From Chitinophagales bacterium (GTDB lineage: Bacteria > Bacteroidota > Bacteroidia > Chitinophagales > LD1), in the NCBI GenBank assembly GCA_016786765.1, contig JAEUUZ010000035.1:7694-71693 (forward strand): a stretch of 64,000 nucleotides of DNA. The letters run 5' to 3'. Under the pieces are notes generated by a model that was given only the letters and a program-made list of their open reading frames with translations, had not been told where the DNA came from and searched no databases. A program made the position numbers and the translations under genes. Positions 1 through 64,000 of the stretch are shown piece after piece (the stretch's first letter is position 1; each line of letters begins with the position of its first letter).

Positions 1-488
1 TATAAATGGGAGGCCAATTTAGTTTCCGTTAAGTCTTCAATAACATGTTGCGCTAAATCCGGACGGCCTACATCGCCAATGAATAAAGTGTCGCCAGTAA
101 TAATTCCTTTTTCTACACCTTGCTCATCGATAATCAAATAGCATGTGCTTTCCATGGTATGACCCGGTGTGTGAATGGCTTTCACACGACATTCTCCAAC
201 GGTAAACACCTGATTGTCTTCGGCAATAATAGCATCGAAACTAGGTTTTGCTGTTGGACCATATACAATAGATGCCCCGGTTTGTTTTGCTAAATCTAGA
301 TGCCCTGAAACAAAGTCGGCATGAAAGTGTGTTTCAAACACGTACTTTATCTTCGCATTATCGGCTTCTGCACGATTGATATATGGTTGAACTTCACGAA
401 GTGGATCGAATATAGCTGCTTCTCCATTACTCTCTAAATAGTAAGCTGCGTGTGCTAAGCAGCCGGTGTATATCTGTTCTATTTTCAT
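1..488 (-). CDS. MBL-fold metallo-hydrolase, N-terminal part (persulfide-dioxygenase/ETHE1-like); C-terminus lies beyond the window start
   Basis: Own translation of the minus strand from ATG at 486-488: MKIEQIYTGCLAHAAYYLESNGEAAIFDP...ETHFHADFVSGH...HTPGHTMES. Carries the HxHxD metal motif and the HTPGHT motif. Absent from the ORF track because it runs off the window. Confidence 0.75.
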   Translation of the reverse strand, partial: MKIEQIYTGCLAHAAYYLESNGEAAIFDPLREVQPYINRAEADNAKIKYVFETHFHADFVSGHLDLAKQTGASIVYGPTAKPSFDAIIAEDNQVFTVGECRVKAIHTPGHTMESTCYLIIDEQGVEKGIITGDTLFIGDVGRPDLAQHVIEDLTETKLASHL

Positions 489-549
489 TTTGGTTATAAT
501 TTTATGACACAAAGATGACGTACTTTGTGGTGATGTTATGTGATAAATG

Positions 550-1185
550 TTACGCTACAGATTTCTTTTTCATAAAAATTGTAAAGAGTTCTGCGTTGGC
601 TCTTTTGAAATAAGAGTTATAACAATTCGATAACGTAACAATTTCAAATGTTTCAGAAAATAATTGACGATACTCTTCCTCACAACCCCCAAATGGTGGG
701 CCAGCTGCTTCGAACTCGCGATTGAAAAGTAATCCAACAAGTTTACCACTGTTACTCAGTAATGCATTCATTTTTTCGCAATACAATTGTCGAAGCGAGC
801 GATCAAGTGCGCAGAAAAATGTTTGTTCAATAATCAAATCAAATGCTCCTTCTAGGGCAAAAAAATCACCTAATACAATTGTTATGTTCGTGTTGTTCTT
901 GAATTTTGTTTTCAAGTTGTTTATTAATGTTGGCGATATATCAATGACTGTGATATTCGTAAACCCTTTATTTAATAGATATTCAGCTTCATACGTATTG
1001 CCGCAACCCGGAATAAGTATTCGCAAATTTTTATCGGTGAGTTGATCTATGTATGCTTTTAGCGGAGGCGATACTTCACCTAAATCCCAGCCCGTTTCCT
1101 TTAATACATATCTGTTTTCCCAAAATGTCTGATCTAATGTTTGCTTAGCTTCATTTTCAGGAGAATTATTTTTGTTTTCCGACAT
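550..1185 (-). CDS. SAM-dependent methyltransferase, thiopurine/thiol S-methyltransferase (TPMT)-like
   Basis: 211 aa. FWENRY...WDLG N-terminal signature and ILIPGCGNTYEAEYL glycine-rich SAM motif I, followed by VIDISP. Confidence 0.65.
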   Translation of the reverse strand: MSENKNNSPENEAKQTLDQTFWENRYVLKETGWDLGEVSPPLKAYIDQLTDKNLRILIPGCGNTYEAEYLLNKGFTNITVIDISPTLINNLKTKFKNNTNITIVLGDFFALEGAFDLIIEQTFFCALDRSLRQLYCEKMNALLSNSGKLVGLLFNREFEAAGPPFGGCEEEYRQLFSETFEIVTLSNCYNSYFKRANAELFTIFMKKKSVA

Positions 1186-1221
1186 GTTAATTTGTTTTGA
1201 TTGGGTATAAAATAGCAGACA

Positions 1222-2196
1222 CTATATAACGAACATAAATGCACCTACCAAGGCAATTTGAATAGCAAAAATAAGTAATCCAAAAAGTACTCCTTTTTGT
1301 CCCGATTGCCATAAAACTTTGAAACTTACCTTTAATCCAATAGCAGCCATGGCAACAGTTAAAATAACCTTACCCATGGTTTCCATACTGTCTATTACTT
1401 CTTTTGGAAGCGAAACCAATGAGGTGAAAATGGTAATGGCCACAAAGCTCCATAAATACCAAGGAAGCTTGAAATGCTCTTTCCAGTGACTTACATTATT
1501 TTTGTTGATGAGATAATTGAAGAAAATAATAGCAGGCGATAACAAAGCAACACGCGCTAGTTTTATGGTAATGGCGGCTTCACCAATTTCACTGCCCATG
1601 GAATACCCGGCACCTGCAACATTTCCAACGGAATGTAATGTGCCGCCTAATAGCAAACCAATTTGTGCAACAGAGAAATGTGTCGATTTTAAAAAGAAGG
1701 GTAATGCAATCATTCCTATACTTCCAAATAAGTTAATGACCGCCATCGAAATACCTACATCTTCTTTATCCTTTGCAATGCTTGGTGCAACTGCAGCAAT
1801 AGCAGATGATCCACAAATAGTTGTACCAAAGCCAATCAATAATCCTGTTGACCCCGGGCAGTTCAATTTTTTTGAAAGGTAAATGGTAAGGAGTAAAATC
1901 GCAATCACTACAATAGCAATGGCCGTAAAGCTTTTCCAGCCCAAAGCTGCGATATGTGTATAATTAATACTAAAGGCTAAAAACAAAATGGAGAGTTCCA
2001 ATAACTTACTACTGGTAAATGAAATACCCGATTGAAAATCGCTTGAAATTTTCACCAAATTACCAACAAGCATTCCGAGCACCAAGCCCATTAGAATACT
2101 GTTGAACGAAGGAATCATAGGGCCTGTGAAATAGGCAATGATACCAATGGTAAAGGCTAACAGTATTCCTTTGTATTCTTTTTGAAAATCTATCAC
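1222..2196 (-). CDS. YeiH/UPF0324 family putative sulfate exporter (polytopic membrane protein)
   Basis: 324 aa and highly hydrophobic, with about 10 predicted TM segments. Family recalled from overall sequence pattern. GTG start. Confidence 0.6.
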   Translation of the reverse strand: MIDFQKEYKGILLAFTIGIIAYFTGPMIPSFNSILMGLVLGMLVGNLVKISSDFQSGISFTSSKLLELSILFLAFSINYTHIAALGWKSFTAIAIVVIAILLLTIYLSKKLNCPGSTGLLIGFGTTICGSSAIAAVAPSIAKDKEDVGISMAVINLFGSIGMIALPFFLKSTHFSVAQIGLLLGGTLHSVGNVAGAGYSMGSEIGEAAITIKLARVALLSPAIIFFNYLINKNNVSHWKEHFKLPWYLWSFVAITIFTSLVSLPKEVIDSMETMGKVILTVAMAAIGLKVSFKVLWQSGQKGVLFGLLIFAIQIALVGAFMFVI

Positions 2197-2223
2197 GGTG
2201 TTGTAGAATCGAATGTGTTGAAA

Positions 2224-2625
2224 TTATTTTACAATCGCCCCCGAGTACCCCGAAATTCCGCCATCTAAGTTGAACACATTAGCGAAGCCATTTTCTATTA
2301 ACACTGTGCTCGCCATCATGCTTCTTTTTCCGCTTCGGCAGTACACTAAGTAAGTTTTTGATTTGTCTAGTTTCTTGATTTGTGCATCGAAGTCGCCTCC
2401 ATTTACATCAATAAATAAGGTAGTCCCTTTAATATAGCCTTCGCTCACTTCATCTTTTGTACGTACATCTAAAACCACAGTATTCTTTTCTGTCATTTTG
2501 GATTGAAATTGTTTATCGTCAACATGCTGAATGGTAGGTCCTTTGGCTGTTGTGTTCGATGCTTGTCCGCATCCGATAAAGTTTAACATTAAAATAAAAA
2601 GCATTGTTGTATTCATATAGTTCAT
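2224..2625 (-). CDS. Rhodanese-like domain protein, probable lipoprotein
   Basis: 133 aa. Signal/lipobox LNFIGCG and rhodanese active-site loop YCRSGKRS. Confidence 0.8.
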   Translation of the reverse strand: MNYMNTTMLFILMLNFIGCGQASNTTAKGPTIQHVDDKQFQSKMTEKNTVVLDVRTKDEVSEGYIKGTTLFIDVNGGDFDAQIKKLDKSKTYLVYCRSGKRSMMASTVLIENGFANVFNLDGGISGYSGAIVK

Positions 2626-2639
2626 TTTTTAATGATTAT

Positions 2640-3014
2640 TTATTTTTGAAAAAACATTTTTATAGCAATTAGAATAAGCGCCACTGAGAAAATTTTTCGC
2701 ATCAAACTGGTATCAATGGTTGTTGCCATTTTCCCTCCAAAATAACCGGCAATGAAAAAAGTAACAGCCATTATAGCAACTGCTTTGATATCTATATTAC
2801 CGGCTTGGTAATAAGACCATGCCGCCAAAAATCCAATGGGTAAAACCATTAGACCCAGTGTAGTCCCTTGCGCTTGTTGTTGTGTATACCCTAGGAAAAA
2901 TACAAGTGCAGGAATAATAATTACGGCACCGCCCAAGCCCATCAATCCGCTTAGAAAACCTGCTGTTGCACCAATTACGGCAAGCAACAACAGGTTCTGA
3001 ATATTCATTTCCAT
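2640..3014 (-). CDS. TauE/SafE family sulfite exporter (half-size, 4 TM)
   Basis: 124 aa. GLMGLGGAVIIIPALVF motif typical of TauE/SafE. Confidence 0.65.
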   Translation of the reverse strand: MEMNIQNLLLLAVIGATAGFLSGLMGLGGAVIIIPALVFFLGYTQQQAQGTTLGLMVLPIGFLAAWSYYQAGNIDIKAVAIMAVTFFIAGYFGGKMATTIDTSLMRKIFSVALILIAIKMFFQK

Positions 3015-3218
3015 TTAGTCTTTTTTACAAGTACTGATGCCAAATGGTGCATATAAAGGGCAGAAGCTAATTACACTGGTGAGTGTGAATACAGCAGCAA
3101 GTACCAAAAGGCCGATACCAATTGTTCCTGTTACTGTTCCTGTAAAATAAAGTCCTGCAAATACGGCCGCAACAACTAATCTAATAAGTCTGTCGGCTGA
3201 TCCCATGTTCTTTTTCAT
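3015..3218 (-). CDS. DUF2892 (YgaP-like) small membrane protein
   Basis: 67 aa. N-terminal GSADRLIRLVVA and C-terminal CPLYAPFGISTC pattern typical of DUF2892. Its stop abuts the TauE start with no gap. Confidence 0.65.
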   Translation of the reverse strand: MKKNMGSADRLIRLVVAAVFAGLYFTGTVTGTIGIGLLVLAAVFTLTSVISFCPLYAPFGISTCKKD

Positions 3219-3288
3219 AAGCTTTTATTTTAATTTGAGTCAAATGTAATGCATTGATTGTTTGAACTATGGAACAATTGTTACATGG

Positions 3289-3891
3289 CTAGTCTTTTCG
3301 AAGTAAACGGATTTCGTTTCTGCCGGTTTCTAAGTATCCAAGGTCCTTTAATTTCTTTATTAAGCGCGTTGCAGCTTCGCGTTGCATATTCAATTCGTTG
3401 GCTATTTCTTCGTGACTGATATTAAGGGTATCACTTTCTTTAGCATTAGCGCGTGCGAGTAAATACCGCCATAGTTGTTCATCCATTTTTTCAAAGGCAA
3501 TAGCATCAACGGTTTTCAATAATCGGTCAAATCGTGTTTGATAGGTAAGGCCTACAAATTCGCGCCATTCTTTAAATTGTTGCCAAATTTCAAGTTGTTG
3601 AATAGGGATGGCCCAAAGCGTAGTGTCTTCTTCTGCAATAGCTTTAATTTCGCTTGGTTTTTGCATAGAGCAACAAGTTAACGAAAGGGCACATGTTTCT
3701 CCGGGCATAATGTGATATAGAAATGTTTCTTCGCCTTGCTTATTTTGTCGGAGTACACGAATACAACCTTTTTCAACGATAGGTATAATTTTTATATACT
3801 GACCCGGCAACATAATTACATCCCCTTCTTTTACGTTCATTACATTGGCGTGAAGGGCAAAAGCGTCTTGAAGATTTTTATCAGAAAACAT
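3289..3891 (-). CDS. Crp/Fnr family transcriptional regulator
   Basis: cNMP-binding-like N-terminal domain and C-terminal HTH (SHEEIANELNMQREAATRLIKKLKDLGYL). Start moved to ATG at 3891 (MFSDKNLQ...) because the longer ORF overlaps the upstream gene by 50 nt. Confidence 0.75.
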   Translation of the reverse strand: MFSDKNLQDAFALHANVMNVKEGDVIMLPGQYIKIIPIVEKGCIRVLRQNKQGEETFLYHIMPGETCALSLTCCSMQKPSEIKAIAEEDTTLWAIPIQQLEIWQQFKEWREFVGLTYQTRFDRLLKTVDAIAFEKMDEQLWRYLLARANAKESDTLNISHEEIANELNMQREAATRLIKKLKDLGYLETGRNEIRLLRKD

Positions 3892-4501
3892 GTTTTTGTT
3901 TTTTTTGCTTTTCAATAAGCAATTTAGCAATGAATAGATTAGGTACCCAACACAACCAAGCTACAACTTTATAAGCTATAAAGAAGTCGTTGAACACAAT
4001 TATTAAAATCGGCAACCATACTCGTAAGGTGACAGCCGCAAAGCAGGCTGCATAGCTATAGATCATCCAATGTTCGTGAGCTGTTACATTTCCCTTTTTT
4101 ATTTGAAGGAATGCTTGAACGGTTGTGTAGAACCAAATCATCGATAAAAATCCAAAGCCAATAACAGCAATAACTCCACCGGTAGCAAAATACGCAATGT
4201 AAAATCCAAATATGGCGCTGCCAACCGCTGCAATCACATATGCTTTTCCAATTTGTCTATGGAGTTGCAATCTCTCCTTTCGAAATTTAGGGTAGAATTG
4301 TATCCATCCAATCAATAAAGCAATTCCTCCTAAAAAGATATGACCATAAAAGCCAATGTTCCAATAGATGTTGTTCAACGTGGTATCGGCTTTTGTTTGC
4401 AATAAGCCAAATGTTCTGTCAATGATTAAGTATAGGAAGGGATAGAGCCCTATCACCACTGCAAAAAAAGGGAACACCGTTTTTAGAATTTTCTTTCGCA
4501 T
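3881..4501 (-). CDS. DUF2306-like integral membrane protein
   Basis: About 206 aa from MRKKILK, with 6 hydrophobic segments. Contains the H...G...QF...R....HR..G..Y pattern. Overlaps the Crp start by 11 nt. Confidence 0.45.
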   Translation of the reverse strand: MRKKILKTVFPFFAVVIGLYPFLYLIIDRTFGLLQTKADTTLNNIYWNIGFYGHIFLGGIALLIGWIQFYPKFRKERLQLHRQIGKAYVIAAVGSAIFGFYIAYFATGGVIAVIGFGFLSMIWFYTTVQAFLQIKKGNVTAHEHWMIYSYAACFAAVTLRVWLPILIIVFNDFFIAYKVVAWLCWVPNLFIAKLLIEKQKKQKHVF

Positions 4502-4606
4502 CTTGGTTAAACTAATAATGCACAATATACAATCTGCTGTTCAGAATTGATGAAATAAAAAAGGCTCCCTGATTGCGCAGGAAGCCTATAAAATAATAGC
4601 ATTAAA

Positions 4607-5203
4607 TTAGAGTTTGAACGTAAGTCCTCCGTTCACCCATGTTTTACCATAACCAACCTCAAGGTTTGCAGCCAATTTCGGGGTGAAGAAATAGCGAGCG
4701 CCTATTTGTGGACCAACAAAAAATAATGCGGATACTTGCAGTGGGTCAGTGCCAGGAAACATTGCTACACCAGATCCTAGATTTAATCCAGCATACACAT
4801 CTAATTTGTCGGAATGAATATCCTTACCCACTTTATCAGCTATCAACTGATAGAAGTGAAAATTGGCAATTATGCCAACGGGTATGTTAAATTCAGAAGA
4901 GTATCCTGCCCCCCAGCCATATCTATAGATGCCTGTACCTGCAGCTCGTCCTCCAATACCGGTAGTGAATCCAACACCAACATATTTATGTACGCCAAAT
5001 TCACCTTGAACGCTTAACTGACCTGTAATGGGTGTGTAACCAAAATTCCCGTAAGAGCCAAAATATCCGTTTGCTGAAATGTGCCAAAAATTTGCGCCTC
5101 CTAAGCCTAAACTGATATACTTTCCTCCTTTTTCAAACGCTTGTGCATTCGATGCCAAACTGATACTTAAAATAGCGATAACGCTGAGTGCTAACTTTTT
5201 CAT
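4607..5203 (-). CDS. Small outer-membrane beta-barrel protein
   Basis: 198 aa. Signal peptide ending SNAQA, alternating aromatic/glycine beta-strand pattern, C-terminal ...GGLTFKL. Confidence 0.55.
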   Translation of the reverse strand: MKKLALSVIAILSISLASNAQAFEKGGKYISLGLGGANFWHISANGYFGSYGNFGYTPITGQLSVQGEFGVHKYVGVGFTTGIGGRAAGTGIYRYGWGAGYSSEFNIPVGIIANFHFYQLIADKVGKDIHSDKLDVYAGLNLGSGVAMFPGTDPLQVSALFFVGPQIGARYFFTPKLAANLEVGYGKTWVNGGLTFKL

Positions 5204-5346
5204 TTTTAGTTATTTAAAGGGTTGAAATAATGGTGCAAACCTAAAAAAAGTATACAGCCCAACAAATGATTTATGTTAGTTAAAGAGTTAAATTTTTTAG
5301 TGAAATATTCCGTAAACTTGAACAGTTAAAGGAAAAATATAATATC

Positions 5347-6690
5347 ATGGATTATCACATAAAACAGGTAAACCTGGTTAATGAAGGTAAAATCAGCACA
5401 GTAGATGTGTTGATTCGTAACGAGCGTATTGAACGTATCGACCCGAGTTTTGATGTGCCCTTCAAAACAGTTGAGATAAATGGCGAGGGAAAACACTTGT
5501 TTCCCGGGGTTATAGACGATCAAGTGCATTTTCGTGAACCGGGTTTAACACACAAGGCGAATATTTATACCGAAGCAAGAGCTGCCGTAGCGGGTGGAGT
5601 AACTTCATTTATGGAAATGCCCAACACAATTCCTGCATCACTTACTGAAGAATTGTTGGAGCAAAAATATACCATTGCAGCACAACATGCACTAAGTAAT
5701 TATTCCTTCTTTATGGGTGTGTCAAATGATAATGCCGATGAAGCTATTCGCGTATCGCAAACGAGAAAGAATGATGTATGTGGTATGAAAATCTTTATGG
5801 GCAGCAGCACCGGCAATATGTTGGTCGATAATCGTGATGTGTTGAGTAAAGTATTTTCTGAATCGGAGTTATTAATCGCTACGCACTGCGAAGATGAAGC
5901 GCGTATACGTGCTCGTGTAGCCCAATATACGGAAGAGTTTGGCGATAAACTCACGGCAGCTTATCATCCCATTATCCGCGATGAGGAAGCTTGCTACTTG
6001 TCGTCATCACTCGCAACCGAATTAGCGAAAAAGTATAACACGCGTTTGCATATTCTGCATATCAGCACGGCTGAAGAATTAGCCTTGTTTCGCAACGATA
6101 TTCCGTTGCAAGACAAACGGATTACGTCTGAAGTTTGTGTGCATCACTTGTGGTTTGATGCCGATGATTATGAAACGTTAGGCAACAAAATCAAATGTAA
6201 TCCTGCCATTAAAGACAAGCGCCACAAGCCCGCACTTCTTGCCGCATTGCTCGATGATCGGTTAGATATTATCGCTACAGATCACGCCCCACATACCATG
6301 GAAGAAAAGGAAAAGCCTTATGCATCAGCACCGGCAGGACTTCCATTAGTGCAACATCCATTGTTGATGTTATTAGAGTTCTATCATCAAGGGAAAATTT
6401 CGTTGGAAAAAATTGCGCAGAAAATGGCGCATCATCCGGCAATCTGCTTTCAAATTAGAGATCGAGGCTTTTTACGCGAAGGCTATTTTGCCGATGCCGC
6501 ACTTGTGAATTTGAATTCGCCATACACTGTTGCGCAAGAAAACATTTACTATAAATGTGGTTGGTCGCCATTATTAGGAACGCGCTTTTCATCAACTGTT
6601 GAGAAAACCTTTGTGAGCGGGCATTTAGCCTACGATAATGGTGTTTTCTTTGAAGGTGTTAAAGGAAAGCGATTAGCCTTTGATCGATAA
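5347..6690 (+). CDS. pyrC: Dihydroorotase (amidohydrolase superfamily)
   Basis: 447 aa. DDQVHFREPG metal-binding HxH region, TDHAPH motif, overall cyclic amidohydrolase pattern. Confidence 0.8.
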   Translation: MDYHIKQVNLVNEGKISTVDVLIRNERIERIDPSFDVPFKTVEINGEGKHLFPGVIDDQVHFREPGLTHKANIYTEARAAVAGGVTSFMEMPNTIPASLTEELLEQKYTIAAQHALSNYSFFMGVSNDNADEAIRVSQTRKNDVCGMKIFMGSSTGNMLVDNRDVLSKVFSESELLIATHCEDEARIRARVAQYTEEFGDKLTAAYHPIIRDEEACYLSSSLATELAKKYNTRLHILHISTAEELALFRNDIPLQDKRITSEVCVHHLWFDADDYETLGNKIKCNPAIKDKRHKPALLAALLDDRLDIIATDHAPHTMEEKEKPYASAPAGLPLVQHPLLMLLEFYHQGKISLEKIAQKMAHHPAICFQIRDRGFLREGYFADAALVNLNSPYTVAQENIYYKCGWSPLLGTRFSSTVEKTFVSGHLAYDNGVFFEGVKGKRLAFDR

Positions 6691-6701
6691 TACAAACTGT
6701 A

Positions 6702-7286
6702 TTAATCTACTTTGATGTGGCCCCAATTCTCTCCCGATTTAATGCGGTAGAGGGCCATTTCGGAAACTTTAAACTGCTTAGCTAAAACTTTAATACGTGT
6801 TTTGCGCTTGGGGTCCAGTAATAACTTTTTCAAAAAGATAACTTCCGTTTCAGTTAGTTTCGGGCCGTTTGAGCGGATTTTGTGTTCTACCAATTTTTTC
6901 TTTGCTTCAATCACAAAAGGACTTTTCTTGATATGCTCTTGTCGCTCTGCTAATGTGGCCCACTTCAAGTTGCTATAATGATCGTTCGATCTATTTCTAT
7001 CTAAATGCAAAACAAATTCGTGTTCAGCAGAAGGCTTAGGAATAAAATATTTAGCCACTAACTTGTACACTGAAACACAAGTAACTTTGCCCTTTCCTGA
7101 TGCTTGAGGTGTTGTATATTTTAAATTTTTATAACCATCCCCTATGGTGCCTTTTACAATTCTGCCATTTTCGATAGTGTCTGTAAAGCTTAAAATTCGA
7201 CCAAAATTAGAAACGGCATATCTCAGTTTTGGCTGTATTTCAAATTCAATTTCTTTGAATACTTCATTCGGAAAAACACGTAACAT
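6702..7286 (-). CDS. NUMOD4 + HNH (HNH_3) homing-endonuclease-like protein with C-terminal HTH-like tail
   Basis: 194 aa. YAVSNFGRILSF (NUMOD4), HLDRNRSNDHYSNLKWATLAERQEH (HNH_3 pattern), C-terminal KVLAKQFKVSEMALYRIKSGENW. Confidence 0.7.
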   Translation of the reverse strand: MLRVFPNEVFKEIEFEIQPKLRYAVSNFGRILSFTDTIENGRIVKGTIGDGYKNLKYTTPQASGKGKVTCVSVYKLVAKYFIPKPSAEHEFVLHLDRNRSNDHYSNLKWATLAERQEHIKKSPFVIEAKKKLVEHKIRSNGPKLTETEVIFLKKLLLDPKRKTRIKVLAKQFKVSEMALYRIKSGENWGHIKVD

Positions 7287-7429
7287 ATGTACAATTTAAG
7301 TCAATTTTAAACAACAATACAACATGTATCATTTGCATTTTCGGGTAACGTAATAGTTTAATAGCTATTACTATGCATTCATAGTTAGGTGTACGAATTT
7401 AATGAATTATTTTTCTTTAGTACTACAAT

Positions 7430-7819
7430 TCATTTTAAACGCTCTAAAGAGCCTTTGCGTTTAATCAAGTTTTTATAATCCCATTGTATGTCTTTTCCTT
7501 TCATCACCCAGCGTGCTAAATCTGCTGTGTTGATTTGTTCTACAGCTGTGTACCGTATTTCAGCGGCTTTGAAACTGCCTTCGTTTTTGAGTTGGGGTTC
7601 ATCGAAAGATTGTCCGCTCCAGAAAAGTAACCGCACGCAATTTTTTAATTTACCGTAGCCAACAATGGGATTCCCATCTAAAAACCAAACCGGAACAGCA
7701 TGCCAGATTTTATTCTCCGCTTCCGGAAAATTTTTGTCAATCACTTCCGCTAATAAGTTGCAGATGCGTTGATCTTCTTCCGTTTGTTTGTTGTTGTAAT
7801 CTTGAATGTCCTTTTGCAT
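7430..7819 (-). CDS. DUF1801 (YdhG-like) domain protein
   Basis: 129 aa. IWHAVPVWFLDGNPIVGYGKLKNCVRLLFWSG resembles the DUF1801 core. Confidence 0.55.
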   Translation of the reverse strand: MQKDIQDYNNKQTEEDQRICNLLAEVIDKNFPEAENKIWHAVPVWFLDGNPIVGYGKLKNCVRLLFWSGQSFDEPQLKNEGSFKAAEIRYTAVEQINTADLARWVMKGKDIQWDYKNLIKRKGSLERLK

Positions 7820-7843
7820 AGCATATCTAATTTAATGCAAGGA

Positions 7844-8575
7844 TTATACAATGTCTTGCATTTTTAATCGTTTAAAGATACTAATATGCAGAAAAATAAT
7901 GGTTGCAGGAGCAAATGCGGGTATTAAACAAAAAGGGAATCTGGTCATTTCTTGCACTCCAATGGTATCGGTTTCAATACTTTGTTTTGTGATGTATAGT
8001 GCTGCTGCAATAACATGCACAATATCCCAAAATCCAACGATGTTCCAGATAAGCGTAATCTTTTTATAGTGTTGATTTTTCTTGTCGATGAGCTTGGCCA
8101 ATAGCAATGCAGTAACTGCTGCAAAAATATCTCCAATCCCTGCAGCGAAAGCAAAGTAGGTGGGTAGCGCATCGTAACTCCAAAAGATAATAAAGAAAAT
8201 GCCAACGAGTCTAAAGGTATGTAGCCGAACAAGTGTAGAAAGGGGGATTTGCGCTAAAATTGTCCAGTAGATTTTTGTTTGAAAAATGAAGAAGAAATAA
8301 AATACGAGCAAAGGAAGCATAGTAAACAAAATTACCCTTGGCGGGAAAGTATTTATTTGAAATACTCCTAAAAAGCTGAGTAGGGTGGTATAGGCAAAAA
8401 AGAGGGAGAAAAAAACAATGCTTCCATAGAAAAGTTGGGATACTTTGTTTGCTTCTAAACTCGCGTTCTGTCCTCCTTTTTTTATGGCTTGCGCTATTTG
8501 GAATACAGGAATTGAAATGCATATAAAAAAGAGTGCTGAAATCCACAGTGGGACAATGTTGGTTGTAGCTTGCAT
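7844..8575 (-). CDS. Hypothetical polytopic membrane protein
   Basis: 243 aa with about 7 hydrophobic segments. No family recognised. Confidence 0.4.
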   Translation of the reverse strand: MQATTNIVPLWISALFFICISIPVFQIAQAIKKGGQNASLEANKVSQLFYGSIVFFSLFFAYTTLLSFLGVFQINTFPPRVILFTMLPLLVFYFFFIFQTKIYWTILAQIPLSTLVRLHTFRLVGIFFIIFWSYDALPTYFAFAAGIGDIFAAVTALLLAKLIDKKNQHYKKITLIWNIVGFWDIVHVIAAALYITKQSIETDTIGVQEMTRFPFCLIPAFAPATIIFLHISIFKRLKMQDIV

Positions 8576-8690
8576 GATAAATGAAATTGGTGATTAAATG
8601 CTGCAAATGTTGAAACTCTTGAAGGATTTCTTCTTGCCAAATGGCAAGAAATCGATTAACTGCAACATTAAATATCTGGATGAGTTCAGT

Positions 8691-9273
8691 TTATTTTTGA
8701 GCAACTTCTTTTCGAATTCTGCTTAATGATGTATCCGTAACGCCTAAATAGGAAGCAATAATTTTCAATGGTACATTTTGAAAAATGGCAGGATGTTTTT
8801 CGAGTAACTTGGAATAGCGTTGTTCTGCTGTGTTCTTTATCATGCCTAACATTCGTTCGTGTAGAATTGCATAATTAGTGACCAACATTAATCGGCCAAA
8901 CTCTCTGAATTCTTGGTGTGAATGGAAATTGTTTTGTACCGTTTCAAAATCCATTCGCCATATCTTGCAATTGGTTAGCGCTTGATAGTTTTCATTTGCA
9001 GGTGCTTGCTTAAAAAAAGCTAAGAAATCGTTGACAAAACAATCGGAAGAAAATATGTTTGTTGTAACTTCGTTGCCCATGCTATCAGCGGTGAGCGAAC
9101 GAATATAGCCTTCCTGCAAATAAAAAGTGTATTTGCATTTCTTGTTTTCCTGAATTAGAAATTCATCCTTGTCGAGTTCAACGTATTCAAATTGTTCTGC
9201 AAAAAAACTTGGCCTTGTCTGGCGACATAGGCAAAATTTTCATGATGTATTGTTGAATATGTTGGATGTTCAT
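8691..9273 (-). pseudogene. Crp/Fnr family regulator interrupted by a 1-nt frameshift in a homopolymer (A7 on + strand, 9201-9207)
   Basis: ATG at 9273 gives MNIQHIQQYIMKILPMSPDKAKFF, then stops. The downstream frame continues FFAEQFEYVELDKDEFLIQENKKCKYTFYLQEGYIRS... into the 142-aa ORF with the HTH. Removing one T from the T7 run restores a 194-aa Crp-like protein. Confidence 0.65.
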
Positions 9274-9294
9274 GTGCTGAATTGAATGGTGTGT

Positions 9295-9798
9295 TTAGTT
9301 GTAAAGGTAAGGAGCTTTTTCCTTTATTAAATGACGAATATTCTCCAACACATGCTGCATATAATTTCGCCAAATGATTTTGGTGAAAAGCCATTGGAAA
9401 GGGTATAATAGCGGACTGTTCGAAAACATAGTGTATTTGTAAACGATTTCGATTTTTCCTTCTTCTAATTGTTTCGTAAACCATTCGCCTTGAAATTTTT
9501 CAAAGCCAAACGACCACATCTTGAAATCGCAAATTTCGATTTTCCAATATTTGTTTTCAATCCGTTCTAATACTTTGTCGGTAGACGATGCACCGCCTTT
9601 GAAAAACAAACTTTTCTCCATATGCACAATTTTACTGCCACCGGGTTGTCCCCAAGTAGCGGCTTCTGAACAATGCGTAACCTTTGGTGTTACCCCATAT
9701 CCGGTGTGAACCAATGCAACATCGCAGAGCATAGGGCTTTTAAAGGCACGCTCTAATGTGCAATTGAAAACAGTAGTGATTGAAGTTGTAATTTGCAT
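9295..9798 (-). CDS. SRPBCC/START-like family protein
   Basis: 167 aa. Size and mixed beta/helix pattern resemble the polyketide-cyclase/AHSA1-like fold. Weak by-eye call. Confidence 0.4.
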   Translation of the reverse strand: MQITTSITTVFNCTLERAFKSPMLCDVALVHTGYGVTPKVTHCSEAATWGQPGGSKIVHMEKSLFFKGGASSTDKVLERIENKYWKIEICDFKMWSFGFEKFQGEWFTKQLEEGKIEIVYKYTMFSNSPLLYPFQWLFTKIIWRNYMQHVLENIRHLIKEKAPYLYN

Positions 9799-9960
9799 AG
9801 TTGTTTTAATTCTGAAATGTAAATCGTGATGCTGCTTTTAGTGTATTCTATACCTACATTAGTAATTGCGCATATCAAATTATTAAGTTTTCCAATTGCT
9901 CAATAGTATCAAGGTGTAGTGATTTATTTTAATGTTTAATAGGTATAAGATGATCCTTAT

Positions 9961-11196
9961 TTATGGTTTAATACCTAACCTGGCAAAAGCAAGGAGCATT
10001 CGTTTACCCGCGTTACCCCTTCTGCCATATTTACTACCATTGCGGAAACTATCAAGATAGAGTTGTGCATACATAGAGGCGAATAAGGCACATTTATTAT
10101 GTCCATATTTTTTTCCGGCTTCAGTAAGGGTGATATGCTTTGTGCCTAATTTTTTCATTCCATTTCGAGCAACAATTGAGTTTTTGTAACTGACTTGTTC
10201 ATCATTTTTACAAAAGCAAAGTTGAATAGGATTTTCGGGTTTCCAGTGGCAAAGCGAATTGTCTGCAAGTGCTTTATGGAGTATGAAATTTGAATCGTTG
10301 AGATACAATTGAACAAAGGTGTCGCGGAGCATATCTTTAGGAATTTCAGGCAGAACAGCATCAATTTCTTTAAAACTCTTTCCTTTTTCAAACATATCAG
10401 GAATAATAGAATCGTAGGGCGGTTTATAAATGGCACGAATGTCGGGAACCATACGATACACTTCGTTTAATCCATTTAATAAAAAGGGCAAATAGTGTGG
10501 TCGCTCATATTTTTTGAACATTACTTCGCTTTGTACGCCTTCCATATCGTAAGCTCCGCTATTCCCTGCCGTTGCCGTAACTTTTAAATCGGGATAACTT
10601 TCTTGAATCAATTTATTGGTCGCCACTGCAGCATATCCACCTTCCGAATAACCCGTAAGAAATAACTGCTGATTGAGTTTTATATTAAAGGTGTCGTTGA
10701 ATTCACGAACGGCATAAATCATATCCACACTTGCTTGTCCAAGCGATTTGTATTGTTGATATAAGTGGAATTTATCGCCATGTCCTAATCCAATGTAATC
10801 GGGTTGAATGACGAGATAGCCGTCAACCGCCAATCCTAAACAAACATTATCAACCCCACTTATGTTTTTCTTTCTTCCTTTTTCAACACGGGTGCCATGA
10901 TGGTATACCACTTCTGCCATGGGTTTGTTTACTCCTTTAGGCATAAACACTAGTCCGGATGCCAATATACTTGTACCATCGTGCCAAAAGCTTTTATAAG
11001 TAATGTCGTAGATATCTACATCATACTTTGGGTTAAGTAATGCTTTAGGAACATGATTTTTTTTCATTTTTTCACGCAACTCTTCTTTCGTTACGGTATT
11101 CCACAGTGTATAGGAAACGAGTTTATTGCCAGTAGGACCAATGGCAAAGGTTGAAATGGTTAACCATGCAAAAAGGAAAGAATAGATTAGTTTCAT
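9961..11196 (-). CDS. Secreted alpha/beta-hydrolase, lipase-like (paralog of 42820-44271)
   Basis: Start moved to MKLIYSFLFAWL (signal peptide). Nucleophile elbow GYSEGG. PDYIGLG and SGAYDM blocks shared with the second copy. Confidence 0.65.
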   Translation of the reverse strand: MKLIYSFLFAWLTISTFAIGPTGNKLVSYTLWNTVTKEELREKMKKNHVPKALLNPKYDVDIYDITYKSFWHDGTSILASGLVFMPKGVNKPMAEVVYHHGTRVEKGRKKNISGVDNVCLGLAVDGYLVIQPDYIGLGHGDKFHLYQQYKSLGQASVDMIYAVREFNDTFNIKLNQQLFLTGYSEGGYAAVATNKLIQESYPDLKVTATAGNSGAYDMEGVQSEVMFKKYERPHYLPFLLNGLNEVYRMVPDIRAIYKPPYDSIIPDMFEKGKSFKEIDAVLPEIPKDMLRDTFVQLYLNDSNFILHKALADNSLCHWKPENPIQLCFCKNDEQVSYKNSIVARNGMKKLGTKHITLTEAGKKYGHNKCALFASMYAQLYLDSFRNGSKYGRRGNAGKRMLLAFARLGIKP

Positions 11197-11334
11197 GTGT
11201 GAAAGATAATGGAAAAGCGTAGAAATACAGTCATTATTGAAATGCGTTGGCAAAACAATCTTCTATACGTCTAAAAAAATAAAGTCTAATGATCTCAGCG
11301 ATGCTAGATAACGTTACGTTTTAAGCAATCGCTT

Positions 11335-11652
11335 TTACAAAAACTGCCCAATCGATCGCAAATACCGAATAATTAAATCTACAACGGCATGCACTTTTTC
11401 CTTCGAGAGAAATACCACAAACTCTGATCTACAACTATCAAATACTAAATTACGGAGGTCTTCTTCTTTGATAAATTGACCTTGCAATGAATCCCATTTC
11501 TCCACAAATAAACTTGTAATTACACGCGCCTCATCTTCCGAAATGGCGAAGTCGATGTACTGGAAAACATAACGTATAGTTTGATTGAAATCAGGTGTAC
11601 CCGTTTCTTTTTCCGGATTGTAAATTTGATGTGGTTGGATACTTGTTTGCAT
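11335..11652 (-). CDS. Hypothetical protein
   Basis: 105 aa from ATG at 11652. No recognisable motif. Confidence 0.3.
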   Translation of the reverse strand: MQTSIQPHQIYNPEKETGTPDFNQTIRYVFQYIDFAISEDEARVITSLFVEKWDSLQGQFIKEEDLRNLVFDSCRSEFVVFLSKEKVHAVVDLIIRYLRSIGQFL

Positions 11653-11747
11653 CACTGCCAAGATAAAACTATTTTCAAAAAACAGGAAAGGAAAACGTTT
11701 ATTTCCTTAGATTAGAGAAGGTCAATTAATGCTTCTTCTTTCTTCTT

Positions 11748-12254
11748 ATGAAACGGCATCATTATTTATTCTTTTCTTTTATAATTATCATCACAGGATG
11801 TCCATACATATCCAATAAGGAATTTGATGCAGGAAGAAGGATTGCAGATCAACGCATTGTAGGGAATTGGACGTTAGTGAAGTTGTCATGTAAAGACTCT
11901 GTATACAGTAATGCAATAGCTGCGCTTCAAATTGCCAATATTGCGAATAAACAATATTGTTTACATGCCATAGATTCAAATAGTAATGTGTTACCTGATT
12001 TTGGGTTTGCAACCATTTGGCGATACAGGGATGCTAACTTTATCTCTATTCAAGTTAAATCGGCATTCAATAAACAAGATTCATTGTATGCCTATTATAG
12101 CTATATTTTTAGCGAAGACACATTAGTCGTAAAGGAAGTCAGTCAGAATAGAATGCCAAAGGATAAAGCTTCATTCGAACACTTTAATGCATCAAAAAAG
12201 GAAGTTCAAAGCGATAACTTCTTTGGAGAAGCATTCTACTTTCTAAAAAAGTAA
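11748..12254 (+). CDS. Hypothetical lipoprotein
   Basis: 168 aa. Signal/lipobox IIITGC. Confidence 0.4.
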   Translation: MKRHHYLFFSFIIIITGCPYISNKEFDAGRRIADQRIVGNWTLVKLSCKDSVYSNAIAALQIANIANKQYCLHAIDSNSNVLPDFGFATIWRYRDANFISIQVKSAFNKQDSLYAYYSYIFSEDTLVVKEVSQNRMPKDKASFEHFNASKKEVQSDNFFGEAFYFLKK

Positions 12255-12289
12255 TAAACTTCAATTAGCAAAGTCAGAAAATGAAATAC

Positions 12290-13111
12290 TTACGGAAACT
12301 TTGGAAATTTACTCCAATCCGGTTTGCGTTTTTCGATGTAGGCATTTCTACCTTCTTTGGCTTCATCGCTCAAGTAGTACAATAATGTTGCATTACCCGC
12401 CAATTCTTGAATACCGGCTTGTCCGTCTAATTCAGCATTGAACGAAGATTTGAGCATACGAATCGATAATGGCGATTTCTCTTGAATCTTCAAGCACCAT
12501 TCTACAGTGGTGTCTTCCAATACTTCTAAAGGCACTACTTTATTCACTAAGCCCATGTCTAAAGCATCTTGTGCATTGTATTGGTCGCACAAGAACCAAA
12601 TTTCACGCGCTTTTTTCTGCCCCACGCAACGCGCTAAATACGATGCGCCAAAGCCACCGTCAAACGAACCAACCCGCGGACCTGTTTGTCCAAAAATAGC
12701 ATTCTCTGATGCAATCGATAAGTCACACACTACATGTAACACATGGCCTCCACCAATAGCAAACCCATTTACCATGGCTATTACGGCTTTCGGTATAGAA
12801 CGAATCAATTTTTGCAAATCCAACACATTCAAACGAGGAACAGTGTCTTTGCCAACATAACCGCCATGTCCACGCACATTCTGGTCTCCACCAGAGCAGA
12901 AAGCCATATCACCTTCACCGGTTAGAATAATGCTTTGAATATCGAGATTATCGCGGCAGATATACATCGCATCAATCATTTCCCGTACCGTTAATGGCGT
13001 AAACGCATTGCGGTAACGCGGACGGTTAATGGTGATTTTCGCAATTCCTTGAAAGAATTCAAATTTGATTTCTTCGTACTCTTTAAGCGTGGTCCAGTTT
13101 CTGTTGCTCAT
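12290..13111 (-). CDS. menB: 1,4-dihydroxy-2-naphthoyl-CoA synthase (crotonase fold)
   Basis: 273 aa. AFCSGGDQ...[18 protein letters not shown] and the C-terminal [17 protein letters not shown] are typical of MenB. Confidence 0.9.
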
Positions 13112-13115
13112 GTGT

Positions 13116-14747
13116 TTATCGTTTAAAGTAATTTTTATAAGTGTCTACGCTGCATGTAGCGTCTGTTTTCAGTTCAAGAATACAGCAATTATTATAACCA
13201 AAAAAGCGTTCAATTGTTTTTTCGAGTTCTTCATTTTTCTCGCAACTAAAATAGTGCATCGAAAACTGCTCTGCCAAAGCTTTTGCGCTGTGTTTGTGCT
13301 GTACTTCAAAATAGTTTTGCATTAAGGTTTCTTCTTTTTGCCCTTCAATCAATCTAAAGATGTTGCCACCGGAATTGTTCACAATCACGATTTTCAGATT
13401 AGCAGGAAAAGGACTGTAGAACAAAGCATTTGAATCGTAAAAAAAAGACAGATCACCAACAAACAAGAATACCTGTTTATCAGGATTAGCCACCGCACAG
13501 CCCACAGCTGTACTCACACAACCGTCTATACCACTGGTACCGCGGTTCGCAAAATGTTCAATAGATGCATCGAAATGCAATAGACCGCTGTAACGGATAG
13601 GTGCGCTGTTACCCCATTGAATAATGCAATCGTTTGGAACGGCTTTAGCTAATGCTTGATATACTGAAAAGTCGGTTAGCGTTGTATTGTCGAATACAGT
13701 ACCATTGGGTTGAATGTTCAGCCATTGCTTTTTCCAATCACTCGTTTTGGTTTTCACCGAAGCAATTACTTTCAAAAATTCGATATCCGTACAGTTCCAT
13801 ACTTTTTGTAAACGGTTGAAACTGTCCCATTGTTCGTTTTCAATGCTGATATGCCAATGTGTAACACTTGTATTCGTTTTGATGAAATTGCGCAAACGTT
13901 TCGAAGTAAATTGTCGGCCAATTGTAATCACTACATCGGGCTGATAGGTTTCAATCTCTTTTATTGAAGCGATTGTACCGTCTATGTTGTAAATGGAGTC
14001 CGGTAAAGCAATATTGGCAATAGGTTCATGCAAAAGAATCACATCTTCCTGCGCTTGAATTAATTTTAACCAACTCAATTTTGCTGTTTGAAAATGGTCC
14101 ATCCCGCAAACAATCATTTTGCGTTTTGCATTTTTCCATGCTGTTGAAATTTCAGCTTTGTCTTCTTTCGATAGGGTAGGACTGGTCGGTATTTCTACTA
14201 TTGACAGCTCGAAAGTGCTTGCCGGTGCTGTATTGTAAAGCGGCTCTCGCAATGGAAGGTTAATATGCACCGGACCAAAATGTAACGACATACTGCATAC
14301 AATGGTTTGCAAGAGTTGCTCTTGTTGAAGTGCTTCCCCTTCTTCTAAATTGTAGAATGCTTTAATGTAGTTTTTGTAAATGTCGATTTGGTTGATGGTT
14401 TGATTTTCGCCTTTACCCATCGCTTCTGCCGGGCGATCGGCTGTAAGTATAATCAACGGAACCTTTTGATGATAGGCTTCGCAAATAGCAGGTGCTAAAT
14501 TTAAAACAGCTGTTCCCGAGGTGCAAAACACAGCCACCGGTTTACGAATTTGTTGTGCTAAACCTAAAGCGAAGTACCCCGCACATCGTTCATCGAACAA
14601 TACGTGTTTTTTGATTTCAGGATAACAAGCAAACTCTTGTACTAATGGCGCAGAGCGTGATCCGGGCGATAACACCACATGGTCTAAGCCCAATTGCTTC
14701 AACATAAAAACGAGATACTGAATATGAAGTTTATCGCTGTGATTCAT
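13116..14747 (-). CDS. menD: 2-succinyl-5-enolpyruvyl-6-hydroxy-3-cyclohexene-1-carboxylate synthase (ThDP enzyme)
   Basis: 543 aa. ThDP-binding [12 protein letters not shown]...NNSGGNIF motif. Lies 4 nt upstream of menB. Confidence 0.85.
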
Positions 14748-14758
14748 ACAAAAAGGAG

Positions 14759-15763
14759 CTAAGCAAAGAGCGTCTTTACTTCTTGAAGAAATTTAGTTTC
14801 TGTGTCAGCTAAGGAGAGCAACGATTTTCCACCTGCTGCATTCACATGTCCGCCTCCTTCAAAATGCTTTCTGGCAAAGGCATTCACATCTATCTTTCCT
14901 TTCGACCGAAACGAGATTTTTACTTTGTCTTGTTCTTCTGTGAAAAGTACCGATACCATTACACCTTCGACTTTGAAAGGGAAATTTACCAAGCTTTCGT
15001 TATCTCCGGGTTGCAAATGAAAGCGCTTGGCTTCTTCACGGTTCACCGACATATACGCCACCTTCCCTTCATGGCATACATGCAATTTGTTCAAAAAGCA
15101 ATAGCCATAATAGCGCAAACGCTCTTCTCGGAAAATATTAAATACTTTATCTTGAATGTATTCCGGTGAAACACCTTTGTTTAAAAGGCCTCCGGCTACT
15201 TTATGTACATTGGCTGTGGTATTGCTGAATGCAAAAAATCCGGTGTCGGTAGTCAATCCCGTGTACAAATTTTGTGCAATGGCTTCGTCTATTTTAGCTT
15301 CTTCGCCTAAGCCACAAATAATGTCGTAAATCAACTCGCAGGTAGCTGCGTAGTTCGTGTCGGAGAATGTAATGGCTGCAAAATCTTCCGGACTTTGATG
15401 ATGGTCAATCATCACTTTAATAGCTTTGGCTTGTTGAATAGCCGGACTTAATTTATCTAAACGTGTAATGGCATTAAAATCTAAGCAGTAGATCACTTCT
15501 GCGGCCGCTATATGTTTTTCTGCAATGGCGCGTTGCGATTCATCTTCAAAAGATAGTATCGAATCGTAAGCCGGTAACCATTTGAAATTTTTGGTGTAGT
15601 TGGTTGGAGAAACAATACAAGCATAAGTACCCATTTTCTCCAGAAATAATTTCCAAGCTAACGTGGAGCCAAAGGCATCACCATCCGGATTCGGGTGCGT
15701 AACAATCACCGTTTTCTTTGACGTGGCTAAGATTTCTTTCAGTTTTTGTAAAGACTCATTCAT
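14759..15763 (-). CDS. DHH/DHHA1 family phosphoesterase (NrnA-like oligoribonuclease/pAp phosphatase)
   Basis: 334 aa. HPNPDGDAFGS, MIDHHQS (DHH) and FEGGGHVNAAG (DHHA1 GGGH) motifs. Confidence 0.8.
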   Translation of the reverse strand: MNESLQKLKEILATSKKTVIVTHPNPDGDAFGSTLAWKLFLEKMGTYACIVSPTNYTKNFKWLPAYDSILSFEDESQRAIAEKHIAAAEVIYCLDFNAITRLDKLSPAIQQAKAIKVMIDHHQSPEDFAAITFSDTNYAATCELIYDIICGLGEEAKIDEAIAQNLYTGLTTDTGFFAFSNTTANVHKVAGGLLNKGVSPEYIQDKVFNIFREERLRYYGYCFLNKLHVCHEGKVAYMSVNREEAKRFHLQPGDNESLVNFPFKVEGVMVSVLFTEEQDKVKISFRSKGKIDVNAFARKHFEGGGHVNAAGGKSLLSLADTETKFLQEVKTLFA

Positions 15764-15807
15764 TGTTGCGAATGTATGCTTTTTTGCCGTGGAATACGAA
15801 GCTTAGG

Positions 15808-16404
15808 CTATTGTGCGTTCAGGAGGTCTAAATGCACTTTACTCACTTGTGGAACCAATTCCATAATGAGATTATTATCGATTACATAATCCGCCAATTT
15901 CACTTTCTCCAATTCCGGTAATTGGGCATCAATACGGGCTTTCACTTGTTCTTCCGAAATGTTATCGCGCGCCATTACACGCTTGATTCTGTCGGCTAGA
16001 GGCGCTGAAACCACTATGAGTTTATCTAAGTCTTTATACGAACCGCTTTCCACTAGCAATGCCGCTTCTTTCAAGCTATATGGATATTCTTTACGGGCTA
16101 AAATGGCATTCCACGAATCGTAGTCGGCTTTAACAGCAGGGTGCACAAGTGCATTTAAGGCCAACAGCTTTTCCTCATCTTTGAATACAATACCGGCAAT
16201 ATACGCTCGGTTAAGATTGTTTTCAGTATCAAAGGCGTCCTCTCCGAATAGCTGGCGAATACCTTCACGCAAATTTTTATCGGTTTCCATCAAGTATTTC
16301 GCTTGTTTATCGGCATAATACACCGGAACGCCTAATCGCTCAAATATCTCACAAACAGTAGTTTTTCCACTGCCTATACCTCCTGTTATTCCTACTTTTA
16401 TCAT
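15808..16404 (-). CDS. coaE: Dephospho-CoA kinase
   Basis: 198 aa. N-terminal P-loop GITGGIGSGKTTV and overall CoaE pattern. Confidence 0.9.
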   Translation of the reverse strand: MIKVGITGGIGSGKTTVCEIFERLGVPVYYADKQAKYLMETDKNLREGIRQLFGEDAFDTENNLNRAYIAGIVFKDEEKLLALNALVHPAVKADYDSWNAILARKEYPYSLKEAALLVESGSYKDLDKLIVVSAPLADRIKRVMARDNISEEQVKARIDAQLPELEKVKLADYVIDNNLIMELVPQVSKVHLDLLNAQ

Positions 16405-16467
16405 GTCCGAAAATTAAAAAAGTCTGATCGAATGACCAGACTTTTTCGTTATAAATGTTGTAAAGTA

Positions 16468-16752
16468 TTAAGCTTTTGTATCGGTTCCTTGCACTGCTTT
16501 CGTGAGTTCGGCAGAAATAGCAGATTTCTCTATTTTCATACGAATGTGATCAACTCTCAAAAGGAACGTTGTTTCTTCCACTGCATCGATAACACCGTGA
16601 ATTCCACCGGTAGTAACTACTTTGTCGCCTTTTTGTACTTCATCAATAAACTTTTTTCCTTCTTTAATCTTCTGCGATTGCGGACGAATGAAGAAGAAGT
16701 AGATAACTGCGAAAATAGCTCCGTAGAAGAGCAACATTATAGATGCGTTCAT
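16468..16752 (-). CDS. yajC: Preprotein translocase subunit YajC
   Basis: 94 aa. Single TM followed by RPQSQKIKE...GDKVVTTGGIHG. Confidence 0.85.
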   Translation of the reverse strand: MNASIMLLFYGAIFAVIYFFFIRPQSQKIKEGKKFIDEVQKGDKVVTTGGIHGVIDAVEETTFLLRVDHIRMKIEKSAISAELTKAVQGTDTKA

Positions 16753-16756
16753 AATT

Positions 16757-17194
16757 TTATTTTTCTTTTTTTGGCACTCTTACGAAGCCGTTGAGCAATA
16801 GTTGTTCAGAGTGACTGATAGTATTTACTTGAAGGGTTACTGCTTTATTCTGTTCGCCTTCTTTACCTGCACTATTAAATTTTACGCGAATGGATGCCTC
16901 AGCACCTGGCGCTACTGGTTCTTTAGGCCATTCAGGAACCGTACATCCGCAAGATCCAAAGGCATTTCCTATAATCAAATTTTTAGCGCCTGTGTTTTTC
17001 ACTTTAAAGATATGTACTACAGTATCGTCTTGATTGATAGTGTCGAAATTGAACGTACGCTCAAGTATTTCAACAGTAGTAGTATCTTTTAAAACAGATG
17101 AAGGTATTCCTGCATATGGATTTCCTTTCTTTCTACATGACTGAAACGTTGCTCCCAAAAGCACTATACAAGCGAAAACAACAATTTTTTTCAT
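16757..17194 (-). CDS. DUF1573 domain lipoprotein
   Basis: 145 aa. FKVKNTGAKNLII...SCGCTVPEW core typical of DUF1573. Confidence 0.7.
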   Translation of the reverse strand: MKKIVVFACIVLLGATFQSCRKKGNPYAGIPSSVLKDTTTVEILERTFNFDTINQDDTVVHIFKVKNTGAKNLIIGNAFGSCGCTVPEWPKEPVAPGAEASIRVKFNSAGKEGEQNKAVTLQVNTISHSEQLLLNGFVRVPKKEK

Positions 17195-17217
17195 ATATCC
17201 GATTTTTTCAGTTCAAA

Positions 17218-20200
17218 TTATTTCGCAACCTCTGCAGTATTGGTGCTTTTGTTTCTTCTCAAAAGCATGTCCACCATAATTGGTGCAGCAATACAGATAG
17301 ATGAATACGTCCCAATTGCAATACCAATTACCATCGCAAACGAGAACTGTTTAATGGCATCTCCACCGAAGATGAACAATACTAATACCACTAACTCGGC
17401 TGCTACTGATGTCATAATGGTTCGGCTTAAGGTAGTATTGATAGCATCGTTTACATTCTCGATTAATGGTTTTGTTGGATACAATTTTAAGTGCTCACGG
17501 ATTCGGTCAAATACAATAACTGTATCGTTCACCGAGTAACCGATAAGGGTAAGGATGGCCGCAACTACGTTCTGGTCGATCTCTAAAGAGAACGGACTGA
17601 TATGACGCAACAACGAGAACAAACCTAAAACGATAATCGGGTCGTGAATCAATGCAGCAAGTGTACCTGTAGCATACTCTACTTTTTTGAATCGGAAGTA
17701 GATATAGATAAAGATACCAATCATAGCAATTAAGCCCGATAAGAAAGCACTCTTACGAATGTCTTCTGCAATGGTAGCTTCAATTCTTGTAATCGACTTA
17801 ATGTTTTTCGTTCTGAACGATTCAAATGTTCCTTTTTGCGCAAACGAAGTACCTAGTCCTTCAAACAATTTACTTTCAATAATACTATCCACTTCAGGTG
17901 TGTTTTGATCAATCAAGTAAGCAGTTGTAATTTGAATTTGGCTATTGCTTCCGTATGTTTTAACCAATGGTTTTGAACCTAATGGTTTTTCCAAAGCTGT
18001 AGCAATATCAGATGTTTTCACATCTTGATCCAATTTTACTACATAACTTCTTCCTCCTTTAAAGTCAACCCCTAAATCAAAACCGATGGTGAACATAGAG
18101 ATGAAAGAGATAGCAAACACAATGGCTGAAATAGTATAGAATGTTTTGCGTTTTTCCATGAATTTGAAATGGAAACCACGTAACAAGTTCAACGTAAATT
18201 CTGTTCCGAATTTCAATTCTTTACCACGACTAGAGAACCAATCAAAAATGATTTGAGAGAATCCTACCGCTGTAAATAATGATGTTAAGATACCGATTAC
18301 TAAGGTAACAGCGAATCCTTTTACCGGACCATAACCGAAAAATAACAATACCACACCAATCAATAAGGTAGTGATGTTACCGTCAAAGATAGCCGAGTAT
18401 GAATGTTTGTAACCATCGGCTATAGCCAATTTCATGGCTTTACCTTTCGCTAATTCCTCACGGATACGCTCGTTGATGATAACGTTCGCATCGATGGCAA
18501 TAGCCAAGGTAAGCACGATACCTGCCATACCCGGAAGGGTAAGCGCTGCACCGAAGTTAGCCAATACACCAATAATGAAGAACAAGTTCAACATTACCGC
18601 GATAACGGCTACAATACCCGATGTAGAATAGTAGGCCAACATGAATAAACAAACGATAATGAAACCGAATAGCATCGATAATAAACCCGAGCGAATAGCT
18701 TCTTTACCTAAAGATGGTCCGATTACTTGCTCCTCGATAATTCTAGTTTTTGCTTCTAGTTTACCCGATTTAAGAATGTTCGCTAAGTCATCCGCTTCAG
18801 CGATATCGTTGATACCTGTAATTTGAGTTCTTCCTCCAGAAATTTTGTTTTGTACACGTGGCGAAGAGAATACTTGGTTATCTAAAACGATAGCCACACA
18901 TTTTTTCACTGAGCGACCGTTAACGGTTGCGTTTACCGCATCTTCAGTCATTTTCTCCCATTTAGAAGCACCTAGTGCATTCATCGTAAGGGAAACAGCC
19001 GGTAAGCCATTTTCAAATTCTTTTGATGCGTTAGTGATAACATCTCCGGTAAGCGGAGCTTCTTGCGAAGATGGATTTGCTTTGATAGCAATCAAGGCAA
19101 ATACATTGCTTTTAGCATTCATTGGTTTAGCGGTCCACAACAATCTCAAATCGCGTGGTAAAGCCGTTTTCATGATATCATCTGCAAGATATTTATTGAT
19201 AATAGACGTATCGTTTCCTCTTGCATAACCGATAGTAGCTCCTTCACCGTATTTGTTGTTTTCACGGTCGTAGTTAGGCTCTAAATATTTGAAGATAGGA
19301 CGTAAGTTTGAAGAGTCTTTTTTCGTTGGAACATCCGCTTTAGCAGTAGATTTTGTCGTGTCGGTAGCTTTTTTGGTGGTATCGGCATTTGACGTAAGGT
19401 CATTTAACGAAATACCGCCTGTAGTATCAGCAGCTGCAGTAGTAGAATCAACTCCGTTCGTTTTGTTTTCGTTGAAAATTTTTGTACCCAAAGCGATATC
19501 ACCTTGTGCTAAAGCATCAATTACTTCTTCGTTTTCGTATGTATCCCAAAATTCTAATTGTGCGGTTTGTTGTAAGATTTTACGCACACGGCTCGGGTCA
19601 TCCAATCCCGGTAACTCTAAGATAATTCTACCTGTGTTAGCTTGAAGTGTAATAGTAGGAGAGGCAACACCAAATTGATCGATACGCGTTTTCAAAACGT
19701 TGAATGTTTCGCTAACCGCTGAATTCATATCTGTTGAAATCGCCTTAATCACATCACTATTCGATGAATTGAAGTTGATTTTCCCTTTGTAAGACTCTAC
19801 AGCTGCAAAAATATTAGCCAACTTTCCGTTTGGTACATTTTTCTCGTATTGTTCTTTGAAAACAGCAAGGAAATTCCCTCCCTCTTTGGTGTGTATTTTA
19901 CCGGCTTCATCAACGGCTTTGTTAAAGGCAGCATCCGGGTTATTGTTAGCCAATTTCTTCAACACATCTTCCTCTGAAATCTCCAATACAAGGCTCATAC
20001 CGCCTTTCAAGTCGAGGCCTAAGTTCAACTGACGGTCGCGACAGTCTTTATACGAATACTTCATCAACCAAAAGAAGTTGTATGCCGTTTCGTTTTGCAC
20101 TGAATCCAAGAAGTATCTTTTCTTAGATTTAAAGATATTGCCTACTGAATCTTCGTAGATAATTTTTGATGCACCGCTCAATGAAGAAGGAGGATCAAGC

Positions 20201-20331
20201 GTTAATCCTTTCGAAGCGAAGCTTTCCGCTTTGTTTTCAACTATTTTTGTTGCTACCGTGAAAGAAAGTTGATAGATAGAAACAAGAATAAAAATAATTG
20301 TAAATACCTTAATAAGTCCTTTTAATTGCAT
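17218..20331 (-). CDS. secDF: Protein translocase subunit SecDF (fused)
   Basis: 1037 aa. GLDLKGG and two 6-TM RND-like blocks (SecD then SecF). Fusion is typical of Bacteroidota. Confidence 0.9.
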   Translation of the reverse strand: MQLKGLIKVFTIIFILVSIYQLSFTVATKIVENKAESFASKGLTLDPPSSLSGASKIIYEDSVGNIFKSKKRYFLDSVQNETAYNFFWLMKYSYKDCRDRQLNLGLDLKGGMSLVLEISEEDVLKKLANNNPDAAFNKAVDEAGKIHTKEGGNFLAVFKEQYEKNVPNGKLANIFAAVESYKGKINFNSSNSDVIKAISTDMNSAVSETFNVLKTRIDQFGVASPTITLQANTGRIILELPGLDDPSRVRKILQQTAQLEFWDTYENEEVIDALAQGDIALGTKIFNENKTNGVDSTTAAADTTGGISLNDLTSNADTTKKATDTTKSTAKADVPTKKDSSNLRPIFKYLEPNYDRENNKYGEGATIGYARGNDTSIINKYLADDIMKTALPRDLRLLWTAKPMNAKSNVFALIAIKANPSSQEAPLTGDVITNASKEFENGLPAVSLTMNALGASKWEKMTEDAVNATVNGRSVKKCVAIVLDNQVFSSPRVQNKISGGRTQITGINDIAEADDLANILKSGKLEAKTRIIEEQVIGPSLGKEAIRSGLLSMLFGFIIVCLFMLAYYSTSGIVAVIAVMLNLFFIIGVLANFGAALTLPGMAGIVLTLAIAIDANVIINERIREELAKGKAMKLAIADGYKHSYSAIFDGNITTLLIGVVLLFFGYGPVKGFAVTLVIGILTSLFTAVGFSQIIFDWFSSRGKELKFGTEFTLNLLRGFHFKFMEKRKTFYTISAIVFAISFISMFTIGFDLGVDFKGGRSYVVKLDQDVKTSDIATALEKPLGSKPLVKTYGSNSQIQITTAYLIDQNTPEVDSIIESKLFEGLGTSFAQKGTFESFRTKNIKSITRIEATIAEDIRKSAFLSGLIAMIGIFIYIYFRFKKVEYATGTLAALIHDPIIVLGLFSLLRHISPFSLEIDQNVVAAILTLIGYSVNDTVIVFDRIREHLKLYPTKPLIENVNDAINTTLSRTIMTSVAAELVVLVLFIFGGDAIKQFSFAMVIGIAIGTYSSICIAAPIMVDMLLRRNKSTNTAEVAK

Positions 20332-20489
20332 TGCAGTGTTTTTATTTCAAAAAATGAGTGGCAAATATAAAATTAATTGTGAAATGTGGAAGCTTGACGG
20401 GGTATTGTCCATGTTTTGACGTCAGAAGGTTGGGGTAGGCTTTCAAAATTCTGATTTTTTAGTAGTTTTAGCTAAAATACCAGACAAAA

Positions 20490-20801
20490 ATGAATAAAAA
20501 CCTATTTAACATTTCAATAGCCCTTGTGGCTATAGTGCTTTTTTTAGCACAATGTAGCACAACTTCTAAATTTTATACCCCAACAGACGTAAACGTATCC
20601 TCAAAAGCCAGTTTAGAGGAATTAAACCAAGGACGAGCTTTATTAATGGAAAAATGCGGACAGTGCCATGGCGTTCCTGCACCACGTAAGCATGATGCAG
20701 AGGGTTGGAAGCCTACAATGGCATCAATGCAAGTAAAAGCGCAGATTTCCGACACTCAACGCGAATTGATTTACAAATACTTAACATCGGAAAAAAACTA
20801 A
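20490..20801 (+). CDS. Small lipoprotein with a single CxxCH haem-c motif (cytochrome c-like)
   Basis: 103 aa. Signal/lipobox LFLAQC and CGQCH motif. Confidence 0.45.
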   Translation: MNKNLFNISIALVAIVLFLAQCSTTSKFYTPTDVNVSSKASLEELNQGRALLMEKCGQCHGVPAPRKHDAEGWKPTMASMQVKAQISDTQRELIYKYLTSEKN

Positions 20802-20857
20802 AGTAGTTTCTTTTCTCAACTACTTTCCTAGTTTTGCGCCCCTAAACAAACAATATA

Positions 20858-21277
20858 ATGGCATCTAATATTACATTAACAATGATTAAACCTGATGCAG
20901 TAGCAGCAGGTCATTCCGGAAAGATTATCGACATGATTATTCAAGCCGGATTTCGCGTTCAGGCAATGAAGTTGACGCGTTTATCAACAGAAAAAGCACA
21001 AGAATTTTACGCAGTGCACAGTGCTCGTCCGTTTTTCGGAGATTTAGTGAAGTTTATGACCGAAGGTCCGATTATTGCTGCAGTTTTAGAGAAAGAAAAT
21101 GCGGTTGAAGATTTCAGAAAATTAATCGGAGCTACAAATCCGGCTAATGCAGAAGAAGGAACCATCCGTAAGGCTTTCGCTACGGATATCGAGAGAAATG
21201 CAGTACACGGATCTGACAGCAATGAAAATGCAGCCATTGAGGCTTCATTCCACTTTGCAGGAGTAGAGCGTTTCTAA
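20858..21277 (+). CDS. ndk: Nucleoside-diphosphate kinase
   Basis: 139 aa. [10 protein letters not shown]... and NAVHGSDS active-site His region. Confidence 0.95.
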
Positions 21278-21296
21278 ATAATTTCAATATTTTTAG

Positions 21297-21336
21297 AGCC
21301 GGTAATCACTTTTTGTGGTTATCGGCTTTTTGTTTT
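21297..21336 (+). terminator. Rho-independent terminator downstream of ndk
   Basis: Stem agccggtaatcac / gtggttatcggct (13 bp with two G-U pairs), loop ttttt, then a T-rich tail. Confidence 0.6.
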
Positions 21337-21389
21337 AAACGCTTGTTTCATTTTCTAGCTACTAACGGCTAGGAGCTAATTACTAAAGT

Positions 21390-21770
21390 ATGGTACTGAA
21401 CTCACTCTATATTTCCAATTCAAAAGGCAAAGGCCGCGGTGTGTTTACCGATCAATTTATTGAAGCCGATTCGATTGTAGAAATTGCCCCAGTGATTATT
21501 TTAAACGAAAAGGATTCAAAAATTTTGGCGGAAACAGAGCTGTTCTATTACAATTTTCAGTGGGGAAAGAAAAAGACCGCCATGGCTTTAGGCTATGGTT
21601 CCATTTATAATCATTCTTACACTCCGAATTGCAAATATGTGGCCTTTCACAAAGAAGGATTTTTGCATTTTATCACCCTTCGCGATATCGAAGCAGGCGA
21701 GGAGCTCACCATCAACTATAATTTCGACCCGAAAGACCAAAGTCCGCTTTGGTTTAAGACCAAGAAATAG
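21390..21770 (+). CDS. SET domain protein (putative protein-lysine methyltransferase)
   Basis: 126 aa. GRGVFT, YNHSYTPNC (NHSxxPN) and EELTINY motifs. Confidence 0.8.
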   Translation: MVLNSLYISNSKGKGRGVFTDQFIEADSIVEIAPVIILNEKDSKILAETELFYYNFQWGKKKTAMALGYGSIYNHSYTPNCKYVAFHKEGFLHFITLRDIEAGEELTINYNFDPKDQSPLWFKTKK

Positions 21771-21839
21771 ATTTTACTTTATCGGAAATTAGTACTAACT
21801 TCACCACCATTGTTTCACCAAACTCATTTAAACACAAAC

Positions 21840-23147
21840 ATGAAAAAATTTTTACTTGCATTTGCGACATCTGCTTTGGCAATGTCGTATTCTTTTGCGC
21901 AAGTATTGAACCCAAGCTTTGAAAACTGGGGTGCAGATACTTCGTACTTAGACCTTACTTCATTAGGTGGTCCGAAAGACACCGCTATTTTTCAAGACCC
22001 AAATGGTTGGACATCTGTTAACGCAGTTATCGGAGGAAAAGCATTTGGCGTTAAACAATTTGTTACACCAACCACTCAGGCTAATTTAGGCGCTAATGCA
22101 GTTCGTTGCGTAACCGATACAGTAACCGTTCCGGTATTATTAAGTCAGTTAACATTACCTGGTTTCGTTATCAGTGGCGACTTCAAAATTTCATTAACTA
22201 GTTTTGTGGGAAATAACTTTAGCCCTACAAACATTCCGGGCGCAGGAATTGCTATTAATCCTCCACGCAGAATTGGCAAATTAGAAGGCTATTACCAATA
22301 TGCTCCGGTTGCTGGAAAAGTAGGACAAGATTCTTGTGCTGCAATTGCAGTATTGAAGAAAGGAAATCTAGTAGTAGCGCAAGCCAATTTCTTCGCTGTT
22401 AATGCACAATCTACTTATGCTAAATTTAGTGCTGATTTTGTTTATACTTCATGCTTAATTCCGGATAGTGCTGTAATTATTCTATCGTCAAGTAATCCTT
22501 ACTCTTTACAATCATTGTTAGGTGGAGGAACCGCAACATTACCAATTGGTGGAGCGGCTTTGTTTGATGATATTGCTTTGGTAGATACTACAGGAACATT
22601 CTCTGTTCCGCCAATCGCTAATGTCGACACATCATCTACAATGAAAAATACACCGAAAAATATTTCGGTATTAACGAACGATGAGTCTTGCTATGGAGGA
22701 ACTCTTTCAGCTGCATTATTAGGTTCTAGTTCACCACACGGAACATTATCTATTGCTGCAGGCGTTGTAACCTATACACCAACAACAAACTATATAGGAG
22801 GTGATACATTCTATTACACATTGTCATCAACAGGAACAGCTCAAACTGCCAAAGGAATGGTAACTGTTACTGTAAAAAACAATGTAGGTATAAATGCAGT
22901 TGATGCTATTCAAGCAAACGTTTATCCTAACCCGGTTCAAACGCGTTTAAATATTGAAGCAGATGCTAAATTAGTAGCGAAAGCAGTAGTTACGGATGTG
23001 GTTGGAAAGGTAGTTGCTGTTGAAACTATTTCTTCGGATAAAACTGTTATCAATACTACTGAATTCCAAAACGGATTGTATGTTGTTTCTTTAGTGGATG
23101 CAACAGGTAGAACAAGATTTATGTCGAAAATTGCGGTAGAGAAATAA
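21840..23147 (+). CDS. Secreted protein with cadherin/Ig-like domain and T9SS C-terminal sorting domain
   Basis: Start moved to MKKFLLAF (signal peptide). VLTNDES...GTLS...VTYTPTTNYIGGDTFYYTL (cadherin-like/VCBS-type). C-terminal VYPNPVQTRLNIE...GLYVVSL... T9SS type-A CTD. Confidence 0.6.
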   Translation: MKKFLLAFATSALAMSYSFAQVLNPSFENWGADTSYLDLTSLGGPKDTAIFQDPNGWTSVNAVIGGKAFGVKQFVTPTTQANLGANAVRCVTDTVTVPVLLSQLTLPGFVISGDFKISLTSFVGNNFSPTNIPGAGIAINPPRRIGKLEGYYQYAPVAGKVGQDSCAAIAVLKKGNLVVAQANFFAVNAQSTYAKFSADFVYTSCLIPDSAVIILSSSNPYSLQSLLGGGTATLPIGGAALFDDIALVDTTGTFSVPPIANVDTSSTMKNTPKNISVLTNDESCYGGTLSAALLGSSSPHGTLSIAAGVVTYTPTTNYIGGDTFYYTLSSTGTAQTAKGMVTVTVKNNVGINAVDAIQANVYPNPVQTRLNIEADAKLVAKAVVTDVVGKVVAVETISSDKTVINTTEFQNGLYVVSLVDATGRTRFMSKIAVEK

Positions 23148-23166
23148 ACGTTCTCTCTCCTAATCT

Positions 23167-23202
23167 TAAAAACGGCTTACATGAATTTGTAAGCCGTTTT
23201 TA
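23167..23202. terminator. Bidirectional rho-independent terminator between convergent genes
   Basis: Perfect 10-bp stem acggcttaca / tgtaagccgt (23172-23181 / 23188-23197), flanked by an A-run upstream and a T-run downstream. Confidence 0.65.
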
Positions 23203-23219
23203 TTTTAACTGGAAATGGA

Positions 23220-24635
23220 TTATAGGAACTTCTGTATTTTTTCTATTAGCCATTTTCTATCGGCAATGGCTTTAGTTTGTTGGGTTTGTTCAAGTAATTT
23301 TTGCGCTTTTTCTTTATCTCCTTTATTGAGTTTTGTAATGGCCGATAAAATATTTAGGAAGTTGTTGTTGCTTTCGGCCGAACTTGGAGCAACTTCCTTT
23401 TTCCGGTTTACAAACACTTTGAGGGCGTGGAGGGCAGAGTCTAAGGCACTCATTTCATTAAGCTCGTAAAAACATTGGAGGATCATTCGTCTTCCGCCAA
23501 CTTGATAAAACAAGTCGGTGAAGGTCGTTTTGTTGAGTAGTTGAATCGTTTCTCCATATTTCTTTTCAACGAGTAATATTTTACACTGACAAAAAGCAGC
23601 AATATCCTTTCGAACCGATTGCTCTAGTTTCGGGGATTGTTCTTTGATGAATTGTCTAACAAAATCGGTTTTGTTTAATTGAAGAGCTGCAGTTACTGCA
23701 TTCAGAAACACCCCAGGTGATATCAAATTATTCTTATTTACTAATGTATTTGATTTGATTCGTGTAACATGGAGCAGGTGTACTTCTTTAGTGTAATTAA
23801 AACCATTGTTTATCTTCCATGCAGCAAAATTCTCGGCTACCGTAATCATTAAGCGCAACAACTGGTCGTGAAGGCAATTTTCTTCATCAACAATAGCGTT
23901 TAGCATCTTTTCGAAATATACTTCTTCGTTCGTAAGTAATAGTTTCACAGCCGCTAAAAAGGGTTGAATGAGTTTGTCCTTTTGAAAACGAATATCATTT
24001 TCTGCTAGCTGAATAAACGTGTCAGCCCAAGTAATAACGAGTGTATTAGAAAAAACTTTGCTGTGGCTTAATGCATTACACAAATCAACAAGTTTAGCAA
24101 AGAGAATATATCGATCAAGTGCATCAATTTGATTTTGAATTTTTCTATTCCCTTCAATAATATTATGATTAACATCAATGTTGTTCTGAAAGACATTAAA
24201 ACTATAGTCGAACCATAAATCTTTTGTGTCTATTTTAGGAAGCTTATTGAGCGCAAGTTGAGCGTCTTCAAAATCTTTTTTAAACTCATTATATAGCTCT
24301 TTTTCTTCTACATACAAGAGGAAATAATAGTTGTGAATAAAAGATTCATTTTTGATTTGTTGGATAACAATAAAGTCTTTCGCTACTTCTAAAAGTTCAT
24401 GAAATAGTTTTCGAAGTATTTTAATATCAATTTGATGTTTTTTGAGCAGAAAAGCTACAATGTATTCCTGTTCGCTTTCTTTTCTTTTGAGTGAATCTTG
24501 AATTGATTTTAAGAGTAAAGTAAGTTTATGCTTTTCACCATTTTGACTACTGCAAAACGACTCGAATTGTTTAAGCTCCGTGTTACTAAAATGCTCTAAC
24601 AGTTTTATTAATTTGTATTCTCGCATATTGGGCAT
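23220..24635 (-). CDS. Hypothetical all-helical (TPR-like?) cytoplasmic protein
   Basis: 471 aa. No signal peptide or TM segment, K/E/L/N-rich helical pattern, no recognised motif. Confidence 0.5.
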   Translation of the reverse strand: MPNMREYKLIKLLEHFSNTELKQFESFCSSQNGEKHKLTLLLKSIQDSLKRKESEQEYIVAFLLKKHQIDIKILRKLFHELLEVAKDFIVIQQIKNESFIHNYYFLLYVEEKELYNEFKKDFEDAQLALNKLPKIDTKDLWFDYSFNVFQNNIDVNHNIIEGNRKIQNQIDALDRYILFAKLVDLCNALSHSKVFSNTLVITWADTFIQLAENDIRFQKDKLIQPFLAAVKLLLTNEEVYFEKMLNAIVDEENCLHDQLLRLMITVAENFAAWKINNGFNYTKEVHLLHVTRIKSNTLVNKNNLISPGVFLNAVTAALQLNKTDFVRQFIKEQSPKLEQSVRKDIAAFCQCKILLVEKKYGETIQLLNKTTFTDLFYQVGGRRMILQCFYELNEMSALDSALHALKVFVNRKKEVAPSSAESNNNFLNILSAITKLNKGDKEKAQKLLEQTQQTKAIADRKWLIEKIQKFL

Positions 24636-24671
24636 ACAACGTGAAAGCTTATTTTAAATTATACATCCTAT

Positions 24672-24702
24672 AAAAAAAGCCACCCCATTTGGGGTGGCTT
24701 TT
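24672..24702 (-). terminator. Rho-independent terminator of the 24721-25986 gene
   Basis: Stem gccacccc / ggggtggc (24679-24686 / 24691-24698). On the minus strand it is followed by a T7 run. Confidence 0.7.
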
Positions 24703-24720
24703 GGAAGCTAAGATATAATT

Positions 24721-25986
24721 TTAGTATTTCATAAACTTCTTAGTTTGTCTGTTGCCGTTCTGTATCACAGAAACAATATACATTCCCTTGCTATAATTAA
24801 CGATATTAAAAGTATGGCTAGACGAGTTAAGCTCATCTTGCTTTTCAACAATACGACCCGTTTGATCAAATACTACAACCGAATAGTTATCGTTATTGTT
24901 GCCTCCTAATGCTAGGGTTACATTATCCTCTTTTTGATAAAGATTAAATGATTCTCCGGAGTTAGCGATAAGGAGATTAAATTCGTCAATAATATCTTGG
25001 TCTTCCACTAATTTTGGCAATGATTCGCTACTCGGTTGTTCAGTTTCATCAGTTTTTAGGCTTGTTGAAGCACAAACTGAACCGCAGTATCTTGAATCTC
25101 CTGCTCTATAGCAGCCGGTATATGTAATACCTGATGTGTATAAAGAGTTTAAGTAGTAGTTGTTTACTGAATAGTTGACATTTGGACAAATACCTAAACT
25201 GCAGACGGATTGTTTTATGTAATTTGAGAGATATTGGTTTACTCTGTTATTAGTAATAACGGCAGGGGTCGTTGTGCAAGATGAGGTACGCCAGGTTGTT
25301 GAGCATGGGGATGGTGTTATGTCTGACGGAGTAAAAGAAGTTAGTACAGAACTTCTTGTCACCGCTGGCAAATAGTGTGTGTTTCCCAAATAGTTAAGGT
25401 TAATATTGTAATTTTCCAACACAGGATAATTTAATATATCTGCAGAGTAAGTTCCTTTTAAAGGAGCTAGAGGAGGTCTTGAAGTACTTGAGAAATCTCC
25501 TCCATATGCAGCAAAGTTTGCAAATGAATAAGTCCCAATTGTACCTCTAGAACAAGGTGAGGATGGTGTGCCACCAATATTAAACTCAATAATCAATGTT
25601 ACAGCAGTAGGTGTAATTGGGGGTTCAAAGTCTGATTTAATTGTTGCGATGGATGAATTCCCACCCCCTTTTAATATAGTTGATACACCAAACCGATATG
25701 CAGCACCTGGTTGAAATAAAAATATGGGCATATATACAGTAGTTGTTTGAGGCCCAACAGTAAATGACATTGGTGTTGGTTCATTCACTTTTTTATAATA
25801 AACAGTGTATCCTTCAGCTCCGGTAACTGTGCCCCAAGAAAGTATAACATCGTTATTGTTATATAAGTCTTGAGTTACAGTTACATTACATGGTGTAGAA
25901 GTAGGACAAGTAAGCGCAAAACTCTGAAATTGTATTCCAAACAGTAGTATTGCCAAAATGGTGATGATTCTTTTTTGCATGGTCAT
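24721..25986 (-). CDS. Secreted Cys-rich protein with N-terminal Fn3-like domain and T9SS C-terminal sorting domain
   Basis: 421 aa. Signal peptide. LSWGTVTGAEGYTVYY (Fn3-like). C-terminal YSVVVFDQTGRIV...GMYIVSVIQNGNRQTKKFMKY T9SS CTD. Confidence 0.6.
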   Translation of the reverse strand: MTMQKRIITILAILLFGIQFQSFALTCPTSTPCNVTVTQDLYNNNDVILSWGTVTGAEGYTVYYKKVNEPTPMSFTVGPQTTTVYMPIFLFQPGAAYRFGVSTILKGGGNSSIATIKSDFEPPITPTAVTLIIEFNIGGTPSSPCSRGTIGTYSFANFAAYGGDFSSTSRPPLAPLKGTYSADILNYPVLENYNINLNYLGNTHYLPAVTRSSVLTSFTPSDITPSPCSTTWRTSSCTTTPAVITNNRVNQYLSNYIKQSVCSLGICPNVNYSVNNYYLNSLYTSGITYTGCYRAGDSRYCGSVCASTSLKTDETEQPSSESLPKLVEDQDIIDEFNLLIANSGESFNLYQKEDNVTLALGGNNNDNYSVVVFDQTGRIVEKQDELNSSSHTFNIVNYSKGMYIVSVIQNGNRQTKKFMKY

Positions 25987-26065
25987 TGTTTTATTTAAAG
26001 ATGAAGAAAATATGTTAAAAGGTTGCCTTTGTCAAGAGAAAGTGTGATTTATTTGAGTAAGCGTG

Positions 26066-26797
26066 TTATTGAGGACCTATTTGTTTGAATTTTTCTAGAA
26101 AGAAATCTTTTTTTCGTGCGGCCACATCAATTCTTGTTTTGTCGTGCAGCACTACATATCCACCTCGGCCTTTTACATATTCGGCAATAAACTTTGGGTT
26201 AATGAGATGTGAGCGATGGATGCGCAGAAAACCATATTGTGCCAAAATGTTTTCGTATTCTTTTAACGTTTTCGCTACCAAAAACTTCTGTTTACTTTCT
26301 AAGATAATGTAAGTGTAATTATTATCGGATTCACATCGTACGATATTCGGAATGTCAACAAAATTCATCCCGTTAAGCGTAGGCACGGTTAGTTTTGACG
26401 AGTAGTTATGTGATTGCTGAACGTTATTCTTTTTTGGGGCAAACTGCAATTTGCATACAAGCTTTTGTACTAATCTACTGAGGTTGTTTTTAATGTCGCC
26501 ATGCATACAATAATCATCTATTCCTATTTCCATGAGCGACATTCCTTTTTCCTCTGTATCGGTTAATGCGATTGTTTTTGCTGTGTTAGTTCGAAGATTA
26601 TCGAGCCAAGCAGAGGCCGTTTTTAATGTGCCTAATTCTGCAATAATTAAATCGTGATGACCCATATCGCAGAGTTGTATTTCCGGGCAGTACGAAAAGC
26701 TAAATGCATAACCTTGTAATTGATTTAATGCATACATTATTTCTTCGAAGCAAGCAACAGCTCTGCAGATGATTTTTACATTGATAGTTGATTTCAT
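26066..26797 (-). CDS. LytTR-family DNA-binding regulator with degenerate (pseudo-)receiver domain
   Basis: Start moved to MKSTINVKII. C-terminal LytTR pattern (IVRCESDNNYTYIILESKQKFLVAKTLKEYE...FLRIHRSHLINPKFI). The N-terminal REC-like fold lacks the acidic pocket residues. Confidence 0.7.
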   Translation of the reverse strand: MKSTINVKIICRAVACFEEIMYALNQLQGYAFSFSYCPEIQLCDMGHHDLIIAELGTLKTASAWLDNLRTNTAKTIALTDTEEKGMSLMEIGIDDYCMHGDIKNNLSRLVQKLVCKLQFAPKKNNVQQSHNYSSKLTVPTLNGMNFVDIPNIVRCESDNNYTYIILESKQKFLVAKTLKEYENILAQYGFLRIHRSHLINPKFIAEYVKGRGGYVVLHDKTRIDVAARKKDFFLEKFKQIGPQ

Positions 26798-26863
26798 ACC
26801 CCTTGTTTTTGTGATACAAAGATGCGCTATGATTATAGCTGCTGCAATCACAAAAATTGAAGG

Positions 26864-26879
26864 TTATTCTTAAGAATAA
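26864..26879. promoter_or_regulatory. Perfect 16-bp palindrome TTATTCTTAAGAATAA upstream of the LytTR gene (candidate operator)
   Basis: Read directly. Lies 67-82 nt upstream of the preferred ATG at 26797, in the divergent intergenic region. Confidence 0.3.
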
Positions 26880-26982
26880 GTTAATGTCTCTTTTTAATTT
26901 ATTGATTTTCAGATTAATGCGTAGTCGGTTTTTCTGTTTTCTTACGCGCTCACTCATTTTTTACCGGATACTGATTGATTAA

Positions 26983-27138
26983 TGCTTTCGTTTTCGCACT
27001 AATTCTTTAGGTAAAAGCACGAATACTCGACCAACATACACGTGTTCTTGATGTGACTAGAATGGATGCTTTTGTCTGTCGAATTTTGAATCAACAAAAG
27101 CAAAAAATATGGGGGAAAGAAAATGCGAAAACAAAGCA
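26983..27138. repeat. Long-range inverted repeat (16/15-nt arms) enclosing an inner 8-bp-stem hairpin
   Basis: Arm 1 tgctttcgttttcgca (26983-26998). Arm 2 tgcgaaaacaaagca (27124-27138) is its reverse complement apart from one extra c. Inner hairpin gcttttgt...acaaaagc at 27068-27101. Confidence 0.5.
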
Positions 27139-27220
27139 CCGCCTTGATTTCAGACAGCTTTAAAAACACCACCGCGTAAGCCGAAAAGCGGAATTTAAGA
27201 GTAGGCGAAAAAATCAATTT

Positions 27221-29179
27221 ATGAGAAAACTAATAACCGCAATTTTGATGTTAATCCTTTTTAGTATTGACTCAAAAGCTATTAATGAATTAGCAATTGG
27301 AATGGACATTTTGGAAAGCGATAATATTACTGTTTTGAATCCTTCTGTAAATGAGCTCACAAGCTTGGATCCTTCTGGTTGTCCGTATCTATCTGGTTAC
27401 AAAATATGTCCAAATACATCTGTCAATTTTTTTATCTGGAAGAGAGGTTCTTTTCCTGGTGGGGGGTGTAGGGGGACGAGATGGTATGCTCCAGATGTTT
27501 CTGGAGATTCTATTCAGTGGGAAATACATGAAAGAAGTTCAGGTACGGTGCTTTATATTACCCAATGGTTAGATATTCATACAAATTTTGAATTTGCTCA
27601 AAATACTTCTATACCAGGATATGTTTTTGCAAATCCTGGAGAATATGTTGTTTTTTTTAGAGAAAAAAACGTTTTAAATGTAGTCTCTGAAGTTATTGAT
27701 GAAGGTGCAGGTTTAAGTTTTGTTGGGGGTGCCTATATTGTAACAGTTTTAGGAGAACCAGATATCAGAGATATAGTCGTACCAACAAGCACATGTTTGG
27801 GAAGTGAAGTATGTATCTCATTTGATGCATCTAATTTTCCAACAAATTTTCCTAATGAGTTTAAAGTTGATTGGGGGGATGGTTCAGGTTTCGAAAATGT
27901 TCCTATTGTAATCACAGGAATTGGTCCTGGAGCTCGATATGATTTTGCGAATACAATTTGCCATACATATACCAGTACAGGAAACTTTCCAATCTCTATC
28001 TATGCAAGCAATTTTGCACATAATGACGGTTCTGATTATTGTGGAGTATTCCAAAATAGCTATGAGATAGAAATAAAAAATTGTAATTCAAATCCCTGTA
28101 AACCCTTTCCCGTATTTCCTGTTTCAGACTGTGTAGGAGCATCCTTAACTTTTGATATTGGTGCGCGTAAATGTGCCGACCAATGCTTAACATCTACAAC
28201 ATGGGATTTCGGAGACTCTCATTCCTCAGTAGGAAATTTAGTGTCGCATACATACACAACTCCAGGAACATATACAGTTACCGTTACCACTACGGACAAT
28301 TGCGGACAACAATCTTACATTTTTACACAAACTGTTGAAATTAAAGATTGCGGTTGTGTACAATCACTTGTTGCCACACAAATGAGTTGTAACGAATTTA
28401 ATTTTACACTGAATTGTCAAGCATGTGTGAAAGAGATGCAAATCAATTATTTTGATGGTTCCCCTGCCGTTACATGTCCGTTGGGATGTTCTTTCGTTCA
28501 TACATTCCCAGCCGATGGAACTTATCCGGTGGGTATGATAGTTACATTGTGCGATGGAACACGTTTACGTTTGTCTACAACAGTTGAAGTTGCCTGTCCT
28601 CAATGTAAGTGCGAGATAAAAGCAGACTTTACTGTTGATGGTGATCATCCAAAGTATTTTACATCTACTTCTGCAACAGGAGCAGGAACTAACATTCTTG
28701 GCTATATGTGGGATTTTGGTGATGGTAATACTGCATTGAATGACCCCAACCCATCTCACGATTATGGTTCAATCGGTTCTTATAATGTTTGTCTTACAGT
28801 GTTAGGACAACATGACGAAGACAAATCAAGATGCTGGGATCAGATTTGCTTACCGGTTGACGCAGCACGTAGGATGATGGATGGAAAAGCTGGAAGCGAA
28901 TTGAGTACTACTCAAAGCAATACTGCAGGCGATATAACTATATTCCCTAATCCTGCATACAGTTCTATTTCTATTGACTACTTGTTGGATATAGCAGATA
29001 AAGCTAATCTGGAAATTGTTAATGCCGAAGGTGTCGTTTTAACTACAAAAGTTTTAGACGCTCAAAAAGGCAGTGTAAAATTGGATGTAAGCAGTTTCGC
29101 AGATGGATTATATATCTGTCAGATAAAACAGGCAGGAGCATCAGCCAAAACAGCTAAGTTCTCTGTTGTAAAACATTAA
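27221..29179 (+). CDS. Secreted multi-PKD-domain protein with T9SS C-terminal sorting domain
   Basis: 652 aa. Signal peptide. At least three PKD-like repeats (VDWGDGSG..., WDFGDSHSS...HTYTTPGTYTVTV, WDFGDGNTA...HDYGSIGSYNVCL). C-terminal ITIFPNPAYSSISIDY...GLYICQI T9SS CTD. Confidence 0.75.
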   Translation: MRKLITAILMLILFSIDSKAINELAIGMDILESDNITVLNPSVNELTSLDPSGCPYLSGYKICPNTSVNFFIWKRGSFPGGGCRGTRWYAPDVSGDSIQWEIHERSSGTVLYITQWLDIHTNFEFAQNTSIPGYVFANPGEYVVFFREKNVLNVVSEVIDEGAGLSFVGGAYIVTVLGEPDIRDIVVPTSTCLGSEVCISFDASNFPTNFPNEFKVDWGDGSGFENVPIVITGIGPGARYDFANTICHTYTSTGNFPISIYASNFAHNDGSDYCGVFQNSYEIEIKNCNSNPCKPFPVFPVSDCVGASLTFDIGARKCADQCLTSTTWDFGDSHSSVGNLVSHTYTTPGTYTVTVTTTDNCGQQSYIFTQTVEIKDCGCVQSLVATQMSCNEFNFTLNCQACVKEMQINYFDGSPAVTCPLGCSFVHTFPADGTYPVGMIVTLCDGTRLRLSTTVEVACPQCKCEIKADFTVDGDHPKYFTSTSATGAGTNILGYMWDFGDGNTALNDPNPSHDYGSIGSYNVCLTVLGQHDEDKSRCWDQICLPVDAARRMMDGKAGSELSTTQSNTAGDITIFPNPAYSSISIDYLLDIADKANLEIVNAEGVVLTTKVLDAQKGSVKLDVSSFADGLYICQIKQAGASAKTAKFSVVKH

Positions 29180-29202
29180 GTTCATTTTGAACAGATAGCT
29201 AT

Positions 29203-29245
29203 AAAAGGTGTTCTCTACTACAATTAGTGGGGACACCTTTTTTTC
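29203..29245 (+). terminator. Probable rho-independent terminator after the PKD gene
   Basis: aaggtgttctc ... ggggacacctt stem (with G-U pairs) followed by T7. Confidence 0.5.
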
Positions 29246-30219
29246 TATCCCACCACCGCCATCCTCACCACTTCCAAGTAATTCGGCTTTAAACTTCCTT
29301 CTTTGAAGTAGCCTCGTTCTAAAAGTAATTTGTGCATAGCAGGTAAGTTGTAAGGCGGAATACCCATGCATAAATGATGTTCGGCATGATAGTTTACATG
29401 ATGTGGCGCGAATAACATACGCTCAATAAAATTCGCATAAGTAGTTCTTGAGTTTTTATGCGGATTGGTCTGTTCGCCAACAACACTGTGTTCTGAAATC
29501 GAACGAACACGCAAACAAAAATTGTATGTTGTGAGCTGCGCTCCAATCCACAACAACATCAACCAAGGTTTTCCTAGAGCAAAAAGAATAGCAAATAAAA
29601 TCAAGTGAAAAGCCAATGGTCCGGCTAAATTTTTAATGGAAGTTATGAAGCGTTCTTTTGTCCATGGTAAAAAAAGTCGTTTCACAACACCACCCAAATT
29701 ATAACTTAGAATTTGCAAATGCATCGCAATCACAGCAATATTGGACTTGATGCCTGTAGCTCCGGATAGATCGCGCAAAAATTTACGGAACATGCTGATT
29801 TTTGAAGTTGGGTAACCTTTCACTAAATTCAAATCGGGGTCGTTGTCTAAGCCTGTGTAGGTGTGATGCTCGCGGTGGTAGGGGCGGTATTGCTCAAGAT
29901 TATTCAATACAGCATATCCTCCTAACCAATTGCCCACAAAAGTATTTAGTTTTCGGCTTGTAAAAACAGAATCGTGCGAACAATCATGCATAATAATAGC
30001 ACAGGCCAATTGCTTTCCTCCAAGAATAAATAGGGATACTATTACCGTCAATACATTCGGGTAAAGAGCAGGAAGCGCAAAGGCAAAGGCAATCCAAAAC
30101 CATGTATCGGCAATTTCCAAAAAGGCTTTCCAATCCGATTTTTGCATCAATGTTTTCAACTCCTCGTTGCTGATATACTCGCGAAGTGTTTTGTTATACC
30201 ATTGCAGTTGATTCTCCAT
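29245..30219 (-). CDS. Membrane fatty-acid desaturase family protein
   Basis: Start moved to MENQLQWY. Three histidine boxes: HDCSHDS, HREHH, HAEHH. Confidence 0.8.
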   Translation of the reverse strand: MENQLQWYNKTLREYISNEELKTLMQKSDWKAFLEIADTWFWIAFAFALPALYPNVLTVIVSLFILGGKQLACAIIMHDCSHDSVFTSRKLNTFVGNWLGGYAVLNNLEQYRPYHREHHTYTGLDNDPDLNLVKGYPTSKISMFRKFLRDLSGATGIKSNIAVIAMHLQILSYNLGGVVKRLFLPWTKERFITSIKNLAGPLAFHLILFAILFALGKPWLMLLWIGAQLTTYNFCLRVRSISEHSVVGEQTNPHKNSRTTYANFIERMLFAPHHVNYHAEHHLCMGIPPYNLPAMHKLLLERGYFKEGSLKPNYLEVVRMAVVG

Positions 30220-30408
30220 AGCCAAACATTTGTGTTTCAATATTACACTTACAAATCGACCTAAGTAAATAAAAAACAGCAAAATACTACTTCTTTCTAC
30301 GCCTGATTTGTGAAAAATGAGCCAAAAATGCTCCAATTTCAAAGAATGTGTCGGTAAATAAGGGTGTTAAAAGCCTTTTGGTTTTTTAATCCCTATTATC
30401 TTTAAATT

Positions 30409-30906
30409 GTGAAAACCATTTTGTTTAGTTTCAGTATTGGATTGCTTGTTTCGTTAGCAATGAAGAGTAACAGACCTATTGCTGTTGATTGTGCCGGCTT
30501 AAACGAGGTGATACGTTGTGCAAGTTTAGACACCGTTTGGGCTTCCGATGGTACTTTGAAAGAAACTGTTTTTAATCGAGAAGTATATCAATTACAGTAT
30601 CAAGTTCTTGGCAGTAAAAGCATTAGTGAAATTGTGACCAGTAGGTCCAACGCGAAGGTTTATCATTTGGAAGCTGTTCATCAAATCAAAACCCCAGCAG
30701 AATCGATTGCACTGAGCAACGCTTTGCTAAGTCAGTTACGCCTCTGTTTAGATAGTTGGGAACTAGACTCCACTATAAAACAAGCAGCGGGCAGTCAAAA
30801 AGTAAAAGATTATTTATTTACAAATAGTGAAGATGAAACAACGGTAAGGCTTTCGGTAAGTAAACAATTATCAAAGACGTATACCGTAGCGCTTGAAATT
30901 TATTAA
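30409..30906 (+). CDS. Hypothetical secreted protein
   Basis: 165 aa. GTG start and N-terminal hydrophobic signal. No motif recognised. Confidence 0.35.
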   Translation: MKTILFSFSIGLLVSLAMKSNRPIAVDCAGLNEVIRCASLDTVWASDGTLKETVFNREVYQLQYQVLGSKSISEIVTSRSNAKVYHLEAVHQIKTPAESIALSNALLSQLRLCLDSWELDSTIKQAAGSQKVKDYLFTNSEDETTVRLSVSKQLSKTYTVALEIY

Positions 30907-30915
30907 TTGTCAAAC

Positions 30916-32418
30916 ATGAAGCCATTTATACTTCCCTTTATATGCTGCGTTTTTGCACTGCCAATGCTAGCCCAAAATCATTATTGGAATCAGCAATATG
31001 GCGCAACCAATACCTTGTGCGGAGGCGCGGAAATAGCCGGTGTACGTGATAACTCCGCTTTGTTCTATAACCCGGGTGCCATGGGTTTCATTACCACCAA
31101 CAAAATTAGTTTGAGTGCGAATATTTATGAAGCGAATATTGTAAAATTAAAAAACGTAGCCGGTGAAGGGCGTGATGCACAATCGTTTCGCGCTTTGATT
31201 TATCCGCAATTTATTGGAGGGTCGTATGTTTTTAAAAAAGTGCCGAAACTGAAAATTATTTATGCTACCATGATGCGCAACAGAGCTAGTGTGCGTTTCA
31301 GTGTGCAGAACGAAACGAATTATGATGTGATTAAAGGTTCTCCCGGTTTGGAATATTACAAATCGCGTTTGGATTTCGATTACAGCAGTGTTGAAACATG
31401 GGGTGGTATAGGATTTGGCTATAAAATTAACGAGCACTTTTCTACAGGTGTAAGTTTGTTTACTTCTTATACCAATCTTGAGAATATCACAACGGTGGCA
31501 TTAAGTGCCGATGCTACCTTCGCTACAGTGCCCTATATTGCTACGGTTGATCAATATGCTTCGTTGCGTATGGACCACGTGAATTTTATTGGAAAAATTG
31601 GCTTTGCGGCCGATTTTAAACCTTTCTTGTTCGGTTTAACCATTACCTTACCATCTGCGAAAATATTTGGTACCGGTACTATGACAAAATCACTCGAAGG
31701 CCACAACTTAAATTTACATTCCGCTGATACGGTTTCTCCTTTCTTTCAATATCCTTCTTTCTTGGTTTCCGATCAACAAAAGAACTTAAGCACACAATAC
31801 AAACAACCCGCCAGTTTTGCCATTGGGGCTGAGTACAAATGGAAACGAGTAAAATTGAAATTTGCCTGTGAGTATTTTTTGAGTTTGCCTAGTTACGAAG
31901 TGGTGCATGGTAAAGAAGAATCTTATATACGCCCAACGTCTGCCTATGGTGGGAAAACATTAAAAGGTTTTATGGTGGTGAAAACAAATGCCGTTCAAGT
32001 GTTTAATGTGTCAGTTGGTGGGGCATTTCGTTTCGTGAAAAACTTCAAAGTGCTTACCGGTTTTCGAACCGATTTCAACAATCTAATGAGTTTCTCGCCC
32101 ACACAATTGAATGTGGGTGTTAATTCATTTAATCCTTCTTATTGGCATTTAATGCATGTTGGCTTAGGTGTTTCTTACAATAAAGGCGCAAGCGATATTA
32201 CAGTAGGTTTTAACTATGCATTCGGTATTGCAGCCGACAGAAGAAATGGAATCAATTTAAATGAGCCAACACAAGAAGGTTTTTTGCGTGGCGAAACAGA
32301 AAAAAACCTTCGAACAAACGTGAATAATATTGGGTTGATTATTGGCTACACGTATTACTTCCGCTCGAATTTAAGAGGTAATGAAGATACTAAGCAACAG
32401 CAGGTAATTGAGTGGTAA
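30916..32418 (+). CDS. Outer-membrane beta-barrel protein (FadL/PorV-like N-terminal signature)
   Basis: About 500 aa from MKPFILPF. Signal ending MLAQ. GGAEIAGVRDNSALFYNPGAMGF resembles the FadL/PorV-type N-terminal motif. Aromatic-rich beta pattern with a C-terminal aromatic residue. Confidence 0.45.
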   Translation: MKPFILPFICCVFALPMLAQNHYWNQQYGATNTLCGGAEIAGVRDNSALFYNPGAMGFITTNKISLSANIYEANIVKLKNVAGEGRDAQSFRALIYPQFIGGSYVFKKVPKLKIIYATMMRNRASVRFSVQNETNYDVIKGSPGLEYYKSRLDFDYSSVETWGGIGFGYKINEHFSTGVSLFTSYTNLENITTVALSADATFATVPYIATVDQYASLRMDHVNFIGKIGFAADFKPFLFGLTITLPSAKIFGTGTMTKSLEGHNLNLHSADTVSPFFQYPSFLVSDQQKNLSTQYKQPASFAIGAEYKWKRVKLKFACEYFLSLPSYEVVHGKEESYIRPTSAYGGKTLKGFMVVKTNAVQVFNVSVGGAFRFVKNFKVLTGFRTDFNNLMSFSPTQLNVGVNSFNPSYWHLMHVGLGVSYNKGASDITVGFNYAFGIAADRRNGINLNEPTQEGFLRGETEKNLRTNVNNIGLIIGYTYYFRSNLRGNEDTKQQQVIEW

Positions 32419-33597
32419 TTAACAACGTGTCTTTTTTCTGCGTGCTAACTCGGTAAGAATTAATTTCAGTTCGCGGCCCATTTGTCCTTGCACCGAAGTG
32501 TTCTCTTGTGCTCTGCGAATCAAATAGGGGATAACTTCTTTCACCGGGCCATACGGTAAATACTTGCACACATTAAATCCGGCTTTGGCCATATTGAAGG
32601 TAATATTATCGCCCATGCCTAACAATTGGGCAAACAAAATATTCGGATGATTGCGTGCAATGTTCATGTCATCAATAAGTGAAATGGCCAACAAATTACT
32701 CTCTTCCGATTGCGAAGCCACGCAAACGGTTACGATGTCCAAATTAGTAAAACACAATTGCATACCTGCGTTGAAATCCTTGTCTGTTGCAGGTTTGTCG
32801 ATATGAATAGGACTTGGATATCCCATTTCAATTGCCCGTTCGCGTTCCTTCTCCATATAGGCACCCCGCACAATTTTTACACCGTAGAAGTAGCCTTTGC
32901 TTTTTGCAGTAATAATGGATTGTTCCAAGAAGGCTAAACGGTCGTTTCTGTATAGTTGAACAGTGTTGAATACTACAGCTTTTTGTTGATTGTATTTCTC
33001 CATCATCTCTTCCACCAAACCATCCAACGCATCTTGAATCCATGATTCTTCCGCATCTACATAAAGTACAACATCATATTCTTTAGCTGCTGCGCATAAT
33101 CTTTCAAATCGATTTTTAATGCCTTGTAATTCTTGTTCTTCAGTATTCGAGAGTACTTCTTTTCGGTCCATTTTTTCAAAAAGTCCAAAACGGCCAAAGC
33201 CTGTAAGTTTGATGCAAATCGATTTTACGTGTTTGTTTTTTCCAGCAAATGAAATGGATTCCAGCGTTTGAAGAATTGTTTTTTCGAAGTCTGCTTCCGT
33301 TTCTTTTAATTCTACCCCGTAATTCAACATAGAGCCCACATTGAATGTGCTCAGAAACTGAATTGTTTTCGTGCATTCAACAAAATTTTCGCCTCCGCAA
33401 AAGTGATTGAAAACGGTGATTTTAAAAAGCGAAGAAATGGGCAAATGCAACGATAATGCAATGTTGGTAGCTGATGTACCCAAGCTAACGAGAGTATTGT
33501 TCCCAAATAATTGAAATAAAAATTTTGCTTTTTGGAGTGCCGGAGTCGATTGATATTCAAATGCGGTTTCTGTATTTTCGAACAAAGAAGTTGTCAT
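32419..33597 (-). CDS. Proline dehydrogenase family protein
   Basis: 392 aa. VDAEESWIQDA, RGAYMEKER and LLGMGD...YLPYGPVKEVIPYLIRRAQENTS motifs. Confidence 0.8.
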   Translation of the reverse strand: MTTSLFENTETAFEYQSTPALQKAKFLFQLFGNNTLVSLGTSATNIALSLHLPISSLFKITVFNHFCGGENFVECTKTIQFLSTFNVGSMLNYGVELKETEADFEKTILQTLESISFAGKNKHVKSICIKLTGFGRFGLFEKMDRKEVLSNTEEQELQGIKNRFERLCAAAKEYDVVLYVDAEESWIQDALDGLVEEMMEKYNQQKAVVFNTVQLYRNDRLAFLEQSIITAKSKGYFYGVKIVRGAYMEKERERAIEMGYPSPIHIDKPATDKDFNAGMQLCFTNLDIVTVCVASQSEESNLLAISLIDDMNIARNHPNILFAQLLGMGDNITFNMAKAGFNVCKYLPYGPVKEVIPYLIRRAQENTSVQGQMGRELKLILTELARRKKTRC

Positions 33598-33661
33598 TGT
33601 TTGGTAGTTTCAGGTGTGAAATAAAAAATAATTTTGCAACAATGCTTATTTTGCATACGAT

Positions 33662-34960
33662 ATGGGAACATTATATGTATTACTGGCTTTTATTATAGGT
33701 GCTGTTATAGGCGGTGCAATGCTTTATTTTTTGTTGAAATCGAAAAGTGAAGGCGCTATTGCCGGTGCCTTAGAGCGCAATGCAGGTTTAGAACGAAGCA
33801 ATGCAGAGCTTAAGTCTGAAATCAATACATTGCGCAATAAAACAGAAGAAGCCAATGCTGCCTTATCCGCTTCTGGGAACGAGATCAAGAATTTAAATCA
33901 CCGGTTACAAGAACAGAAAGCTGAAGTAGAGCAATTACACGCTAAAATGCAGAAGGATTTTGAATTATTGGCGAATCGTATCCTCGAAGAAAAATCAGAA
34001 AAGTTTGTACAGAGAAATGATGAACAATTAAAAGTGATTTTGGATCCGTTGAAAGAGCGTTTGTTGCAGTATGAGAAGCGTGTGAATGAAACGCATCTCG
34101 ATACCGAGCGTGAGCGCAGTGCTTTGCGCGAACAATTAAAGCAATTGACGGATATCAATAAACGAATGAGTGATGAAACCCTTAATCTCACAAAAGCATT
34201 GAAGGGAGATAATAAAATGCAAGGGAATTGGGGCGAGATGATTTTAGAGAAAATTTTGGAGAAGTCGGGTTTGCAAAAAGGGCAAGAGTATACTGTGCAA
34301 CAGAGCTTCACGAATGAAGATGGAAGTCGTTCACAACCCGATGTATTGATTAAATTACCTGAAGGGAAAACCTTGGTTGTCGATTCGAAAGTAAGTTTAG
34401 TGGCTTATGAGCGCTGTGTTTCAGCTGAAGATGAAGTGCAAAAGGCGCAATTTTTAAAAGAACATATTGCTTCGTTGCGCAATCATGTGAAGTTGTTGAG
34501 CGCTAAATCGTACCATCAATTGTATAATATTAAGTCGCCCGATTTTGTGTTGCTGTTTATTCCAATCGAATCGGCATTTGCTTTAGCGGTTACAGCTGAT
34601 AACGAATTGTATAATGATGCTTTCGATAAAAATATTATTATTGTGTCCACCTCAACGCTTTTGGCTACGCTTCGAACCGTTGCAAACGTTTGGAAACAAG
34701 AGTATCAAAGTCAAAATGCAATTGAAATAGCCCGACAAGGGGCCGATTTATACGAGAAGTTTGTTTCGTTTACTGAAGATTTAATCAAGGTAGGCAAACA
34801 AATGGACGATAGTAAAAAAACATACGCTGATGCCATGAATAAATTGTATGACGGCAAAGGCAATTTAATAAAGCGAGCAGAGAATATGCGAAAGCTGGGA
34901 TTGAAAGTGGCAAAACAACTGCCACAGGGGTTGATTGATCGCTCGGAAAACGAAGAATAA
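33662..34960 (+). CDS. rmuC: DNA recombination protein RmuC
   Basis: 432 aa. N-terminal TM, long coiled coil, and C-terminal nuclease-like domain (PDVLIKLPEGKTLVVDSK...PDFVLLFIPIESAF). Confidence 0.85.
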   Translation: MGTLYVLLAFIIGAVIGGAMLYFLLKSKSEGAIAGALERNAGLERSNAELKSEINTLRNKTEEANAALSASGNEIKNLNHRLQEQKAEVEQLHAKMQKDFELLANRILEEKSEKFVQRNDEQLKVILDPLKERLLQYEKRVNETHLDTERERSALREQLKQLTDINKRMSDETLNLTKALKGDNKMQGNWGEMILEKILEKSGLQKGQEYTVQQSFTNEDGSRSQPDVLIKLPEGKTLVVDSKVSLVAYERCVSAEDEVQKAQFLKEHIASLRNHVKLLSAKSYHQLYNIKSPDFVLLFIPIESAFALAVTADNELYNDAFDKNIIIVSTSTLLATLRTVANVWKQEYQSQNAIEIARQGADLYEKFVSFTEDLIKVGKQMDDSKKTYADAMNKLYDGKGNLIKRAENMRKLGLKVAKQLPQGLIDRSENEE

Positions 34961-34962
34961 AC

Positions 34963-35508
34963 ATGCTTACATTATTTACTTATATCATCATAGCATTAAT
35001 AGGTATTATGATGGGTACAGTCTACAAGCGCTCTGTGTCCAATATTATATTCTTACAATTTAATCCTGCAAAGATTATTCGGGTTTTTTGGATAAGTGCA
35101 GGAATTGGTCTTGTGATATGCGCCTTTCTGAGCTTTATGTCCATTCGTGCCTTTCAAAGTGCCGGTGAAGCGGAAGATAAAATGTTGCTGTTTCAAGATT
35201 ATGAATCATCCTTGATTTACTTTTTGAATTTAGGTTTGATTGTGTTGATCGTGTTAAGCAATCTATGTTCTATGTCGTCAAAGAAAGTGCTGTATTACCT
35301 ATATGCAGTATCGTTTGCGATATATGCTCTTTTTGCTATTGTCGATAACTTCTTTTTGGAAGATGTTTTTTTCCAGTTCAAGAAATTGAATCAATTGTGG
35401 CAAGGCGATTTTAATTTCGCATCCGTTAAAGGTTATTTGAGTTTGATTTTCTGTGCCGGTTTATGTGCATTTAATGCGGTGATGACGGGCTGGGGGTTAA
35501 AGAAATAA
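34963..35508 (+). CDS. Hypothetical membrane protein
   Basis: 181 aa with about 5 TM segments. Starts 2 nt after the rmuC stop. Confidence 0.4.
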   Translation: MLTLFTYIIIALIGIMMGTVYKRSVSNIIFLQFNPAKIIRVFWISAGIGLVICAFLSFMSIRAFQSAGEAEDKMLLFQDYESSLIYFLNLGLIVLIVLSNLCSMSSKKVLYYLYAVSFAIYALFAIVDNFFLEDVFFQFKKLNQLWQGDFNFASVKGYLSLIFCAGLCAFNAVMTGWGLKK

Positions 35509-36237
35509 TTAACTGTTCCAGATTTCCCAACTTTTTTCTGCTTGCGCATAAAGCATCTTCAATCCATTTATACTATGCACACCAACAGTTTCCAATTTCA
35601 ATGCAGTAGCTGTTTTAACCGGGTTGTAGACTAAGTCGATGAAGTAGTGTTGTTCGCTAAACAAATGAAATGGTAAAGGCAAAATAACATCAGTATTTGG
35701 ATACATACCCACAGGAGTGCAATTCACTAATAAAGCGTTTGTTGCAATTATCGCTTCATTGATATCATGGTAAGTAATAGATGTTGCAGTCGCAATCCTT
35801 GAAACTTTTGTTATTTCGAAGTCATATTTTTGGAGTACGTATTCTACTGCTTTTGCCGATCCACCTGTACCAAGTATTATTGCGGTTCTTTGTTTTTTTA
35901 AAGGATAGTGTTGCAGTAAAGTTTGTTCAAAGCCAAAACAATCGGTGTTGTATCCTTTTGTTTTTCCATTGTTAAATGTAATGGTGTTAACTGCTCCAAT
36001 TGTTTTTGCTATTTCGTCAACTTCATCTAAATACGGTATGATGGCAGTTTTATAAGGAATGGTTACGTTCAATCCTTTTAACAATGGATGTTGTTGAAGC
36101 CAAGCCGGAAATGCCTCAATAGAAGACAATTCAAATAAATCGTAGTGCCCCGAAATGCCTAATGTATTTAGCTTTTGGGTGAAATACTCTTTCGAAAAAG
36201 AATGGGTAAGTGTTTTTCCAATCAATCCGAAATGCAT
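35509..36237 (-). CDS. aroE: Shikimate dehydrogenase
   Basis: 242 aa. HSFSKEYF, NVTIPYK, GAVNT, YNTD and GTGGSAKAV motifs. Confidence 0.85.
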   Translation of the reverse strand: MHFGLIGKTLTHSFSKEYFTQKLNTLGISGHYDLFELSSIEAFPAWLQQHPLLKGLNVTIPYKTAIIPYLDEVDEIAKTIGAVNTITFNNGKTKGYNTDCFGFEQTLLQHYPLKKQRTAIILGTGGSAKAVEYVLQKYDFEITKVSRIATATSITYHDINEAIIATNALLVNCTPVGMYPNTDVILPLPFHLFSEQHYFIDLVYNPVKTATALKLETVGVHSINGLKMLYAQAEKSWEIWNS

Positions 36238-36249
36238 GTTGTTGTGGCT

Positions 36250-36891
36250 TTACTTTTTAGTGTAGTTTTTGAAGGCTCCAATTACAATTGGCAATACCGA
36301 AATGCCAATAATACCGAACACAACCAATTCAAAATTCTTTTTAACTATTTCAAAATTACCAAAGAAATAACCCAATAAGGTAATGCTTACAACCCATAAC
36401 ACAGCGCCTAAAATGCAATTCAGAATATATTTCGAATAGGTCATGCTACCTGCACCGGCAACAAATGGAGCAACTGTTCTAACAATAGGCACGAAGCGCG
36501 CCATAATTACCGTTTTGCCTCCATGTTTTTCGTAAAATTCATGTGTTTGCTCAATGTACTCTCGCTTAAAAAAGAGAATACGCTCTTTCGATTTTACCCA
36601 ATCGCCTAAAAATTTTCCTACAAAGTAATTGACGTTATCGCCTAACAAAGCTGCCACAATCAATAGCGGAATAATTATCCAAACGTTTAATGCTCCTGTG
36701 GCTGCGGCCAATGCACCGGCAGCAAATAATAACGAATCACCGGGTAGAAGAGGCATAACAATAAGCCCTGTTTCCACAAACACAATTAAGAAAAGTATCA
36801 CATACGTGAGTGTGCCATATTGGTTAACAATATCCGTAAGATGTCTGTCTAAGTGTAGAATAAAATCTATGAGAAAGTGTATGAATTCCAT
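36250..36891 (-). CDS. DedA family membrane protein
   Basis: 213 aa. VFVETGLIVMPLLPGDSLLFAAGALA and RFVPIVRTVAPFVAG motifs. Confidence 0.85.
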   Translation of the reverse strand: MEFIHFLIDFILHLDRHLTDIVNQYGTLTYVILFLIVFVETGLIVMPLLPGDSLLFAAGALAAATGALNVWIIIPLLIVAALLGDNVNYFVGKFLGDWVKSKERILFFKREYIEQTHEFYEKHGGKTVIMARFVPIVRTVAPFVAGAGSMTYSKYILNCILGAVLWVVSITLLGYFFGNFEIVKKNFELVVFGIIGISVLPIVIGAFKNYTKK

Positions 36892-36943
36892 GTGTTGAAT
36901 TTATGGCGAATGTATGATTTATAATAAAATGAAGAGGGGTTAA

Positions 36944-37831
36944 TTAACAGCCACCCATGGCTATAATTTTTAAACCAATAATAATAGCCCATATGATCCA
37001 CTTAAAATTGCTGTAATCAAAGCCGGATGAATTTTCTGTGCTACTGTTGTTGCCTGTGTAAATGTTATGATTGTTTGTAATGGTTTCCTTTAAATGGGAA
37101 GAAATTTCTTCAATCTGATTTAACTGGGAACTTACCGCCTTACAATCGTGAAAATTAGTGCGCTGAATTGAAACAGTAAGATTGATAAGCGGGATGATTA
37201 AATCTTCTTTCGTTTCGTAAAAATCGTCAGGAAGGTTATTGATAAAAATACTCCAGTCGGAGCTAATCCAGTGGATAATTTTCGGACGCATAGTCATGAA
37301 ATTATCTTTACTGGTGTTTTTCAGATAGCGAATATTTTCATCCAAAAAAATTCGAATGGAACGAAAGGCTTCTTCTCTGTCAGCCCCGATGATAAAGTCT
37401 TCGAAAGAAAGTAAATAGCCTAGATTGTCGAATTGTAGTGCATTAATGTAATTCCGAGCAACTACGTTGAAAGACACTGCAAAGAATGGCGAAATAAATC
37501 CATCGAACACAGGGTTATTAAAAAAAGCATGAATCTCTTTGTTGAAATTGGGGTAGGAAAATTGATTGTCTTCCAAAAAGGCTAATAGATGTTTGCTTTC
37601 CCAAATTCCTTTATGAAATACTAGTCGTTCAGTGAAATTTGGACTATCCAATTCTTCAAAAACATCAGTTTTATTGTAACTGTAATTGTCGATTTCAATA
37701 ATAGCGCTTGGCGAAAAGTTGAACTCCGCATTGAGTTGCTTTTTAACACGCTGCACATTAATCTCTCCATCTACATCAATCTCGGAATGTTGAAGTAAAC
37801 GTACAATGGATATGTATTGCTTGTTAGCCAA
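36944..37831 (-). CDS. Hypothetical tail-anchored protein, third gene of the Hsp70-like operon
   Basis: 295 aa. The only upstream start codon is TTG at 37829-37831, overlapping the Hsp70 stop by 8 nt. Single C-terminal TM (WIIWAIIIGLKIIAMGG). No HPD tripeptide. Confidence 0.5.
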   Translation of the reverse strand: MANKQYISIVRLLQHSEIDVDGEINVQRVKKQLNAEFNFSPSAIIEIDNYSYNKTDVFEELDSPNFTERLVFHKGIWESKHLLAFLEDNQFSYPNFNKEIHAFFNNPVFDGFISPFFAVSFNVVARNYINALQFDNLGYLLSFEDFIIGADREEAFRSIRIFLDENIRYLKNTSKDNFMTMRPKIIHWISSDWSIFINNLPDDFYETKEDLIIPLINLTVSIQRTNFHDCKAVSSQLNQIEEISSHLKETITNNHNIYTGNNSSTENSSGFDYSNFKWIIWAIIIGLKIIAMGGC

Positions 37832-40364
37832 TGCCTGTACCTTTAAAGTCGTTATTGAAATTGAATCTTACGCGCTTCAAGAGCGAGGAAAGATGATAGA
37901 CATGCCTTCTGAATTCTGGATACTTTTCACTTTCAAGAGCGGTATCTGCCAATCGCATAATCGATTTTGCTGCACTGTAATCTTTGTATTCACCGGCATC
38001 CGCATTTTTATACTCAATATAAATGCTAATTAAAAAGCTGGTTGTATTACTCATCGCTTTCCAATACAAATCATGCAATTGTTGAAGCTTGTTTTCAATC
38101 ACCGAAACGTTTTTCGATTTAATAAACGAAGGTTCCGATTGTTCTATTTTCTTGTATTGCGAAAGCATTTCATCTTTAATGAAATCGGCACTGCTAATCA
38201 ATGCGAATACCTCCTCTTTTCTTGTCATGTAGGTTTCAATTAACATGGCAATTCGTTCGTTTCCGCCTAATTTGTCGGCATCTTGTGATATCCGTAGTAC
38301 CTTTTGTGCAATCACGTATTTGTCGTCAGACTTATCATTATCCTTCAACTTAAAAAGCGCTTTCTTAACTTCATGTAATTCGCTGAGTAGGGCAGAGGCT
38401 CTGATTTCCCAAATATCATCTTCGTTATATTGAAACTGGCGAACGGTTTCCGTTAAATCAATTTCCAATTGGATAAACTGCTCTTTCAAACGACCTATAT
38501 TCACTTGTTTTTCCGCAATCGAAAATACATTTTTGAATTCTTGTTGTGTCATTACCAAAAACACGGAAGTGTTCAGAACTCTCGAGTCGGTGAGGTGAAG
38601 TTGGATTTCAATATCTGAACCTTTAATCAAGTCGGCCTGCAAATCTTTACCCGAAATTTCGATGCAGCCTATAGTTAGATTAGAAGAAGCCCTTGAATTT
38701 TTATCGCCCTCTAAAATGTTGATGATAATAGATTCCGGAGAGCCTTTGGTAATGGTTTTAGATATTTCGCGATACAAGGTTCGTTTTTGCGGCAATAAAC
38801 TATTGCGTTCAAAAATCACTTCCAATTTAGTGGTTTTATTTTCCATGTCATCCACTTCAATACAAATGTCGTGGGGAAGTGGTTGCCCATCAATATTGTA
38901 CACTCCTTGTGCTATTGAAAGTTCTTTGGCGAAATCTTTTAACTCTGTTTTATGTTCATCATACACATGCAATGTAAAAGAATTGTTGTGTGATGATATT
39001 AACGGTAAGAACTCCGTTTTCTTTGCCTTCAAAGGAATTAAACCTGTATCGAAACCGCCATCAGCTCGTGTAATACGATAATATTTATTCTCGTATCCTC
39101 CGCTGCAAGCAATCAATAAAACCTCTTCCGCATCTCTACTTGAACGATTATAGGATACATCAACCGATAAGTCAATTGGATTCAAATCAATCGAAGAGAG
39201 AATGTCTTCTATTACTTTGTCCGTCTCTATTTCTGATGCAACTTTCACCGAAGGTTCATAAAATTTATTAGCCGCATAATAAGCAGCTCCAATGGCAATT
39301 GAATTGGTTGGGTCGATGGAGAAGTTAACCGGAATTCTTGTTTGTTCCATTAATTCATGGCGTACTTGTGGTATAAAAGTACTTCCTCCAACTAAAATAA
39401 TTTGATGAATATCTTGTGCAGTTAGTTGATTATTGTCCAATATCTTTTTGAGCAAAACAATTGTCTCATTGATGATAGGTTGGAAAATTTCATCTAACTG
39501 TTCTTTCGTAATATTGATGTAGAAATCGTGTTTAGTGTTGTCGATATCTGCACTGAATTCTATAACCGTAGAAGGCGATTGTGATAACTCTTTTTTCGCT
39601 TCTTCAGCATAATACATGATTTGATAATACAGCATCTCATACTTGCCATACTTCACGCGAAATTCATCTTCGAAGTTTTCAATTTTCGTTTGACGGATAA
39701 TCTCAGGTACAATTAGTTGATCAACAATGGCCGTATCGAAATTCATTCCACCTAAAAAGTTGTTCCCTTCGTGATCGAGCACTTTAAGCTCTCCTTCTGT
39801 TGACTTTACTAGTGCAACATCGAAGGTTCCGCCTCCTAAATCGTACACCAACCAATAGCCTTCACTCTTTTGTGTTTCGCCATCGTTAGTGTTGAAGAAC
39901 GCTAAACTGGCCGCAATAGGTTCTTGCAGTAAGAACACATCTTTGAATCCTGCTTCTTTTCCGGCTTTCAATGTAGCGTTACTTTGCATACTATCAAAGG
40001 AAGCAGGAATAGTTATAACACAGGCTTCCGGCACTTCTTCACTTTGCACAAAGTTTTTGAGCTCTTTGAGGATTAAGGTAGACAACGCTATAGGAGTAAC
40101 ATTATCATCGATGTTAACTACATAAAATTTTTCATCTGTTCCCATTTTGCGTTTGAATCCGCCAAACACATTTACAGCATCTTTGGTCAAATATTCACGC
40201 GCTTTATCACCAATAAGTATACGATCTTTTCTATACGCCACCACCGAGGCAAGTGTTTCTTTTTGTCCAAACGGATTCTTAAATACACGCACTTTATTGT
40301 TCTCGTATTTTGCAATCAAAGAGTTTGTTGTGCCAAGGTCTATGCCAAAATTTACCGCTTTCAT
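37824..40364 (-). CDS. Non-canonical Hsp70 family ATPase with long C-terminal extension
   Basis: 846 aa. GIDLGTTNS, DLGGGTFDV and LVGGSTFIP actin/Hsp70 NBD motifs in roughly the first 370 aa. SBD-beta-like ILEGD...IGCIEISG...GSDIEIQLHLTD segment, then a helical tail. Confidence 0.8.
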   Translation of the reverse strand: MKAVNFGIDLGTTNSLIAKYENNKVRVFKNPFGQKETLASVVAYRKDRILIGDKAREYLTKDAVNVFGGFKRKMGTDEKFYVVNIDDNVTPIALSTLILKELKNFVQSEEVPEACVITIPASFDSMQSNATLKAGKEAGFKDVFLLQEPIAASLAFFNTNDGETQKSEGYWLVYDLGGGTFDVALVKSTEGELKVLDHEGNNFLGGMNFDTAIVDQLIVPEIIRQTKIENFEDEFRVKYGKYEMLYYQIMYYAEEAKKELSQSPSTVIEFSADIDNTKHDFYINITKEQLDEIFQPIINETIVLLKKILDNNQLTAQDIHQIILVGGSTFIPQVRHELMEQTRIPVNFSIDPTNSIAIGAAYYAANKFYEPSVKVASEIETDKVIEDILSSIDLNPIDLSVDVSYNRSSRDAEEVLLIACSGGYENKYYRITRADGGFDTGLIPLKAKKTEFLPLISSHNNSFTLHVYDEHKTELKDFAKELSIAQGVYNIDGQPLPHDICIEVDDMENKTTKLEVIFERNSLLPQKRTLYREISKTITKGSPESIIINILEGDKNSRASSNLTIGCIEISGKDLQADLIKGSDIEIQLHLTDSRVLNTSVFLVMTQQEFKNVFSIAEKQVNIGRLKEQFIQLEIDLTETVRQFQYNEDDIWEIRASALLSELHEVKKALFKLKDNDKSDDKYVIAQKVLRISQDADKLGGNERIAMLIETYMTRKEEVFALISSADFIKDEMLSQYKKIEQSEPSFIKSKNVSVIENKLQQLHDLYWKAMSNTTSFLISIYIEYKNADAGEYKDYSAAKSIMRLADTALESEKYPEFRRHVYHLSSLLKRVRFNFNNDFKGTGIG

Positions 40365-40379
40365 TTGTCTCGTTTATTA

Positions 40380-40685
40380 TTACTCCACTATTACTATTGC
40401 TTTCTGCACCAATTGCATTTGCGCTCCTATTTTTTGATAGATAATAGGTTTCAACACTTTTGTGATTTTCATTTTGGAGTTGATATTTCCTACAATGCTT
40501 GCTTCACAATCGGTTCTCGATTCTTGGTAAGGTTCATGTATCGGATTTTTCACAACATAGCCTTCCTCTTCAAAAATCGCAAACAGTCGATTTAAATTCC
40601 TTTCGAAAGGGGTTGTTTCGCTTAGGTCGTTGAGTTTGGTTTGAATTTCAAAAACCTGATTTATTATAGGAATGGAGTTTTGCAT
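40380..40685 (-). CDS. Mini GrpE-like protein (putative nucleotide exchange factor lacking the long N-terminal coiled coil)
   Basis: 101 aa. The C-terminal GYVVKNPIHEPY...CEASIV...KITKVLKPIIYQK...LVQKAIVIV aligns by eye to the GrpE beta-domain pattern (G..FDP..HEA....V..V.qkGY......R.A.V.V). Its stop is 15 nt upstream of the Hsp70 start. Confidence 0.45.
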   Translation of the reverse strand: MQNSIPIINQVFEIQTKLNDLSETTPFERNLNRLFAIFEEEGYVVKNPIHEPYQESRTDCEASIVGNINSKMKITKVLKPIIYQKIGAQMQLVQKAIVIVE

Positions 40686-40834
40686 TTCATTGGTTTATGG
40701 AATGCTAAATATAAATGCTTTATCTTTTTTCTGTAATAAAATTGTCCGAATGGCTGTTAAAACAACCTTTTTATTGCTTTTTTGCATGAAGCCCACAATT
40801 TTTCCCGATAAGTTTTTAAAACTCGTAAAATGTT

Positions 40835-40842
40835 TAATTTTG
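40835..40842 (+). promoter_or_regulatory. Candidate Bacteroidota -7 promoter box (TAATTTTG) for clpS
   Basis: Matches the TAnnTTTG consensus. Lies 26 nt upstream of the clpS ATG. Confidence 0.25.
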
Positions 40843-40867
40843 AATAGGTCTATAAATTATAACTGCT

Positions 40868-41146
40868 ATGCAATTGCCCGAAATAGAAATAGAAGAAGTT
40901 GTTGAGTTGGATCTCGACAACGCATTAGAAAACAAACTCATTGTTCATAACGATTCGGTAAACACCTTTGATTGGGTGGCTGATGCGTTGGTTGATATTT
41001 GTAAACACACCCAAGAACAAGCTGAGCAGTGTTCTTACATCATTCATCACAAAGGGAAATATGCGGTGAAACACGGTCCACTTTCACGTCTTCGCACAAT
41101 GCGCAATGCCATTGTTGAACGCGGAATTAATGCTACAATCGAATAA
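40868..41146 (+). CDS. clpS: ATP-dependent Clp protease adaptor ClpS
   Basis: 92 aa. LIVHNDSVNTFDWVADALVDICKHTQEQAEQCSYIIHHKGKYAV matches the ClpS core pattern. Confidence 0.85.
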   Translation: MQLPEIEIEEVVELDLDNALENKLIVHNDSVNTFDWVADALVDICKHTQEQAEQCSYIIHHKGKYAVKHGPLSRLRTMRNAIVERGINATIE

Positions 41147-41147
41147 C

Positions 41148-42737
41148 ATGGCACACCAATACTTTTCCGAAGAACATGATTTGTTTCGCCAGTCGGTTAA
41201 ACAATTCATTCAACAAGATATTGTGCCTAATATCAAGCAGTGGGAGAACGACCAAAAAATCCCGCGGGAAGTATTCCGGAAAATGGGTGAATTGGGTTTT
41301 CTGGGAATCAATTTTCCAGAGGCTTATGGGGGGACGAATAACGATTTTTGGACTACAGTAGTGTACTTAGAAGAATTAGCGAAGGCAGGTTTTGCAGGAC
41401 TTTCAGCTGCTGTGTCTGTCCATCAGTTTATGGCTACTAATCATATATTACAAGCAGGGAGCGAGGAATTGAAACAACGCTATTTGCCGAAATCTATTTC
41501 CGGAGAATACGTTGGAAGTATTGCTATTACTGAGCCCGGAGCAGGTTCAGATGTGGCCAATATTCTTACTACGGCTGTTCGGGATGGCGATTTCTATGTT
41601 ATCAATGGAAGTAAGACCTTTATCACCAATGGTGTTTACGGAAATTTTGTAACTGTTGCTTGTAAAACTGACCCTTCTGCCGGAGCAGCCGGAATCAGTT
41701 TAATTGTAGTGGATGCCGGAACAGCAGGCTACACCTCCAATAAACTCGATAAAATGGGTTGGAAATCATCTGATACCGGGGAGTTGTTTTTTGATAATGT
41801 GCGTGTGCCGGTGGGGAACCGTGTTGGACAAGAGGGACAAGGGTTTTTCTACATTATGGAAAGCTTTCAGTTGGAGCGTTTGGTTACCGGAATTTTAGGT
41901 GTAGCCGGTAGCGAAAGTGCCATTGCCATTACATTGAATTATTTAGATGAGCGTTCAGCGTTCAATAAACCGCTTTCCAAATTTCAAGTATTACGTCATA
42001 AAATGGTGGATTTAATTACTGAATTGGAAGTCACCAAACAGTTTGTCTATCACTGTTGTTGGAAACATGCTAATGGTCAGTTTGCCGTGAAAGAATGCAG
42101 TATGGCTAAGTTGAAGGCATCTGAATTAAGCAAAACCATTGTCGATGAGTGTTTACAAGTTTTTGGCGGTTACGGTTATATGACGGAGTATCCAATAGAG
42201 CGCGCCTATCGAGATGCCCGTGTGGGAACTATCGTGGCCGGAACAACAGAAATCATGAAAGAAATTATTGCCAAAACAGTCATCGACAAAGTAAGTTACG
42301 AATCGGTGTACGAGAATATGCGACAAGGTGCTGAAGCAGCAGCTGAGGTTGAAAAAGCCGAGACGCCACTATCTGCTACTTTAAATACTCCACAAGACTC
42401 AACAAAACAAACAACTCCGGAAACGGCCCGAGAAATTTTGTATTCGCTCCCTAATCGTTTAAAGATAGATAAAGTGGATGCCCAAACAGCAGGCGTTTTT
42501 CATTTTAAAATGGATGGAGAAGGCGATTTTACCATTACAATAAAAGACAAAAAGGTAACGGTGGAGGAAGGTCTTGTTGGTGATCCTACTTGCGAAGTAA
42601 AAGCCAAAGCTGCAGATTATGCCGATATTGAGCTAGGTAAAACTAATCCCCAGATGGCATTTATGATGGGAAAAATCAAGATTTCCAATCTTGGCGAGAT
42701 GATGAAATTTATGGGATTGTTTGCCAAAATTAAATAG
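41148..42737 (+). CDS. Acyl-CoA dehydrogenase fused to a C-terminal SCP2 sterol-carrier domain
   Basis: Start moved to MAHQYFSEEH (1 nt after the clpS stop). ACAD motifs (ITEPGAGSD, FITNG, GGYGYMTEYPIERAYRDARV), a roughly 50-aa linker, and an SCP2 pattern (DYADIELGKTNPQMAFMMGKIKISN). Confidence 0.8.
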   Translation: MAHQYFSEEHDLFRQSVKQFIQQDIVPNIKQWENDQKIPREVFRKMGELGFLGINFPEAYGGTNNDFWTTVVYLEELAKAGFAGLSAAVSVHQFMATNHILQAGSEELKQRYLPKSISGEYVGSIAITEPGAGSDVANILTTAVRDGDFYVINGSKTFITNGVYGNFVTVACKTDPSAGAAGISLIVVDAGTAGYTSNKLDKMGWKSSDTGELFFDNVRVPVGNRVGQEGQGFFYIMESFQLERLVTGILGVAGSESAIAITLNYLDERSAFNKPLSKFQVLRHKMVDLITELEVTKQFVYHCCWKHANGQFAVKECSMAKLKASELSKTIVDECLQVFGGYGYMTEYPIERAYRDARVGTIVAGTTEIMKEIIAKTVIDKVSYESVYENMRQGAEAAAEVEKAETPLSATLNTPQDSTKQTTPETAREILYSLPNRLKIDKVDAQTAGVFHFKMDGEGDFTITIKDKKVTVEEGLVGDPTCEVKAKAADYADIELGKTNPQMAFMMGKIKISNLGEMMKFMGLFAKIK

Positions 42738-42819
42738 TATTGATTATGAAAAACAATCGTTGATTGAAATTGTTATAATTCCGAATAGGCATTAAATAAC
42801 TTCCGTAAAACGATTGTAT

Positions 42820-44271
42820 ATGAATAGATTAGCAGTACTCTTTTTATTATTAGTTTCAGTTGTAACGTCAAAGGCATCTGTTATTGATAGCTTGATTCTC
42901 AAAAGATCCTATACTAAAGTTCAGTTAGATTCAGTGTTAAATGCCAACGGTATTCCACCTTTTATTATTGGTACCATCTACGATATTGATATTTATAAAG
43001 TGAGTTACCATACCGCGTCCTACGATTCAACACCGGTGTTAGCGTCTGGCATGCTCGCCATACCTAAAAATACCTCTTGTCGTTTACCATTAGCTAGTTT
43101 TGCCCATGGAACAGAAACACTAAGAGAATCGGTACCTTCCAGAATAGTTGGTGGCGAAGCTGTTATAGGAATGGTTATGGCTTCTTTAGGCTATGCGGCC
43201 ACACTTCCCGATTATATTGGTCTTGGTGATGGTCCCAAAAATCTATTGCATCCCTATCAACATGCGTTAACGGAAGCCAGCGCAACTATTGATTTACTTC
43301 GTGCAGCACGTGAAGCGTCAACAACAGCAGGTTTTAGATTAAACGGCCAATTGTTTCTTACTGGATATTCTCAAGGGGGACATGCAACAATGGCTACACA
43401 CCGAACAATCCAAGAGCAGTTAGCAGGCGAGTTTACGGTTACTGCTTCCTGTCCAATGAGTGGTGCTTACGATATGTCGGGCGTAATGGTTGATGTTATG
43501 TTATCCGATTCCAATTATGCTGTACCCGGATATTTGCCCTATTTAGTGTTTAGTTGGAATCAGAAATACCAATTTTATCCGAATGTTAGCGATTATCTTG
43601 CAGTTCCCTACGACACTTTACTGCCACCACTGTATAATGGAAACTTTGGCATGGGGTACATTAATTCAAAAATGCCTGCTGTGCCAAAAAAGATTTTTAA
43701 ACAAAGTATGATCGATAGTTTTACTGTGAATTTGAATCACCCATTTCGAAAGGCATTAGCTGAAAACGATGTATACAATTGGACTCCAACAGCTCCGGTT
43801 AGAATTTTATTTTGCAGGGCAGACGAGGAGGTCTCTTGGGCAAATTCTGTAAAAATGATTAATCAATTTAAGGCGAACGGTGTTCAAAATGCCGATACAG
43901 TTTGTGTAAATGAAACACTTTCGCATTTTCAGTGTGCTCAATTTGCGATCTTAAATATGAAGGATTATTTTCAATCTTTTGTAGCATTAGATAGTTGTAA
44001 CGTTAATGCTATAGAGGAGGTACATCAGGGAATTGTAAACATTTATCCAAATCCTGCCAATAGCAGTATTTCAATTTTCATGGAGAATGATGTACGCTAT
44101 AATTCAATAGAAGCAATTGATGCATTAGGAAAGGTCTATGTTCTTCCAGTTCAAAAAGGAACTAAGTATGTTGTATCAGATGTGAGTTCATTAGCAAACG
44201 GTCTTTATTCATTGCGAATTGCGAATAACAAAACATATTCCGTTATAGGAAGAATAAACGTTCAGCATTAA
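42820..44271 (+). CDS. Secreted lipase-like alpha/beta-hydrolase with T9SS C-terminal sorting domain
   Basis: ATG at 42820 (MNRLAVLF). GYSQGG nucleophile elbow. Paralog of 9961-11196. C-terminal IVNIYPNPANSSISIF...GLYSLRI T9SS CTD. Confidence 0.7.
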   Translation: MNRLAVLFLLLVSVVTSKASVIDSLILKRSYTKVQLDSVLNANGIPPFIIGTIYDIDIYKVSYHTASYDSTPVLASGMLAIPKNTSCRLPLASFAHGTETLRESVPSRIVGGEAVIGMVMASLGYAATLPDYIGLGDGPKNLLHPYQHALTEASATIDLLRAAREASTTAGFRLNGQLFLTGYSQGGHATMATHRTIQEQLAGEFTVTASCPMSGAYDMSGVMVDVMLSDSNYAVPGYLPYLVFSWNQKYQFYPNVSDYLAVPYDTLLPPLYNGNFGMGYINSKMPAVPKKIFKQSMIDSFTVNLNHPFRKALAENDVYNWTPTAPVRILFCRADEEVSWANSVKMINQFKANGVQNADTVCVNETLSHFQCAQFAILNMKDYFQSFVALDSCNVNAIEEVHQGIVNIYPNPANSSISIFMENDVRYNSIEAIDALGKVYVLPVQKGTKYVVSDVSSLANGLYSLRIANNKTYSVIGRINVQH

Positions 44272-44275
44272 TCGA

Positions 44276-46033
44276 TTAGAAGACAACGTATTTATATGTT
44301 GTATAACGTGTATTTGATTTTGCCCGAATCAAGTATACTCCTGGCGATAGCATATCCTTTTTATCGAAAGAAGAACCTTCTAATTGATACATTAACTGGC
44401 CGGTGCTATTGTACATGGAATAATTTTCAACGGCTATTGTCGGGTCATCGGAATGAAGTATAAAACCTTTTGATGAATACATCAATTCCGCTGCATAAAG
44501 TTCGGGTTCTGCAATTCCTGTATAGCCACATGGGTTGTTGACTAACGTTTTGTAGCCCCTTTGAAGAAGAAAATAATAAAGGGTACAAAAATGTTTCCCC
44601 CCGAATAGTAAGGTATCTGCCTGAAGCAATGCATCAGCAACTTGCGGATAAGTCATATTCGATGCAAAAAGATACATGGTTTGCAACACGAGGCTATCGG
44701 TAGTGGCTTTACCCAATTCATCGTGAATTTGCATGAGCGTTGACGACCACATTTCGCCATCTTTATAGATATTGTTTGATATGTTTTGCGGGTAACGTTT
44801 AGTGGAATTCACAACGCGACCATTCCAAAATGGAGGGTTCCCATCCCAATTAAAAACTTTTGTCCAATTATAAGCATTTATCGATTTTGAATAGGATGCG
44901 GCAAAATAGTCGCAGGTGCCTTCATCAATGCTATTTCTATCTTGCCCCGAATTGGTTGAAGGTGCAGCATTATAGGAAACAAAATGCGTGTATTCATGAA
45001 TCACCACATCTGCATCCTCTGCGTCATCTACCCCGCCTGTTCCAAAGTAGATAGTATTGGGTTCATTAAAGAAAGAATTATCGCCCGTTCCTCCATGCGG
45101 ATCGGGATATACTAATTGGCTGGTTGCATTAAAACCAAGTGAACGAATATAATCACTTTGTTTCGTCAAATGATAATAGGCATTCACATCCTCAAAACCT
45201 GACTGATGGCGGGTATAGTCAAAAAGAGGCGATGAGCTTGTAACAGGTAAAATACCATCTCCATTATTATCGCGCAATTCAATATATTGATTTTTTAAGC
45301 TGAAGCTAGCGCCATCGAAATGAGCTTTGAATGTTTTGGTTTGTCGCTGATTGTTCAAAACAACAACATCAGAATCGTTGAAATCTTGATAGCCCCCTCC
45401 ATACACAACATTTGCAGATGTTAGCGGATCGGGGTTAAACACTTTGCCTGTTACCAAAGAATCTTGGGCAAGAAAGGAAGATGTTATTCGCGTTTTAAGA
45501 CTTTCGTGTTGATCAATAACGACTTCGTGTGCAATTTTATTATTGTCGTTATACACAATTTTTACAGCCGGTACAAGAGCAGTTGCAGATGCAATAAAGC
45601 AATATGTTTGGTGTGCGTTTAGATTAGTAAGGTTTGCATTCAGCCAACGTTCCGAAAGTGCATCCATTATCGCTGCAGGAAAAACAGTGGGTTTTTGTAA
45701 TGCATTTACATCAATTAAATTGGAATAAACACTTGCAATTTTACCTTGCTTTGAAACATTTACTTTTATATCGGCATGATAAATAGGTATTGCCATATAC
45801 TCCTGTTGAAATAGGTAATGAAACGCTGTAGGGCTCTCGGTTTTAGCAATTAACGCAAATGTAGATGCCCCTATTTCATTCGTATAGTTGGAGTTGATAA
45901 AATTTAAAATTTCCTTTTCGTCCGATGCATTTCTTATCAAAACTGGCGAGTAGGATACCTTACACGCTTCTTCTTGCGCATACCCATAAACAAAAACAAA
46001 CATTAAAGTCAGTAAGCAATAAATACTTTTCAT
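44276..46033 (-). CDS. Secreted zinc metalloprotease (HExxH) with T9SS C-terminal sorting domain
   Basis: 585 aa. Signal peptide, VVIHEYTHFVS zinc motif (possibly fungalysin/M36-like, family uncertain), C-terminal MYNSTGQLM...GVYLIRAKS T9SS CTD. Confidence 0.6.
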   Translation of the reverse strand: MKSIYCLLTLMFVFVYGYAQEEACKVSYSPVLIRNASDEKEILNFINSNYTNEIGASTFALIAKTESPTAFHYLFQQEYMAIPIYHADIKVNVSKQGKIASVYSNLIDVNALQKPTVFPAAIMDALSERWLNANLTNLNAHQTYCFIASATALVPAVKIVYNDNNKIAHEVVIDQHESLKTRITSSFLAQDSLVTGKVFNPDPLTSANVVYGGGYQDFNDSDVVVLNNQRQTKTFKAHFDGASFSLKNQYIELRDNNGDGILPVTSSSPLFDYTRHQSGFEDVNAYYHLTKQSDYIRSLGFNATSQLVYPDPHGGTGDNSFFNEPNTIYFGTGGVDDAEDADVVIHEYTHFVSYNAAPSTNSGQDRNSIDEGTCDYFAASYSKSINAYNWTKVFNWDGNPPFWNGRVVNSTKRYPQNISNNIYKDGEMWSSTLMQIHDELGKATTDSLVLQTMYLFASNMTYPQVADALLQADTLLFGGKHFCTLYYFLLQRGYKTLVNNPCGYTGIAEPELYAAELMYSSKGFILHSDDPTIAVENYSMYNSTGQLMYQLEGSSFDKKDMLSPGVYLIRAKSNTRYTTYKYVVF

Positions 46034-46173
46034 AACTACAAGATAAAACGATTTCGTTTGAAATGCTAATCAAGGAAATAATATTGCAAATTCATTGCAA
46101 TCAACTTTTCATTACCATTTATTTGGTAATCAAAATATTGTATTAATTTAGTCATTCACCAAAACCCAAAAAT

Positions 46174-46677
46174 ATGTTATTTATCAACTATTTAGTTATA
46201 GCTGCAGCCGCATTAGTTCCGACCTTTGTTGGCTTTATCTGGTATAATCCGAAAGTCTTCGGAACAATCTGGATGAAGGAAACAGGTGTTTCTCCTGAAA
46301 GCGGAAAAGGGATGAATATGGTACTCGTTATGGTACTTTGCTATGTATTGAGCTTCATGGCCGGTATTAGTATGACCATGATTGTTATACATCAAAATGG
46401 ATTAATTTCTATGTTGCAGGGAGTGCCTGATGCTTCAAATGCAACATCTGAATTAGCACAACATGTGAAATATTTAATCGATAATCATGGTAGCAATTTC
46501 AGAAGTTTTAAACACGGGGCTCTTCACGGCACACTTACAGGTTTCTTTTTAGCATTGCCAATCGTAGCTACCGGGGCCATGTTCGAGCAACGCAGTTGGA
46601 AGTATATCGCAATTTCTGCCGGTTATTGGATTATCACTTTTATGTTAATGGGAGGCTTAATTTGTCAGTTTACCTAA
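46174..46677 (+). CDS. DUF1761 family membrane protein
   Basis: 167 aa. N-terminal YLVIAAAALVPTFVGFIWYNPKVFGTIW is typical of DUF1761. Confidence 0.55.
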   Translation: MLFINYLVIAAAALVPTFVGFIWYNPKVFGTIWMKETGVSPESGKGMNMVLVMVLCYVLSFMAGISMTMIVIHQNGLISMLQGVPDASNATSELAQHVKYLIDNHGSNFRSFKHGALHGTLTGFFLALPIVATGAMFEQRSWKYIAISAGYWIITFMLMGGLICQFT

Positions 46678-46697
46678 ATAATAAAATTCCATTTTTT

Positions 46698-46736
46698 GAA
46701 ATGCTCTGTTATCCCAATAGCAGAGCATTTTTTTAT
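46698..46736. terminator. Bidirectional terminator hairpin between convergent genes
   Basis: Stem aaatgctctg / cagagcattt (46699-46708 / 46721-46730) with flanking A/T runs. Confidence 0.55.
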
Positions 46737-47599
46737 CCTACGAACATTAATCCAATACCTACAACTGCTAATCCTAGTCCAAGCCAATTGAGTTTCGATA
46801 AGAATTCTTTGAAGTAGAGCAGAGAAAAGAAGGTAGTTAAGAGTACAGTGCCAATGTTTATTGTAGGAAACAACACCGAACTTTGATAGCCGGAATTATT
46901 TAATGCACTCACTAAAAAGTACATCGAAAAATAATTCGGTATCCCCAATGCAATGCCTCCAATAATTTCTTTTTGACCAATTGATTCTTGCTTTCGAATG
47001 AGCTGAATAATTAAAATGATACTTCCGCAAAGAAGAGCTGCAAAAAATAAGGCGAAATTGAACACCGCACTTTCAGCTTGTTTCACATAGTTTTTTTGCA
47101 TGAATTGTACGATGCTGTCGCAGGCACCGCTTCCAACAAAAGCAATTAAAGGCAATAAAAACAAATAGGCATGGCGCTGATGATGTTCTTCTGCCGGTTT
47201 ATAGGAACATAAAATGACAGCTATCAACGCAGCAATTGTTCCAATAATTTTAAGTGTTGAAAAGGGCTCGTGGTAAAGAATCGCTGAAAAAATAATGGGA
47301 AATACTAAACCTAGTTTCATAGACACTGAAGCTGTACTCGCTCCAAAATGTTTGGCGGTTTGGTTGATGATGAGAAAAATGCAGATGAAGAGTAGTCCTA
47401 AGAATAGTGCATATTTCAACCATTCTGTATGCACTATACTAGAAATATTTTTATCCTCTAAAAACAGAAATCCGCAAACCGTACAGGTTAAGTAGTTAAT
47501 CACAATGGCAGGGAAAGACTGCACACCTTTCACATCGAAAAGCTTCAAGCCTACTACCAATAATGCACAGCAAATGATGCAAAGAATAATATCAATCAT
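46733..47599 (-). CDS. EamA/DMT superfamily transporter
   Basis: 288 aa with 10 TM segments in a two-repeat organisation. Confidence 0.6.
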   Translation of the reverse strand: MIDIILCIICCALLVVGLKLFDVKGVQSFPAIVINYLTCTVCGFLFLEDKNISSIVHTEWLKYALFLGLLFICIFLIINQTAKHFGASTASVSMKLGLVFPIIFSAILYHEPFSTLKIIGTIAALIAVILCSYKPAEEHHQRHAYLFLLPLIAFVGSGACDSIVQFMQKNYVKQAESAVFNFALFFAALLCGSIILIIQLIRKQESIGQKEIIGGIALGIPNYFSMYFLVSALNNSGYQSSVLFPTINIGTVLLTTFFSLLYFKEFLSKLNWLGLGLAVVGIGLMFVG

Positions 47600-48635
47600 G
47601 ATTTAAATTGTAGTAAGTAACGAGTTGGTCGGTATCAATATTTTCTATGTGTGATACATGTTGTAATAGGGGAGGAGCTTCGATGCCGCTTTGGAGTTGT
47701 ACTTGTGTTCTAAAAACTCTGGCTTCATCCCACAAATTTACTTCGATAAACAGATTTAGAATTTTTTGTCCACCTTCAACAATAACAGATTGAATGCCTT
47801 TTTGGTGAAGCACTTGTAACACTTGCGGAATAATCGATTGAGTGAAATCAATTTTACAATAGCTAATGTTTTCAACCTGCTCTTCGTGTAAAGCATTAAA
47901 TAGAAGTAACTTACCTTCTGCATTAAAAATCTGTTGTAATTTCGGTAAAGTACAATGTTGGTCTACTACAACACGAATTGGATTTTTGCCTTTCCATAAA
48001 CGAGCTGTAAGTTGTGGATTGTCCGCCATCACTGTGTTATAGCCCACCATAATGGCTTCCTCTTCTGTTCGCCAACGATGTACTAATTGTTTCGAGAAAT
48101 CATTGGTTAGCCAATATTTCGTATTGCCAATAGGAGCAATAAATCCATCCTGGCTTTCAGCCCATTTTAAAATAATATATGGACGATGTTCTAAATGAAA
48201 CGTATTGAACCGTCTGTTTTGCCACTTACATTCTTTTTCTAAAACGCTTACTATTACTTCTCGTCCGGCATTTCGCAATTGTTCAATGCCTTTGCCATTC
48301 ACTTCTTCGAAAGGATCTTTTGCGCCAATCACAATCTTCGGAATATTTTTCTCTAAGATAAGTAGCGAACATGGTGGCGTTTTACCATAATGCGAACATG
48401 GTTCCAGCGAAACATAAAGCGTAGAAGATGCAATTAAATGGCGGTCTTCAGTTTTCACCGATTGCAAACAATTCACTTCTGCATGAGCTTCGCCATATTT
48501 CTCATGAAAGCCTTCCCCGATAATTCTTCCCTCATGCACCAACACAGCACCTACCATAGGATTAGGCGCAACTGAACCCAAGCCTTTTTCGGCTAGCTCA
48601 ATACATCGCTGCATATAGATTTCGTGTTGCTGCAT
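47592..48635 (-). CDS. ribD: Bifunctional diaminohydroxyphosphoribosylaminopyrimidine deaminase / 5-amino-6-(5-phosphoribosylamino)uracil reductase
   Basis: 347 aa. HAEVNC...LEPCSHYGKTPPC deaminase zinc motif and a C-terminal reductase domain. Confidence 0.9.
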   Translation of the reverse strand: MQQHEIYMQRCIELAEKGLGSVAPNPMVGAVLVHEGRIIGEGFHEKYGEAHAEVNCLQSVKTEDRHLIASSTLYVSLEPCSHYGKTPPCSLLILEKNIPKIVIGAKDPFEEVNGKGIEQLRNAGREVIVSVLEKECKWQNRRFNTFHLEHRPYIILKWAESQDGFIAPIGNTKYWLTNDFSKQLVHRWRTEEEAIMVGYNTVMADNPQLTARLWKGKNPIRVVVDQHCTLPKLQQIFNAEGKLLLFNALHEEQVENISYCKIDFTQSIIPQVLQVLHQKGIQSVIVEGGQKILNLFIEVNLWDEARVFRTQVQLQSGIEAPPLLQHVSHIENIDTDQLVTYYNLNHD

Positions 48636-48706
48636 GTTGCTAAAATAATATTCTCCACGGGATAGTTAAGCAGGATAATTTCCTCTTTCGCTCAAGAATC
48701 CATTAC

Positions 48707-49561
48707 TTGCAGAAAATTCTACCCTTGACTTTAGGTGAAATAAGAAAATTGTATATTGATACGTTGAGCGAAATTTTCGAACGCTCCGAGGCTACAACTA
48801 TTGCCCGCTTTATGTTTGAAGAGGTCATGCAATTGAATTCACTCTATCAATCCTTGCAAACACATCTTATTCTAACAGTGGAACAAGAGCGTGTATTATT
48901 GGAATACCTCGCTCGTTTAAAAAAGAAGGAACCATTCCAACATGTCTTAGGTTTTGAATTGTTTTATGGTTGCAAATTTAATGTGAATCCGGATGTGCTT
49001 ATTCCTCGTCCGGAAACGGAAGAGCTCGTGCAATGGATTATCGAAAATGAACAACAGGTTAAAAGCATTATAGATATTGGCACCGGAAGCGGATGTATTG
49101 CAGTATCCTTAGCGAAAAATCTTCCGAATGCAGAAGTAGATGCAGTTGATGTTTCAGAAAATGCAGTGGAGATGGCAAAAGCAAATGCAGCGCTCAATAA
49201 TACTACGGTTAACTTTAGCGTATTGGATATTCTTCATTCAACGCCTTCTCGCCCATACGATGTAATTGTTAGCAACCCTCCATACATTGGTGACGATGAA
49301 AAAAAACTCATGGATGATAATGTGTTGCTCTACGAACCACATCTGGCGCTATTTCCGGAAAACCAACCGTTATTGTTCTATCAACGTATCAGTGAGATCG
49401 GACAACAATTTCTTCCACCCGGAGGACGATTATATTTCGAAATGAATGAATTCTATGCCAACGAAATTGCAGCAATTGCTGAGCAATTAGGCTATAAAGA
49501 TGTAACCATCAAAAAAGATATTAACGGAAAAGATCGAATGCTGCGAGCCCTGAAATCTTAA
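48707..49561 (+). CDS. prmC: Peptide chain release factor N5-glutamine methyltransferase
   Basis: 284 aa. IDIGTGSGCIA SAM motif and NPPY catalytic motif. Apparent TTG start. Confidence 0.85.
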   Translation: MQKILPLTLGEIRKLYIDTLSEIFERSEATTIARFMFEEVMQLNSLYQSLQTHLILTVEQERVLLEYLARLKKKEPFQHVLGFELFYGCKFNVNPDVLIPRPETEELVQWIIENEQQVKSIIDIGTGSGCIAVSLAKNLPNAEVDAVDVSENAVEMAKANAALNNTTVNFSVLDILHSTPSRPYDVIVSNPPYIGDDEKKLMDDNVLLYEPHLALFPENQPLLFYQRISEIGQQFLPPGGRLYFEMNEFYANEIAAIAEQLGYKDVTIKKDINGKDRMLRALKS

Positions 49562-49578
49562 ATCAAAAATCTCAAATC

Positions 49579-50196
49579 TTAAATATCCTCAAAATTTCCT
49601 TTCCCCTCTCTCACCAAAACAGGTTCAGATCCGGTATAATCTATAATCGTTGATGGCTCATTGCCACCTGCACCACCGTCAATCACTATATTTACAATGT
49701 TTTCGTATTGCTCATACAATTCTAACGGGTCGGTGATGTATTCTAAAACTGTATCATCGTGCTTGATTGATGCCGAAATAATTGGCGCCCCCAATGCATC
49801 CACAATTGCTCGGCAAATGTTATTGTCCGGAACACGAATACCAATCGTTTTTTTGTTATAACCGAAAATTTTCGATACAGAATTGTTCGCATTCAAGATG
49901 AATGTATAAGGGCCTGGAAGCGCACGCTTCATCATTTTAAAACATGCATTGCCCACATTTAATGTGAAATCGGAAATATGACTCAAATCGTAACATACAA
50001 TAGAGAAGTTGGCCTTGTTAGGTTTTATCTGTTTCAGTTTGCAGATTTTCTCATATGCATCAGGGTGCGTGAGGTCGCAACCCAAAGTGTACACCGTATC
50101 GGTAGGGTAGATGATGATTCCCCCTTTCTTTAACGTCAACACAATCTGATTAATCAGTCGGTCATCAATATTATCCGGATTGATACGAATCAACAT
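49579..50196 (-). CDS. tsaC: L-threonylcarbamoyladenylate synthase (YrdC/Sua5 family)
   Basis: About 205 aa from ATG at 50196. IIIYPTDTVYTLGCD and RVPDN motifs. Confidence 0.8.
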   Translation of the reverse strand: MLIRINPDNIDDRLINQIVLTLKKGGIIIYPTDTVYTLGCDLTHPDAYEKICKLKQIKPNKANFSIVCYDLSHISDFTLNVGNACFKMMKRALPGPYTFILNANNSVSKIFGYNKKTIGIRVPDNNICRAIVDALGAPIISASIKHDDTVLEYITDPLELYEQYENIVNIVIDGGAGGNEPSTIIDYTGSEPVLVREGKGNFEDI

Positions 50197-50201
50197 AGTG
50201 G

Positions 50202-50645
50202 TCAAAAGGTTTTTTGTTCATAAGCGTTCAACTTTGCACGAATTTCTGCCGGGACCGCTACCGATTGATTGCTCTTGTAGTCAAACATCACTAATACAGT
50301 TGTGCCTTTGGCAATCAAATCTTTTTTATCACCGTTTTCTACCACAACAATATATTCAAGCTCTAAACTTTTAGAACCTATGCGAATAGTGCGTGCATAA
50401 ACAAAAGCATTTTCAGGATAAAACAACGGACGGATATAATTCACATTGGCATTGGCCAAAATTACCCCATCCTTTTTCCAGTCCCATTGCACCGATTCGT
50501 TGAAATAAACCACTCTCGTTTCTTCGAAATAGGTTAGGTATACCGCATTGTTTACATGCCCGGCTTCATCTACATCGCTCCATCGGAGCGCCAACTTCAT
50601 TTTAAATTTAAAATCGCCTAAAGCCGCTTGCCAATCTGTTTGCAT
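50202..50645 (-). CDS. Acyl-CoA thioesterase (4HBT/YbgC-like hotdog fold)
   Basis: Start moved to MQTDWQ. RWSDVDEAGHVNNAVYLTYFEETR catalytic region. Confidence 0.7.
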   Translation of the reverse strand: MQTDWQAALGDFKFKMKLALRWSDVDEAGHVNNAVYLTYFEETRVVYFNESVQWDWKKDGVILANANVNYIRPLFYPENAFVYARTIRIGSKSLELEYIVVVENGDKKDLIAKGTTVLVMFDYKSNQSVAVPAEIRAKLNAYEQKTF

Positions 50646-50693
50646 TGTTAAATAGTTAGGCTGCGAAAGTACTGCATAAAAAGATATCACAAA

Positions 50694-51371
50694 ATGAATT
50701 ATTTTGCACCCAACATGAACGATTTAGCCAAATACTTACAATCCACCCGTTTTATTGATTTTAACGACCCTGCCATTCAGGCGTTTACCCAAAAGCATAC
50801 GGAAGGGCTCACAACTAATCGCGAAAAAGCCGTTGCGTTGTACTATGCCGTTCGCGATGAAATCGTTTATTCGCCTTGGCATTTGGTAATGAATCCGGAT
50901 GTGATTTCAGCCAGTATTACGCTTAAGCGAGGGGTAGGGTATTGTATCGAAAAGTCTTTGGTCTTGGCGGCTTGCACTCGTTTTGCGGGTATTCCGTCAC
51001 GCTTAGGATTTTCAATAGTACGTAATCACCTATCTACGAAAAAGTTTGTGGAGATGCTGAAAACCGACAAATTCGTATTTCACGGCTACAACGAGTTTCT
51101 ATTGGATGGCGAATGGGTGAAATGCACTCCGGCTTTTAACAAATCGTTATGCGAAAAATTTAACACCAAACCCCTTGATTTTGACGGGCATAGCAACTCA
51201 ATTTTTCAGGAATTCTCGCCCGATGGACGCAAATACATGGAATATTTGCACGAATATGGCACTTTCGATGATTTTCCGTACGATTTATTTTACGCAGAAA
51301 CAAAAAAGCATTACCGACATCTCTTCGAATCCAAAGGGGAAGCGGTTTTCGCCAAGGAAGAGGACTTCTAA
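50694..51371 (+). CDS. Transglutaminase-like cysteine protease-fold protein
   Basis: 225 aa. GVGYCIEKSLVLAACTRFAGIPSR (catalytic Cys context). Confidence 0.65.
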   Translation: MNYFAPNMNDLAKYLQSTRFIDFNDPAIQAFTQKHTEGLTTNREKAVALYYAVRDEIVYSPWHLVMNPDVISASITLKRGVGYCIEKSLVLAACTRFAGIPSRLGFSIVRNHLSTKKFVEMLKTDKFVFHGYNEFLLDGEWVKCTPAFNKSLCEKFNTKPLDFDGHSNSIFQEFSPDGRKYMEYLHEYGTFDDFPYDLFYAETKKHYRHLFESKGEAVFAKEEDF

Positions 51372-51416
51372 TGCCTTGCTTTTTTACCCCCGAAATGAAA
51401 TTGTTTATAAAAAGGG

Positions 51417-51446
51417 TTGTAAAATATAGATTGCCTTTTATTTTTG
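51417..51446 (+). promoter_or_regulatory. Candidate nuo operon promoter (TTG -33 / TATTTTTG -7)
   Basis: TTG at 51417-51419 and TATTTTTG at 51439-51446 (matches TAnnTTTG) with a 19-nt spacer. Lies 14 nt upstream of the nuoA ATG. Confidence 0.3.
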
Positions 51447-51460
51447 TTCAAATTTAAGTC

Positions 51461-51826
51461 ATGCAAGAAACTCCGATAAATTACCTGCCGATACTAATTC
51501 AATGTGTTTTTGCTGCGGCATTTGTTGCTTTGATGCTCTTTTTATCGGCCATAGTAGGTCCGAAACGTCATTCAGGTATTAAAGACGCCAACTTCGAGTG
51601 TGGAATTCAATCGTATGGTAATGCACGTATTCCTTTTTCAGTTAAGTATTTCATTGTAGCCATTTTGTTCGTGTTGTTTGATGTGGAGGTAATCTTCCTT
51701 TACCCATGGGCAGTGAATTTCAGAGAGTTAGGCTTTATTGGCTTATGGAAAATGTTGCTTTTTATGGGTACGCTTTTAATTGGTTTCTTCTATATCATCA
51801 AGAAGAAAGCCTTGGATTGGGAGTAA
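51461..51826 (+). CDS. nuoA: NADH-quinone oxidoreductase subunit A
   Basis: 121 aa with 3 TM segments. FECG...FDVE motif. Confidence 0.9.
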   Translation: MQETPINYLPILIQCVFAAAFVALMLFLSAIVGPKRHSGIKDANFECGIQSYGNARIPFSVKYFIVAILFVLFDVEVIFLYPWAVNFRELGFIGLWKMLLFMGTLLIGFFYIIKKKALDWE

Positions 51827-51908
51827 TAACATTGAACATTGCCTATAAGTAATTTGTTAGCGTGATAGTTGAAGTTTGAAAATCATAATTTGAAAAATTA
51901 GTTCGTGT

Positions 51909-52457
51909 ATGAGTGATATAAAAATGGTTGAAGCTCCGAAAGGATTGACCGGTGAAGGTTTCTTCGCTACCACACTTGACCAAGTAGTTGGTTTGGCGCG
52001 TTCAAAATCCATGTGGCCCTTGCCTTTTGCTACTTCATGTTGTGGTATCGAGTTCATGGCTACCATGGCCTCTACCTACGATTTGGGCCGTTTTGGTTCA
52101 GAGCGATTGAGCTTTTCGCCTCGTCAAGCCGATATGTTAATGGTAATGGGCACCATCAGTAAAAAAATGGGACCTATCCTTCGTCAGGTGTACGAGCAAA
52201 TGGCTGAACCGCGGTGGGTAATTGCCGTTGGCGCTTGTGCTTCATCGGGTGGTGTGTTCGATACATATTCGGTTTTGCAGGGTATCGATAAAGTAATTCC
52301 GGTGGATGTATATGTGCCGGGTTGTCCGCCTCGTCCCGAGCAAATTTTAGAGGGCATCATGCACCTACAAAAATTAGTAGAAACCGAATCTTTTAATCGT
52401 AGAGATACGCCTGAATACAAAGCGTTGATGGCTTCTTACGGAATTAATATAAATTGA
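51909..52457 (+). CDS. nuoB: NADH-quinone oxidoreductase subunit B
   Basis: 182 aa. SCCGIEF...GACASSGG...VPGCPPRPE N2-cluster motifs. Confidence 0.95.
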   Translation: MSDIKMVEAPKGLTGEGFFATTLDQVVGLARSKSMWPLPFATSCCGIEFMATMASTYDLGRFGSERLSFSPRQADMLMVMGTISKKMGPILRQVYEQMAEPRWVIAVGACASSGGVFDTYSVLQGIDKVIPVDVYVPGCPPRPEQILEGIMHLQKLVETESFNRRDTPEYKALMASYGININ

Positions 52458-52461
52458 TCTC

Positions 52462-52989
52462 ATGGCTTTAGATAATACAGTAATTCAAACCATCTTGACC
52501 GAAAAATTCGGAGAGCAGGTAACCGCTTTCGAAGAGAATTTCGGCTTGCTTGTTTTTGAAGTAAATGCTGCTGTGTCGCACGACCTTGTTGCATTCTTAC
52601 GCGATGATGCTACACTTCGCTTCAACTTTTTGACCGATGTGTGTGGAGCACATTTCCCGGATAACGATACTGCTCGTCAGTTTGCCGTAATCTATCACAT
52701 GCACAATTGGTTAGATAATAAACGCGTGCGCATTAAAGCGTATTTAGATGGCACGCAGCCTTCGGTTGCTTCAATAGCCGATTTGTTTGAATCAGCGAAT
52801 TGGCAAGAGCGCGAAACGTATGATTTTTACGGAATCAATTTCGAAAACCATCCTGATTTGAAGCGTATTTTGAATATGGATGAAATGGTTTCTTTCCCGA
52901 TGCGCAAAGAGTTCCCGATGGAAGATCAAGGAAGAACAGATAAAGATGACCGCTATTTTGGAAGGGAAAAGAAAGCTATTAGTAACTAA
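52462..52989 (+). CDS. nuoC: NADH-quinone oxidoreductase subunit C
   Basis: 175 aa. ANWQERETYDFYGI signature. Not fused to nuoD. Confidence 0.9.
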   Translation: MALDNTVIQTILTEKFGEQVTAFEENFGLLVFEVNAAVSHDLVAFLRDDATLRFNFLTDVCGAHFPDNDTARQFAVIYHMHNWLDNKRVRIKAYLDGTQPSVASIADLFESANWQERETYDFYGINFENHPDLKRILNMDEMVSFPMRKEFPMEDQGRTDKDDRYFGREKKAISN

Positions 52990-53060
52990 ATAATTAATTT
53001 TAATCTCCCATTCTAACAGCTAGTGGCTAGAAGCTAATATTGAAAACAAAAACGAACTAA

Positions 53061-54299
53061 ATGTCCGCACCAATTTCAACAAAAATAGAGAAACGTTACG
53101 CTGATCTCATTCGCCAAAAAGAGAATGAAGATGGAAGCGAATTGTCGATTCTGAACCTAGGACCTTCTCACCCGGCAACACACGGAATTTTCCAAAATGT
53201 GTTGCTCATGGATGGCGAAAAAATTGTGGATGCCGAACAAACGCTTGGCTATATCCACCGTGCCTTTGAGAAGATTGCCGAGAATCGCCCTTTCTATCAA
53301 ATCACACCACTTACCGATCGTTTAAATTATTGTTCATCGCCTATAAACAATATGGGTTGGTGGATTACTATAGAGAAATTCTTAGGCATCGAAGTGCCGA
53401 AACGTGTACAATACATGCGTGTTATCATCATGGAGTTGGCGCGTATTGTCGATCACTTGATTTGTAACTCGGTGTTAGGCGTGGATTCAGGAGCTTTAAC
53501 CGGCTTCTTATATGTATTCCAATATCGTGAAAAAGTATACGAAATCTACGAAGAAATTTGTGGCGCTCGTTTAACGACCAACATGGGCCGAATCGGAGGC
53601 TGGGAGCGCGATTGGTCTCCGGGCACGTGGGCGAAAATCAATGCTTTTATGGAAGAATTTCCAAAGGCTTGGGAAGAGTTCAATCAGTTACTCACGCGCA
53701 ATACGATTTTCATGCACCGTTGTATTAACTGCGGACCAATTTCTGCAGAACGCGCTATCAGCTATGGTTTCACAGGGCCAAACTTACGTGCAGCCGGTGT
53801 AGACTACGATGTGCGCAAAATGAATCCATATTCTTCATACGAAGATTTTGAATTTGATGTACCCGTTGGAAAAACAGGTGATACCTACGATCGTTACATG
53901 GTGCGCAACGAGGAAGTGATGCAGAGTTTACGGATCATTCGTCAGGCGTTGGATAAAATGCCGGAAGGCCCTTACCATGCTGATGTGCCGGATTATTATT
54001 TGCCTCCGAAACACGAAGTATATAACAACATGGAAGCCTTAATCTATCACTTCAAAATTGTGATGGGTGAAATTCCGGTGCCGAAAGGAGAAATTTACAA
54101 TGCAGTGGAAGGTGGAAATGGCGAACTTGGTTTTTATTTGATTAGCGATGGAAGCCGTGTTCCGTTCCGTTTGCACTTCCGCAGACCATGCTTTATCTAC
54201 TATCAAGGATATACCGAAATGATTAAAGGTGGTTTATTAAGTGATGCCATTTTGACCATGAGTTCGATGAACGTGATTGCAGGCGAGTTGGATGCATAA
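53061..54299 (+). CDS. nuoD: NADH-quinone oxidoreductase subunit D
   Basis: 412 aa. LNLGPSHPATHG and C-terminal SMNVIAGELD signatures. Confidence 0.95.
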   Translation: MSAPISTKIEKRYADLIRQKENEDGSELSILNLGPSHPATHGIFQNVLLMDGEKIVDAEQTLGYIHRAFEKIAENRPFYQITPLTDRLNYCSSPINNMGWWITIEKFLGIEVPKRVQYMRVIIMELARIVDHLICNSVLGVDSGALTGFLYVFQYREKVYEIYEEICGARLTTNMGRIGGWERDWSPGTWAKINAFMEEFPKAWEEFNQLLTRNTIFMHRCINCGPISAERAISYGFTGPNLRAAGVDYDVRKMNPYSSYEDFEFDVPVGKTGDTYDRYMVRNEEVMQSLRIIRQALDKMPEGPYHADVPDYYLPPKHEVYNNMEALIYHFKIVMGEIPVPKGEIYNAVEGGNGELGFYLISDGSRVPFRLHFRRPCFIYYQGYTEMIKGGLLSDAILTMSSMNVIAGELDA

Positions 54300-54326
54300 A
54301 ATATAGAATTAGAAAAAAGAAGCAAG

Positions 54327-54842
54327 ATGTCAGAAGTAGTATTAAGCGAACGATTACAGGAAAGAATTAAAACCCTCATCAGCCGTTATCCTGAAGGGAA
54401 ACAGAAGTCGGCTCTCATTACCATTCTGCACGAAGTGCAAAATGAAAATGACGATTATCTGACGACAGATTTAATGGATAAGATTGCTGAAATATTGAGC
54501 ATCAAACCCATTGAAGTATATGAGGTGGCTACATTCTACTCCATGTACAATCATAAGCCGGTAGGAAAATATATGTTGGAATTCTGTCGTACCTCATGCT
54601 GTGCAACGCGCAAAGCGGAGGATATGATGGAATACACTTGTCAGAAGCTAGGGGTGAAAGAGGGCGAAGTTACTCCTGACGGTTTATTCAGTGTGCGCGG
54701 AGTGGAATGCTTAGGGGCTTGCGGATACGCACCGATGTTGCAATTGGGCGATTTCTATCACGAGTTTTTAACGAAAGAAAAAATCGATCAATTGATTGAA
54801 GATTGTAGAGCAGGGAAAGTTGAATTAATAAGTAAAGTATAG
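54327..54842 (+). CDS. nuoE: NADH-quinone oxidoreductase subunit E
   Basis: 171 aa. Thioredoxin-like 2Fe-2S pattern C(RTS)CC...ECLGACGYAP. Confidence 0.9.
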   Translation: MSEVVLSERLQERIKTLISRYPEGKQKSALITILHEVQNENDDYLTTDLMDKIAEILSIKPIEVYEVATFYSMYNHKPVGKYMLEFCRTSCCATRKAEDMMEYTCQKLGVKEGEVTPDGLFSVRGVECLGACGYAPMLQLGDFYHEFLTKEKIDQLIEDCRAGKVELISKV

Positions 54843-54889
54843 AGCGTTATCTTTTTGTCTGACCCGTTCAGCAAAATCAAATATAAGTT

Positions 54890-56260
54890 ATGAGTAAAAA
54901 AATACTATTAGAGCACATCAATGTACCGGGCATCCAAGGCTACGAAGCGTATCGTAAAGTAGGTGGTTATGCTTCGGTGGAAAAAGCATTGAAAATGGCT
55001 CCTTTGGATATTGTGGAGGAGGTGAAAAAATCAGGTCTTCGCGGTAGAGGTGGAGCGGGTTTCCCAACCGGTATGAAATGGAGTTTCATCGACAAAAAAA
55101 GCGGTAAACCTGCCCATTTAGTGTGCAATGCCGATGAATCGGAACCGGGAACGTTCAAAGATCGTTACTTAATGGAGAAGTTACCTCACTTGTTGATTGA
55201 GGGAATGATTACCGGCAGTATCGCTTTGGAAGCGCATTTGAGCTATATCTACATCCGTGGAGAATATATGTGGGTGTATCGTATTTTGGAAAGAGCCATC
55301 AACGAAGCCTATGCGAATGGATGGTTAGGAAAAAATATTAAAGGCAGTGGCTACGATTTAGATGTACATGTTACTTGCGGTGCAGGAGCTTATATCTGTG
55401 GAGAAGAAACAGCATTGATTGAATCGTTGGAAGGGAAACGCGGTAACCCGAGAATTAAACCTCCATTCCCTGCGGTGAGCGGGTTGTGGGGCAATCCAAC
55501 TGTAGTAAATAATGTGGAAAGTATTGCAGCAATTCCATATATTGTGAATAACGGTGGCGAGGAATATGCAAAAATTGGTGTTGGAAAAAGTACTGGAACG
55601 AAGTTGATTTCTGCATCAGGGCACATCAAAAATCCGGGTGTGTACGAAATCGAATTGGGCTTGCCTGTAGATGAATTCATGAACAGTGATGAATATTTGG
55701 GCGGTATGTATAGCGATCGTCCGTTGAAGGCCGTTGTGCCGGGCGGATCGAGTGTGCCAATTTTACCTGCTGAATTATTCTATAAAAATGCCAAAGGAGA
55801 ACCGCGCTTAATGACTTACGAATCGCTTTCCGATGGAGGCTTCGCCAGTGCATCAATGATGGGTTCAGGTGGTTTTATTGTGTATGACGATACTACTTGT
55901 GTAGTGCGCAACACGTGGAATTTTTCTCGTTTCTATCACCACGAAAGCTGTGGACAATGTTCGCCTTGCCGTGAAGGAACAGGCTGGATGGAAAAAATCT
56001 TATGGAGAATCGAGCACGGCTATGGCAACATGGAAGACATTGATTTGCTATGGGAAATCCAACGCAAAATTGAGGGGAATACGATTTGTCCGCTGGGTGA
56101 TGCTGCTGCATGGCCTGTGGCTGCTGCTATTCGTCACTTCCGCGATGAATTTGAATTCCATGTGAAATATCCTGAGAAGATAAAAGACAGAAATCACTTT
56201 GTGGCTGAGCCATGGGAAAAGGTGAAACATTTAGTGAAGAAAGAAGAAGTATTAGTTTAA
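54890..56260 (+). CDS. nuoF: NADH-quinone oxidoreductase subunit F
   Basis: 456 aa. GLRGRGGAGFPTG, GAGAYICGEETALIESLEG and ESCGQCSPCREG motifs. Confidence 0.95.
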   Translation: MSKKILLEHINVPGIQGYEAYRKVGGYASVEKALKMAPLDIVEEVKKSGLRGRGGAGFPTGMKWSFIDKKSGKPAHLVCNADESEPGTFKDRYLMEKLPHLLIEGMITGSIALEAHLSYIYIRGEYMWVYRILERAINEAYANGWLGKNIKGSGYDLDVHVTCGAGAYICGEETALIESLEGKRGNPRIKPPFPAVSGLWGNPTVVNNVESIAAIPYIVNNGGEEYAKIGVGKSTGTKLISASGHIKNPGVYEIELGLPVDEFMNSDEYLGGMYSDRPLKAVVPGGSSVPILPAELFYKNAKGEPRLMTYESLSDGGFASASMMGSGGFIVYDDTTCVVRNTWNFSRFYHHESCGQCSPCREGTGWMEKILWRIEHGYGNMEDIDLLWEIQRKIEGNTICPLGDAAAWPVAAAIRHFRDEFEFHVKYPEKIKDRNHFVAEPWEKVKHLVKKEEVLV

Positions 56261-56278
56261 TAAGAAATTACGACCGAG

Positions 56279-57283
56279 ATGAAAGTAACGATTGACGGAC
56301 AAAGCGTAGAGGTAGAACCGGGAACAACCATCCTGAATGCAGCGCGTATGATTGGTGGCGATGTGGTTCCACCGGCTATGTGTTATTACAGCAAACTCAA
56401 AGGAAGCGGGGGGAAATGCCGCTGCTGCTTAGTGGAAGTGTCGAAAGGCTCGGATGCGAATCCAACGCCAATGCCTAAGTTGGTGGCTTCTTGCTGCACC
56501 ACGGTGATGGATGGTATGGAAGTGAAAAGTGGTTCTTCAGAGCGAGTGAGTGAAGCGCGTAAATCGGTAACTGAATTCTTGCTGATCAATCACCCGCTCG
56601 ATTGCCCAATTTGTGATCAAGCCGGAGAGTGCGATTTACAGAACTTAGGTTTCAATCACGGAAAAGAAGCTACACGTTATCAAGAAGGAAGAAGAACATT
56701 TGAAAAAATCGATATTGGCGATAAGATTCAATTGCACATGAATCGTTGTATCCTTTGCTACCGTTGTACTTTCGTGGGCGATCAATTAACACCGGAGCGT
56801 TGTCATGGGGTGATGAATCGTGGCGACCATGCCGAGATTTCTACTTTCATTCAGAAAAATATCGACAACGAATGGAGCGGAAATATGATTGATGTTTGTC
56901 CGGTAGGCGCATTAACCGATAAAACATTCCGTTTCAAATCGCGTGTATGGTTCACAAAACCTATGGATGCGCACAGAGATTGTGATAAATGTTGCGGTAA
57001 AGTTACTTTATACAACTTCGGAGATGAAATTCTTCGCGTGAGTGCTCGAAAAAATGAGTACAACGAGGTGGAAGATTTTATCTGCAATACTTGTCGTTTC
57101 GAAAAGAAAAATATGAGCGATTGGACAATTGACGGACCACGAAAATTTGCAAAGTATTCTGTGATTAATCAGAATAATTATTCCGGCAAAATGGAAACGG
57201 TAGAGTTTGATACGCCTGACCAAACAGTGCTAACAGGGCGTGCGGAAGATCGCAAGGCCATTAGCATGATTAATGTGAAATAA
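56279..57283 (+). CDS. nuoG: NADH-quinone oxidoreductase subunit G, short form (Fe-S domains only)
   Basis: 334 aa. N-terminal 2Fe-2S cysteines, HPLDCPICDQAGECDLQ, CILCYRC...CPVGAL. No molybdopterin-like domain. Confidence 0.85.
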   Translation: MKVTIDGQSVEVEPGTTILNAARMIGGDVVPPAMCYYSKLKGSGGKCRCCLVEVSKGSDANPTPMPKLVASCCTTVMDGMEVKSGSSERVSEARKSVTEFLLINHPLDCPICDQAGECDLQNLGFNHGKEATRYQEGRRTFEKIDIGDKIQLHMNRCILCYRCTFVGDQLTPERCHGVMNRGDHAEISTFIQKNIDNEWSGNMIDVCPVGALTDKTFRFKSRVWFTKPMDAHRDCDKCCGKVTLYNFGDEILRVSARKNEYNEVEDFICNTCRFEKKNMSDWTIDGPRKFAKYSVINQNNYSGKMETVEFDTPDQTVLTGRAEDRKAISMINVK

Positions 57284-57311
57284 ACGAAGTAGAACAACGA
57301 ATAAACAAGAA

Positions 57312-58370
57312 ATGGAAACAGCACTGATTATAAAACTCGTATTGATTTTGGTGATTTTCGGAATTACCATGTTCATCGCACTTTATTCAACGTTTGCGGA
57401 ACGTATTATTGCCGCATATTTTCAAGACCGTGTGGGTCCCAACCGTGCCGGTCCGCTTGGATTGTTGCAACCATTGGCCGATGGCGTGAAAATGTTCACC
57501 AAAGAAGATTTCATTCCGAATACACCGAACAAATGGTTGTTTATTGTAGGTCCGGGTATCGCAATGAGTACTGCATTAATGACGAGTGCCGTTATTCCTT
57601 GGGGAAAATCGTTAGACCTTTTCGGTTTGCATATCGATTTACAAGTGGCGGATGTGAACATTGCCATGTTGTATGTATTTGGTGTAGTTTCGATTGGTGT
57701 GTATGGAATTATGATTGGCGGTTGGGCTTCTAACAACAAGTATTCCTTGTTAGGCGCTGTGCGTGCCTCATCACAAATGATTTCGTATGAAGTGGCAATG
57801 GGTTTATCTATTATTGCTGTGTTAATGTTGGTAGGTTCATTAAGTTTGAGAGATATTGCTGAAAAACAAAGTAACTTCATCGACTGGACAGGCAAGTTCC
57901 CTTATTTCTCGTGGATTGTATTCAAGCAGCCATTAGCATTTTTAGTCTTTTTGATTTGCTCGTTTGCTGAAACCAACCGTACGCCATTCGACTTACCTGA
58001 GTGTGAGGCCGAATTAATTGGCGGTTACCACACAGAATACTCTTCTATGAAATTAGGGTTCTTCCTTTTTGCGGAATATGTAAACATGTTTATTTCGTCC
58101 ACCATTATTGCCACCTTGTTCTTCGGAGGTTATAACTATCCGTTTTATGATACTGTAGCTACTGCTGCAGGTTTGAACGCAGCAGCTATCTTAGGAGTAG
58201 TGGTTTTATTCGCTAAAATATTCTTCTTTATCTTCTTTTTCATGTGGGTAAGATGGACCTTGCCGCGTTTCCGTTACGACCAATTGATGAACTTAGGTTG
58301 GAAGATATTGATTCCATTATCTATTCTAAATATTATCATTACAGGGGTAGTAATACTATTAACGAATTAA
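57312..58370 (+). CDS. nuoH: NADH-quinone oxidoreductase subunit H
   Basis: 352 aa. QDRVGPNRAGPLGLLQP and ETNRTPFDLPECEAEL motifs. Confidence 0.95.
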   Translation: METALIIKLVLILVIFGITMFIALYSTFAERIIAAYFQDRVGPNRAGPLGLLQPLADGVKMFTKEDFIPNTPNKWLFIVGPGIAMSTALMTSAVIPWGKSLDLFGLHIDLQVADVNIAMLYVFGVVSIGVYGIMIGGWASNNKYSLLGAVRASSQMISYEVAMGLSIIAVLMLVGSLSLRDIAEKQSNFIDWTGKFPYFSWIVFKQPLAFLVFLICSFAETNRTPFDLPECEAELIGGYHTEYSSMKLGFFLFAEYVNMFISSTIIATLFFGGYNYPFYDTVATAAGLNAAAILGVVVLFAKIFFFIFFFMWVRWTLPRFRYDQLMNLGWKILIPLSILNIIITGVVILLTN

Positions 58371-58438
58371 AAGTGGATAATTGATTACGAAAATTGTTTT
58401 GAATCATTAATTCAAAAAATACATTTGCAGAACTATTG

Positions 58439-58957
58439 ATGACAGATTTTACTTCCATATCGCTCAGCGGAAAAAAAGTAGATGTTTCTCGTAAAGAGAT
58501 GACACTCTCCGAGCAATTGTATTTGCCAGGCATCATTAAGGGCATGGGAATTACAATGAAGCACTTTTTCAGTCGCAAAAAAACCATCCAGTATCCTGAA
58601 CAAAAGCGTGAGTTTTCTCCGGTATATCGTGGTCGTCACGTATTAATGCGCGATGAGAACGGTGCCGAACGTTGCACAGCTTGTGGTTTGTGTGCCTTGG
58701 CTTGTCCGGCTGAAGCCATTACCATGAAAGCTGCAGAGCGCGAGAAAGGAGAGGAGCATTTGTATCGCGAAGAAAAATACGCCAGCACCTATGAGATTAA
58801 TATGTTGCGTTGTATTTTCTGCGGATTGTGCGAAGAAGCTTGTCCGAAAGAAGCAATTTTCTTAACAGAAGAATTAGTAAATCCGGAGTATACACGTGAA
58901 GGGTTTATTTATGGAAAGGATAAATTAGTGATGAATCAGCAACAACAAGTATTGTAA
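58439..58957 (+). CDS. nuoI: NADH-quinone oxidoreductase subunit I
   Basis: Two 4Fe-4S ferredoxin motifs: CTACGLCALACP and CIFCGLCEEACP. ATG at 58439 preferred over TTG at 58436. Confidence 0.9.
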   Translation: MTDFTSISLSGKKVDVSRKEMTLSEQLYLPGIIKGMGITMKHFFSRKKTIQYPEQKREFSPVYRGRHVLMRDENGAERCTACGLCALACPAEAITMKAAEREKGEEHLYREEKYASTYEINMLRCIFCGLCEEACPKEAIFLTEELVNPEYTREGFIYGKDKLVMNQQQQVL

Positions 58958-59469
58958 TGAGTTTAGTAGAAATAACTTTTTTGATTTTATCTGTTATTGC
59001 CATCGGTAGTGCACTGATGACGGTTTTATCTAAAAACCCGATTCACAGCGCTATTTACCTGTTGATTTGCTTTTCTTCAATTGCAGGGCATTACTTGTTA
59101 TTGAATGCTCAATTTTTGTTCATCGTACATATCATCGTTTATTCAGGCGCCATCATGGTGTTGTTCTTAACCACGCTCATGTTGTTAAACTTGAACGAAG
59201 AAACCGAGCAACATAAACCGGCAATGGCACGACTGGGCGCTTTGGTGGCTGCTATTATTTTAGGATTAGTATTAGTAGCAGCAGTAAGCAAAACAGCTAC
59301 ATTGATGCCAATGAATAATAATACAGTTGATATTGGTTCAATTAAAGCCTTAGGCAAAGTATTGATGGATGAGTATTTCTATCCGTTCGAGTTTATTTCC
59401 ATTTTGCTGTTATCGGCCATGGTGGGGGTTGTTTTATTAACTAAGAAAGAGAAAACCACAGTTGCATAA
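58957..59469 (+). CDS. nuoJ: NADH-quinone oxidoreductase subunit J
   Basis: 170 aa membrane protein. TAATG overlap with nuoI. Operon position. Confidence 0.85.
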
Positions 59470-59798
59470 TGACACCGATGTTAGCCATATTAGACGTAGT
59501 TTCGATTAAATATTATTTAATACTCAGTGCATTCTTATTCACCATTGGTGTGTTTGGTGTGTTGTTTCGTAGAAACGCTATCACCATTTTTATGTGTGTG
59601 GAGTTGATGTTGAACTCAGTAAATTTATTGTTAGTTGCGTTCTCTACGTATCATCACGATGCGAGTGGACAAGTATTTGTGTTTTTTGTGATGGCGGTTG
59701 CTGCAGCGGAGGTGGCTGTGGGCTTAGCCATTTTGGTAACGATTTTTAGAAATATTCACTCGGTGGATATTGACGATTTGAAAGCATTGAAAAATTAA
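59469..59798 (+). CDS. nuoK: NADH-quinone oxidoreductase subunit K
   Basis: 109 aa with 3 TM segments. [11 protein letters not shown] and [11 protein letters not shown] motifs. TAATG overlap with nuoJ. Confidence 0.9.
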
Positions 59799-59827
59799 TA
59801 AAAGCCGCAGGGCAAAAAGGATTTAAA

Positions 59828-61717
59828 GTGGTGAATTTATACGTTTTAATACTTGCTCCTCTCGTGGGATTCCTCATCAACGGCTTGATGGGAAAATCCT
59901 TGCCGAAAAGTGTATCCGGAATAATCAGTTCTTTTGCTGTTTTTGTTTCTTTCGTTATTTCAAGTATTTATTTCTTTGGCTTTGTTGGAGGTACACAAGC
60001 ACCTATCGATGCTAATGTCTTTGATTGGATTACGGCAGGCGAAACAAAAATTTCATTCGGTTTATTGTTGGATCAATTATCGGGTTTGTGGTTGATGATT
60101 ATTACCGGCATCGGATTTTTGATTCATGTTTATTCTATTGGCTACATGCACGATGACGAGAACTTTTCTCGCTTCTTCGCTTACCTAAACTTGTTTATCT
60201 TTTTCATGTTGTTACTTGTTTTGGGCAACAACTTCTTAGTGATGTTTATTGGTTGGGAAGGAGTAGGATTGTGTTCTTATCTATTGATTGGATTCTGGTT
60301 CAAAAATCAACCTTATAATGATGCTGCTAAGAAAGCCTTCATTATGAACCGTATTGGCGATTTGGGTTTTTTGATTGGCATGTTTCTGATTTTGTTCTAT
60401 TTCAAAACATTAAACTACGGGCAGTTGAAAGAAGCATTGGCGTCTACTCAAACTTCTCATGGTTTGTTGATTGCGATTACCATGTGTTTGTTTGTTGGAG
60501 CAATGGGTAAATCGGCTCAATTACCATTGTACACTTGGTTGCCTGATGCGATGGCCGGACCAACACCTGTCTCAGCATTGATCCACGCAGCTACGATGGT
60601 AACAGCGGGTATTTTCTTGATTGCTCGGGCAAACTTCTTGTTTTCTATGGCTCCTGAAACACTTTCGTTTATTGCAGGTGTTGGTGCCGTTACAGCGCTG
60701 TTTGCAGCAACCATTGGTGTTTTGCAGAATGATATTAAAAAAGTCTTGGCTTACTCTACAGTATCACAATTAGGCTTGATGTTCTTAGCCATGGGTGTTG
60801 GTGCTTACACTTCAGGTGTATTTCATGTAACTACTCACGCATTCTTTAAAGCTTGTTTATTCTTGGGTTCAGGTTCAGTGATTCACGCTATGGGTGGCGA
60901 ACAAGACATTCGTAACATGGGTGGTTTGAAAAAATGGATGTCGATTACCTTTATCACATTCTTACTTTCATCCATTGCTATTGCAGGTGTTCCTCCGTTC
61001 TCCGGTTTCTTCTCTAAAGATGAAATTTTAGCACATGTATTTGAAGCGAATAAAGTACTTTGGGTAATTGGTTCACTGGCTTCGTTCCTAACAGCATTTT
61101 ATATGTTCCGTTTGGTGATCTTGACGTTCTTCGGATCGTTTAGAGGCACACACGAACAAGAGCATCATTTGCATGAATCACCGGCAACGATTACTATTCC
61201 TTTAGTTATTCTTGCTGTGTTAGCCGTGTTAGGCGGTTTAATGGGCTTACCTGAATTCATTTCACATACGCATTGGTTGAACAGTTTCTTGGCGCCAATT
61301 TTCCCACATGCTGAAGGACATGAACACATGGCTATTTCTACTGAATTTGCATTGATGGGATTAGCTACAGCATTAGCTGTTATTGGCATTGGCATCGCTT
61401 ACAGTTTGTATGTTTCAAAACAACAATTGCCGGCAAAAGAAGGCGAATTGAAAGGTTTTGCTGCATTAGTATACGACAAATACAGAGTGGATGAGTTGTA
61501 CAATGCTGTTTTCGTGAAACCTATCTCCGCTCTTTCCTCGACTTTGTATACCATCGTTGATAAGGCTTTAATTGATGGACAATTAGTGGAAGGTACTGCC
61601 GGATTATCAATGCAATTAGGAAAGCGCATTAGAAGTTTACAAAGTGGGAATATTGGATTTTACTTGTTGGTGATGGTAGTGGCGATTAGTTTAATTCTGA
61701 CGTACGTTTTTATTTAA
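59828..61717 (+). CDS. nuoL: NADH-quinone oxidoreductase subunit L
   Basis: 629 aa antiporter-like subunit. WEGVGLCSYLLIGFW and GKSAQLPLYTWLPDAMAGPTPVSALIHAATMV motifs. GTG start. Confidence 0.95.
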   Translation: MVNLYVLILAPLVGFLINGLMGKSLPKSVSGIISSFAVFVSFVISSIYFFGFVGGTQAPIDANVFDWITAGETKISFGLLLDQLSGLWLMIITGIGFLIHVYSIGYMHDDENFSRFFAYLNLFIFFMLLLVLGNNFLVMFIGWEGVGLCSYLLIGFWFKNQPYNDAAKKAFIMNRIGDLGFLIGMFLILFYFKTLNYGQLKEALASTQTSHGLLIAITMCLFVGAMGKSAQLPLYTWLPDAMAGPTPVSALIHAATMVTAGIFLIARANFLFSMAPETLSFIAGVGAVTALFAATIGVLQNDIKKVLAYSTVSQLGLMFLAMGVGAYTSGVFHVTTHAFFKACLFLGSGSVIHAMGGEQDIRNMGGLKKWMSITFITFLLSSIAIAGVPPFSGFFSKDEILAHVFEANKVLWVIGSLASFLTAFYMFRLVILTFFGSFRGTHEQEHHLHESPATITIPLVILAVLAVLGGLMGLPEFISHTHWLNSFLAPIFPHAEGHEHMAISTEFALMGLATALAVIGIGIAYSLYVSKQQLPAKEGELKGFAALVYDKYRVDELYNAVFVKPISALSSTLYTIVDKALIDGQLVEGTAGLSMQLGKRIRSLQSGNIGFYLLVMVVAISLILTYVFI

Positions 61718-61738
61718 GTTGAATAAGGGATAGAAGAA

Positions 61739-63193
61739 ATGAGTTTACTATTAATAACATTCATATTACCTCTAATTGCATCGGTGGCCACCTTTGCACT
61801 TGGCAATAAAATGGCGAAAGTATTGGCGTTGCTATTCTCTGCCGCTACCTTTGTTCTATCTATTGGCGTTTACCTTTCAGTAGCGCACAGCGAAACAAGT
61901 TCTCTTCAATTCACAGCGAATTGGATTCCTGAAATGAATATCCATTTTTCATTGTTAGTAGATGGCTTAAGTATTTGGTTGTTATTGCTGACTAACTTTT
62001 TAGTTCCAGTTGTTGTATTGGCATCTTATCAGAAGTCATTCAAAAATGAAGCGGCACTATACGCCTTAGTACTATTGATGCAATTTGGATTAGTTGGTGT
62101 TTTCACTGCTGCTGATGGTTTCTTGTTTTATATTTTTTGGGAATTAGCGTTATTGCCTATCTACTTTATTGTTTGGTTGTGGAGTGAAAATCCGGATGAG
62201 CAAGTTCGTACTAGAACAGCATTCAAGTTTTTCATTTATACCATTGCCGGTTCATTATTTATGTTGCTTGGCTTTATGTATTTGTATGTGAAGTTAGGCT
62301 CGTTAGACTTATCAACTTTATATTCTTCGTCTCTAGACAGCAAAGATCAAATTATATTATTTGCCTTTTTCTTTGCAGCATTTGCGATTAAGATTCCAAT
62401 TTTTCCTTTTCATACTTGGCAGGCTGATACGTATCGTGAATCGCCAACCATTGGAACGATGTTGCTTTCCGGTATCATGTTGAAAATGGGTATCTACGGA
62501 TTGATTCGTTGGTTGATTCCGGTATTGCCTTTAGGTACTGCATTTTGGACACCATATGTAATTGCATTGTGTGTGATTGGTGTGATTTACGGAGCCATCA
62601 TTGCTATTCGTCAAGATAACTTAAAAAGTTTGTTGGCCTATTCATCACTTTCTCACGTTGGATTGATTGCCGCGGGAACTTTAGTGCTCACGAATGAAGG
62701 GTTTCAAGGCGCTTCCATCCAAATGTTAGCACACGGGGTGAACGTAGTTGGGGCATTCTTTATTGCTGAAATCATTTTGCAAAGAACGGGTACATTATCG
62801 ATTAGTCAGTTAGGTGGAATTAGAACAGTGGCACCAAAGTTCTTCACTTGTGCTGTGATTATGGTATTGGCCTCTGTAGCCCTTCCACTCACAAATGGTT
62901 TTGTAGGTGAATTCTTATTGTTGTTTTCTATGTTTCAATATAACACGTGGTTAGCTGTGTTGGCCGGAACAACAATTGTTTTAGGAGCAGTATATATGTT
63001 GTGGATGACACAACGCGTATTTATGGGTAATGTAAATTCTCGTACAGAGAACTTTGAAGATTTGAAAACGACAGAGTTGGTGGTGTTTGTGCTATTAATT
63101 GCTTGTGTGTTTATTTTCGGAGTATATCCGAAATTGGTATTTGATCTTTTGCAAACAGCAAGTGGAACTATTTTAAATGCTTCTTTGCGATAA
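61739..63193 (+). CDS. nuoM: NADH-quinone oxidoreductase subunit M
   Basis: 484 aa antiporter-like subunit. FAIKIPIFPFHTWQADTY motif. Confidence 0.9.
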   Translation: MSLLLITFILPLIASVATFALGNKMAKVLALLFSAATFVLSIGVYLSVAHSETSSLQFTANWIPEMNIHFSLLVDGLSIWLLLLTNFLVPVVVLASYQKSFKNEAALYALVLLMQFGLVGVFTAADGFLFYIFWELALLPIYFIVWLWSENPDEQVRTRTAFKFFIYTIAGSLFMLLGFMYLYVKLGSLDLSTLYSSSLDSKDQIILFAFFFAAFAIKIPIFPFHTWQADTYRESPTIGTMLLSGIMLKMGIYGLIRWLIPVLPLGTAFWTPYVIALCVIGVIYGAIIAIRQDNLKSLLAYSSLSHVGLIAAGTLVLTNEGFQGASIQMLAHGVNVVGAFFIAEIILQRTGTLSISQLGGIRTVAPKFFTCAVIMVLASVALPLTNGFVGEFLLLFSMFQYNTWLAVLAGTTIVLGAVYMLWMTQRVFMGNVNSRTENFEDLKTTELVVFVLLIACVFIFGVYPKLVFDLLQTASGTILNASLR

Positions 63194-63211
63194 ACGAAAT
63201 TTAAAGAGAAC

Positions 63212-64000
63212 GTGAAAACATTAACATATACATCTTTACTGGGCATTTTCTGTATGCTGGCCGAGATATTGAATCTTCGAAAATTCATTATTCCGATTGC
63301 TTTGGTGGCGTTGTGTGTGATAGGCGGATTAACATATTGCGATTTAAATGTTCACTTCGAGCCATTCTTCAGCGATATGTTGCGTGTAGATAATTTCTCT
63401 ACTTCATTTTCGTTGTTATTGATTGTTATTGCCATACTGCTTATTGCTTTATCGTATGATTTTTATACTGCACAGAAGGATAAGATTTCAGACTACATTT
63501 CTATCATCATTTTTACGCTTTGTGGTGCATTAGCATTGGTTTCTTTTTCCAACATGACCATGTTTTTTATCGGACTTGAGGTAATGTCTATCTCGTTTTA
63601 TATCCTTGCCGGAACGAACAAACGTGAAGTGCGTTCGAATGAAGCCGCCATGAAATATTTCTTGATGGGCTCGTTTGCTTCAGGAATTCTATTAATGGGA
63701 ATTACCTTGATTTATGGAGCATCGGGGAGTTTTAATTTAGCTACGATTGCGGTGTATGCTTCTGGGCAGAATCCTGATATTACTTTCTACATTGGTATTA
63801 TTCTCGTACTAGTAGCATTACTATTTAAAGTGTCTGCCGTTCCTTTTCATTTTTGGGCACCTGATGTTTATGAAGGATCTCCAATGTTGATTACAGCATT
63901 AATGGCAACATTAGGGAAAGTAGCATCCTTTGCTGCGTTTTACAAATTGTTCGCAGTATGTTTTGTGGATGCAGGTAGTCATTTCAAGCTTGTCATTGCC
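63212..64000 (+). CDS. nuoN: NADH-quinone oxidoreductase subunit N (partial, runs off the window end)
   Basis: Own translation from GTG at 63212: VKTLTYTSLLGIFCMLAEILN...FFIGLEVMSISFYILAG...FKVSAVPFHFWAPDVYEGSP. The frame stays open to position 64000 (263 codons). Absent from the ORF track because it has no stop. Confidence 0.85.
   Translation, partial: MKTLTYTSLLGIFCMLAEILNLRKFIIPIALVALCVIGGLTYCDLNVHFEPFFSDMLRVDNFSTSFSLLLIVIAILLIALSYDFYTAQKDKISDYISIIIFTLCGALALVSFSNMTMFFIGLEVMSISFYILAGTNKREVRSNEAAMKYFLMGSFASGILLMGITLIYGASGSFNLATIAVYASGQNPDITFYIGIILVLVALLFKVSAVPFHFWAPDVYEGSPMLITALMATLGKVASFAAFYKLFAVCFVDAGSHFKLVIA

Follow-up and report, generated by a model that had tools for sequence, protein, structure and literature searches.

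Can an Hsp70 chaperone operate without a J-protein if a dedicated exchange factor and a membrane protein stand at its side? This question is raised by three minus-strand genes in a 64,000-nucleotide stretch of DNA (the window) from a Chitinophagales MAG. The genes encode a mini-GrpE-like protein of 101 aa (g1, positions 40380-40685), an Hsp70 of 846 aa (g2, 37824-40364) and a predicted membrane protein of 295 aa with a TTG start codon (g3, 36944-37831). An earlier note on this DNA had described them as packed like a single operon, and the open reading frames, the 15-nt gap that separates the stop of g1 from the start of g2, and the 8-nt overlap of g2 with g3 were all reproduced here. The same -8 overlap was seen again at many homologous loci, and its recurrence supports the TTG start of g3.

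The 182-nt intergenic region (40686-40867) that separates g1 from the divergent clpS gene (40868-41146, plus strand) presumably contains the operon promoter, as judged from a reading of the sequence. A scan of this region for σ70-type promoters yielded 19 sites vs. 17.5 expected, Bacteroidota promoters being outside the models of the tool. The identity of clpS was confirmed by Pfam and its divergent position was as noted earlier; the idea of a proteostasis neighbourhood did not hold up, clpS not being conserved as a neighbour of the module. Similarly, the two spot counts that had suggested AT-richness (20 and 31 G+C of 60) were correct, but had no wider significance. With a GC content of 0.366 (14th percentile), the region falls only about 1 SD short of the average for windows of equal size (mean 0.384, SD 0.018), and the GC3 of its genes (0.36-0.37) is in line with that of the neighbouring genes. 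The AT-richness is therefore real, but not meaningful.

The AlphaFold (AF2) model of g1 (pLDDT 90.5) contains two helices (residues 4-18 and 25-40) and a six-strand β-domain (43-100), i.e. two four-helix-bundle helices followed by a compact C-terminal β-domain, as in GrpE. In a Foldseek comparison with the PDB, the top 11 matches to this model were all GrpE chains, from six entries, including chains solved together with Hsp70 (8gb3, 4ani, 9blt, 1dkg). Their TM scores ranged from 0.41 to 0.59, vs. 0.19 or less for the first non-GrpE structure, with weak E-values (0.04-0.9). The best match, 8gb3_E, had a probability of 0.99, a TM score of 0.59 and 21% identity over 97 columns. Sequence profiles gave no such link: the Pfam GrpE model (PF01025) matched neither g1 nor any of 30 relatives at E-values up to 10, the g1 family profile (1306 clusters at 90% identity, members of 96-136 aa) retrieved no GrpE from the PDB sequences, and hhalign of g1 against a manually entered E. 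coli GrpE sequence was not significant. The GrpE likeness proposed in the earlier note is thus borne out by predicted structure and not by HMM, and, as modelled, is at the level of the fold only. The suggestion that g1 is a GrpE devoid of its long coiled coil was also right in part. The long N-terminal helix of GrpE, which serves as dimer stalk and thermosensor, is missing, but g1 begins at the bundle helices and still has both of them. The bundle helices and β-domain, which touch DnaK in the 1DKG complex, are the parts of GrpE that g1 retains.

The first 365 residues of g2 (39270-40364) form an Hsp70 nucleotide-binding domain (NBD), as a profile check made clear (PF00012, E 1.1e-63), and the three ATPase motifs noticed earlier were found at residues 7 (GIDLGTTNS), 175 (DLGGGTFDV) and 324 (LVGGSTFIP). 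The Pfam match ends at profile position 373 of 599, the substrate-binding domain (SBD) not being seen by this HMM. We aligned 35 members of the g2 family to E. coli DnaK (DnaK numbering is used for conserved residues). D8, T11-N13, K70, E171, D194, the GGG motif, T199 and D201 are invariant in all 35. The catalytic site of g2, which is a full Hsp70, is intact. The GrpE-signature loop has its full length in the family, and of the two salt bridges across the cleft the lower one, K55-E267, is preserved (R/K in 31/35 and E in 35/35 members). The upper one, R56-E264, has disappeared, a change that leads to higher intrinsic ADP release in other Hsp70s (PMC8215388).

If g2 is a functional Hsp70, where is its J-protein? 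The absence of both an HPD tripeptide from the trio and a DnaJ-like gene from the window, as first noted, was upheld by motif and profile scans. Neither HPD nor HPE occurs in g1, g2 or g3, and a six-frame translation of the 64-kb window contained no match to a J-domain profile that was built from manually entered sequences and that detects even E. coli DjlB and DjlC (E 3e-7 and 5e-5, respectively). Across 87 module loci, the same profile picked up one gene only, a CbpA-like gene that is unrelated to the module. Pfam DnaJ was absent from 42 relatives of g3, and hhalign of g3 gave probabilities of 0.4% with J-domains and 0.5% with DjlB/C. No J-domain gene accompanies the module at the loci examined, although a J-protein may be encoded elsewhere in the genome, beyond the 64 kb of the window.

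The surface of g2 on which a J-domain would dock is remodelled. In DnaK, R167 and Q378 bind the Asp of the HPD motif, the linker residue L391 is contacted by its His, and the acidic residues E206, D211 and E217 also take part in J-docking (PMC8215388). In the g2 family, R167 is replaced by V, F, L or I in 33/35 members (R is not among the residues listed), Q378 by Y or F in 35/35, N170 by Q in 35/35, T173 by I or V, and E217 by K or R in 32/35. Both contacts to the HPD Asp are thus replaced across the family, and the linker that contains L391 is absent. HscC, in contrast, keeps R151, R167, N170, T173 and D326, all five of which are replaced in g2; the loss of J-docking residues that HscC has kept reinforces the absence of a J partner.

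The remainder of g2 also departs from the DnaK plan. The columns corresponding to residues 389-392 of the DnaK linker (386-VKDVLLLD-393) are gapped in 33-34 of the 35 family members, and a variable linker of low confidence (residues 366-395, 39180-39269, pLDDT below 50) stands in its place. Without the hydrophobic linker, g2 may not have the allosteric coupling of DnaK. An extra β-domain of six predicted strands, which has no known relative, follows (residues 399-486, 38907-39170; AF2 strands E34-121 in model numbering); hhalign related it neither to the DnaK SBD nor to the second β-domain of g2. The latter (residues 499-615, 38520-38870) is an eight-strand, DnaK-like substrate-binding β-domain (SBDβ): each of the top 50 Foldseek matches to the g2 SBD model was a structure that includes an Hsp70 SBD (probability 1.00, E ~1e-7), and residues ~515-600 were aligned by hhalign on DnaK 408-488. 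Next comes a helical lid of ten predicted helices (residues 623-827, 37884-38498; H258-462 in model numbering, pLDDT mostly >90), which is roughly twice as long as that of DnaK. The protein ends in GTGIG (residues 842-846, 37827-37841), a motif conserved in homologues, with G-T-G-[ILV]-[GS] forming the C-terminal end in 67 of 79 full-length sequences; it may conceivably serve for docking.

The third protein consists of a conserved N-terminal domain (residues 1-275, 37007-37831), presumably cytoplasmic and a predicted Hsp70 partner, and a C-terminal hydrophobic segment (residues 276-295, 36947-37006) detected by a hydropathy scan, in which W281 and the terminal C295 are invariant in the family alignment. 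The g3 family comprises 861 clusters at 50% identity. Its common plan is a conserved N-terminal domain and a single TM segment, which may be followed by a C-terminal extension; in nearly every one of the 150 matches listed, the conserved domain was at the N-terminus. Since many relatives have 200-290 aa beyond the TM segment, the term tail-anchored used in the earlier note suits the short forms and not these longer ones. The conserved domain has no Pfam or PDB similarity, and nothing recognisable as a toxin, a nuclease or a pore was found in g3.

To what extent do the three genes belong together? The trio recurs across Bacteroidota. In a survey of loci from about 76 genomes, g1 preceded g2 in the same orientation at 72/75 loci, their start and stop codons often overlapping or lying a few nt apart. 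A g3-family gene was present in 64/76 loci, within 200 nt of g2 in 61, with 40 on the same strand, 22 convergent and two or three paralogues at 9 loci. The genes on either side, mostly housekeeping ones, show no conservation, so that g1, g2 and g3 travel as a unit, in agreement with the co-conservation looked for at the outset. The lack of g3 from 12/76 loci (g1 is missing from 3/75) shows that it is not strictly obligatory. A four-gene variant exists in Parvicella and on a Chlorobium plasmid, where the Hsp70 shows translational coupling with a TerB-domain protein; the Chlorobium phaeovibrioides plasmid variant consists of a g3-like gene, g1, g2 and a TerB gene. DjlA, a co-chaperone of DnaK, combines a membrane-anchored TerB-like domain with a J-domain, a TerB-Hsp70 link that the variant echoes. 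The TerB protein of the variant, however, is free-standing; it lacks a J-domain, no TM segment was noted in it, and the three-gene form of the window does not include it.

The layout recalls E. coli hscC with djlB and djlC, minus the J-domain, as had been noticed: both systems have a specialised Hsp70 beside C-terminally membrane-anchored partners whose genes are duplicated and convergent, both NBDs have a lobe-IB deletion, and non-essential HscC has a presumed membrane site of action, as would the module (PMC8215388). That g2 is an HscC orthologue and g3 a degenerate J-protein is nevertheless highly improbable and already largely refuted. The NBD of g2 shares 34.6% identity with that of DnaK and less, 29.1%, with that of HscC, and K55-E267 is kept in g2 where HscC has V and L. 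The residues that g2 has kept and lost form a pattern opposite to that of HscC, and g3 lacks a J-domain; in our reading, the module is not the HscC/DjlBC system. The J profile, although sensitive to DjlB and DjlC, matches no g3 relative, and the g3 partners, unlike those of HscC, are not homologous to DjlB/C. As the earlier note remarked, g2 is also much longer (846 vs. 550-580 aa), by about 280 aa, with its extra β-domain and long lid. Lastly, the GrpE signature is missing from HscC, which reportedly does without an exchange factor (PMC8215388), whereas the module has a dedicated predicted one. Could this factor be something else, a GrpE-like fold reused as adaptor, inhibitor or substrate mimic, with nucleotide cycling intrinsic to g2? 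The lack of a sequence-level link to GrpE, the missing stalk helix and the lost upper salt bridge would fit such a role. However, the parts that g1 has kept, which in 1DKG are those in contact with DnaK, dominate the structural match, g2 retains the signature loop and lower bridge, and the g1-g2 coupling is tight in 72/75 loci. We consider this explanation quite unlikely.

A role in conflict is a more serious, though still unlikely, alternative. Here, g2, together with g1, would sense proteotoxic load or a phage protein and g3 would be a chaperone-controlled membrane effector, in the manner of abortive infection, with the diversifying g3 paralogues and C-terminal domains reflecting an arms race. 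The patchy accessory distribution with non-conserved flanks, and the duplication and highly variable C-terminal part of g3, are consistent with this, as are the neighbours of two copies, a type I RM methylase, a PDC-S06 protein (E 1.8e-231) and IS21 on the C. phaeovibrioides plasmid and a HepT/nucleotidyltransferase pair in Parvicella. Hsp70 homologues are known in conflict systems: CnuD of CoCoNuT, linked to McrB/McrC, has a long helical domain after its NBD/SBD, as does g2 (PMC11090510), and GAP1-N2 GTPase systems, mainly of Actinobacteria and Firmicutes, contain an Hsp70, a GrpE and a DnaJ-FNIII protein, an accessory operon with its own GrpE like the present one (PMC7159879). The ATPase motifs of CnuD are degenerate, however, while those of g2 are invariant, and no McrB/McrC, GTPase, tubulin, HEPN or DnaJ-fusion gene recurs beside the module in about 80 loci. 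Neither g1-g3 nor their relatives significantly matched a PADLOC-DB v2 model, and among 136 nearest neighbours no more than about 5 have a defence-like character, the others being housekeeping genes. In our reading, the module is not a known defence system. The copy in the window is flanked by clpS, a VTT/DedA-family gene and aroE, its composition is native, and its g3 has none of the effector domains named above. A search of Hsp70 reviews and conflict-system papers turned up no description of the trio, in keeping with the earlier remark that the unit is uncharacterised.

The explanation that we favour, and consider probable, is that the three genes encode a self-contained, accessory, membrane-targeted Hsp70 machine with its own predicted exchange factor and a non-J partner. 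It resembles DnaK-DnaJ-GrpE in its intact ATPase, DnaK-like SBDβ and lid, GrpE-signature loop and lower salt bridge, and in having a GrpE-fold partner, encoded immediately upstream of the Hsp70. It differs in the lack of a J-protein gene at the locus, of R167/Q378, of the VLLLD linker and of the upper bridge, in its ~100-aa GrpE-like protein without the long helix, its extra β-domain and the predicted membrane protein encoded by the third gene. We propose that the machine would work on the cytoplasmic side of the inner membrane, where g2 would hydrolyse ATP and bind polypeptide via its β-sandwich under the enlarged lid, and g1, as a minimal GrpE-type exchange factor, would free ADP and reset it. 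The conserved N-terminal domain of g3, a putative single-pass membrane protein, would be the dedicated partner of g2, either recruiting and activating it at the membrane in the stead of a J-protein, or being its dedicated client. In the long forms of g3, the post-TM domain, presumably periplasmic, could link the machine to the envelope. The role of the machine may lie in quality control of the envelope or of membrane proteins, or in signalling, and less in general folding.

A bolder reading, which we offer tentatively, is that the N-terminal domain of g3 represents a new class of J-replacing co-chaperone or, in a variant of this idea, that the module is a chaperone-gated latent membrane effector of the abortive-infection type. 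As a J replacement, g3 would dock on the remodelled surface of g2, which has hydrophobic residues at the sites of R167/Q378 and a new β-domain where DnaK has the linker, and would trigger ATP hydrolysis at the membrane, the mini-GrpE then resetting the cycle. If true, this would make for a complete J-independent Hsp70 cycle, and the trio may thus show how an Hsp70 works without its normally obligatory J-protein.

The three minus-strand open reading frames of the module were recovered at exactly the positions read earlier: gene 1, mini-GrpE-like, at 40380-40685 (101 aa, annotated 'hypothetical', MBL7800802.1), gene 2, Hsp70-like, at 37824-40364 (846 aa, annotated 'Hsp70 family protein', MBL7800801.1) and gene 3 at 36944-37831 (295 aa, TTG start, annotated 'hypothetical', MBL7800800.1). 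Their coupled packing was also confirmed, with a gap of 15 nt between genes 1 and 2 and an overlap of 8 nt between genes 2 and 3. This -8 overlap was seen again in many homologous loci, which supports the TTG start of gene 3. Promoter and terminator scans gave results at chance level, using a σ70-type model that does not cover Bacteroidota promoters. The GC content of the region is 0.366, about 1 SD below the mean of same-size windows (0.384, SD 0.018), and its GC3 is like that of the neighbouring genes. The AT-richness remarked on in the earlier note is therefore no sign of foreign origin, an idea that composition leaves unsupported.

Pfam and NCBIfam recognised the Hsp70 nucleotide-binding domain (NBD) at residues 6-365 of gene 2 (E ~1e-63), in agreement with its reading as an Hsp70-like ATPase, and the three ATPase motifs were found at residues 7, 175 and 324. 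Neither database gave a match beyond residue 365. A model of residues 366-846 (pLDDT 86.8), for which 40 family members were aligned, begins with ~30 disordered residues. It continues with two β-domains, one of six strands (residues 399-486) and one of eight (499-615), and then ten helices (623-827). The top 50 PDB fold matches of this model were all Hsp70 substrate-binding domain (SBD) structures (Foldseek; probability 1.00, E ~1e-7), and hhalign aligned residues ~515-600 to DnaK 408-488. With hhalign, the first β-domain showed no similarity to the second or to the DnaK SBD; its origin by duplication of the SBDβ was rejected (probability 0.4%). MAFFT had set the DnaK SBD against this extra domain, a placement dropped in favour of that given by Foldseek and hhalign. 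In 67 of 79 full-length homologues the protein ends in a conserved motif, G-T-G-[ILV]-[GS] (residues 842-846 of gene 2; 37827-37841, minus strand), which recalls the EEVD docking tail found in eukaryotic Hsp70s. A PHROGs search with the NBD returned generic phage DnaK-like families only.

To see which functional residues are kept, we aligned 35 members of the gene 2 family with E. coli DnaK, whose numbering is used here. All catalytic and phosphate-binding residues were invariant. The R167 position is occupied by V, F, L or I in 33/35 members, with R never listed and F144 standing there in the window's gene 2, and the Q378 position by Y or F in 35/35; N170 is replaced by Q in all 35, T173 by I (V in one member) and E217 by K or R in 32/35. 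The hydrophobic VLLLD linker is missing in 33-34 of the 35. R167 and Q378 form hydrogen bonds with the HPD Asp of the J-domain, and the linker is contacted by the HPD His and drives ATPase stimulation (PMC8215388). That R167, Q378 and the linker are lost together throughout the family argues against any canonical J-domain acting on gene 2. The GrpE-signature loop is full length and the lower salt bridge, K55-E267, is retained, the upper bridge being lost; the GrpE-type features that are kept fit a dedicated mini-GrpE. Gene 2 is a complete Hsp70, rewired and probably active.

Gene 1 had been described by eye as a GrpE without the long coiled coil, a likeness that held for the fold and not for the sequence. 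No GrpE signal was detected by Pfam in gene 1 or 30 relatives, the family profile gave no GrpE match against all PDB sequences, and hhalign failed against an approximate E. coli GrpE sequence. The model built with 37 relatives (pLDDT 90.5), on the other hand, places a pair of helices ahead of a six-strand β-domain, and every one of its top 11 PDB fold matches is a GrpE chain, the sources being M. tuberculosis, Geobacillus, Thermus, human (GrpEL1) and E. coli. For the top match, 8gb3_E, the probability was 0.99 and the TM score 0.59, with 97 aligned columns at 21% identity; the first non-GrpE match had a TM score of 0.19. Because the Foldseek E-values of the GrpE matches are modest (0.04-0.9), the assignment rests on rank, TM score and context. 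Gene 1 is the counterpart of the C-terminal ~100 residues of GrpE (two four-helix-bundle helices and the β-domain) and has no long N-terminal helix. The family comprises 1306 clusters at 90% identity, one UniRef entry carrying the automated name 'Molecular chaperone GrpE'. Judging by the model, gene 1 is a GrpE fold with no detectable GrpE sequence signal.

A direct homologue search with gene 3 returned 77 proteins, those named being all from Chitinophagaceae, and three distant loci seemed to lack the gene. The notion that gene 3 is not conserved was overturned by a family HMM, which placed relatives next to gene 2 in most genomes. Their arrangement varies: same-strand copies whose stops overlap, convergent copies directly past the gene 2 stop, 2-3 copies in tandem, or a position upstream of gene 1. 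A profile search of 1.84 billion representatives found 861 clusters at E <=0.001. In the best 150 of these, a conserved ~280-residue domain is N-terminal in nearly all, and lengths fall into two classes, ~290-350 aa and ~480-585 aa. The hydrophobic segment of the family lies at about residues 265-290. The C-terminal TM anchor proposed previously is therefore a property of the short forms (here residues 276-295; 36947-37006, minus strand), whereas the long forms extend beyond this segment by a variable region of 200-290 aa. In short forms, the tail anchor contains W281 and, as the final residue, C295, both invariant, and the long forms have a conserved Cys soon after the TM segment. In a Ferruginibacter MAG (L017, 6436-6837), gene 3 is broken, probably through pseudogene formation or an assembly frameshift, into pieces of 76 and 44 aa, each recognised by the family profile.

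No recurrent Pfam family was found in 42 gene 3 relatives; a DUF7225 match (E 0.005), seen in 1/42 and with no literature, was treated as chance. Sequence searches identified no solved structure, the profile matching only designed helical repeats among PDB sequences. As noted earlier, the trio lacks HPD, and we found neither HPD nor HPE in any of its proteins. By eye, VQRVKKQLNAEFNFS at the gene 3 N-terminus resembles helix II and HPD of a degenerate J-domain. This candidate was rejected: hhalign gave a probability of 0.4%, Pfam DnaJ was missing in the 42 relatives, and a J profile that detects DjlB and DjlC matched no gene 3 relative. Only one true J-domain protein was found in 87 loci, in Edaphocola flava (L028, 2359-3258, minus strand). 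This 299-aa CbpA-like protein has HPD and is encoded on the strand opposite to the module, ~540 nt upstream of it; its presence there is probably a coincidence.

With each GTDB species represented by one genome, a scan detected relatives of gene 2 in at least 346 species. We analysed the best 80 of these species' loci together with loci fetched earlier, spanning Chitinophagales, Saprospiraceae, Cytophagales, Bacteroidales and Flavobacteriales. Chitinophaga, Olleya, Ferruginibacter yonginensis and Taibaiella are among the carriers. Gene 1 lies directly upstream of gene 2 on the same strand in 72 of the 75 loci with room for it, and a gene 3 relative is present in 64/76 (<=200 nt from gene 2 in 61), bearing out the co-conservation of the trio. 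In three loci (L059, L060 and L074), a full-length gene 2 homologue of 836-841 aa has neither gene 1 nor gene 3 within 3-5 kb, six-frame searches included; the Hsp70 can therefore persist alone.

The trio is flanked in the window by clpS, an acyl-CoA dehydrogenase gene, a VTT/DedA-family gene and aroE. The clpS ORF (40868-41146, ORF call and Pfam) and the called start of the acyl-CoA dehydrogenase (within 40868-42737; 543 aa, C-terminal SCP2 sterol-transfer domain) overlap by 41 nt, and the true start of the dehydrogenase may lie further downstream. Two convergent genes encode secreted enzymes. The one at 42814-44271 specifies a LIP-family lipase whose C-terminal sorting domain is of the type IX secretion kind, and the other, at 44276-46033, an M36 fungalysin-like metallopeptidase bearing an FTP propeptide motif. 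Downstream of the module, 32419-36891 is housekeeping (proline dehydrogenase, RmuC, shikimate dehydrogenase and the VTT/DedA-family membrane protein, whose gene is 52 nt past the gene 3 stop on the same strand); an unannotated hydrophobic protein of 181 aa, probably multi-pass, is encoded at 34963-35508. None of the genes of 32419-36891 is conserved beside the module in other loci. Clustering of 445 flanking ORFs revealed no recurrent neighbour, the largest cluster covering 5 loci, and the proteostasis neighbourhood suggested by clpS was not upheld.

The earlier note had left open whether the module sits in defence islands or among housekeeping genes. Its nearest neighbours are mostly ordinary (DNA ligase, DAG kinase, DsbA, histidine kinases, TonB receptors), with ~5/136 defence-like, a weak enrichment, and no module protein matched PADLOC. 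A four-gene variant, encoding a 535-aa gene 3-like protein, a 122-aa gene 1, an 830-aa gene 2 and a 155-aa TerB protein whose gene overlaps the Hsp70 stop by 4 nt, occurs in Parvicella tangerina (L002) and on Chlorobium phaeovibrioides plasmid CM018434.1 (L089, 1-16369). The plasmid copy adjoins a type I RM methylase, a PDC-S06 candidate defence protein (E 1.8e-231) and IS21, which shows lateral mobility and at least one defence-island setting, and is evidence of transfer beyond Bacteroidota. Hsp70s are known from conflict systems, namely CoCoNuT CnuD and GAP1-N2 GTPase systems with Hsp70, GrpE and DnaJ fusions (PMC11090510, PMC7159879); these differ from the module in partners, taxa and motif states. 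On balance, we consider it improbable that the module is a conflict or defence system.

Bacterial Hsp70s are classified as DnaK, HscA and HscC, of which HscA and HscC need no exchange factor (PMC8215388), other derivatives being termed unexplored 'dark matter' (PMC13580251). The likeness to HscC with DjlB and DjlC raised previously extends to gene architecture, with tail-anchored partners duplicated and convergent in both systems, and not to the J-domain, residue pattern or homology. E. coli HscC keeps the J-interface residues that were compared (R151, R167, N170, T173 and D326) and has lost the salt bridge, the opposite of gene 2, whose NBD shares 34.6% identity with DnaK and 29.1% with HscC. 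Gene 3 showed no homology to DjlB, DjlC, YbeR, YbeU, YbeQ or YbeT (every E >0.2). Membership of the HscC family, failing on each defining feature tested, is essentially refuted. In E. coli K-12 (L090, 5416-11394, djlB-ybeT-ybeU-djlC-hscC), djlC is convergent to hscC, HPE stands in place of HPD in the J-domains of DjlB and DjlC, and the DUF1266 gene ahead of each djl gene overlaps its start.

We rather favour, with some confidence, a self-contained accessory Hsp70 machine. Gene 2 would be an active ATPase with a peptide-binding domain, gene 1 its minimal GrpE-type exchange factor, and gene 3 a membrane-anchored partner in the place where a J-protein would stand. That gene 1 is not an exchange factor seems quite unlikely given its fold matches, despite the failed sequence comparisons. 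The action of gene 3, whether as activator, recruiter, client or effector, and the purpose of the system are inferences. A literature search, mainly outside subscription journals, found no description of this Hsp70 family.

The standard teaching is that Hsp70s and J-domain proteins are obligate partners. The module is a fourth Hsp70 type beside DnaK, HscA and HscC, widespread in Bacteroidota, and gene 2 has been rebuilt exactly at the surface and linker of J-domain action, its catalytic residues intact. Should gene 3 activate the ATPase, the module would define a minimal GrpE as well as a new class of co-chaperone, both of which would help in understanding Hsp70 allostery; should gene 3 instead be a gated effector, chaperone-based logic would be added to bacterial immunity. 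Under either reading, the module is a compact three-gene system that is directly testable.
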